A stretch of DNA of 27,047 bases from an uncultured Candidatus Bathyarchaeia archaeon. GTDB taxonomy: Archaea; Thermoproteota; Bathyarchaeia; Bathyarchaeales; Bathycorpusculaceae. This document shows, piece by piece, positions 1 to 27,047 of the stretch. The notes under the pieces are model-generated. The model saw only the letters and a list, made by a program, of their open reading frames with translations. It made no database searches and had not been told where the DNA came from. Each line of letters starts with the position of its first letter. Within the stretch, counting starts at the first letter, position 1. The position numbers were made by a program, and so were the translations under genes. The DNA is taken from assembly GCA_964450845.1 (NCBI GenBank), contig CAYVGZ010000008.1, positions 1-27,047 of the forward strand, read 5' to 3'.

Positions 1-98
1 GGTTTCGTCTATTGATTCTTGCCGGATGATGAGAAGGCATTAGCTTGACACAAGGGATGAAATCTCAGAGTTACTCGGACGGCAATTTGCGATTACGC

Positions 99-105
99 TT
101 TTAAA
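99..105 (+). promoter_or_regulatory. Putative archaeal TATA box (TTTTAAA) for the wHTH gene
   Basis: TTTTAAA lies about 35 nt upstream of the GTG start at 141, a typical archaeal spacing. Confidence 0.45.
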
Positions 106-140
106 CACTCGTTCTATTAAAGGTTATTTGGCGATGCTTT

Positions 141-599
141 GTGTCAAAGGCTCCACATGAATTTGATTTGGCTTTTTTGGAATCCGCGTTAAAAGGGAAA
201 ACCCTCCTCGTCTATTGGTACCTATTACAGCAGCCCACGCATACAGTAGGCGTGCGTGAAGTACAACGTGCCCTAAACTTTTCCAGTCCCAGCATTGCTG
301 TGCATCACCTTGAAAAGCTGCAGGATTTAGGCTTGATTCAGAAAAAAGGAACAGGCGAATATGTCCTTGAAAGCGAAGTAAAAGTTGGAATTCTTCGATT
401 TTTCACTCGCATGGGTCGTTTTCTTGTGCCTCGTTACCTATTTTGTTCAGTTTTGTTTTCTACAATGCTAACAGCCTATTTAACATTGACCATTTTGGGA
501 CAAGTAGCTCCCAATTTTTACACGCTGATGTTTGGTTTAATTGCAACCTTTGTTTTTTGGGTTGAAACCTTCAGGTTGTGGAGGGCGAAGCCATTTTGA
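141..599 (+). CDS. Membrane-anchored winged helix-turn-helix transcription regulator
   Basis: N-terminal wHTH pattern (GVREVQRALNFSSPSIAVHHLEKLQDLGLI..G.Y) followed by two hydrophobic C-terminal helices. Confidence 0.8.
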   Translation: MSKAPHEFDLAFLESALKGKTLLVYWYLLQQPTHTVGVREVQRALNFSSPSIAVHHLEKLQDLGLIQKKGTGEYVLESEVKVGILRFFTRMGRFLVPRYLFCSVLFSTMLTAYLTLTILGQVAPNFYTLMFGLIATFVFWVETFRLWRAKPF

Positions 600-657
600 A
601 ACTCGAACATGGTGTTCTAAAAAGTAGACATAAAAGCCACTGCTTCCACTACTCCTC

Positions 658-948
658 ATGGAGGCTGAAACTTTGAAGAAAATTCCACTGTATCTCTTGG
701 TTGCCGTAATTCTGGGGCTATCACTGACACTGGTTCCATTAGCTACGATCAAAGCCGAAAATGGCTATAGCGCAATTCAGCAACGATTAAAAACACTTGA
801 AGGCTATGATTCAGGTGCTACGACCTATTCAGGCTCTGATGTTGAGATTTTAGCTATTAGTTTCGTAATCGCCTTAGTTGCGTATTTGCTTTTTAAGCAT
901 AGTTCACCTCGTCGCAATCGCGAATGGGTTAGGCCGTATCCGTTCTAG
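658..948 (+). CDS. Small membrane protein with two TM helices
   Basis: ATG ORF of 96 aa; hydrophobic segments IPLYLLVAVILGLSLTLVPLA and ILAISFVIALVAYLLF. Confidence 0.7.
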   Translation: MEAETLKKIPLYLLVAVILGLSLTLVPLATIKAENGYSAIQQRLKTLEGYDSGATTYSGSDVEILAISFVIALVAYLLFKHSSPRRNREWVRPYPF

Positions 949-1019
949 TTTTAGTACGGTAATGTTCTAAAACATAGCATTAAGGAAAGCTATTCGCAAT
1001 ATTTCTTTTGGTGTTTAAT

Positions 1020-1718
1020 ATGAAAATAAAAAGAAAGGAAATATTCTTTGGAGTAATACTGACCGTTCTCGTCGTTTTTTCAGCCATTTACGCCAACACC
1101 AGAAGCGAAGAGACTTACATAGTAAGGATTCAGTCGATAGATTCATGGACAATGTCGGAATCAAACGCTTTCGCCCAGGAAACAGAACACTCCAAAATAA
1201 TTACAGAAACAATCGTAGGTGAACTGAAAAGAGGAACATTTGAAAACGTAGTTGACAGGCTTGAAATCTTGACAGAAGAAGAATACGGCTACGTTAAGAC
1301 GCTGCGCATGACCTATCAGGATCAAGTCTGGACTGGCTTGATGATCTGTAAGCTACCGCCAACGAATGTAAAGTCCTTCACGTTTGGTGCCAGAGCAATA
1401 ATTGAGGCTAATGGAACAGTTACGTACATAAACATTAACATTGAAGAAATAGATGTATCGCAACAAAGCGGAGAAGGATATTCAACAATTAACCTGAATT
1501 TGAAGGAAATCAAGCCTGAAAACGGTGTAGATATAGGAGTTTTGTTAGCACCAGTCTTATCAGTTCTGACAACAAGCTTCTCATGGATTGCCCAAGGACT
1601 AATCATAGGCGTACCATTATGCTTCGCATCTCTCGGCATAGTAATACTCGTTAACAGAGGAATTGTCCCCTTCTGGAAAAACACGCTGAAGAAGACAAAA
1701 CAATCCTACAAATCTTAG
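1020..1718 (+). CDS. Membrane-anchored extracellular protein, DUF4349-like
   Basis: ATG at 1020 is preceded by GGTG (ORF track starts at 1008). N-terminal and C-terminal TM segments. Central KII...FENVVDRLE...GYV...KLP...GTV...EE and YSTI.L.LKE resemble DUF4349 proteins as I recall them, not searched. Confidence 0.6.
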   Translation: MKIKRKEIFFGVILTVLVVFSAIYANTRSEETYIVRIQSIDSWTMSESNAFAQETEHSKIITETIVGELKRGTFENVVDRLEILTEEEYGYVKTLRMTYQDQVWTGLMICKLPPTNVKSFTFGARAIIEANGTVTYININIEEIDVSQQSGEGYSTINLNLKEIKPENGVDIGVLLAPVLSVLTTSFSWIAQGLIIGVPLCFASLGIVILVNRGIVPFWKNTLKKTKQSYKS

Positions 1719-1730
1719 GAGATATTGCCA

Positions 1731-1979
1731 ATGGTCTCTACCGTTGAAAAACAATTGCCGCCAAGACACTTGCAACACTGCATTGAAGAAGAAAACGAGG
1801 AAACTCGGGATTTCCGTAAAGCCCATCAAAAGGTACTAGACGAAAAATCGATTATACTAGTGCAACTATGCTATCATTGTGGAAGAAAGTTTCCATTCAA
1901 GAAGAGACGCAAACGCTGCCCATATTGTCAAAGTCTTCTCAGAACCAACACTATAATCCTTAAAGTTCCCCAATTTTAG
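1731..1979 (+). CDS. Small zinc-ribbon protein (CYHC...CPYC)
   Basis: AGGAG at 1717-1721 precedes ATG 1731; two CxxC pairs separated by a basic 12-aa linker. Confidence 0.65.
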   Translation: MVSTVEKQLPPRHLQHCIEEENEETRDFRKAHQKVLDEKSIILVQLCYHCGRKFPFKKRRKRCPYCQSLLRTNTIILKVPQF

Positions 1980-1981
1980 TT

Positions 1982-3181
1982 CTAAACTATAGTTAATTCG
2001 TCTAGGTTTCTTGGATAATACGTAATTATCTCTGCGTCTCCTTTCGTTATCAAAACAGTGTCCGAATGCCTGAACCCTGCAAATCCAGTCTCGTAGATGC
2101 CTGGTTCGCAACTTACAACCATTCCAGCACGCAGAGGCTCTTCATTGCCTATGTCTAACCATGGCGGTTCATGCCCTTCCAAGCCCAAACCATGTCCAGT
2201 ATGATGCTTCACTAAATGCATCAAACCAGCCTTCTTAAACACGTTAATCGTTGCCCTGTCAACTTCGCTGCATTTGACCCCTGGTTTGAAGACTTCAAAA
2301 GCGGCTTCTTGAGCTTTAACCATCACGTTGAAACAGCGTTTTTGCTTTGCCGTTGGCTTGCCAACGATCATCGTTCGCTCCAGTTCACAACTGTATCCGC
2401 CTACGTCTGCTCCAGCACCCGTAACGACAACATCGCCTCTTCTAATCATACGCCTTGTGGCAATAGAATGAGGTATGGCACTCATTTCACCTATCTGACC
2501 TCTAAAGCCCACGCTTACAGGAGAACTTCTACGCATGGGCTCATAATCTGGTCCCAAAGCCTTCTTCATTATTATGGATGCTTCATGCGAAGCTGCTAAG
2601 GCAACGTCAACATCCCATAAGCCTTCAGCCGTATACTCTTGCAACAAACTATGAGCTAGGTTTGCCCATTTGGCGCTCTCCTTCATGAGATTTATTTCCT
2701 CTTCAGATTTTATGAGGCGCATAGAAGGCACCAAATCCTTCACATCCACAAACTTTGCTTCCCAAAACTTCTTCGTGATCGGTGGACCTTTGTAGCCCCA
2801 GATTCCAGCAGCCCCAGCTTTGCTGTCAATGCCTATGCGCTTTTTGGCGAAACCCATTTCCTTCAAGAAACCAGCAAAATAGTCAATAGGATGTCTTTCT
2901 CCAGGATAATCTACATAAGTCTTGACCTCTTCAATCACTCTCGTTTTTAACGGAACATTATCTTTTTCCAGAAGTGGACCCATAAAGGTGATTTTGCCAT
3001 CAACTGGCACTATTACTGCTACTGGTCTTTCAGTGGCGATGAACGAGTAACCTGTTACGTAGAATATGCTCGTAGGGTTCGTTAAATATATGGCGTCAAG
3101 CTTTCGCTTCATTAAAAATTTTCTTACCCGTTGTACGCGGCGTTTATATTCGGCTTCGCTGATTGAAAAGTTTACCATCAT
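1982..3181 (-). CDS. M24 (Xaa-Pro peptidase/creatinase fold) hydrolase with atypical metal ligands
   Basis: Creatinase-type N domain, LIKSEEEI linker, GHGLGL..HE and EPG motifs. Likely ATG at 3181 or 3178 after GAGGG (ORF track TTG 3190). Confidence 0.85.
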   Translation of the reverse strand: MMVNFSISEAEYKRRVQRVRKFLMKRKLDAIYLTNPTSIFYVTGYSFIATERPVAVIVPVDGKITFMGPLLEKDNVPLKTRVIEEVKTYVDYPGERHPIDYFAGFLKEMGFAKKRIGIDSKAGAAGIWGYKGPPITKKFWEAKFVDVKDLVPSMRLIKSEEEINLMKESAKWANLAHSLLQEYTAEGLWDVDVALAASHEASIIMKKALGPDYEPMRRSSPVSVGFRGQIGEMSAIPHSIATRRMIRRGDVVVTGAGADVGGYSCELERTMIVGKPTAKQKRCFNVMVKAQEAAFEVFKPGVKCSEVDRATINVFKKAGLMHLVKHHTGHGLGLEGHEPPWLDIGNEEPLRAGMVVSCEPGIYETGFAGFRHSDTVLITKGDAEIITYYPRNLDELTIV

Positions 3182-3255
3182 ATCCCTCAAAATGGTTGTT
3201 AAATGTTATAGTGCTGTAAACGCATAAATGCTTTTCACAGCAAGTACAAAACTTC

Positions 3256-4128
3256 GTGATGATGATGAAATCCTTTTCTCTTCGCTTGTTTAAGGAAAGC
3301 GACATCAAATTCGCTTATGAAATGACCAAAATTGAAGGATGGAATTACGTAGAAAAAGACATCAAACGAATGTTTAGTTATAACCCATTAGGCTGCTTCG
3401 TCGCTGAAACAGACGGCAAACAGGTAGGGCATGTTTTCTCTGTTAACTATGGAAAACTTGGGTGGGTAGGTTTACTTATTGTGAGAGCAGAAGGTCGGAA
3501 AAAAGGCGTAGGAACATTGTTGATGAAAAAGGCGATGAATCATCTTTTGACCAGCGGGGTGGAAACAATAAGGCTGGAAGCCGTTCCTGCAATAGCAACC
3601 ATGTATCGAAAATTAGGGTTCGTAGACGAATACGATTCGCTAAGATTTTTAGGCGTCAACAGAAAAATTGATTTCGCAACGAGTTCAAACGTGAAATTGC
3701 TAAAAGAAGAGATAATAAAAGAAGTTGTAAGGTTTGATGCTGAATATTTTGGAGCAAACAGAATCAACGTTTTAAACAGTCTTTATCATGACCACCCAAA
3801 ACTCTGCTTTGTTTCGTATGCTGAATCTAAACTCGTTGGATACATCATGTGCCACAAAGCAGAAAAGGGATATAGAGTTGGACCTTGGGTATGCAATCCC
3901 GAAGATCCACAAGCCGCGAGGGAACTTTTAACGAAATGCATGGAAACAATAGAGGAAAATGCAAAACTCTATGTGGGCGTTCCAGCTGTAAACAAAAAAG
4001 CAGTTGAAATTCTGCAAAACTTCGGTTTTGAGCAATACTCAAAAAGTATTCGTATGCGTTTTGGGAAAAAACTTGAAACTGAATGTGCAAGCGACATATT
4101 TGCTATTGGTGGTCCAGAGAAGGGTTAG
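3256..4128 (+). CDS. GNAT family N-acetyltransferase, two-domain YitH-like
   Basis: Acetyl-CoA motif VRAEGRKKGVGTLL, MYRKLGF, and a second GNAT-like domain with VGPW. The start could be any of GTG 3256 or ATG 3259/3262/3265. Confidence 0.85.
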   Translation: MMMMKSFSLRLFKESDIKFAYEMTKIEGWNYVEKDIKRMFSYNPLGCFVAETDGKQVGHVFSVNYGKLGWVGLLIVRAEGRKKGVGTLLMKKAMNHLLTSGVETIRLEAVPAIATMYRKLGFVDEYDSLRFLGVNRKIDFATSSNVKLLKEEIIKEVVRFDAEYFGANRINVLNSLYHDHPKLCFVSYAESKLVGYIMCHKAEKGYRVGPWVCNPEDPQAARELLTKCMETIEENAKLYVGVPAVNKKAVEILQNFGFEQYSKSIRMRFGKKLETECASDIFAIGGPEKG

Positions 4129-4129
4129 A

Positions 4130-4915
4130 TTAGACAGAATGTTTCATCGCTTTGCGAGCAAACGTTATGTAACCCGTATGAGCAGTCATTAACGTTTGTG
4201 GTCGCGTTTTTCCTCTTTCGATCTGCATTCCACGCATTAAACACTCAACCGTTTCCATGTCCACAAAGCCATTTTCATTCAACGCTTCAACTGTTTTGAC
4301 GACTTGGTCTATTGTTGGGCTGAAAGAAACCAACGTGCCACATGGCTTTAGAGCATCGCATGCATGAGGGACAACAAGCCACGGTGTTGCTAAATCCAGT
4401 ACAACCGCGTCAACTTCATTTTCCTCTATGCCTGTGGTAACATCCTTATTCTTCAGTTCCACGAAGTCGATTAGGCGAGCACGTTTCAAGTTTTTCTCTG
4501 CTGTTGTCAAAAATTCCTCTCTTATTTCATAGCTGTAAACCTTACCGTCTGGCTTAACGTAATGAGCCAAAGCTGTTGTTAGCGCCCCTGTGCCTGTTCC
4601 AGCTTCTACAACACGGCTTCCAGGACCTATTCCACTAAACATCACTATCAGGGCTATGTCTTTAGGATAAGTTATCTGAGTTTTCCGCACAGACTTCATA
4701 ATAAAATCGCGCAAAAGAGGCTTCAACGCTGTAAATTCAACGCCTAAGCTGCTTAGAATGCAAGAGCCGTAATCTTTTCCAATTAAATCATCAAACTTTA
4801 TGAAACCCTTATGTGTGTGGAAACTTTTGCTAGCTTCAACCTTAACCAAATAGGTTTTTCTCTGAGTTAGATAAAGGAGTATGTAGTCTCCTTCCGTTAT
4901 CTTTTGGTCTGACAA
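4130..4915 (-). CDS. trmI: tRNA (adenine-N1)-methyltransferase TrmI (GCD14 family)
   Basis: FHTHKG N-terminal motif, QITYPKD, SAM motif VEAGTGTGALT, YEIREEF, DLATPW and C-terminal AHTGYITFARK. Confidence 0.93.
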   Translation of the reverse strand: MSDQKITEGDYILLYLTQRKTYLVKVEASKSFHTHKGFIKFDDLIGKDYGSCILSSLGVEFTALKPLLRDFIMKSVRKTQITYPKDIALIVMFSGIGPGSRVVEAGTGTGALTTALAHYVKPDGKVYSYEIREEFLTTAEKNLKRARLIDFVELKNKDVTTGIEENEVDAVVLDLATPWLVVPHACDALKPCGTLVSFSPTIDQVVKTVEALNENGFVDMETVECLMRGMQIERGKTRPQTLMTAHTGYITFARKAMKHSV

Positions 4916-4924
4916 CAGCCATCC

Positions 4925-6403
4925 CTAAGGCGTGTATTTAAACGGATGCTTCGACCTATCCTTATTTTCTATCAACTCATCTATGCTAGGTCTGCCTTCC
5001 ACTGTTTTGCGTATTGCATGGCGCATCGCCTTGTAGTTGTTTATGTAAACCCGTTGTCTATCAACAGCGGTTGGGTGAACAAACACGTTCGCAATGATAA
5101 TTAGGTCTTCAGCAACCTCCTTTGGAACGGTGCCATCTGCAACACTGTCAATGACTGCTTTCGCAACTGCTGTTTGAGCTGGACCATAAACCATGCTTGC
5201 CTGACGCATGCCCGTAATCGTAACCGTAGGAACAATCAATGTTACAGGCTTAACGGCTAGATTTGGCTCCAGAATAGCCAGCAATGGCTCATGCCCGGGC
5301 ACTGGCGTCGCTTTAGCTTTGGCAAACGCCTCACCAACTGGACCATCTTTGTTGCCTAGAAGAAGGTCGATGTGGGCTACTTCTGCTCCTTGTCCAGCTA
5401 ATGCCTCGCCTACTCGTAGTTTAAAGTCTTTTATTGTTTCTGGTGTTATGTTTATCGCCATGAAACGTTCTTCTATAGGCTTTTCAGCAATTTCAAACGT
5501 TATTGGTTTAGGCTTTATTTTGCCGATTTTTTCCAAGTCAAGGCGTAACTCTTCTTTGGCTTCGTAGGTTAGTTCTCCTCCAACACTCAGTGGCTTTCTG
5601 ACGGGACCAACTTTGATTTTCATCATGTTTAGGGCTTCTTTTGTGCCTACTGCTCCGCTTCCAGCTATTATTCTGGCTATTTTCTGCACTTTATATTGCA
5701 GTTCACGGGCTTCTTGCAATTCACCATTCTTCACATGGTTGTAGATTTGAACCCAAATGTCAGGTATGACATTAGCGCTTGCCAAAATAGCGCCTGAGCA
5801 TCCAGCGGCTAATGCCGCAATGACAACTTCGTCATGCCCACATAAAACGTTGATTTTGTCTCTGACCTTTTCCAGTACAGCTAAGATAAAACTTAATTGT
5901 CCACTACTGTCTTTTACGCCGACAATGTTTGGAATTTGAGCTAAATCTTCGACCATCTGCCAAGGCAGTGGTAAACCCGTGCATTGTGGAATGTTGTAGA
6001 GAATTATTGGCAGGTCAACTTCGCTGGCGATTGTATTGTAATGTTCGTAGATTCCGCGGTCTGCAGGCTTCAAATAAAATGGCGTAACAATCAAGGCGGC
6101 ATCGGCGCCAACATCTTTTGCATATTTCGTCATTTCCACGGCTTCGTTTGTTCCGCTGGCTCCAGTTCCAGCAACCACAGGAACCCGTCCGTTAGCCTCG
6201 TCAACCACGATTTTTATGGCACGTTTTTTCTCTTCTGTCGTTAAGTTTACAAACTCGCCGGTCGTGCCGCATGGAACGACTCCGTGAACGCCTAACTCAA
6301 TGCAGTGATTAACCAAAACTCGCAGTCTTTCTTCGTCAACAGTTTTTCCATCATCCGTGAAAGGCGTAACCAAAGCAGGCAAAATCCCTTCAGGTTTGAA
6401 CAT
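4925..6403 (-). CDS. dapA-fae: Fusion of a DapA/NAL-family class I aldolase (aa 1-~295) and formaldehyde-activating enzyme Fae (aa ~327-492)
   Basis: Aldolase motifs GTTGE, LYNIP and Schiff-base K164 (VKDSSG). The C-terminal domain aligns colinearly with Fae (VGEAL.G..EVAHIDL, LLA..EPN..KP.TL, GPAQ, VF.H, NY.A, HPF). Single uninterrupted ORF with GGTGA upstream of the ATG. Confidence 0.92.
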   Translation of the reverse strand: MFKPEGILPALVTPFTDDGKTVDEERLRVLVNHCIELGVHGVVPCGTTGEFVNLTTEEKKRAIKIVVDEANGRVPVVAGTGASGTNEAVEMTKYAKDVGADAALIVTPFYLKPADRGIYEHYNTIASEVDLPIILYNIPQCTGLPLPWQMVEDLAQIPNIVGVKDSSGQLSFILAVLEKVRDKINVLCGHDEVVIAALAAGCSGAILASANVIPDIWVQIYNHVKNGELQEARELQYKVQKIARIIAGSGAVGTKEALNMMKIKVGPVRKPLSVGGELTYEAKEELRLDLEKIGKIKPKPITFEIAEKPIEERFMAINITPETIKDFKLRVGEALAGQGAEVAHIDLLLGNKDGPVGEAFAKAKATPVPGHEPLLAILEPNLAVKPVTLIVPTVTITGMRQASMVYGPAQTAVAKAVIDSVADGTVPKEVAEDLIIIANVFVHPTAVDRQRVYINNYKAMRHAIRKTVEGRPSIDELIENKDRSKHPFKYTP

Positions 6404-6551
6404 GACACATCTTCACCTTGTTATTTCAATCATAGTCATTATATCATTTAAGATTTAAGATGATAACCTTGTTTCTGCTACAATAAAAAGAGAAGTTGAG
6501 TTCTAAATTGCTGTTGGGGCTTCATTCGTGGAAGAGATGCGAGCGAACTTG

Positions 6552-8333
6552 TCAGAGGGTTTTTTCAAGCATGTCAATGAATTCTTCAGCTTGTTTAATG
6601 CCCTTTTCCCAGAATTTCTCATCAGTAATGTTCAAGCCTAGTTCGTTGATGAGTTCAGAGGGGGACTTGCTGGAGCCTGCCGCTAGAAGCCCTTTTAACT
6701 TTGGAACGAAGCTCTTGCCTTGTTCCTTGTAGAGCTTGTAAAGAGCAAATACAAATAGCTGGGCGAACACGTAGGGGTAATTGTAGAAGCGATAATTTGC
6801 CATGTAATAGTGTGGCTTCATGGTCCATTCCCACTCCATCACGTCCAGCCAATCAACAGAATCACCATAGATTTTATCCCGTGCCGCGACCCACAATTTT
6901 GCAATAGTTTTTCCGTCTAGGAATTGTCCTCGCTTTATGGCGTCGTACATGTTTTGTTCGAAGAAAACCCTTGCTGAGACTTGAAAGGCTGCCATGCCAA
7001 ACTCGTCCAGCACACTTGTAAGAATCGCTTGCTTCTCCTCTTTTGTCTTAGCTTTCTTAAGCAGTCGTTCAGTCAAGAGCAGTTCACCAAATATACTTCC
7101 AGTTTCTGCAATGCAACTTCCAAATTCACAGTTGCTTGGTTTCTGCGCTCTAGAAACAAGGTAAGCGTGAACAGCATGACCAAGCTCGTGCGCCTGAGTG
7201 AAAACATCACTCATTCTCGCATTGAAGCTCTGTAGGACATACGCGCTTTTTCCTGCCAACCAATCACTGCAAAAGGCTCCTGATCTCTTTCCTTTGCGTA
7301 TTTCGCCATCGATGTGACGTTTTTCATACATCTCAACAATCCAACCGCCTACCTGTTCGTCAAATTCGTTATACGCATCAACTACTTCCTTTCGAGCTTC
7401 ATTCCAGCCGTAGTTCATTTCAGGTGCGGTAGGCAAAGGAGCCATTACGTCGTAGTTAGCCAATTTATCTAGACCCATCAGTTTAGCTTTCAGCCTAAGA
7501 TACCTTTGATATAAACTCACATTCTTCTCTATGGTTTTCATGAGGCTATCAATGGCTTGCTGGTCAACATCATTGTCTATCAAGCTTTGGGTCATTGGAG
7601 TCTGATACTTCCTTAATTCACACATTTGAATGTGATCCTCACATACTGCTCGAAGAGCACTTGCCCAGACAATGTCATCCTTGCCGAGACCATCATAGAC
7701 TATTTGATTGGATTGTTTTCGCAGTTCACGATTTGGACTCTGATAGAAGCCAATGATTTCACCGTAGAGAAAGGTTTTTTTCTTGCCTTCAATTTCCATG
7801 TCAAAAGTTCTAGTGGAGAGCCAATCGCCTTGAAGCATCTCCCACGCCTTTATCCCATTTCTGTCTTTAACAATTATCAATTGCTCTTCAGTTTCTGACA
7901 GCATGTGCGGCACTCTTGTCAGCACTCTTTCAAGACAGTGTTTGTACTCTGCCAGTATAGGGTTCGTTACCAATGCTGATTTTTCAGCGAGAAGCCTACC
8001 CATTTCAATATCAATAAAGGCTAATGTTTGTTCAACTTCCATGTATGCCCTACGCGCAGCATCGTTAAGCTGTTTGGCAACATCATCAGTCGAATTGGCT
8101 GAATACATTAGACGGCAATACTTGATTACTCCTTCGAACTTGAGAAAAAAAGCGTCCTTCGCTTCCAAAAGCTCTAGGAGACCTTTCGCATCAAGGTTCC
8201 CAATTTTGCCGTGATACTTGTTTCGAACTTGCTCTGCTTCAGCTACCATAGACGTCAGTTTTTCTTGAATTGAAGCTGGTTCTGTATTGTCAACAAGCTG
8301 AGAAAGATCCCAAACCATCTCTTCTTTAGCCAT
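6552..8333 (-). CDS. pepF: Oligoendopeptidase F (peptidase M3B)
   Basis: WDLSQL N-terminus, GKRSGAFC, zinc motif HELGH, AETGSIFGE, HYY and FYNYPYVF. Likely ATG at 8333 after GGAAGGA (ORF track TTG 8357). Confidence 0.92.
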   Translation of the reverse strand: MAKEEMVWDLSQLVDNTEPASIQEKLTSMVAEAEQVRNKYHGKIGNLDAKGLLELLEAKDAFFLKFEGVIKYCRLMYSANSTDDVAKQLNDAARRAYMEVEQTLAFIDIEMGRLLAEKSALVTNPILAEYKHCLERVLTRVPHMLSETEEQLIIVKDRNGIKAWEMLQGDWLSTRTFDMEIEGKKKTFLYGEIIGFYQSPNRELRKQSNQIVYDGLGKDDIVWASALRAVCEDHIQMCELRKYQTPMTQSLIDNDVDQQAIDSLMKTIEKNVSLYQRYLRLKAKLMGLDKLANYDVMAPLPTAPEMNYGWNEARKEVVDAYNEFDEQVGGWIVEMYEKRHIDGEIRKGKRSGAFCSDWLAGKSAYVLQSFNARMSDVFTQAHELGHAVHAYLVSRAQKPSNCEFGSCIAETGSIFGELLLTERLLKKAKTKEEKQAILTSVLDEFGMAAFQVSARVFFEQNMYDAIKRGQFLDGKTIAKLWVAARDKIYGDSVDWLDVMEWEWTMKPHYYMANYRFYNYPYVFAQLFVFALYKLYKEQGKSFVPKLKGLLAAGSSKSPSELINELGLNITDEKFWEKGIKQAEEFIDMLEKTL

Positions 8334-8466
8334 AATTATTCCTTCCAGTCTATCCAAATCGTTTCAAAGTGTTATTAAAATGTTCCCTTCAACTGCTTAA
8401 AATTTGAAATAGGCTCTGACTTTTGGTTCCTCAAAAAGAGAATTTCCAAGTGAAAATGCTTAAATT

Positions 8467-9792
8467 TTGAAAGAGACTGAACACACTACTAAATGGAGGA
8501 AAACCTCTTTGGATGCTCTCAGAGAAAAATTGCGAATTAAAGAAGGCAATTTAAAGGAAATTAACGATTTTCTTTTGAGAAAAGACAGTCCCCTAACGAA
8601 TGGACTATTCAAAATTATTGAAAAATATGGCGGCATTGAAAATATCAACCGTAAAGCCAAAGAAGCACGCAAACTCGAAAACCTCATGAAACGACTTGAA
8701 AAGAAAAAATCTCCCTATGTGAAAGACCTTGAGTGGCTGATTAAACAGCGCGACAAAGAAGCCTTCATCAGCATATCAGATTACCGCAGAAAAATTTTGG
8801 GCAGTAAAGCGGATTCCACAAAGTTTGACGAAACTTTCGCCGTTACATTGGAGATTAGTGCCCTTAACTTTTTCCCATGGTTAGTAGAAGAGGCGAAAAA
8901 GGCTATTGCCCAGCAAGACCTAATGCCAGCCCGTTACATCCGCGTCCGCAACATGAAAGAACAGGTTGAAGATGATGACATTCTGGCGTTTCCAGCAGCA
9001 ATGCAGATTATAGGAGCTTCTTACGTGCAAACACTAGACACTAAAGGAACACTGCCTGGATCAGACGGCAAACCCATTAACGTTCATTTGGGAGGCCCAG
9101 AAACCATCACTGGCTATTTTGGAGGAGTAGGCGTGCCAAACGAGTATGCTTTGAAGTGGGTTGATGAATTTCTTTATTATTATACTGAATATGGTGTTCA
9201 GCAAGTTTTGAATGTAAATGCAGGAACAGTGATGCTGGGGTATTGGTTGTATAAACTTGGAATTGATGTGGAATTTAAGATATCAGTCTATGCAGGCAAT
9301 GATAATCCCTACTTCATTTTTTGGACTTTGATGACTGCAAAACTTTTCAGCCGAGAAGATGGAACAACTCCGCTTATCGGGTTTAACCTTTCAAACTCTG
9401 TTAACAATCAAACAATTGAGCTGTCAGCCTACATTAGGAAAGCCTTCAGCTTTGAGGACATTGTCCGCATTGAGCATCACATTGTGGAAACACAAAAAAG
9501 TATTGTGAGACAACCTTACGACCGCCTTAACGAACTCCTAGAACTAGCCGATCATGTCAAAAATATAAGCGCCAAACATGAAGGTGGAATCCCTGAAGTT
9601 GATAAAAACCGAGAACACCCTTCTGACATCTTGGAATATTTTATACCTAAAAAAGAAATAATTGAAAAGGGATTAATGCCGAAACTCTTGGGCAATTACT
9701 TGGACAAACACGACGCAGTAAACAGAACAGCTAAAGCTCTAACTGAAAGAGGCTTAACGTTTATTGCAGCTCAAAACTTGCACAAAAAATAA
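8467..9792 (+). CDS. Uncharacterised 441-aa protein with enzyme-like motifs
   Basis: Long clean ORF divergent from pepF, with Gly/His/acidic-rich motifs HLGGPETITGYFGG, GNDNP, EHH and KHEGG. No family I can name. Confidence 0.85.
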   Translation: MKETEHTTKWRKTSLDALREKLRIKEGNLKEINDFLLRKDSPLTNGLFKIIEKYGGIENINRKAKEARKLENLMKRLEKKKSPYVKDLEWLIKQRDKEAFISISDYRRKILGSKADSTKFDETFAVTLEISALNFFPWLVEEAKKAIAQQDLMPARYIRVRNMKEQVEDDDILAFPAAMQIIGASYVQTLDTKGTLPGSDGKPINVHLGGPETITGYFGGVGVPNEYALKWVDEFLYYYTEYGVQQVLNVNAGTVMLGYWLYKLGIDVEFKISVYAGNDNPYFIFWTLMTAKLFSREDGTTPLIGFNLSNSVNNQTIELSAYIRKAFSFEDIVRIEHHIVETQKSIVRQPYDRLNELLELADHVKNISAKHEGGIPEVDKNREHPSDILEYFIPKKEIIEKGLMPKLLGNYLDKHDAVNRTAKALTERGLTFIAAQNLHKK

Positions 9793-9806
9793 AGGGGGAA
9801 GAAACG

Positions 9807-10025
9807 CTACCAACTTTCTCTAGGTTTTCGGAAGACAAAGTAAAGCGTTGTGGCTACGAAGAAAACTGTTGTAACTGCTAAGATGCCTACTGCCATTCTT
9901 GTGTTACCGAGTTCATTTGAACCTCCTTGAAGTTCCCGCAATGTCTCATTCAAATTTTCTGGAGTCAAATCTTTATGGAAATAATTCCAGAAGGTTTGGT
10001 TAAGCTGCTCAAAAGTGCTGTTCAA
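9807..10025 (-). CDS. C-terminal membrane-anchor fragment, probably frameshifted from the 10009-10548 gene
   Basis: Overlaps the upstream ORF by 17 nt, continues its heptad pattern (LNSTFEQLNQTF) and ends in a TM helix plus RKP tail. Confidence 0.55.
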   Translation of the reverse strand: MNSTFEQLNQTFWNYFHKDLTPENLNETLRELQGGSNELGNTRMAVGILAVTTVFFVATTLYFVFRKPRESW

Positions 10026-10548
10026 GTTGCTCTTCGACTGTTTCTAAATAAACGTTTTTAACAAGGGTCATGTAAAAACCAAGTGTCAAGTCTTCATATG
10101 TTATTGTTGTTTCTGTTTGGATATTACCTTGTTGTATGACGTATGTTACATCATATGTTAACGTGATTTCCCAATGAGTTACACCCCAAACTTGTTCGGG
10201 AACCGTGAAATTGAGCACGTATAGCCTTGCATTATTGAGTGGAAAGTCATTGTCAGTTATATTAATCAACATGGTTTTTTCTGTGCCGTTTATTAAGCCG
10301 AAAACGCTAAAATTGAAATATTTTAGGTTAACTTCTTCCTCCAGTGGATTTATGGTTATTTTGACAGTGATGTTTTCGTTTGGCTGGGTTTCTACTGTAG
10401 CGTTGACGGTTATTTTTATTCCTGGAATTTCACGGTCGAAGAATATTTGCATATTTTCCGTCAGTTCTTGTCCTTTCACTCCACAGAGTATCGCGGATGT
10501 GAGAGTAAAGATGATCAAGATCAAAGCTAGTTTCCTTATGTTCTTCAT
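10009..10548 (-). CDS. Secreted or surface protein with signal peptide; N-terminal part of a probable split gene
   Basis: Basic N-terminus plus hydrophobic h-region (MKNIRKLALILIIFTLTSAILCGVKG), beta-rich body, many N-x-S/T sequons, and GGTGA upstream. Confidence 0.7.
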   Translation of the reverse strand: MKNIRKLALILIIFTLTSAILCGVKGQELTENMQIFFDREIPGIKITVNATVETQPNENITVKITINPLEEEVNLKYFNFSVFGLINGTEKTMLINITDNDFPLNNARLYVLNFTVPEQVWGVTHWEITLTYDVTYVIQQGNIQTETTITYEDLTLGFYMTLVKNVYLETVEEQLEQHF

Positions 10549-10674
10549 TATTTCACCTTCAAATTTTGAAAATCATTGACTGAGTTTAATCGAAGTTTAT
10601 TTAATACTTTCTATTGCTTCCTTTGCTGTTAGCGTTTTTCAAAAAGGTTTTTTAAATTTTATGTTTAACATCGG

Positions 10675-10914
10675 CTATCGTATTGAGCGGATAAAGCGTT
10701 GGTACATGTACACGAAATAAACAAGAGCAAAAACTGTCAAAATTATTTCAAATATTAGAATTGCGGGGTTGCTTTCCACAGCCATGAAATATCCATGTTG
10801 AAGTATGTCCGTGAAAACTAGAATTTGGAGGAATATGGCGCCGCCTAAGCAGCTTAAGCCTAAAGTGTGGAAGAGAACTCGCATTCGACGGTCAAGCTTT
10901 GCATCGGCTTTCAT
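10675..10914 (-). CDS. Small two-TM membrane protein
   Basis: 79-aa ATG ORF with two clear hydrophobic helices. Confidence 0.7.
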   Translation of the reverse strand: MKADAKLDRRMRVLFHTLGLSCLGGAIFLQILVFTDILQHGYFMAVESNPAILIFEIILTVFALVYFVYMYQRFIRSIR

Positions 10915-11156
10915 TTTATATCGTGTATAGCAAGAGTTGATACGTTAACTTATAGGTTATGAATCCCCACATACGACAAAACCTAATGATTATGTTTTCT
11001 GATTCTGACTTAGGCTTCTAAAACTCTTCTAAATAAACATTAACGCCTTTGAAGCGACAGCGAGAATTCGGATTCTGAAGCCTAGTTATATCGCAGTGTG
11101 AAATAAAGTATTATTTATTCAGATACAATATACTACACAAAAAGGAGTTAGAAAAC

Positions 11157-11447
11157 ATGGTAAGCATATTCAGGAAAAAGGAAGCCAATGAGCCGTGTAT
11201 TAGCATAGAAGAACCCTTAGTGATTTTGAGAGAGTTAGAAAAGGAAGAAGTCTCTCTGATGGAAGAGAAACGAGAGTTATTAACTTTAAAAGAGAAACTG
11301 CAGCTTAAGGCTAACGAAAAAATTGAAATCATGAGACTCAGAACGCAGACATTAAAAAGTGACATATCAGAATTAAGGCGCCAATGCGAAGAACTAGAAA
11401 AAATCGTATCCTCAACTAACAATTCTCAAACAACATCCATTTCTTAA
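11157..11447 (+). CDS. Small coiled-coil protein
   Basis: AAGGAG upstream of the ATG; E/K/L-rich heptads over aa ~23-85. Confidence 0.7.
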   Translation: MVSIFRKKEANEPCISIEEPLVILRELEKEEVSLMEEKRELLTLKEKLQLKANEKIEIMRLRTQTLKSDISELRRQCEELEKIVSSTNNSQTTSIS

Positions 11448-11457
11448 GATGCACACG

Positions 11458-12369
11458 TTAGTCGCTTAGCTTCTTTACAGCGTCTTTTATTGTTGAGACA
11501 GAGTTTTCAAGGCATTTCCTTGTTTCTGGCATTAATTCGAGCTCCAAAATTCTTTCAATGCCATTTCTTCCGAGAATCACTGGTACACCAATTGAAACGT
11601 CTGAAAATCCGTATTCACCCTGTAAATACGTAGAAACACTCACCACTCTGTTTCTACCCCTAAGAATGGCGTCCGCCATAATTCCGATGACTGCTGCCGG
11701 CGCATAAATTGTTGATCCCTTAAGTTTAATGACATCAGAACCCGAAGTTATCGTTAAACTAACTATTTTGTCAATTTGCTTTTTCTTAAGCAAACACGTT
11801 ATGGGTATTCCCGAAACAGAAGCATATTCGACAAGAGGAACCATAGAATCACCATGCTCGCCTATGACTAAGGCGCGAACATCTTCTCTCGAAACATTCA
11901 GTTCCAAGGCAATGCAAGATCGGAAACGCAAAGTATCCAAGACGTTGCCCATTCCAAAAACCCGATTTCTCTCGAAGCCTGATTCTTTGTAGGCTATGTA
12001 TGTCATAATGTCAACTGGATTTGTCACAATCATGAGTTTGCATTCGGGAGCATACTTCACAACTTCCTTCACTATGGATTTAACTATCTTTGCATTTTTA
12101 TTCACAAGGTCAATTCTTGTCATTCCAGGTTTTCTCGCTTCGCCCGCAGTTATAATCACTATTTCTGAGCCTTGCATTTCGCTGAAATCGCTGGTTCCCT
12201 TTATTTTTCCATCAAACTCTATTGCAGGCGCAGTTTGCATCATGTCAAGTGCTTCGCCCTTTGCCAAATTTTCAAAAATGTCTATTAGAACAACATCGCT
12301 AATTCTATACCTTAAAATGTTGAATGCTGCAGCGCTTCCAACTTTTCCCGCACCAATTATAGTTATCAT
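11458..12369 (-). CDS. mdh: Malate dehydrogenase (LDH-like MDH)
   Basis: GAGKVG Rossmann motif, ARKPGMTR (Arg at the MDH specificity position), VTNPVD, LDTLR and GEHGDS. Confidence 0.92.
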   Translation of the reverse strand: MITIIGAGKVGSAAAFNILRYRISDVVLIDIFENLAKGEALDMMQTAPAIEFDGKIKGTSDFSEMQGSEIVIITAGEARKPGMTRIDLVNKNAKIVKSIVKEVVKYAPECKLMIVTNPVDIMTYIAYKESGFERNRVFGMGNVLDTLRFRSCIALELNVSREDVRALVIGEHGDSMVPLVEYASVSGIPITCLLKKKQIDKIVSLTITSGSDVIKLKGSTIYAPAAVIGIMADAILRGRNRVVSVSTYLQGEYGFSDVSIGVPVILGRNGIERILELELMPETRKCLENSVSTIKDAVKKLSD

Positions 12370-12400
12370 AGCGTTTGAAGACTAAGTTGTTTCAATTAAT

Positions 12401-12409
12401 TATATTTAA
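12401..12409 (-). promoter_or_regulatory. Putative TATA box (TTAAATATA) of mdh
   Basis: Lies about 32 nt upstream of ATG 12369 on the minus strand. Confidence 0.5.
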
Positions 12410-12563
12410 CTGCAAAACTCGGTAAATCATGCATTTAGAAAGTTACGAAAAAATTGACTACACAACATAATTAGCTGAAAATAAAATTGCACAGGGCGAA
12501 AATGCTGCTGAATTTGTTTACGAGAAAAGACTTTACAATAAATAAGAGACTGTGCTGAAGTTC

Positions 12564-13898
12564 TTAGAGGTTGTAACCTTTACGTTTCTCGGTCAGAATC
12601 ACCTGACCTTTTAGATTTTGCATAAATTTGGCGAATAATTCTGCGTTCTCCGTGTGCACTGGAAAGACTTTTGATGCGTTTATTTCTTTAAGAATTGCCT
12701 TCAGTTGCAAAGGCATGATGTGTCCTGAGACATGCACGTGGTACTGCGGCAACCCATAATGCCCAAGCCAATTAACAAGCCTTTCAAAATCAATCTCCAT
12801 CTCCTCATTAAACGGTTCAGAAGCAGATAAAACAAAGCAACTGCCTGCTTTTGGCTGGATTTCGACAAGTTCCTCCAAATCATAAAATGACATAGCCAAG
12901 ACGGCATTGCATTGCCTTTTCGAAACTTCGAACACATCAACAATCTTGTTTGGATACTGGTTCATTATTTGATTTTCCCACTTGTCATATTTTTTCTTCG
13001 ACTTTCGAAAAATCAAAATGCTCTCATCGTTTAAGTTTGGAATTCTTAAGCCTTTATCTCTATGCAGTGCGTTCAGCAAATAGGCTTGTCTAAGTGAAAC
13101 AGCAAGGCACCGTCCATTCTTCTTGGCTATTCGATAAAATGAATTCAGTCTATCAACATCTGTATAGGCAAAATCAGCCAGCACAATACCATCTGCCTGC
13201 CCAACAATGCTGTCTAGTTTATTTTCAACTTCAACTTCCGAAGAAACAGATGCGCCCCTCATGTTCGTAGCTTCAGTAACAACAGCCACAGGCTCCGCTT
13301 CTTTGGCTTTCTCAACAAAATCAAACGTCATTTCAGGTTTTGCTCCATGCGCCCTAAAATCTCCAGTGTAGACAACAGCACCATTAGTGGTGTGGACAAT
13401 GAAGCCGTAGGCACCTGGAACAGAATGGTCAACGTGAATCGGCTCAATTTTCAGATGGTCTATAGTGATGCTATCGCCTGTTCTGAAAGGCTTAAAAGCT
13501 ATGTTTTCAACATTGAACTCAAAATCCGCCCTACGTATTTCACTTAACGCTTGCAAAATAATCTTTGTTGTTTCACCGCAGTATATGGGGATTTCACGGT
13601 TTATGAAAGATATGTAGGCAGAATGGTCCATGTGTGCATGCGAAATAAAAACAGCGTCGATTTCAGGAGACTTTTCACCAGTGTATATGCCTTCAATTTT
13701 TGGCAGAATCCCAAACTCTTGCAAACTTTTTTCGCTTTTTGGCGAAAGAAAAGGAGGAGAATAATACTGCTTCTTCAAAGCAAAAGACGTGCCAAAATCA
13801 AAGAAAACTTTGACATCCCTGTCTTGAAGTAGAATTTTGTTTCCGCCGATTTCGTTCACTCCACCGTAAAAGGTCAGAGTTGTTTGATGCTTAACCAT
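12564..13898 (-). CDS. Metallo-beta-lactamase/beta-CASP ribonuclease, RNase J-like
   Basis: EIGGN, HAHMDH, HSVPG, YTGDF, HVSGH and PVHTE motifs; the length fits archaeal RNase J-type proteins. Confidence 0.8.
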   Translation of the reverse strand: MVKHQTTLTFYGGVNEIGGNKILLQDRDVKVFFDFGTSFALKKQYYSPPFLSPKSEKSLQEFGILPKIEGIYTGEKSPEIDAVFISHAHMDHSAYISFINREIPIYCGETTKIILQALSEIRRADFEFNVENIAFKPFRTGDSITIDHLKIEPIHVDHSVPGAYGFIVHTTNGAVVYTGDFRAHGAKPEMTFDFVEKAKEAEPVAVVTEATNMRGASVSSEVEVENKLDSIVGQADGIVLADFAYTDVDRLNSFYRIAKKNGRCLAVSLRQAYLLNALHRDKGLRIPNLNDESILIFRKSKKKYDKWENQIMNQYPNKIVDVFEVSKRQCNAVLAMSFYDLEELVEIQPKAGSCFVLSASEPFNEEMEIDFERLVNWLGHYGLPQYHVHVSGHIMPLQLKAILKEINASKVFPVHTENAELFAKFMQNLKGQVILTEKRKGYNL

Positions 13899-13900
13899 TC

Positions 13901-15604
13901 CTATTCCTTCAATTTACCGGCTTTCTTGCAGATGTTGGAAATAACAAAGATTATGTGTGGAAATGTGAATACACTGAAAACTTTTGTGTATTTTGGATTT
14001 CCAGCCTCTTTAAAAATTCCAGCGTTTCCTCCAGCCTTCAAATAACCCTCAATAAAAGCCTTTGCAATAACCTCGGTTGACCGCACACCAACAAACGGTG
14101 AAACGTAGTGCCCAGCATAATACAAAAACTCTGCAACATCCCAAGCTTTGTCACCATTCCGGGAAGCCTGCTCAAAATCCAACAAGCAAATTTCACCGTT
14201 TTTCCCAATCATAATGTTTTCAGGTTTTGTGTCGCCCAAAGCGATGCCGAGAGCATGTACTTCAGCAAATTTTTCGCCCACCCTCCTTATGATGCTTAGG
14301 TCATTCTTCGTTTCGCCACTCTTTGAATTCATGATTCTTCTTATTACTTTTTCAATGCTTTCGCCTTCCACATACTCCATGAAAACTAAGCGTTCAGCAT
14401 GATTTACATATAGAAGCTTTGGAACAGTGAAACCCTTCGAGTACAAAAGTTGGTTTATGACGCATTCTCTTTCAAGTCTTGAACGCCCCAAAACAGCAAA
14501 AGTTCTAGTACCAACAGTCCATAATGTAAGCGGAAACCATTTGAAACTTGACCAGTCTTTAAACCTTTTAACAACAATCCTTCTTTCTTCGCCATTTATG
14601 CAAGTCCTAATTAGAAATGCGTCATTTAAAACACCGCCAATCTTCTCAATACCGATTTCCGCATCCTTGCCTACGGAAAAGGCCTTCCTTGCAAAGGCTT
14701 CAATATCGACTTTGCTCGCTAACGGAACAAGCCCGCTGGCGGTGGGAACATATAGATAGCGTTGAGGGTCCTCAATTTGATGAATAATTTTCGAGTTTTC
14801 CTCAGTTACGCGCTGAAGTTTAAGAAATATCTCTTTGTTCTCTGAAAGAAGACTCAGGATTTTTGGAAATATGCCAAGTGAAGATGTAAACAAGGCCTTC
14901 TGTGCGGGTTTAAAGAGATTTATGAATCGAGCTTTTCGGCTTCTGGTTTTATCCACAAAACTTTTGGAGATTTTCACGTAACCTTTAGAAAAATTGATTA
15001 GTTTTTCTTCTTCTAACTCTTTTAAAGCCTCTAAGTATCCACGAAGAACGTTTTTTATGTTTTCCTTTTTAACATTTTCCAGCGTAAAATTCAGCAAATT
15101 GTATATCATTGGTGGAAAAAGTCGGGCTCTGCTAAGCATGGTTTCATACATGAAATAGTGAGGTCTTATGTGAATCTCGTATGAAAGTTCTGGGAAATCT
15201 AAAACAAGGTTTTCCAAAAGTTCGAGAGTTAAGCGTTTTTTCAATTTAACTTCTTGAACGTGCAAGTAAACGTCGTTAAGTAGGGGTTTGTATGGAAAAA
15301 TTAGTCCGCCAGCTAAGGCTTCGCCCAGAAATCCTCTGTCAACATCTCTTTCAAATACCCACTCGTCAACAGCAAAAACAAAAATCCGCTTTTCACCAGA
15401 GACCTTGACATAATTCATGAGTCTGGGCTGGAAATCGTGAATTACAAGTAAAACTTCTACTGGTGTTTTCGCATTGGATATTCCTAGAGCGTAATGACTG
15501 CATATGCATGCGGCTGTAATGTCGTAAGGACCAGCGATGTGTCTGCAAAAGTTGAGGATTTGCTCAGATAGCTTCTTGTCCGATTGTTTTGGATGCTGAA
15601 GCAA
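13901..15604 (-). CDS. Fusion of a degenerate nucleotidyltransferase-like domain and an atypical (Bud32/Kdo/RIO-like) kinase
   Basis: C-terminal kinase motifs VVKRF, VPKLL, MEYVEG, GDTKPEN and LLDFEQ. The N-terminal region has NTase-like topology without intact GS/DxD. Confidence 0.75.
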   Translation of the reverse strand: MLQHPKQSDKKLSEQILNFCRHIAGPYDITAACICSHYALGISNAKTPVEVLLVIHDFQPRLMNYVKVSGEKRIFVFAVDEWVFERDVDRGFLGEALAGGLIFPYKPLLNDVYLHVQEVKLKKRLTLELLENLVLDFPELSYEIHIRPHYFMYETMLSRARLFPPMIYNLLNFTLENVKKENIKNVLRGYLEALKELEEEKLINFSKGYVKISKSFVDKTRSRKARFINLFKPAQKALFTSSLGIFPKILSLLSENKEIFLKLQRVTEENSKIIHQIEDPQRYLYVPTASGLVPLASKVDIEAFARKAFSVGKDAEIGIEKIGGVLNDAFLIRTCINGEERRIVVKRFKDWSSFKWFPLTLWTVGTRTFAVLGRSRLERECVINQLLYSKGFTVPKLLYVNHAERLVFMEYVEGESIEKVIRRIMNSKSGETKNDLSIIRRVGEKFAEVHALGIALGDTKPENIMIGKNGEICLLDFEQASRNGDKAWDVAEFLYYAGHYVSPFVGVRSTEVIAKAFIEGYLKAGGNAGIFKEAGNPKYTKVFSVFTFPHIIFVISNICKKAGKLKE

Positions 15605-15663
15605 GTTTTCACCTAAATGAAAGCGACAACCACAAATAGAATCTATAACCCTGCAAAATATAG

Positions 15664-17037
15664 TTAACCCTTTTCAACAATCTTGCAATAAATTCTCAAA
15701 ATTTTTAGGGCTTTAACGGCTTTTTCTGGCAAATTATACAACGGAACATTTGTGTTGCCCAACACCTTGTATACTAGTGCAAAGTCTTCTCCGCCTGCGG
15801 GTACATCCACAACTGGCTTGTCTGGATGTTTTGCTGCTATCTTTGGAATAACTTTGGCGTCTTTTGGTTCGAAGAAGCAAGACTTAAGCATGTTTAATAT
15901 TAAAACTCCGTCAACGTTTTTGTCTGCGAGCACAAGCTCCAACACTTTCTCATATCGATCGACTCTGGCGTCAGCTATCATATCTATGGGATTAGTCGCG
16001 TCGACGCCGGGATACAAACTTTCGATTTCCGTTTTAGTCTTTTTAGATAGAGTGGCAAGTTTCAAGTCGTTTCTCACAACTGCGTCTGCAGCCAGTATTG
16101 CTGGTCCGCCTACATTGCTTACGATAGCCACATTGTCCCCTTGCATTGGCGGCTGTTTGGAAAGAGCGATAGCCGCGTCCATCAACTCTTCTATGTTTTC
16201 AACTCTTATTATTCCGGCTTTTTTGAAGGCTGCATCAAAAATTTCGTCTGAACCAGCTATCGAAGCCGTGTGTGACTTGGCTCTTTGTGCTGATTCTTGT
16301 GTTATTCCGCCTTTTACGGCGAGTATGGGTTCTTTCTTTACGATTTTTCTTGCTTCTTCTATGAATTTTCTTCCGTTCTTTATTCCCTCCATGTATAGGC
16401 ATATGACCCTTGTATCTCTGTCTTTTCTGAAATATTGCAGTAAGTCCACGTCGTCCACGTCTATTTTGTCTCCCATGAAAGCAAATTTGCTTACGCCAAT
16501 GTTGTAAAAACATGCCCAATCAAGTATGCATGCACCAACTCCACCGCTTTGCGATATGACTGAAATGTTTCCCTTTTTAGGCATAACATTTCTTTCAAAG
16601 GTTGTATTTAACCCATTGACAGTGTTTATTACGCCCATAATCGTGTTGGGTCCCAAAATTCTAATGCCATACTCTTCTTTAAGTTTAAGCAGTTGTTGAC
16701 GCTGCTGGTTTTTGTATCCGCCAGTAATCAAGACAACGGCTTTGACGCCCATCTTTGCGCATTTTTGCGCTTGAACAATAGACTGCTTAGGCGGAAGCAT
16801 CACTACTGCAAGCTCAGGAACTGCAGGCAGTTTATCCAGTTTATTATAGTCTGTTTTTCCATCTAAGTCCATAATGTATGCTTTTCCGCGGAAAAATTTC
16901 TTCATGTTGTAAATGACATCTCTGAAAAGCTGAGGAGACGTCATCCCAACTTTTTCCTGAACCACGCTTGAACCAATTAGGACAACCTTTCGCGGTTCAA
17001 AGATAGCCTTCACTTCATCCATTGATTTAACCTTCAA
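15664..17037 (-). CDS. acdA: ADP-forming acyl/acetate-CoA ligase alpha subunit (CoA-binding protein)
   Basis: ILGPNTIMG, SQSGG, LYMEG, phospho-His motif SHTASIAG, GGPAILAAD and NPIDM. Confidence 0.8.
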   Translation of the reverse strand: MKVKSMDEVKAIFEPRKVVLIGSSVVQEKVGMTSPQLFRDVIYNMKKFFRGKAYIMDLDGKTDYNKLDKLPAVPELAVVMLPPKQSIVQAQKCAKMGVKAVVLITGGYKNQQRQQLLKLKEEYGIRILGPNTIMGVINTVNGLNTTFERNVMPKKGNISVISQSGGVGACILDWACFYNIGVSKFAFMGDKIDVDDVDLLQYFRKDRDTRVICLYMEGIKNGRKFIEEARKIVKKEPILAVKGGITQESAQRAKSHTASIAGSDEIFDAAFKKAGIIRVENIEELMDAAIALSKQPPMQGDNVAIVSNVGGPAILAADAVVRNDLKLATLSKKTKTEIESLYPGVDATNPIDMIADARVDRYEKVLELVLADKNVDGVLILNMLKSCFFEPKDAKVIPKIAAKHPDKPVVDVPAGGEDFALVYKVLGNTNVPLYNLPEKAVKALKILRIYCKIVEKG

Positions 17038-17117
17038 ACTGAGCTTGTTAAGATGAGAAAGAAAGAAAATATGTCATTCATATTCATAAATTTAACCCAT
17101 CTGAATTGTGGGGAATG

Positions 17118-17903
17118 CTACTTTTGCGTGACTTTCATGTACGCGAAAGTGGCAATCAAGGCGCAAACTAACGCGAATAACGTTATGTCTAAGAGCATAT
17201 AAGGCGTGAACTCTGGGTATCCCAAAAGGAAAGCCCTAGACAAGTCAGCACCGCAGCTTAGAGGGTTGTACTGCGCTATTAATACAAGCGGGTTGGGCAA
17301 GGCTTCTTGTATTAGAATCATTGGATAAAACACTGTGCTGCAGAAGAAAAGTACATAGTAGACTACGCCTCTAGCGGTAATGTATTTTTCGAAACTTTTT
17401 GTTGAAACTGCAAGTGTTATGCTAAGTCCTGAAGTTCCAATGGAGATAAGAAGCAAGGCGGCGATAATAACCAATAAATGTAGTGCAGAGGGAACTATGT
17501 TTGCATAGATGTACGTTATGACAAGGGTTGTTAGAAGAAGAGGAGCCATATAAACAACTCCTCTTAGACCGCCTGCCAAAGTTCTTCCCAAAGCTAGCTC
17601 CCATCTTTTTATTGGCAAGCTTAGCATGTAATCCGAAATTTCGCGTCTGACTTCCATGTTTATTTCTCTTCCAATCATAAAGGCCGCAGCGAAAAGTGCC
17701 GTGATGGTTAGACCTGGAGCGAAGAAAACAAAATATGAGACATACTCTTCTGTGATAATTGGGTTAACCATCCTCGTGTAAACTATTGCCATTATGAAGA
17801 GGTCTGCAAGGTTCATACTTATCATGCCAGCTATCCACCATTTGTAGCGAAAGAAATACCTGAAATCCCTCTCTACAACGCGTAATATCGCCTTTACTGC
17901 CAA
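17118..17903 (-). CDS. ABC-2 type exporter permease
   Basis: Six hydrophobic helices, PG motif, E...LP..R.EL..GR, FCSTVFYP and NPL. Overlaps the upstream permease by 10 nt. Confidence 0.88.
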   Translation of the reverse strand: MAVKAILRVVERDFRYFFRYKWWIAGMISMNLADLFIMAIVYTRMVNPIITEEYVSYFVFFAPGLTITALFAAAFMIGREINMEVRREISDYMLSLPIKRWELALGRTLAGGLRGVVYMAPLLLTTLVITYIYANIVPSALHLLVIIAALLLISIGTSGLSITLAVSTKSFEKYITARGVVYYVLFFCSTVFYPMILIQEALPNPLVLIAQYNPLSCGADLSRAFLLGYPEFTPYMLLDITLFALVCALIATFAYMKVTQK

Positions 17904-18679
17904 CCGCCTCCTTCGATTTTTCTCTCATGCAGAAATATGCCTAGAAATGTAAATAATGAAAAGAAGCAAACTATGCCGAGCACAGCTATTGCTGGAGAAG
18001 TCAGAAATGTAGATTCAATTCCAGCTCCCCATCGGAAAAGGTCGGCGGCAAATGTTAGAGGATTAAATCTTGCAATGTTTGCGTAGTAAGAGGGCATATA
18101 GGCTATCGGGTAAAGAGTGGTGCTTAACCTTACTATTAGAGCGTCAATAACCCCTAAAGATATGTCAAATCTGTCGGAGGATTTTATGCTTACAGCCAAA
18201 GTTATGCTAAAACCAGCTGTGCCAAATGTGAATAAGAAGAGGGATGCGAAAGCTACCAGAAGCTGTAGTGGACTTGAAATTCCAATCAGATATAAAATGA
18301 AAAGCATCATGGGACTAACATACATAAAACTTCTTAAGCCTCCTCCAATTGACCTCCCAATGACGAGTTCTTTGCGGGAAACTGGAACACTTAGCAGGTA
18401 CTCTATGACGCCGTGGTCTGCTTCCTCATAAATGTCGTATCCAATGAAGACGGCTGTTGAATAGAGCATTGTAATGATTATTCCAGCTGCATAAAAATTG
18501 AAGTAGTCGCCCCCAACTGCTAGCTGGACATCTTGATTAACCATTCTGTTAACAACTAAGCCGAAGAGGGCTATTTGGGCAATAAACCATATGGCACGCA
18601 TTATTAAGAGGAACTTGTATTGGAGAAACATTCGCATGTCTCTTTCGGCTACCGTCCAAACTTTTCTCAAGTTTATCAT
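17894..18679 (-). CDS. ABC-2 type exporter permease
   Basis: Same family pattern (G.IEYLLSVPVSRKEL..GR, STTLYP, NPL). Overlaps the ATPase stop by 4 nt. Confidence 0.88.
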   Translation of the reverse strand: MINLRKVWTVAERDMRMFLQYKFLLIMRAIWFIAQIALFGLVVNRMVNQDVQLAVGGDYFNFYAAGIIITMLYSTAVFIGYDIYEEADHGVIEYLLSVPVSRKELVIGRSIGGGLRSFMYVSPMMLFILYLIGISSPLQLLVAFASLFLFTFGTAGFSITLAVSIKSSDRFDISLGVIDALIVRLSTTLYPIAYMPSYYANIARFNPLTFAADLFRWGAGIESTFLTSPAIAVLGIVCFFSLFTFLGIFLHERKIEGGGWQ

Positions 18680-19632
18680 TTTCTTTGCGCCTCTTCGATT
18701 GTCAAGCCTGTGTAATGCGCAAATACGTCATCAAGGGATGGCTCGCTCATGCGAATTGATTTTACTTGCATCCGTGTTTTCATAAAAAACTCTGTAATTT
18801 GAGGCAGAACTTCTTCGGCTTGATTTAAGTAAATTTTTAAGTGATTTGGTTCGGTTGTTAAAACGTCGACGACTCGGTTTATCTTCTTCAATTCCTCAAG
18901 AGACTTCTTGGAAACATCTTTTTCCAAAATTACCTCTATTACGTCTCCACCAAGTATAGTGTCCTTCAGCTTTTTAGGCTCATCACAAACTAGAAGCTTC
19001 CCCTTATGCATTATCGCTACTCTGTCAGAAAGCACATCCGCCTCATAGAGTTCATTTGTTGCAAGCAGAATGGTTGAGCCTTCGTCTCTTAAAGCACGGA
19101 TCATATTCCAAATTCTGTGTTTACCCACGATGTCAATCTGAGCTGTAGGCTCGTCAACTATGGCTATTTTGGGTCTTTGAATCAGAATTTTAGCTATTTC
19201 AACTCTTTTGCGCATGCCACCTGAAAACGTATGTATTATCTTGTGCCGTTCGTTCCATAATTCAAGTTCCTCTAAAGCCCATCGGACTCTCTTTTTGCGT
19301 TCTTCACTTGATAATCCACATACTTTTGCATGCCAGTCCAAAACATCCCAAGGAGTGCTAACCCACAAAAGTTTGGGTTCTTGAAAGGATATGCCAACTA
19401 GGGTTCTAGATTTATCTGGTTCACGGGTTACATCATAAGAACCTATGAAGGCTGTGCCTTCTGTCGGTTTGATAACAGTTGTGAGCATGAGCAAGATTGT
19501 TGTTTTCCCCGCGCCGTTCGGACCCAGAAGCCCTAAGATTTCTCCATCTTCAATGTTTAAGTTTAGATGGTCAACTGCCACTAGGCTTGCGAATTTTTTT
19601 GTAAGGTTTTCAATTCGAATTATTGGCGCCAT
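18676..19632 (-). CDS. ABC exporter ATP-binding protein (DrrA-like)
   Basis: Walker A GPNGAGKTT, signature FSGGM, Walker B AIVDE and C-terminal EPSLDDVF. Likely ATG 19632 (ORF track 19668). Confidence 0.9.
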   Translation of the reverse strand: MAPIIRIENLTKKFASLVAVDHLNLNIEDGEILGLLGPNGAGKTTILLMLTTVIKPTEGTAFIGSYDVTREPDKSRTLVGISFQEPKLLWVSTPWDVLDWHAKVCGLSSEERKKRVRWALEELELWNERHKIIHTFSGGMRKRVEIAKILIQRPKIAIVDEPTAQIDIVGKHRIWNMIRALRDEGSTILLATNELYEADVLSDRVAIMHKGKLLVCDEPKKLKDTILGGDVIEVILEKDVSKKSLEELKKINRVVDVLTTEPNHLKIYLNQAEEVLPQITEFFMKTRMQVKSIRMSEPSLDDVFAHYTGLTIEEAQRK

Positions 19633-19683
19633 TTTTATACCAGACGCTGAAGCAGATACAATGACCAAGCAGCTAAATAAGAT

Positions 19684-20991
19684 TTATCGTGATAGTAAAT
19701 CCAAAGCAGTTTTTTCAGTTTTCTCCATTAGAGCTTGTTCATCTAAAGTTTTTACCTGTCTATTCTCCATCAAGATTTTTCCATCAACGATAACAGTGTC
19801 CACATCGCTTCCATGTGCAGAGTAAACGATGCTTGCGTAAATGTTGTGCAACGGTTTTAAGTGAGGCTTTGAAACGTCAACCAGAACTATGTCGGCTTTC
19901 TTACCTACTTCAAGGGAGCCGATGTTTTCTCCCAGTCCTAAGGCTTTAGCGCCGTTTATTGTTGCCATTTTTAAAACCTCGTAGGCTGGCATAGCTTCAG
20001 GGTTCTGATAGGTGAGTTTTTGAAGTAAAGCTGCAACCTTCATGGTTTCAAACATGTCAAGGGAATTATTACTAGCTGCTCCATCTGTTCCCAAACTCAC
20101 GTTTACACCCAAATCGGTTAAGTCCTTTATTTTTGCTGCGCCTAAACCAAGTTTCATGTTAGCCACAGGAACATAAACCACATTGACGCCACGTTTAGAC
20201 AGGATAAGCATATCGTCTCTTGACAGATTTACACAATGGGCGGCGAGAACATGCCCTCTCAAAAAGCCTATTTTGTCTAAAAATTCAACCTCGCCGAAAC
20301 CATATTTCTTCTCAAATTCCCCAAACATGGCTTTAGATTCAGCCAAATGCATGTGCACACCAACATTTAACTCCGAAGCCTTTTTACTGATTTTTGAGAG
20401 CAAACCTTGGCTACAACTGTAAGCCGAATGAGAACCAAGCATTGCTTTCACCCTATCATTAGCGTATCCGTTGAATCGTTTGGCAAAATCTACGCTTTCA
20501 GCAAGCATTTTTTCGCCACGCATCTTGCTTCCAGCTTCAAATATGCCTTGTGCCAAAACGCCTCTTAATCCGCTTTTTTCCGTTGCCTTTGCAATCATGC
20601 CTTCATGAAAATACATGTCAGCAAAACATGTAGTTCCACTTTTGATCATTTCCAAACAGCCTAAAAGGGCTCCAACATGCACGTCCTCCTGCCTAAGCTT
20701 AGCCTCTAAAGGCCAAATAGTTTGCTTCAGCCAAGTGCTCAACTCTTGATCTTCAGCTACTCCTCTAAACAGCGTCATGGGAACATGTGTGTGACAGTTA
20801 ATCAAGCCTGGCAGGGCAACTTTTCCTTTTGCATTTATTTTCACATCAGCTTCTACGCTGTTTACTGGTGCAGATTTGCCCACGAAAGCTACTTTCCCGT
20901 TCTTTATAAGTAGCATTCCATCCTTTATGCAGTCTTTGCCATTCATCGGCAAAATAATGCATTCATGAATCAGAATGTCTGCTTTTTTCAA
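19684..20991 (-). CDS. Amidohydrolase, MtaD/DadD-like (MTA/SAH/5'-deoxyadenosine deaminase family)
   Basis: PGLINCHTH, WL...IWPLE, GTTCFADMY, HMHLAE, AAHCV and GTDGAASNN. Likely TTG 20991; the extension to 21042 in the ORF track does not look homologous. Confidence 0.85.
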   Translation of the reverse strand: MKKADILIHECIILPMNGKDCIKDGMLLIKNGKVAFVGKSAPVNSVEADVKINAKGKVALPGLINCHTHVPMTLFRGVAEDQELSTWLKQTIWPLEAKLRQEDVHVGALLGCLEMIKSGTTCFADMYFHEGMIAKATEKSGLRGVLAQGIFEAGSKMRGEKMLAESVDFAKRFNGYANDRVKAMLGSHSAYSCSQGLLSKISKKASELNVGVHMHLAESKAMFGEFEKKYGFGEVEFLDKIGFLRGHVLAAHCVNLSRDDMLILSKRGVNVVYVPVANMKLGLGAAKIKDLTDLGVNVSLGTDGAASNNSLDMFETMKVAALLQKLTYQNPEAMPAYEVLKMATINGAKALGLGENIGSLEVGKKADIVLVDVSKPHLKPLHNIYASIVYSAHGSDVDTVIVDGKILMENRQVKTLDEQALMEKTEKTALDLLSR

Positions 20992-21039
20992 AGAGATACC
21001 CTTTATTTTAGAGAGTGAGATGACAATAAAGATTATACT

Positions 21040-21047
21040 CAACCAAC
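21040..21047 (-). repeat. Copy of the GTTGGTTG/CAACCAAC octamer
   Basis: CAACCAAC on the + strand between the NUDIX stop and the amidohydrolase start. Confidence 0.5.
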
Positions 21048-21054
21048 ATTACTT

Positions 21055-21471
21055 TTAATGTTGCGTTAGGCTTATGTTTAGTTTTCTCAAGGCTTCTTTG
21101 TTTTCCTTCCAGTGCAGCAATTGCAGAGCTTCTTGGAAACTGCACCATTGATATTCACTGTGCTCATTTCGGTCAAGCACTATCTCTTCCGAAGGAGAGA
21201 TTTCCACGCCATAAACATATTCTTGATTTAGGTTAGGGTCTGAAAATTCAAAATAGTAAAGGCTGTCTATTGCCCTGATGAATTTCTTCACTCCTGTTTC
21301 TTCAATTACCTCTCTGCGCAAGGCTTCCTCTCGAGTCTCTCCCTCTTCCAAGCCACCTGTAACAGGTTGCCAGAATCCATTTCTCTCAGGAGTTCTATTT
21401 AGCAGTAAATATTCTATTTTGTTGTCGTTTTTTCGGAATATTATGGCTTCAACCTGTATTGGCAACCGCAT
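21055..21471 (-). CDS. NUDIX hydrolase, NudB-like
   Basis: Complete Nudix box GGLEEGETREEALRREVIEETG preceded by FWQPVTG, and followed by EHSEYQW. Confidence 0.9.
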   Translation of the reverse strand: MRLPIQVEAIIFRKNDNKIEYLLLNRTPERNGFWQPVTGGLEEGETREEALRREVIEETGVKKFIRAIDSLYYFEFSDPNLNQEYVYGVEISPSEEIVLDRNEHSEYQWCSFQEALQLLHWKENKEALRKLNISLTQH

Positions 21472-21522
21472 GGAGTGAGAGATTGCAGCTAGGATTAATA
21501 TATGTTTTCAAGATTGTGTATG

Positions 21523-21554
21523 TTTTGGTTGGTTGGGGTAAAGCTTAATCCAAC
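21523..21554 (+). repeat. Repeat element A: TTTTGGTTGGTTGG with GTTG-N15-CAAC inverted arms
   Basis: The first 14 nt are identical to 22371-22384; CAAC lies at the same distance in both copies. Confidence 0.7.
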
Positions 21555-21664
21555 GACGCGCGAAAGCTGAGATTCATCTTCATGTAGCGATCGTGTGCGA
21601 GGTAAGTATAATACGATGATTCTTCTTAGTTGTTTTGTCCGCTTGTCTGCGAAGGTGAAGAGGG

Positions 21665-22336
21665 ATGATCAAGGCTGTGCTCTTCGATTTAGGAGGCACA
21701 TTGATACAGACGGCTGAGATTCCTGAGATTTTCAGGAGGATACTAAAGGTTTTTGGCATCGAGGTTTCTTACGAGGAAATTTCAGATGCGCATGAAGCGA
21801 ACAAGGCTGAACTCGATGTTGCCGCGGGACAGATACGATGCGGCATGGAGTTTTGGACTGAGTTTAATTCGCGGTTTCTGAGAAGACTGGGCATTGAGGA
21901 TAATGTGGAAACGCTTGCTAAGAACATAACGAACCTGTGGTGGGATAACGCTGACCTGCGATTCTATCCTGACGTGCTTGAGGCGTTGAGTTGGCTTAAG
22001 GCGAGAAACATCAAGATAGGCGTGGTTACTAATGCCTTGAGGGAAGATTACGGACAGATTCTTCATAGGTTGGGAGCAACACGTTTGTTTGACGTTGTCG
22101 TGGGCATTGATGACTGCAAGAGGGCTAAGCCTGACAAGCAGATTTTCTTCTATGCTATTGACAGGCTGGGTGTTAAGCCGGATGAAGCGTTGTTTGTGGG
22201 GAATGAACTGGAAACAGATTACAAGGGGGCAAAGGGAGCTGGACTGAAAGCGCTGTTTATTGACAGGGATAGAAAGAACAACGGTAAGATCAATAGGCTG
22301 ACTACGCTGAAGGAGTTGCGCCTCCACATATCTTGA
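21665..22336 (+). CDS. HAD-IA family hydrolase
   Basis: FDLGGTL, VVTN, KPD..IF and FVGNELETDYKGAKGAG; GGTGAAGAGGG upstream. Confidence 0.88.
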   Translation: MIKAVLFDLGGTLIQTAEIPEIFRRILKVFGIEVSYEEISDAHEANKAELDVAAGQIRCGMEFWTEFNSRFLRRLGIEDNVETLAKNITNLWWDNADLRFYPDVLEALSWLKARNIKIGVVTNALREDYGQILHRLGATRLFDVVVGIDDCKRAKPDKQIFFYAIDRLGVKPDEALFVGNELETDYKGAKGAGLKALFIDRDRKNNGKINRLTTLKELRLHIS

Positions 22337-22370
22337 CGGATGTTGTAAATGGTAGTGGGTCAGCCGTTAC

Positions 22371-22406
22371 TTTTGGTTGGTTGGATAAAACTCCGCCTCA
22401 ACCAAC
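22371..22406 (+). repeat. Repeat element B: TTTTGGTTGGTTGG with perfect GTTGGTTG-N15-CAACCAAC inverted repeat
   Basis: Read directly: arms at 22376-22383 and 22399-22406. Confidence 0.75.
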
Positions 22407-22421
22407 AAAGGACTTGATGAC

Positions 22422-22592
22422 CTATTCAATGTCGCATTTCGAAACCTTGATTCCAAGCTCAAAAGCCTGTTTCATTTCTGCTTGATCACTCTTGACGCTT
22501 CCAAGCTTGTTGTCATCATGAGCATAGTAAATGATCCCCGCCGCAACACTGGCAGAGGCAATCGCAATGGAAACTGTCTGTATGTCAACCAT
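22422..22592 (-). CDS. 56-aa ORF absent from the ORF track; probable chimeric gene remnant
   Basis: Hand translation gives MVDIQTVSIAIASASVAAGIIYYAHDDNKLGSVKSDQAEMKQAFELGIKVSKCDIE*; AGGTG lies upstream of the ATG. Confidence 0.6.
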   Translation of the reverse strand: MVDIQTVSIAIASASVAAGIIYYAHDDNKLGSVKSDQAEMKQAFELGIKVSKCDIE

Positions 22593-22650
22593 ACCTAACA
22601 CCTATGAAAGCAGCGTTGTTTCGGCTCAGCTATAACTTTTCCGCAACTAC

Positions 22651-22661
22651 GTTGGTTGGTT
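22651..22661 (+). repeat. Repeat element C: GTTGGTTGGTT
   Basis: Third same-orientation copy of the core, between the mini-ORF and the GNAT gene. Confidence 0.6.
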
Positions 22662-22725
22662 AGACAAATGTTATACTGCAAACCCAAAAAACTATTATGC
22701 TCTGGCTGAAGTAATTTAAGAAGAG

Positions 22726-23361
22726 ATGATGCGGATGTTCGAGTTTGCTGCCCTCAGATTTAGACCTTTAGAGAAGGATGACCTCAAACTGCTTCATGTT
22801 TGGGAAAACGATTTCGAGCTTATGATGTATAGCAGAAGCAACCCGCTGAACGTGGCTAGCATGGCGCAGCTGGAAGAAAGATTTGAGGAATGGATGAAGG
22901 AGAAGAGGAATTTCTATTTTATTGTGGAAAATATGGAATCCAAAGTGCCCATAGGTTTCGCCTCAATACGCACAGAGGTATGGGGCAACGTGCTAGGCGC
23001 GGACGTTGGCACTTATATCGGCAAAAAGGAACTGTGGGAAAAAGGCTTTGGAAAAAAAATAACAGCGGCTTTGCTTGAAATGTCCTTCATCCACCTGAAC
23101 ATGGAGCGCTGCCAAGCGTGGAGCGTAGAATACAACACGCGAGCCCATAAAGTGCTTGAGTTCTGCGGGTTCAAGAAAGGTGGAGTCGTGCGGAACACGG
23201 TGTATGTGGCAGGCAAGAAATGGGGCTCCTTCCATTTCGACATATTACGCGAAGAATACATGAATATACGGATGGACCTATTGAAGAAAATGCTTGGAGA
23301 ACAAGTAGACACCTATCTAGCGAAAACTCAGCCAGCTCTTAGACCGCGTGTAAATGGTTAA
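22726..23361 (+). CDS. GNAT N-acetyltransferase, RimJ/RimL family
   Basis: LRFRPLE..DL..L..W, IG.A, VGTYIG..E.W.KGFG, N.RA.K..E.CGFK.EG-like pattern. Confidence 0.88.
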   Translation: MMRMFEFAALRFRPLEKDDLKLLHVWENDFELMMYSRSNPLNVASMAQLEERFEEWMKEKRNFYFIVENMESKVPIGFASIRTEVWGNVLGADVGTYIGKKELWEKGFGKKITAALLEMSFIHLNMERCQAWSVEYNTRAHKVLEFCGFKKGGVVRNTVYVAGKKWGSFHFDILREEYMNIRMDLLKKMLGEQVDTYLAKTQPALRPRVNG

Positions 23362-23431
23362 GATCATGTTGCGCAGTATTGCTGTTTGCGTAGGTCATTG
23401 TAAGTTAAGAGATATTAGGGGAATTCAGAAG

Positions 23432-23848
23432 CTAAATCAATGGTTTTGATTCTTGAATTTTCTTTAAGAGCGGACGCAAAGCTGGTTGCAGATTATGATC
23501 CTCTGTCAAAGTGCCTTTTGGCACTCCAGGCGTGCCTATTTTTCTGCATATGAAGTTAAGAGAATCCTCAGTGAAGTTTAACAGGCTCTGCCCTTCGGTT
23601 GTCAGTTTGTAAACTTTTCTTGGCCGTTCGCTGTTCATGTTCCATTCGCTTTTCACATACCCCTTCTTCTCCAGCGAGTTTAGGAGCGGGTAAATGGTGC
23701 TTGGTCCAAAATACACTCCAAAGGTTTTGCGAATTCTTGTAATAACTTGGTAACCATGCATGGGATTTGAGCTTAGGAACTGTAGTACTATAAGGTCTAG
23801 GAGCCCCTTCATCAATTTGATTTGAACTTCTTTTGAGTTGTTTCCCAT
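23432..23848 (-). CDS. PadR family transcriptional regulator
   Basis: PMHGYQVI, GPSTIYPLL..LE..GYV and RPRKVY.LT..G. Likely ATG 23848 (ORF track 23902). Confidence 0.9.
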   Translation of the reverse strand: MGNNSKEVQIKLMKGLLDLIVLQFLSSNPMHGYQVITRIRKTFGVYFGPSTIYPLLNSLEKKGYVKSEWNMNSERPRKVYKLTTEGQSLLNFTEDSLNFICRKIGTPGVPKGTLTEDHNLQPALRPLLKKIQESKPLI

Positions 23849-23901
23849 ATTTTTCCCTTCTGTATTTGTGTCCAACAGTTTTTCTGTTGAACGAGGATAC
23901 A

Positions 23902-23923
23902 ATATGTCCTTTTTCGGACATAT
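23902..23923. promoter_or_regulatory. Perfect palindromic operator ATATGTCC-N6-GGACATAT
   Basis: 8-bp inverted repeat read directly. It contains ATGT/ACAT half-sites and sits just downstream of a minus-strand TATA box. Confidence 0.7.
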
Positions 23924-23930
23924 CTCAAGA

Positions 23931-23959
23931 CTTTATAGAGCATAAACGAAGATATAAAG
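23931..23959. promoter_or_regulatory. Back-to-back TATAAAG boxes (divergent promoters)
   Basis: CTTTATA at 23931-23937 (TATAAAG on the minus strand) and TATAAAG at 23953-23959, between the divergent padR genes. Confidence 0.5.
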
Positions 23960-24074
23960 GTTCATGCTTACCCCAAACATAAAAAAGCATACCGAAGCAT
24001 AGCAAAATATTCCATTTTATACATAACGTAAATAAGCCCAAACATGAACCAGTTCAAAATAGAACACGTAGAGA

Positions 24075-24422
24075 GTGAAAAAATTGGCAGAAAACTTTAG
24101 AAAAGAAATTGTTCAACGCATAACCAAAAACCTGCTCGACATCCAAATTTTGAGGCTTATCCAGATGCAACCCATGTGGGGCTACAAAATAAAAAAACAA
24201 GCAGAAACAAAATTCGACGTAAAACTAAGACACGGAGCATTATACCCACTACTTAATGGAATGGAACAGAAAGGCTTCCTAACAAGCCGAAAACAACAAC
24301 AAGGAGGAAGAACAAGAAAAGTGTACACAATAACAAAGAGCGGTGAAGAATACGTAGAAACATACAACAGCATACTAAAAGAACAAATACAAAAACAAGA
24401 CATAAAAGCATCTTCACTTTAA
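24075..24422 (+). CDS. PadR family transcriptional regulator
   Basis: PMWGYKI, GALYPLL..ME.KG.L and RTRKVY.IT..G. Confidence 0.9.
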   Translation: MKKLAENFRKEIVQRITKNLLDIQILRLIQMQPMWGYKIKKQAETKFDVKLRHGALYPLLNGMEQKGFLTSRKQQQGGRTRKVYTITKSGEEYVETYNSILKEQIQKQDIKASSL

Positions 24423-24467
24423 CATTAACCAACTTCTAATCTAGAGCTTTTTAGACAGGAGAAGCTC

Positions 24468-25511
24468 ATGGAAAAAAATAGAAAGTCGGAATCAAAAGGC
24501 GAAAAACTGTTTGAACAAGTTACAAGAATATTGGAGAAAGAGGGAGCAAAAGGCTGGAAACTGGCGCAAGAAACTCTACTAAAACAGAAAACAAAAAACA
24601 AGCAACTTCAGGAAGCGATAAACTATACTATGTTAGAGGGGAAGCCAGACTTTTTTAGACCAGCGTTTGTTGCTCTTTGTTGCAAAGCCGTCGAAGGTGA
24701 TCCAGAAGTCACAATTCCTTGCGGCGCCTCACTAGTATTGTTTAGTAGAGCTATCGGGATTCATGATGACGTAATTGATAATTTGAAAAAGAGAAACAAA
24801 CGTCTTACTCTTTTTGGAAAATTCGGTAAAGACTTTGCATTAATTCTGAGTGACATCCTTTTGTTCAAAGGTTTCACGCTAATGAGGAAAAGCATTGAGA
24901 TAGGTATTCCTCAGCAAAGTGTAGTGCAAATTCTTGACGTGATTGATCGCATATGGTTTGAACAGGGCGAAGGTGAATTCTTCGAGATCGGGGCCAAGAG
25001 ACAAACGACTGTTTCTACTCAAGAATGTATGGCCAAAATCAGAATGAGGGCTTCGGAATTGGAAGCAATTGCCCGTATAGGCGGAATATTGGGCGGTGGT
25101 TCACAGAAGGAAATTGTAGCTTTGGGCGGATTTGGCAGGCATCTTGGAATAATGTCTATTCTAAGAGAGGAAATAATCGACATGTTGGAGTTTAATGTGC
25201 TGAGACACAGAATACGATATGAATCACTTCCATTACCCCTAATACACGCGATGCAAGATTCAAAAGCAAGATCACAGATAGCTTCACTGATTTTCAAGAA
25301 AAAACTTACTAACACAGATTTACGGGCAATATCGAATATTTCGGATAGAGTGGGGAGCATCGGCTATGTTTCTAGTCAAATCCATGCAATGAGAACCAAG
25401 GCAATCTCAAATTTAGAATCACTTCAGACAGAAAGCGCAGAACTTAAACTTATGGTCGCTTCGCTTCTACTAAATTCCAAGTATCGTAAGCCAAACGCAA
25501 GATCTACGTAG
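24468..25511 (+). CDS. Polyprenyl-synthetase-fold prenyltransferase with intact FARM and degenerate SARM
   Basis: GK..RP-like motif, FARM HDDVID, FG...A.L..D, GEGE, G..LG and SARM-position REEIID. Confidence 0.82.
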   Translation: MEKNRKSESKGEKLFEQVTRILEKEGAKGWKLAQETLLKQKTKNKQLQEAINYTMLEGKPDFFRPAFVALCCKAVEGDPEVTIPCGASLVLFSRAIGIHDDVIDNLKKRNKRLTLFGKFGKDFALILSDILLFKGFTLMRKSIEIGIPQQSVVQILDVIDRIWFEQGEGEFFEIGAKRQTTVSTQECMAKIRMRASELEAIARIGGILGGGSQKEIVALGGFGRHLGIMSILREEIIDMLEFNVLRHRIRYESLPLPLIHAMQDSKARSQIASLIFKKKLTNTDLRAISNISDRVGSIGYVSSQIHAMRTKAISNLESLQTESAELKLMVASLLLNSKYRKPNARST

Positions 25512-25566
25512 CCCAATCGTACCATGATCTCGGAAGAACTTTAATCTCCTTCTTCTTCTTAGCCAT
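25504..25566 (-). CDS. Unannotated 20-aa peptide MAKKKKEIKVLPRSWYDWAT
   Basis: ATG at 25566 to TAG at 25504, preceded by GGGGAAGG and a TATA box (TTAAATAA, 25608-25601) with an A-rich BRE-like stretch. Confidence 0.62.
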   Translation of the reverse strand: MAKKKKEIKVLPRSWYDWAT

Positions 25567-25576
25567 AAACCTTCCC

Positions 25577-25636
25577 CGAACTGTATTTGTGTCGAACTGT
25601 TTATTTAAGCGTTTTGTTCTACAGATGAACAGTTCC
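25577..25636. promoter_or_regulatory. Promoter of the peptide gene with repeated CGAACTGT boxes
   Basis: CGAACTGT at 25577-25584 and 25593-25600 (16-nt period), TATA at 25601-25608, and an inverted 7/8 copy ACAGTTCC at 25629-25636. Confidence 0.55.
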
Positions 25637-25685
25637 AGAATCTGACCAATAATATTAATTCTCAATTCTTAAGCTTAATCTAGAG

Positions 25686-26939
25686 GTGTCAAAGAAGTAC
25701 ATACCTAAAGTGGAGAGCATGTTCTCTAGAATCTCACGCTTCCATGGTCTTAGATTAGAGTATTTGATCGCCTTCGTTCTTCTGTTTAACGCTTTCTCTT
25801 GGTATTTCTTTTGTAACTTGACGATAAATAATATTAGGGAAATTTATAGTGAAGGAAGTTTCGAAAGTCTGAGCCTACAATTAGCATATCCATCTTCCAT
25901 CATAATCTCCGCTATTCTAGCCTCGTTATCACTTATTTATGTTCGTAAAAAGCACTTTTTCATTTCTTGGATAATTGTAGGCATCGGGTCTTCTATCTCC
26001 TCAGCATTTCTTCCAGAGTCTTCTCTCGTGGTGAAACTTGCCATCACTGTTTTTATGGGAAGTTCACTCGGCATCGGCATGCCCATGTGTCTAAACTATT
26101 TCATGGAACTCACACCAATAGAAAAGAGAGGAAAGATAGGTGGAATAACATTTCTCGCCATCATAACGAGCGCAGTATTCTTTATTGCGACTGTGCCCAT
26201 GTTAGATCCAACAACAAACGCCATAGTTCTTGCGACATGGAGAGGATGGAGCCTCGTTGTCCTTTATTTTATTCGTGAACACAAGGGGACACTTAAAGAC
26301 AATGGTGAAAGGAAAAAAGCCTATTGCGAATTTCCTTGGAATCGAACATTTTTTCTATACTTTACGACGTGGTTTATGTTTACTTTAGTAAGTGGGTTTG
26401 GGGCAAACATTGTTGCTTTCTATGGTGGCGACTATCGTATGCAACTCAAACTAATTGAACCGGCTATTAGTGGTTTTTCAGCGCTGATAACCGGTGCATT
26501 CAGCGATTGGATTGGACGAAAGAGAGTGATAACGTTTGGCTTTGTCTCTTTAGGATTAGCGTATGCGGTATTAGGATTGACTCCTGAAATGTGGTTTTCA
26601 TGGTTTTTCTTTTACATAATGGACGGTATAGCGCTAGGGCTTCTTTGGGTGATGTTTATCGTTGTATTATGGGGCGAAATATCACGCCACGGAATTGAAA
26701 AGTCATATGCGATAGGTGCAGCCCCTTATTTTCTAACTGGAATAGTTTCTTCGCTCTTAGCTCCATTTACATCCTTTATTCCAAGAACAAGCGCCTTTTC
26801 GTTAGCGGCTTTGTTTTTGTTCGTGGCAGTAATTCCCTTGATGTACGTGCCTGAGACTTTGCCTGAAAAAAAGATCAAAGAAAGAGAGCTCAAAATGTAT
26901 ATTGGTGAAGCGAAGAAGATTAAAGAAAAATACGCTTAA
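25686..26939 (+). CDS. MFS transporter
   Basis: About 12 hydrophobic helices, TP.EKRGK.GG in the N-half and motif A GAFSDWIGRKR in the C-half. Alternative start ATG 25719. Confidence 0.85.
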   Translation: MSKKYIPKVESMFSRISRFHGLRLEYLIAFVLLFNAFSWYFFCNLTINNIREIYSEGSFESLSLQLAYPSSIIISAILASLSLIYVRKKHFFISWIIVGIGSSISSAFLPESSLVVKLAITVFMGSSLGIGMPMCLNYFMELTPIEKRGKIGGITFLAIITSAVFFIATVPMLDPTTNAIVLATWRGWSLVVLYFIREHKGTLKDNGERKKAYCEFPWNRTFFLYFTTWFMFTLVSGFGANIVAFYGGDYRMQLKLIEPAISGFSALITGAFSDWIGRKRVITFGFVSLGLAYAVLGLTPEMWFSWFFFYIMDGIALGLLWVMFIVVLWGEISRHGIEKSYAIGAAPYFLTGIVSSLLAPFTSFIPRTSAFSLAALFLFVAVIPLMYVPETLPEKKIKERELKMYIGEAKKIKEKYA

Positions 26940-26956
26940 GAATAAGGATGTCTCTA

Positions 26957-26963
26957 TTTTTTT
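26957..26963 (+). terminator. Oligo-T (T7) putative archaeal terminator
   Basis: T7 tract 18 nt after the MFS stop codon. Confidence 0.4.
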
Positions 26964-27047
26964 GGAAAAGTATGTTCTTTCACATCATACTAACAGGCGA
27001 GTGCAATTTAGAATGCAAATATTGTTTCGGCGAAGCACTAGAGGACA

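Follow-up and report, generated by a model that had tools for sequence, protein, structure and literature searches.

The 27,047-nt stretch of Bathyarchaeia DNA analysed here (the window) encodes, on the minus strand, a single uninterrupted open reading frame of 492 amino acids (P0001; 4925..6403) in which a class I aldolase of the DHDPS/NAL family is followed by a formaldehyde-activating enzyme (Fae) domain. Judged from sequence comparisons, such fusions make up a monophyletic subfamily of their own among the DHDPS/NAL class I aldolases, with a C-terminal Fae. The function that we favour for it, at a little less than even odds (a probability of about 45%), is the interconversion of pyruvate plus formaldehyde and a 4-hydroxy-2-oxo acid, the formaldehyde being passed to or from tetrahydromethanopterin (H4MPT). 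If this chemistry is true, the fusion would rank as the first pyruvate-formaldehyde aldolase from nature that is dedicated to this reaction and linked to a C1 carrier. The H4MPT/Wood-Ljungdahl branch would then have a new point at which carbon enters or leaves it, and synthetic methylotrophy, which now relies on promiscuous aldolases, could obtain a ready-made formaldehyde-shielding part. Bathyarchaeia and Asgard archaea, both of which carry the fusion, are among the most abundant archaea of anoxic sediments and, to our knowledge, their carbon metabolism is known only through genome annotation.

The aldolase domain, a TIM barrel of the DHDPS family (residues 4-291, nt 5531-6394; Pfam DHDPS, E 7.8e-83), and the Fae domain (residues 331-488, nt 4940..5413; Pfam Fae, E 4.2e-62) each cover their Pfam profile end to end, and the Fae half scores above the cut-offs of both PF08714 (209 bits against 27) and TIGR03126 (218 bits against 118). 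The initial annotation had described one open reading frame joining a DHDPS/NAL barrel to a full Fae, located at about nt 5425-4925; both domains are confirmed at full length and the position given for Fae is correct. The gene starts with an ATG, about 8 nt 5' of which stands a Shine-Dalgarno-like AAGGTGA, and is preceded by a 148-nt spacer (6404..6551, minus strand) where this motif and AT-rich TATA-like stretches can be read off the sequence and which is probably the promoter of the fusion itself. Searches for tRNA and Rfam RNA genes found none within the window. The AlphaFold2 model of the fusion is confident and has two domains (mean pLDDT 84.6, pTM 0.80), and the segment between them (residues 292-330, nt 5414..5530, minus strand) is predicted to form a partial beta-hairpin, with strands at 299-305 and 308-316 (pLDDT 63-86); as modelled, it is not a floppy linker. 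DHDPS assembles as a tetramer and Fae as a pentamer, two symmetries that do not match. For the aldolase domain, Foldseek places DHDPS structures at the top (TM by target 0.93) and YagE of E. coli at rank 11.

By alignment, the aldolase half retains the Schiff-base Lys164 (codon at nt 5912-5914) and the triad Thr47/Tyr110/Tyr136, and the fold, the Schiff-base lysine and the Thr/Tyr/Tyr relay that go with PF00701 membership are all present. In the Fae half, His344 (codon at nt 5372-5374), already proposed as the retained catalytic residue, sits in a conserved EVAHIDL motif and does align to the catalytic His of the Fae of M. extorquens (PDB 1Y5Y), and the motifs GEAL..EVAH(I/V)DL and NNYKA..HPF are kept across the Bathyarchaeia and Promethearchaeota copies. 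Since these residues and motifs are retained, both halves of the fusion look catalytically intact. The position of the aspartate-semialdehyde-binding Arg (E. coli Arg138) is occupied by Cys141 (codon at nt 5981-5983; motif LYNIPQCTG), which falls in the loop modelled with the lowest confidence (residues 140-143), and almost every copy from Bathyarchaeia and Asgard archaea has a Cys in place of this DapA-specific Arg. Among tandem fusion paralogues of other lineages, some have Ala or Leu for the Schiff-base Lys and some have Val, Gln or Tyr for the Fae His, so that aldolase and Fae chemistry is not kept throughout the wider family.

More than 120 clusters (90% identity level), 89-96% identical to the fusion, share its two-domain architecture, about 15 clusters at the 50% identity level span both domains, and full-length copies occur in 13 other Bathyarchaeia species genomes (60-89% identity), which refutes the possibility, raised by the initial annotation, of a misassembly or a one-off: the fusion is widespread. 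Counting its own genome, it is present in 14 of 60 Bathyarchaeia genomes, with further copies in Asgard, Korarchaeota-like and other lineages. All of the 22 fusion aldolase domains compared form one clade apart from DapA (SH-aLRT 95-96). Literature searches combining formaldehyde-activating enzyme, dihydrodipicolinate synthase and fusion returned no paper, and in papers on Bathyarchaeia and Asgard archaea Fae appears only as a marker gene or within a reference list; we found no published description of the aldolase-Fae fusion.

In the mechanism that we propose, pyruvate, or a closely similar 2-oxo acid, would be bound by Lys164 as a Schiff base and the resulting enamine would add to formaldehyde, the reverse reaction being the cleavage of a 4-hydroxy-2-oxo acid; the simplest candidate substrate or product would be 4-hydroxy-2-oxobutanoate, which is the keto acid corresponding to homoserine. 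The Fae domain would condense formaldehyde with H4MPT to give methylene-H4MPT, or supply formaldehyde from methylene-H4MPT, and free toxic formaldehyde would thereby be kept from accumulating, a logic that would be that of the archaeal Fae-Hps with another aldolase. We infer formaldehyde as the aldehyde partner, any coupling of the domains and the direction of flux; the formaldehyde chemistry is suggested by the fusion to Fae, the parallel with Fae-Hps and the recurrent links of the gene module to the homoserine node, and no residue of the fusion singles out formaldehyde as the electrophile. Mch (408 bits), Mtd (391 bits) and a Fae-Hps apart from the fusion are all encoded in the same genome, which thus offers a pathway for methylene-H4MPT; the H4MPT C1 branch to which the protein had initially been connected is indeed present. 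Neither a natural source nor a natural sink of 4-hydroxy-2-oxobutanoate was identified in this genome. As for direction, we lean slightly, at about 55:45, towards a dissimilatory role in which formaldehyde would be released and captured.

The bifunctional Fae-Hps is known from methanogens and other archaea (Goenrich et al. 2005, as cited in PMC8407382). In it, as in the proposed enzyme, an archaeon using H4MPT has Fae covalently joined to an aldolase for forming or cleaving a C-C bond with formaldehyde, and the proposed logic is likewise that formaldehyde is captured at its source. The two differ in that the partner of Fae is here a class I Schiff-base aldolase of DHDPS fold and not the metal-dependent Hps, and in that the domain order is reversed, Fae being C-terminal in the fusion; moreover, the fusion matches only positions 2-161 of the 392 of the Fae-Hps profile NF009833 (180 bits against a cut-off of 274), and its Fae domain has a Pfam score of about 210 bits as compared with about 235-250 in Fae-Hps copies. 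The E. coli 2-keto-3-deoxy-xylonate aldolases YagE and YjhH (DHDPS family) and other promiscuous pyruvate aldolases such as RhmA, which is of class II, are also pyruvate-dependent, but the formaldehyde reaction is a side activity for them and none has a Fae domain or a link to H4MPT. As a set, the pyruvate-dependent aldolases of E. coli split 2-oxo-4-hydroxybutyrate into pyruvate and formaldehyde, and seven of their genes were deleted to prevent this reaction (PMC13279387, with reference to He et al. 2020). In engineered strains, the condensation of pyruvate with formaldehyde followed by transamination yields homoserine (PMC8879981, PMC13279387), and a homoserine auxotroph has been described as a formaldehyde biosensor strain (Schann et al. 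2024, PMC11259041). The engineered homoserine cycle, with its module of HOB aldolase and HOB aminotransferase (He et al. 2020, as described in PMC8879981), runs from pyruvate and formaldehyde through 4-hydroxy-2-oxobutanoate to homoserine, as may the route considered here, and neither asd nor hom was found in the genome of the fusion, as in the engineered selection strains. The cycle differs, however, in being synthetic and in using free formaldehyde, HOB being termed a non-native metabolite there, and the fusion genomes are often without thrB and thrC.

The window also contains a conserved partner gene, hyp441 (P0122; 8467..9792, plus strand), encoding 441 aa and called in relatives from the TTG at 8509 (427 aa), the family length being 427-441 aa. 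Among the 60 Bathyarchaeia genomes, it is present in 12 of the 14 with the fusion and in none of the 46 without it, and it adjoins the fusion in 47 of 80 species loci. The two genes are divergent in Bathyarchaeia; in Promethearchaeota and Hermodarchaeota hyp441 stands immediately upstream of the fusion in one operon, and in Asgard it is translationally coupled to the fusion or lies 20-35 nt upstream on the same strand. This co-occurrence, absent from the initial annotation, is the strongest comparative signal. At least 595 archaeal species genomes carry hyp441, which is also found without any fusion in Hodarchaeota, in one Thermoplasmatales genome and in some Bathyarchaeia.

The hyp441 family has no match in Pfam or NCBIfam at E up to 10, and its model (pLDDT 80.5, pTM 0.83) shows a TIM barrel preceded by an N-terminal helical domain. 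Searches of the ESM Atlas (by features and by shape), Foldseek against the PDB (lowest E 1.5e-3) and VIA-align gave only generic TIM-barrel matches, with a designed barrel, the 3-keto-5-aminohexanoate cleavage enzyme (DUF849), glutamate mutase E and chitinases tied at structure Z scores of 10.6-12.2. It is a TIM-barrel protein that belongs to no known family; its own family is a large one of enzymes of no assigned function, now tied to a testable context. A complex prediction of the fusion with hyp441 gave a score of 0.00, which carries no weight either way. Genes of the homoserine node recur around the pair: hyp441 stands in one string with bona fide hom and aldehyde:ferredoxin oxidoreductase (AOR) genes at two loci of Bathyarchaeia and one of Hodarchaeota, hom is convergent to the fusion in the Bathyarchaeia genome G330, a ThrC-family gene lies beside hyp441 in Thorarchaeota, and another follows the closest unfused relative of the aldolase. 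When beside hom or thrC-like genes, hyp441 stands where thrB would, and ThrB was found in only 2 of 17 hyp441 genomes; a role as ThrB analogue is a weak lead only, because no ThrC-family gene was found in four genomes of the f4 family (94-97% complete) that have both the fusion and hyp441, and because ThrB is also missing from 18 of the 48 genomes without hyp441.

Most likely, the fusion and hyp441 form one module in which hyp441 would make or consume the C4 substrate. We would go further only tentatively, regarding it as possible, with the balance of belief clearly against it, that Bathyarchaeia and Asgard archaea run a natural H4MPT-linked route between C1 plus pyruvate and C4, in which the fusion would interconvert methylene-H4MPT plus pyruvate and 4-hydroxy-2-oxobutanoate, hyp441 would catalyse the adjoining step at homoserine or aspartate semialdehyde, and the whole would be wired to Hom and AOR or to ThrC-like enzymes depending on the lineage. 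Such a route, if true, would show the engineered homoserine cycle to have an equivalent in nature and would bring with it a new enzyme family.

The same chemistry could instead be assimilatory, formaldehyde from methylene-H4MPT being condensed with pyruvate to 4-hydroxy-2-oxobutanoate and then transaminated to homoserine, either in replacement of the missing aspartate kinase/Asd/Hom branch or to feed aspartate via Hom and AOR; in this form, too, it would parallel in nature the engineered homoserine route. As non-orthologous displacement predicts, the fusion is almost confined to genomes without Asd and Hom: among the 60 Bathyarchaeia genomes, 11 of the 14 with the fusion have no strong Asd/ArgC match, whereas 42 of the 46 others have at least two, and Hom was found in 1 of the 14 as against 43 of the 46, an anticorrelation that may only mirror an auxotrophic, peptide-fermenting lifestyle and that comes from related genomes, which are not independent samples. 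The recurrence of hom, AOR and ThrC-family genes beside hyp441 or the fusion also fits, as do the two ThrC-family genes kept by the own genome of the fusion, where neither Hom nor ThrB was found and no source of phosphohomoserine is apparent. E. coli engineered without the aspartate-homoserine pathway grows in this way (PMC13279387, PMC8879981), but Fae is known to capture formaldehyde and not to release it (PMC8879981). ThrB is above its cut-off in only 2 of the 14 fusion genomes, the distribution of a 466-aa ThrC-like gene does not follow the fusion, and the f4 genomes, with fusion and hyp441 but no ThrC found, argue against a uniform downstream route; we hold this assimilatory reading to be rather unlikely. 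A pure bypass for threonine biosynthesis is disfavoured on the same three counts. A role as substitute for PanB (ketopantoate hydroxymethyltransferase) was rejected since PanB is present in 8 of the 14 fusion genomes as against 2 of the 46 others, a positive association and not a complementary distribution.

About equally doubtful is that the aldolase cleaves another 2-keto-3-deoxy or 4-hydroxy-2-oxo acid to glycolaldehyde, glyceraldehyde, glyoxylate or similar, Fae being a tethered detoxifier or an oligomerisation scaffold unlinked to the aldol step. DHDPS-family aldolases without the DapA Arg commonly act on sugar acids, YagE resembles the fusion closely in structure, a second paralogue in the genome is unfused, and the persistence of the architecture in tandem paralogues that have lost one or both catalytic residues suggests a structural role. 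However, the clade of Bathyarchaeia and Asgard copies conserves the two active sites over 57-96% identity, general formaldehyde capture is already covered by the Fae-Hps of this genome, and fusions shared across phyla usually mean coupled function, as in Fae-Hps itself. The fusion is below the cut-offs of the models for N-acetylneuraminate lyase (190 bits against 281), archaeal KD(P)G aldolase (130 against 390) and HpaI-like enzymes (216 against 397).

It is improbable that the chemistry is not that of an aldolase but of a KdgD-like dehydratase/decarboxylase, a deaminase or a hydratase-aldolase, acting on a substrate from hyp441 and giving formaldehyde or another H4MPT-reactive aldehyde as by-product: the superfamily does contain such enzymes, and KdgD (126 bits against a cut-off of 374) and related NCBIfam models are among the weaker matches, but these matches reach 125-146 bits where the cut-offs are 278-374, and the complete aldolase triad and Lys are retained.

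The public annotation of the fusion is DapA, and that it is the real DapA of the organism, with Fae as an accessory, is very improbable and already largely refuted. DHDPS is the best PDB match both by sequence and by fold, the fusion is 39% identical to the M. jannaschii enzyme (2YXG) and agrees with DapA in its fold, Schiff-base lysine and Thr/Tyr/Tyr triad, and it passes the DapA equivalog model TIGR00674 (253.8 bits against a cut-off of 206.15). This model is, however, non-discriminating, as the unfused paralogue of the same genome also passes (240.7 bits) and the asd-linked true DapA of relatives scores lowest (228.5 bits). The canonical DapA of Bathyarchaeia relatives has the motifs PYVIPGRTG, KEATG and SGDD and is encoded 1-2 kb from asd; the fusion, with its Cys for Arg, shares only about 30% identity with the DapA encoded next to asd in genomes G222, G282 and G330, forms a clade apart from it, and coexists with it in G330. 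A separate canonical dapA next to dapB or asd had been expected in the genome of the fusion, but none was found, nor were Semialdhyde_dh (asd/argC-type) domains, dapB, lysA or hom (MAG about 93.5% complete), so that neither the substrate of DapA nor its pathway is apparent there; this genome appears to be without the whole aspartate-family pathway. The suspicion that the fusion is not a housekeeping DapA was therefore well founded, and the DapA label inflates predicted lysine prototrophy where the rest of the pathway is not found.

Two further genes lie next to the fusion, both on the minus strand. An M3 oligoendopeptidase F-like gene (6552..8357; Pfam) separates it from hyp441 in its own genome only, being absent from this place in the other 13 loci, and is outside the module of fusion and hyp441. 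On the other side, 9 nt downstream of the fusion, is a tRNA methyltransferase gene of TrmI/GCD14 type (4130..4915; Pfam), which is found 3' of the fusion in 7 of the 14 Bathyarchaeia loci and is present in 42 of 94 loci, a neighbourhood that probably reflects synteny and not shared function.

The aldolase-Fae fusion of this Bathyarchaeia MAG is encoded by a single open frame with an ATG start (4925..6403, minus strand; 492 aa). Pfam recognises two full-length domains, DHDPS at residues 4-291 (E 7.8e-83) and Fae at residues 331-488 (E 4.2e-62), the latter in agreement with the NCBIfam model TIGR03126 (218 bits, cut-off 118). The aldolase half retains the Schiff-base Lys164 together with Thr47, Tyr110 and Tyr136, and His344, in the motif EVAHIDL, corresponds in the alignment to the catalytic His of 1Y5Y, the Fae of M. 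extorquens, so that the coordinates and the His344 call of the initial annotation were right. In the AlphaFold2 model (mean pLDDT 84.6, pTM 0.80), the inter-domain residues 299-316 form a beta-hairpin. The protein is a member of both the DHDPS/NAL superfamily and the Fae family, and is neither DapA nor Fae-Hps; by analogy, it would be best described as a variant of the theme of Fae fused to a formaldehyde aldolase, with a conserved partner (hyp441) of unassigned family. A literature search found no paper describing this fusion.

The same two-domain architecture is found in more than 120 clusters at 90% identity (89-96% identical), called 4-hydroxy-tetrahydrodipicolinate synthase where the source gives a name, and full-length copies at 60-89% identity are present in 13 of the 13 other loci fetched, so the fear that the fusion was a one-off or a misassembly was not borne out. 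Fourteen of 401 sampled genomes of the phylum, own genome included, carry it, spread over six GTDB families of the class. An exhaustive profile-free search gave about 15 clusters at 50% identity covering both domains, whose named members are Lokiarchaeota/Promethearchaeota, Korarchaeota/Thermoproteota and one MAG labelled Anaerolineae. The fusion of one Bathyarchaeia genome (G360, locus L020) clusters with Promethearchaeota copies (L025/L102; SH-aLRT 96) and not with other Bathyarchaeia, which hints at transfer between phyla.

The initial annotation doubted that the protein is the housekeeping DapA, and motif, identity and phylogeny all agree. The DHDPS of M. jannaschii, A. baumannii and C. 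botulinum have P-x-R-T-G whereas the fusion has P-Q-C-T-G, with this Cys present in nearly all Bathyarchaeia and Asgard fusion copies. The canonical DapA of relatives, encoded 1-2 kb from asd and carrying the motifs PYVIPGRTG, KEATG and SGDD, shares only about 30% identity with the fusion aldolase domain, and the Bathyarchaeia relative G330 has the fusion as well as canonical DapA and asd. A maximum-likelihood tree built from 77 DHDPS-family domains unites all 22 that come from fusions in a single clade (SH-aLRT 95-96), which lies far from both the canonical DapA group and the unfused paralogues. The TIGR00674 equivalog scores the fusion (253.8) and an unfused paralogue (240.7) above true DapA (228.5), which accounts for the systematic mis-annotation of the fusion as DapA. 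A separate canonical dapA beside dapB/asd had been envisaged for the own genome (1.64 Mb, 93.5% complete), in which no match was found to dapB, lysA, any Semialdhyde_dh domain (Asd/ArgC), homoserine dehydrogenase or canonical thrB. Its second DHDPS-family paralogue is unfused (298 aa; G000:C10:12575-13435; L002 1480..2376, minus strand), has the motifs GSNGE, YNVPKFTG and KDSSG, in which the DapA Arg is likewise missing, but scores above the dapA equivalog threshold (240.7 bits), and adjoins ORFs resembling, by eye, pyruvoyl-type decarboxylase, glyoxalase and Orc1/Cdc6.

The partner hyp441 is a 441-aa ORF (8467..9792, plus strand; 427 aa from the start of its relatives, a TTG at 8509), for which Pfam, NCBIfam and PDB gave no family assignment. 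Of the Bathyarchaeia genomes compared, 12 of 14 with the fusion and 0 of 46 without carry hyp441. A one-genome-per-species scan found at least 595 stretches that contain it (66-88% identity to the window copy), its hosts being Bathyarchaeia, Thor-, Prometh-, Hod- and Hermodarchaeota and one Thermoplasmatales genome; it is a large archaeal enzyme-like family. In 44 fetched Bathyarchaeia loci, hyp441 lies about 0.1-3.6 kb from the fusion and is nearly always divergent from it; in the window, an M3 peptidase gene (6552..8357) now intervenes. In Promethearchaeota and Hermodarchaeota it is immediately upstream of the fusion on the same strand, with a gap of 20-35 nt or a 4-nt overlap. Between Bathyarchaeia and a Lokiarchaeon, hyp441 is 66% identical and so better conserved than the fusion (57%). 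Some genomes carry hyp441 without the fusion, which counts against a strict two-protein machine. Its AlphaFold2 model (pLDDT 80.5, pTM 0.83) comprises an N-terminal helical domain and then a TIM barrel, and fold searches returned generic barrel matches only. Conservation and model together place invariant polar residues at or just past each of the eight predicted strands (E129, R159/R161, D191/K193, N249/N251, D279/N280, N307/N310, H337/H338/E341 and K370/H371/E372); such a barrel, with invariant His, Glu, Asp, Lys and Arg at strand ends, suggests that hyp441 is an enzyme that depends on a metal and takes a small acidic substrate.

Homoserine dehydrogenase, aldehyde:ferredoxin oxidoreductase (AOR) and ThrC-family proteins, which act on homoserine, homoserine phosphate or aspartate semialdehyde, recur around these genes. 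Genes for homoserine dehydrogenase (bona fide in the Bathyarchaeia: 434 bits, cut-off 373) and AOR share the strand of hyp441, which they precede in two Bathyarchaeia loci and follow in one Hodarchaeota locus (L038 4030..8284; L050 1053..5245; L106 970..6340); this suggests an AOR-dependent link between homoserine, aspartate semialdehyde and aspartate. The two Bathyarchaeia genomes concerned have Fae-Hps and lack the fusion. In G330, hom is convergent to the fusion. In Thorarchaeota, an ECF-type S-component gene is followed by hyp441, with a ThrC-family PLP enzyme carrying a PadR wHTH domain divergent from it (L082 4661..8272 and 16 other Thorarchaeota-type loci); the own genome has a ThrC-like and ECF-S pair elsewhere (contig C9; L023 7436..9673). 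Among unfused relatives, the gene closest to the aldolase domain (55% identity) precedes a ThrC-family gene.

The keto acid of homoserine is 4-hydroxy-2-oxobutanoate, to our knowledge the sole pyruvate aldol adduct that yields formaldehyde on cleavage, and this would rationalise the fusion to Fae: the aldolase half would act on 4-hydroxy-2-oxobutanoate and the Fae half would handle the formaldehyde. The own genome encodes Mch, Mtd and Fae-Hps, and methylene-H4MPT can therefore be further oxidised or reduced. PMC13279387 describes cleavage of 4-hydroxy-2-oxobutanoate by E. coli pyruvate-dependent aldolases, and PMC8879981 and PMC13279387 describe engineered strains in which pyruvate-formaldehyde condensation is followed by transamination to homoserine. 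A uniform assimilatory role, in which the fusion would always build C4 from C1 and pyruvate, is counted against by four genomes of one family, where fusion and hyp441 are present and no ThrC-family gene was found, and by ThrB being mostly missing among fusion genomes (over cut-off in 2 of 14). The initial annotation stands for architecture, active-site residues and distinctness from DapA; the pyruvate-formaldehyde chemistry that it proposed is one that we infer.

The comparison covered 60 Bathyarchaeia genomes, of which 14 have the fusion and 46 lack it; their relatedness makes the counts overstate independence. No strong Asd/ArgC hit was obtained in 11/14 against 1/46, and two or more in 1/14 against 42/46; Hom was present in 1/14 against 43/46, and ThrB over cut-off in 2/14 against 29/46. 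These counts therefore make the fusion a marker of lineages without the aspartate-family pathway, a pattern that could reflect displacement of that pathway or just a lifestyle of auxotrophy and peptide fermentation. Probably, the organism must take up lysine and other amino acids of the aspartate family and, with no ArgC found, arginine as well, consistent with the M3 peptidase and an M24 peptidase (1982..3190) in the window. A role as substitute for PanB (ketopantoate hydroxymethyltransferase) was rejected, PanB being present in 8/14 fusion genomes against 2/46 without. PanB thus occurs in only 10 of the 60, 8 of them with the fusion.

Other lineages carry the fusion as pairs of tandem paralogues whose stop and start codons overlap (L027 6528..9479; L029 6715..9398; L030 6544..9449; and a Thorarchaeon, G404:C2:80744-82602). 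The degenerate copies may be heteromeric or scaffold variants, perhaps pseudoenzyme subunits of a heteromer: in some, Ala or Leu replaces the Schiff-base Lys, or Val, Gln or Tyr replaces the Fae His, and in several the Fae C-terminus is truncated.

What the first reader, a model, noticed from the sequence alone, without database searches (positions are those of the whole stretch)
23432..26939. Candidate archaeal ComQ/ComX-like prenylated-peptide (RiPP or quorum-sensing) system
Seen: padR (-), padR (+), pseudo-SARM prenyltransferase (+), 20-aa peptide (-) and MFS transporter (+) in one compact block. The peptide's last Trp is third from the C-terminus (W-A-T). Established: in Bacillus, ComQ (isoprenyl-synthase fold, FARM plus pseudo-SARM) geranylates or farnesylates a Trp three to four residues from the C-terminus of ComX to make a secreted pheromone. 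Inference: the enzyme prenylates W18 (or W15), the MFS exports or imports the lipopeptide, and PadR proteins replace the ComP/ComA two-component readout. I know of no such system in archaea. Caveats: ComX precursors are longer and co-oriented with comQ, there is no histidine kinase or protease in the window, and MFS export of peptides is not established.
Basis: partly seen in the sequence, partly recalled or inferred. Interest (0 to 1): 0.88.

Follow-up and report, generated by a model that had tools for sequence, protein, structure and literature searches.

The report
Archaeal prenyltransferase with conserved Trp micro-peptide
An unannotated 20-codon gene for a basic, tryptophan-ending peptide sits tail-to-tail with a remodelled isoprenoid-synthase-like enzyme and beside a membrane transporter in many Bathyarchaeia genomes. 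The three evolve together as one fast-changing unit, which makes this the best candidate so far for an archaeal lipid-tagged peptide signal or antimicrobial.

Summary
The 20-aa minus-strand ORF (25504-25566) recurs tail-to-tail with the prenyltransferase (PT) gene in 18 of the 24 loci first compared (a 19th is ambiguous), and in 3 of 4 further metagenome contigs plus a cut-off candidate in the fourth. This holds even where the PT is only about 30% identical. The peptides share a Lys/Arg-rich N-terminus, an invariant Arg (mostly Pro-x-Arg) and usually a Trp 4-5 residues later (W18 here). All 21 tested have a TATA-like box and 17 of 21 a Shine-Dalgarno-like site.

The PT has an IPPS fold and keeps FARM and an acidic second motif (E-E-x-x-D here). 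It has lost the isopentenyl-diphosphate (IPP)-binding residues, so it is unlikely to elongate chains.

PT, peptide and MFS co-diverge as one hypervariable module between conserved PadR and radical-SAM genes, much like Bacillus comQXP pherotypes.

The next gene, cut by the contig end, is a TIGR04084 radical SAM/SPASM enzyme, but it is not obligately linked to the module.

Against ComQ membership:
- no Asn pseudo-SARM here;
- no conserved Gln upstream of the second motif;
- no histidine kinase in the window;
- a convergent, leader-poor precursor.

Prenylation itself is untested. Verdict: a new archaeal variant of trans-IDS-like peptide prenylation systems, plausible but unproven.

The parts
23432..23902 (-). 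padRa, a PadR-family regulator (likely start at the ATG 23848). It is highly conserved across loci, 60-91% identity.
   Evidence: PF03551 66.9 bits. Identity matrix. Present divergently from padRb in the loci.
23884..24074 (.). padRa/padRb divergent promoter region, holding TGTTGAAC (23885) and the palindrome GTTC-N6-GAAC (24052-24065).
   Evidence: The motif counts in the window are not above chance; only their placement is suggestive.
24075..24422 (+). padRb, a short PadR-family regulator. It lies 45 nt upstream of the PT and overlaps the PT start in L143, so the two are probably co-transcribed.
   Evidence: PF03551 66.4 bits.
24468..25511 (+). IPPS-fold prenyltransferase (P0001, 347 aa). 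FARM D100-D101-x-x-D104; second motif E234-E235-x-x-D238; IPP-binding residues lost.
   Evidence: PF00348 68.6 bits. NCBIfam best hit 89.7 bits against a 468 cut-off. AF2 pLDDT 92.3. 1WY0 TM 0.82. Column counts.
25504..25566 (-). Micro-ORF of 20 codons plus stop: Lys-rich N-terminus, Pro12-Arg13, Trp15 and Trp18, C-terminal Trp-Ala-Thr. Proposed precursor peptide.
   Evidence: The Arg codon varies synonymously (AGA/CGA/AGG) and length changes are in whole codons.
25567..25640 (-). Promoter and 5' region of the micro-ORF. SD-like GGGGAAGG (25570-25577); TATA box TTAAATAA (25601-25608); TGT-W-S-AAC-type half-sites on both sides of the TATA box (25580-25598 and 25615-25623), within a 20-nt imperfect inverted repeat (25578-25597 / 25616-25635).
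   Evidence: TATA-like box in 21 of 21 loci and SD-like site in 17 of 21, against 12% and 11% at control ATGs.
25719..26939 (+). MFS transporter (406 aa from the ATG at 25719; the ORF opens at GTG 25686). Divergently transcribed from the micro-ORF and co-diverging with the PT.
   Evidence: PF07690 46.2 bits. Start inferred. PT~MFS Mantel r 0.88.
26948..27047 (+). 5' end of a TIGR04084 radical SAM/SPASM gene (CxxxCxxC present), cut by the contig end. The rest lies on G000:C41:12509-13609. A conserved neighbour, not an obligate part.
   Evidence: 306 bits against a 225 cut-off on the L116 orthologue; 319 bits.

Best explanation
The block is an accessory cassette of Bathyarchaeia built around three parts that evolve together.
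1. An unannotated gene for a 12-22-aa cationic peptide with its own regulated promoter.
2. A prenyltransferase derived from an archaeal GGPPS-type enzyme. It still binds and ionises an allylic prenyl diphosphate (FARM, acidic second motif, Lys/Arg equivalents of the donor-binding residues), but its IPP site has been rebuilt.
3. An MFS transporter.

The most likely mechanism is as follows. The enzyme uses the peptide instead of IPP as acceptor and prenylates the conserved Trp near the C-terminus (W18 here), as ComQ, StheQ and PalQ do in bacteria. The basic N-terminal part ending in Pro-x-Arg serves as a short recognition or processing segment. The MFS exports, or otherwise handles, the lipopeptide. 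The PadR pair represses the peptide promoter through half-sites flanking its TATA box.

Shown here:
- the gene's conservation and expression signals;
- the remodelled enzyme;
- the co-divergence of the three parts.

Inferred:
- prenyl transfer to the peptide and the site of modification;
- cleavage after the Arg;
- the direction of transport;
- control by PadR;
- the biological role (signal or antimicrobial).
For: 1. Micro-ORF conservation at the same convergent position in 18 of the 24 loci first compared. These span PT identities from 80% down to about 30%, and a 19th locus (L133) is ambiguous. Three of four further contigs carry one and the fourth has a cut-off candidate. Background is 1.6%.
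2. Coding signature: an invariant Arg with synonymous codon changes, an invariant TGG, and whole-codon indels. TATA-like box in 21 of 21 and SD-like site in 17 of 21, against about 12% at control ATGs. No Rfam family and no RNA structure.
3. Enzyme, over 45 family members:
   - FARM is invariant;
   - the second motif is [D32/N7/E5][E35/D10]-x-x-D45;
   - the Lys of GGKR is Asp/Glu in 44 of 45;
   - the second Arg of RRG is lost;
   - the GK-x-T loop is deleted;
   - the donor-side Lys/Arg positions are kept.
   The IPPS fold is modelled with confidence. The genome has a separate canonical synthase at 213 bits.
4. Module behaviour:
   - Within one genus, the flanking rSAM is 88% identical while the PT is 41% and the MFS 43% (L129 against L135).
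   - Between the window and L125, PadRa is 80% and rSAM 70%, but PT is 34% and MFS 36%.
   - Mantel correlations: peptide~PT r 0.77, peptide~MFS 0.71, PT~MFS 0.88, against peptide~rSAM 0.22.
5. Literature: every characterised trans-IDS-like peptide prenyltransferase modifies a Trp near the C-terminus of a neighbouring small gene product.
6. In G094 the MFS and rSAM remain next to each other, while neither the PT nor the micro-ORF is found beside them.
Against: - No biochemical or expression data exist.
- The enzyme lacks two features stressed for known Trp prenyltransferases, the Asn at the first pseudo-SARM position and the Gln one turn upstream. In ComQ and StheQ, changing that Asn to Asp cuts activity by 90-98%. 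Many family members have a fully canonical D-D-x-x-D.
- Three peptides have no Trp; two end in Phe/Tyr-rich tails and one in R-A-G-P.
- Five of 24 loci have the PT but no recognisable micro-ORF.
- The precursors are far shorter than ComX, StheX or PalX, and convergent rather than co-oriented.
- The loci are related, so the counts and Mantel tests overstate independence.
Confidence: 0.45

Rival explanations
1. The peptide is real and belongs to the module, but it is not the prenyl acceptor. It would act unmodified, either as a cationic Trp/Arg-rich antimicrobial or signal exported by the MFS, or as a small regulator bound to the PT or the MFS. The PT would prenylate a small molecule such as free tryptophan or an indole, as Ord1 does.
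For: - Composition resembles Arg/Trp-rich cationic peptides (own knowledge).
- Ord1 shows that IPPS-fold enzymes can take free Trp.
- The PT lacks the Asn and Gln features of the peptide-modifying enzymes.
- Some PT loci lack the peptide.
- Peptide similarity tracks the MFS about as well as it tracks the PT.
Against: - The tail-to-tail position is tied to the PT 3' end across deep divergence.
- In G094 the MFS stays while neither the PT nor the micro-ORF is found beside it.
- The conserved Trp lies at a fixed distance from the invariant Arg, which suggests a recognised site.
Confidence: 0.25
2. The peptide is the substrate of the neighbouring TIGR04084 radical SAM/SPASM enzyme, for example for a Trp-Arg or cyclophane cross-link. 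The cluster would then be a radical-SAM RiPP cluster in which the PT is secondary.
For: - The rSAM follows the MFS in the window and in 12 of the loci compared.
- After TIGR04084, its best NCBIfam matches are peptide maturases such as PapB, YhhB and DynA.
- Trp-Arg cross-linking radical SAM enzymes exist (WprB; listed).
Against: - The rSAM is single-copy and matches above the family cut-off in 66 of the 151 Bathyarchaeia genomes searched, many of them without this PT.
- It was not found in three near-complete cassette genomes (G124, G077, G136) and lies elsewhere in G090, G118, G098 and G130.
- It is 56-88% identical across loci where the peptides are unalignable outside Pro-x-Arg.
Confidence: 0.08
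3. The micro-ORF is a cis-regulatory device. It could be a short translated leader or arrest peptide whose transcript runs antisense into the PT 3' end, or simply a marker of a divergent promoter region. The peptide itself would have no function.
For: - Convergent overlap of 3-26 nt with the PT in several loci.
- The strongest nucleotide conservation lies in the promoter and operator region rather than in the ORF.
- One peptide ends I-R-A-G-P, like the SecM arrest motif (own knowledge).
Against: - No gene lies downstream on its strand.
- There is amino-acid-level conservation (invariant Arg through synonymous codons, Trp, basic N-terminus) with whole-codon indels.
- In many loci the ORF does not overlap the PT at all, with gaps up to 37 nt.
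Confidence: 0.07
4. The PT is an ordinary chain-elongating prenyl diphosphate synthase paralogue, and the neighbouring small ORF is irrelevant.
For: Public annotations call homologues geranylgeranyl pyrophosphate synthase. PF00348 is matched above its cut-off.
Against: - The IPP-binding residues are replaced, including a Lys to Asp/Glu charge reversal in 44 of 45 members.
- Scores are far below every equivalog cut-off.
- A canonical synthase exists elsewhere in the genome.
- The micro-ORF is conserved far beyond chance.
Confidence: 0.03

Closest known systems
ComQ/ComX of Bacillus subtilis and StheQ/StheX of Sphaerobacter thermophilus (ComQ-family, trans-IDS-like peptide Trp prenyltransferases)
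   Same: - IPPS all-helical fold with an intact FARM and a modified second Asp-rich motif.
- A small neighbouring gene whose product carries Trp 2-4 residues from the C-terminus.
- A hypervariable enzyme/peptide/membrane-partner module between conserved genes, like comQXP pherotypes (own knowledge).
   Different: - Archaeal, and closest to archaeal GGPPS rather than to ComQ.
- The second motif is [D/E/N][E/D]-x-x-D (E-E-x-x-D here), not N-D-x-x-D.
- No Gln upstream of the second motif.
- The precursor is 12-22 aa rather than 55-69 aa, convergent rather than co-oriented, and has its own promoter.
- The partner is an MFS with PadR regulators instead of a ComP/ComA two-component system.
PalQ/PalX of Paenibacillus alvei
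   Same: An isoprenoid-synthase-superfamily enzyme that prenylates a Trp at the extreme C-terminus of a small neighbouring gene product. Several peptides here end in Trp or Trp plus one residue.
   Different: - PalX has an NHLP leader of about 70 aa, and its cluster has a histidine kinase.
- PalQ is remote from trans-IDS sequences, whereas this family still matches PF00348.
Ord1 (PDB 9V4G/9V4J), an IPPS-fold farnesyltransferase acting on free tryptophan
   Same: IPPS fold repurposed for an indole acceptor. It is found among the structural and profile matches (108.9 bits; TM 0.65-0.68).
   Different: - No closer to this family than ordinary synthases are.
- Uses a Gln/Asp proton relay that is absent here.
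- No peptide partner.
Canonical archaeal GGPP synthase (for example Pyrococcus horikoshii, PDB 1WY0)
   Same: Best sequence-profile match (158 bits) and best structural match (TM 0.82). FARM and the donor-side basic residues are conserved.
   Different: The IPP-binding Lys, Arg and Gln and the GK-x-T loop are replaced or deleted. The family is accessory, polymorphic and tied to a micro-ORF and an MFS.

Membership tests
ComQ-type (trans-IDS-like) peptide tryptophan prenyltransferase system | All-alpha IPPS fold | tested here: met
   AF2 model with pLDDT 92.3. Foldseek top match 1WY0 at TM 0.82; Ord1 also matched.
ComQ-type (trans-IDS-like) peptide tryptophan prenyltransferase system | Intact first Asp-rich motif (FARM) for Mg2+ and the prenyl donor | tested here: met
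   D100 in 45/45, D101 in 44/45 and D104 in 45/45 family members.
ComQ-type (trans-IDS-like) peptide tryptophan prenyltransferase system | Pseudo-SARM N-D-x-x-D, with the Asn needed for activity (StheQ N215, ComQ N186) | tested here: not met
   The window protein reads E-E-I-I-D. In the family the first position is D in 32, N in 7 and E in 5 of 45.
ComQ-type (trans-IDS-like) peptide tryptophan prenyltransferase system | Conserved Gln one helical turn upstream of the second motif | tested here: not met
   Position 231 is Ile in 29, Leu in 6 and Thr in 4, with no Gln among the six commonest residues listed. StheQ Q212A keeps 94% activity, so this feature may not be essential.
ComQ-type (trans-IDS-like) peptide tryptophan prenyltransferase system | Neighbouring small gene whose product has Trp near the C-terminus | tested here: met
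   Present in 18 of the 24 loci first compared, and in 3 of 4 further contigs with a cut-off candidate in the fourth. It is convergent and only 12-22 aa long, and three peptides lack Trp.
ComQ-type (trans-IDS-like) peptide tryptophan prenyltransferase system | Sequence membership in the ComQ family (InterPro IPR033965) | not testable with these tools
   No ComQ model appeared in the Pfam or NCBIfam results, and no ComQ or StheQ chain was among the PDB matches listed.
ComQ-type (trans-IDS-like) peptide tryptophan prenyltransferase system | Two-component ComP/ComA-type readout next to the genes | tested here: not met
   No histidine kinase was found among the window proteins scanned. PadR regulators and an MFS stand in that place.
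ComQ-type (trans-IDS-like) peptide tryptophan prenyltransferase system | Prenyl transfer to the peptide's Trp | not testable with these tools
   This needs an enzyme assay with mass spectrometry.
Canonical chain-elongating trans-isoprenyl diphosphate synthase (GGPPS/FPPS) | Pfam PF00348 match above the gathering score | tested here: met
   68.6 bits against a cut-off of 27.
Canonical chain-elongating trans-isoprenyl diphosphate synthase (GGPPS/FPPS) | Score above an NCBIfam equivalog cut-off | tested here: not met
   Best hits are IdsA at 89.7 bits against 468 and GGPP_syn at 78.8 against 500.
Canonical chain-elongating trans-isoprenyl diphosphate synthase (GGPPS/FPPS) | IPP-binding residues: the Lys of GGKR, the second Arg of RRG, the Gln of FQ and the GK-x-T loop | tested here: not met
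   The Lys is Asp/Glu in 44 of 45 members. The Arg is replaced by Asn/Asp/Gly and the Gln by Ile/Leu. There is a 6-residue deletion, and GK is replaced by E-S. The assignment of roles to these residues rests on own knowledge of FPPS structures.
TIGR04084 radical SAM/SPASM family (the neighbouring gene) | HMM score above the curated cut-off, and a CxxxCxxC motif | tested here: met
   306 bits (L116 orthologue) and 319 bits (own genome, contig C41), against a cut-off of 225. The motif is visible at 26948-27047.
Radical-SAM RiPP cluster with this peptide as precursor | Maturase and precursor co-occur obligately | tested here: not met
   There are cassettes without the rSAM in the genome or with it elsewhere, and many genomes with the rSAM but without the PT.
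PadR-family transcription regulators | PF03551 match above the gathering score | tested here: met
   66.9 and 66.4 bits against a cut-off of 27.

The most novel reading that the evidence does not exclude
This is the first peptide-pheromone (quorum-sensing) system of archaea. A leader-poor 12-22-aa peptide is Trp-prenylated by a GGPPS-derived enzyme that arose independently of ComQ. It is exported and re-sensed through a co-evolving MFS and lipid-binding PadR repressors. It diversifies into mutually incompatible 'pherotypes' within genera of Bathyarchaeia.
Probability: 0.2. Interest if true: 0.92.

Novelty: new variant of a known kind. Interest (0 to 1): 0.78.

Why it matters
Bathyarchaeia are among the most abundant uncultured archaea in sediments and hot springs, and almost nothing is known about how they interact with each other or with neighbours. 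No ribosomal lipopeptide and no peptide signal has been described for any archaeon in the literature I could search.

If the peptide is prenylated, four things follow:
- the IPPS fold would have been recruited to peptide Trp prenylation a second time, from a different ancestor;
- the system would offer an unusually small (12-22 aa) and therefore easily synthesised substrate set for lipidation biocatalysis;
- the TIGR04084 question (an orphan archaeal radical SAM) would gain a testable neighbour;
- population genetics would gain an archaeal analogue of pherotype or bacteriocin-type diversification.

Even if prenylation fails, the work establishes a conserved, unannotated micro-protein family with a regulated promoter.

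Tried and rejected
- Complex prediction of the PT alignment with the peptide alignment gave no verdict (score 0.30, mark 0.32; the peptide is under the 30-residue calibration range). It is not evidence either way.
- The look-up of sequencing runs listed no RNA holder, only DNA runs from hot-spring and sediment metagenomes. Expression could not be examined and read laying was not used.
- The search for related loci on genome contigs with the single protein returned only remote bacterial synthases at 22-31% identity, which were useless for synteny. The genome search and the look-up of encoding contigs were used instead.
- Rfam search of 23300-27047 found nothing at E up to 1. The micro-ORF transcript folds no better than shuffles, z 0.56.
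- Longer homologues (P0124, P0168, P0143, P0204) were checked for informative fusions. Only polyprenyl_synt and a weak, below-cut-off HEPPP_synt_1 match were found.
- Operator motifs: GTTC-N5-9-GAAC has 2 matches and TGT-W-S-AAC has 4 matches in the window. Neither is more frequent than in shuffles, so only their placement in the cassette promoters is suggestive.
- TIGR04084 appears in no searchable paper.
- The listing of cluster members gave no taxon names for the distant homologues.
- The 53-aa TTG-started reading of the micro-ORF was rejected. Upstream of the ATG the loci differ by non-triplet indels and conserve promoter elements instead.

Full report
**What is in the window**

The stretch 23432-27047 holds the following, in order.
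- A PadR gene on the minus strand and a second PadR gene on the plus strand.
- A 347-aa protein, 45 nt after the second PadR gene, that matches Pfam polyprenyl_synt only weakly (68.6 bits).
- A 20-codon ORF on the minus strand, whose stop overlaps the enzyme's stop by 8 nt.
- An MFS transporter.
- The first 33 codons of a radical SAM gene, cut by the contig end.

The homologues named by a source are Bathyarchaeota/Bathyarchaeia, and the best DNA holder is a hot-spring metagenome. The genome (1.64 Mb, 93% complete) has one canonical polyprenyl synthase elsewhere (213 bits) besides this divergent one. No histidine kinase was found in the window. Two peptidases (M24, M3) lie more than 15 kb away.

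**The micro-ORF is a real, conserved gene**

I collected related loci from metagenome contigs and from GTDB representative genomes. I then looked on the strand opposite the enzyme at its 3' end.
- A short ORF of the same kind is there in 18 of the 24 loci first compared, and a 19th (L133) is ambiguous. Three of four further contigs also carry one, and the fourth holds a cut-off candidate. The enzyme in these loci ranges from 80% down to about 30% identity.
- The peptides are 12-22 aa long. In alignment A2 they share a run of Lys/Arg after the start, one invariant Arg usually preceded by Pro-x, and in most a Trp four or five residues later. That Trp corresponds to W18 of the window peptide.
- Three peptides have no Trp.
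- A simple score built from these features reaches 8 or more in 1.6% of random 210-nt windows of the same loci, against 18 of 24 at the site. The score was defined after seeing the peptides and the loci are related, so the formal probabilities are overstated. The contrast is nevertheless very large.
- In the close relatives the Arg codon changes among AGA, CGA and AGG, TGG is fixed, and length differences are whole codons.
- All 21 ORFs tested have a TATA-like box about 40-50 nt upstream, and 17 have a Shine-Dalgarno-like site. At control ATGs the figures are 12% and 11%.
- Two copies of a TGT-W-S-AAC-like element flank the TATA box, and they are the best conserved non-coding bases of the spacer.
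- There is no Rfam match and no RNA structure above shuffles.
- None of the public gene calls on these contigs includes the ORF.

**The enzyme**

An AlphaFold model built from 46 family sequences is confident (pLDDT 92.3). It has the IPPS fold, and the best solved match is Pyrococcus GGPPS 1WY0 (TM 0.82; profile score 158 bits). I compared family columns with the genome's own canonical synthase and with 1WY0.

Kept:
- FARM is invariant.
- The second motif is [D/N/E][E/D]-x-x-D, and reads E-E-I-I-D in the window.
- The positions equivalent to the donor-binding Lys/Arg are kept as Lys or Arg.

Lost:
- The Lys of the GGKR motif is Asp or Glu in 44 of 45 sequences.
- The second Arg of RRG is gone.
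- The Gln of FQ is Ile or Leu.
- The GK-x-T loop carries a six-residue deletion.

By established knowledge of FPPS and GGPPS structures, the lost residues bind IPP. I therefore infer an enzyme that still ionises an allylic diphosphate but no longer takes IPP. The Lys to Asp/Glu charge reversal, together with the invariant Arg of the peptide, suggests that the peptide's Arg may occupy the former diphosphate site. This is inference only. About 103 clusters at 50% identity match at E up to 1e-30 in 1.8 billion representatives, so this is a moderately large and very diverse family.

**A co-diverging module**

The order PT, micro-ORF, MFS is kept in most loci. The two PadR genes precede it in the window's clade and in several others, and a radical SAM gene follows it in 12 of the loci compared. 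Identities are strikingly uneven.

| Comparison | Flanking genes | Module genes |
|---|---|---|
| L129 vs L135 (same genus) | rSAM 88% | PT 41%, MFS 43% |
| L129 vs L127 (another genus) | rSAM 73% | PT 69% |
| window vs L125 (same family) | PadRa 80%, rSAM 70% | PT 34%, MFS 36% |
| window vs another family (L120) | PadRa 71% | PT 57% |

- Peptide similarity follows the PT (Mantel r 0.77) and the MFS (0.71), not the rSAM (0.22). PT and MFS correlate at 0.88.
- Within genus g4 the cassette is present in three genomes. In G094 it is reduced to MFS plus rSAM, with neither the PT nor the micro-ORF beside them. In G127 it is missing beside the rSAM.

This is the behaviour of an accessory specificity module. 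It resembles the comQ-comX-comP polymorphism of Bacillus (own knowledge) or a toxin/immunity locus.

**The radical SAM gene**

It belongs to TIGR04084, an uncharacterised archaeal radical SAM/SPASM family. The L116 orthologue scores 306 bits, and the genome's own copy, continued on contig C41, scores 319 bits, against a cut-off of 225.

Its next-best NCBIfam matches are peptide maturases, which made it a serious candidate modifier. The distribution argues otherwise.
- It is single-copy and matches above the family cut-off in 66 of the 151 class members searched, many of them without this PT.
- It was not found in three near-complete genomes that have the cassette.
- In four others it lies elsewhere in the genome.

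I therefore treat it as a conserved neighbour in this family rather than a core part.

**Comparison with known systems**

The literature held here describes IPPS-superfamily enzymes that prenylate Trp near the C-terminus of a small neighbouring gene product: ComQ/ComX, StheQ/StheX and PalQ/PalX. It also describes Ord1, which acts on free Trp. A 2026 review states that all characterised trans-IDS-like peptide prenyltransferases target Trp.

The present system works like these in outline, but it fails two membership features. It has no Asn at the first pseudo-SARM position, where Asn to Asp nearly abolishes activity in ComQ and StheQ. It has no Gln one turn upstream, although StheQ Q212A stays active. 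It is closest to archaeal GGPPS, so it is most simply an independent recruitment of the fold. I found no paper describing such a system in archaea.

**What remains open**

- The complex prediction gave no verdict.
- No RNA data are available.
- Prenylation, the modified residue, cleavage after the Arg, the direction of MFS transport, PadR control and the biological role are all inferred.

I put 0.45 on the full prenylated-peptide mechanism. I am much more confident, at roughly 0.9, that the micro-ORF is a translated gene, and at about 0.8 that it is functionally tied to the PT and the MFS.

Noticed in passing
window 26948-27047 and G000:C41:12509-13609 (L140): The radical SAM/SPASM gene is split between the end of this contig and the end of contig C41. 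The two contigs are therefore neighbours in the genome.
   Followed up: partly
search over 151 Bathyarchaeia genomes: TIGR04084 is a single-copy, highly conserved (56-88% identity) orphan radical SAM/SPASM. It matches above the family cut-off in 66 of the 151 class members searched, and in Sulfolobus acidocaldarius among the controls. Its substrate is unknown and is probably a conserved cellular target.
   Followed up: partly
L122 7013-9062 and L123 6998-9074: Two tandem paralogues of the PT. The first keeps a canonical D-D-x-x-D second motif. The second, next to the micro-ORF, has lost it.
   Followed up: no
window 17118-23361: The left flank (two ABC-2 permeases, a DrrA-type ATPase and an amidohydrolase) is syntenic with other loci, where the amidohydrolase directly abuts padRa. 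Here three accessory genes (NUDIX, HAD, GNAT) are inserted between them.
   Followed up: partly
L147 (G094:C146) and L146 (G127:C28): Within one genus the cassette is whole in some genomes. In G094 it is reduced to MFS plus rSAM next to a large unrelated gene (aminoacyl-tRNA-synthetase-like by eye, not scanned). In G127 it is missing beside the rSAM. This is presence/absence polymorphism.
   Followed up: partly
window 23904-23945 (+): A 13-codon ATG ORF directly follows a copy of the TGTTGAAC...ATACA element in the padR intergenic region and contains an S-R-L-Y stretch. It is probably chance, since it lacks the basic N-terminus.
   Followed up: no
L123, L127, L143 micro-ORFs: Three peptides of the family have no Trp. 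Two end in Phe/Tyr-rich tails and one ends I-R-A-G-P, identical to the end of the SecM arrest motif.
   Followed up: no
They are distant from the block, and their linkage to it was not examined.
   Followed up: no
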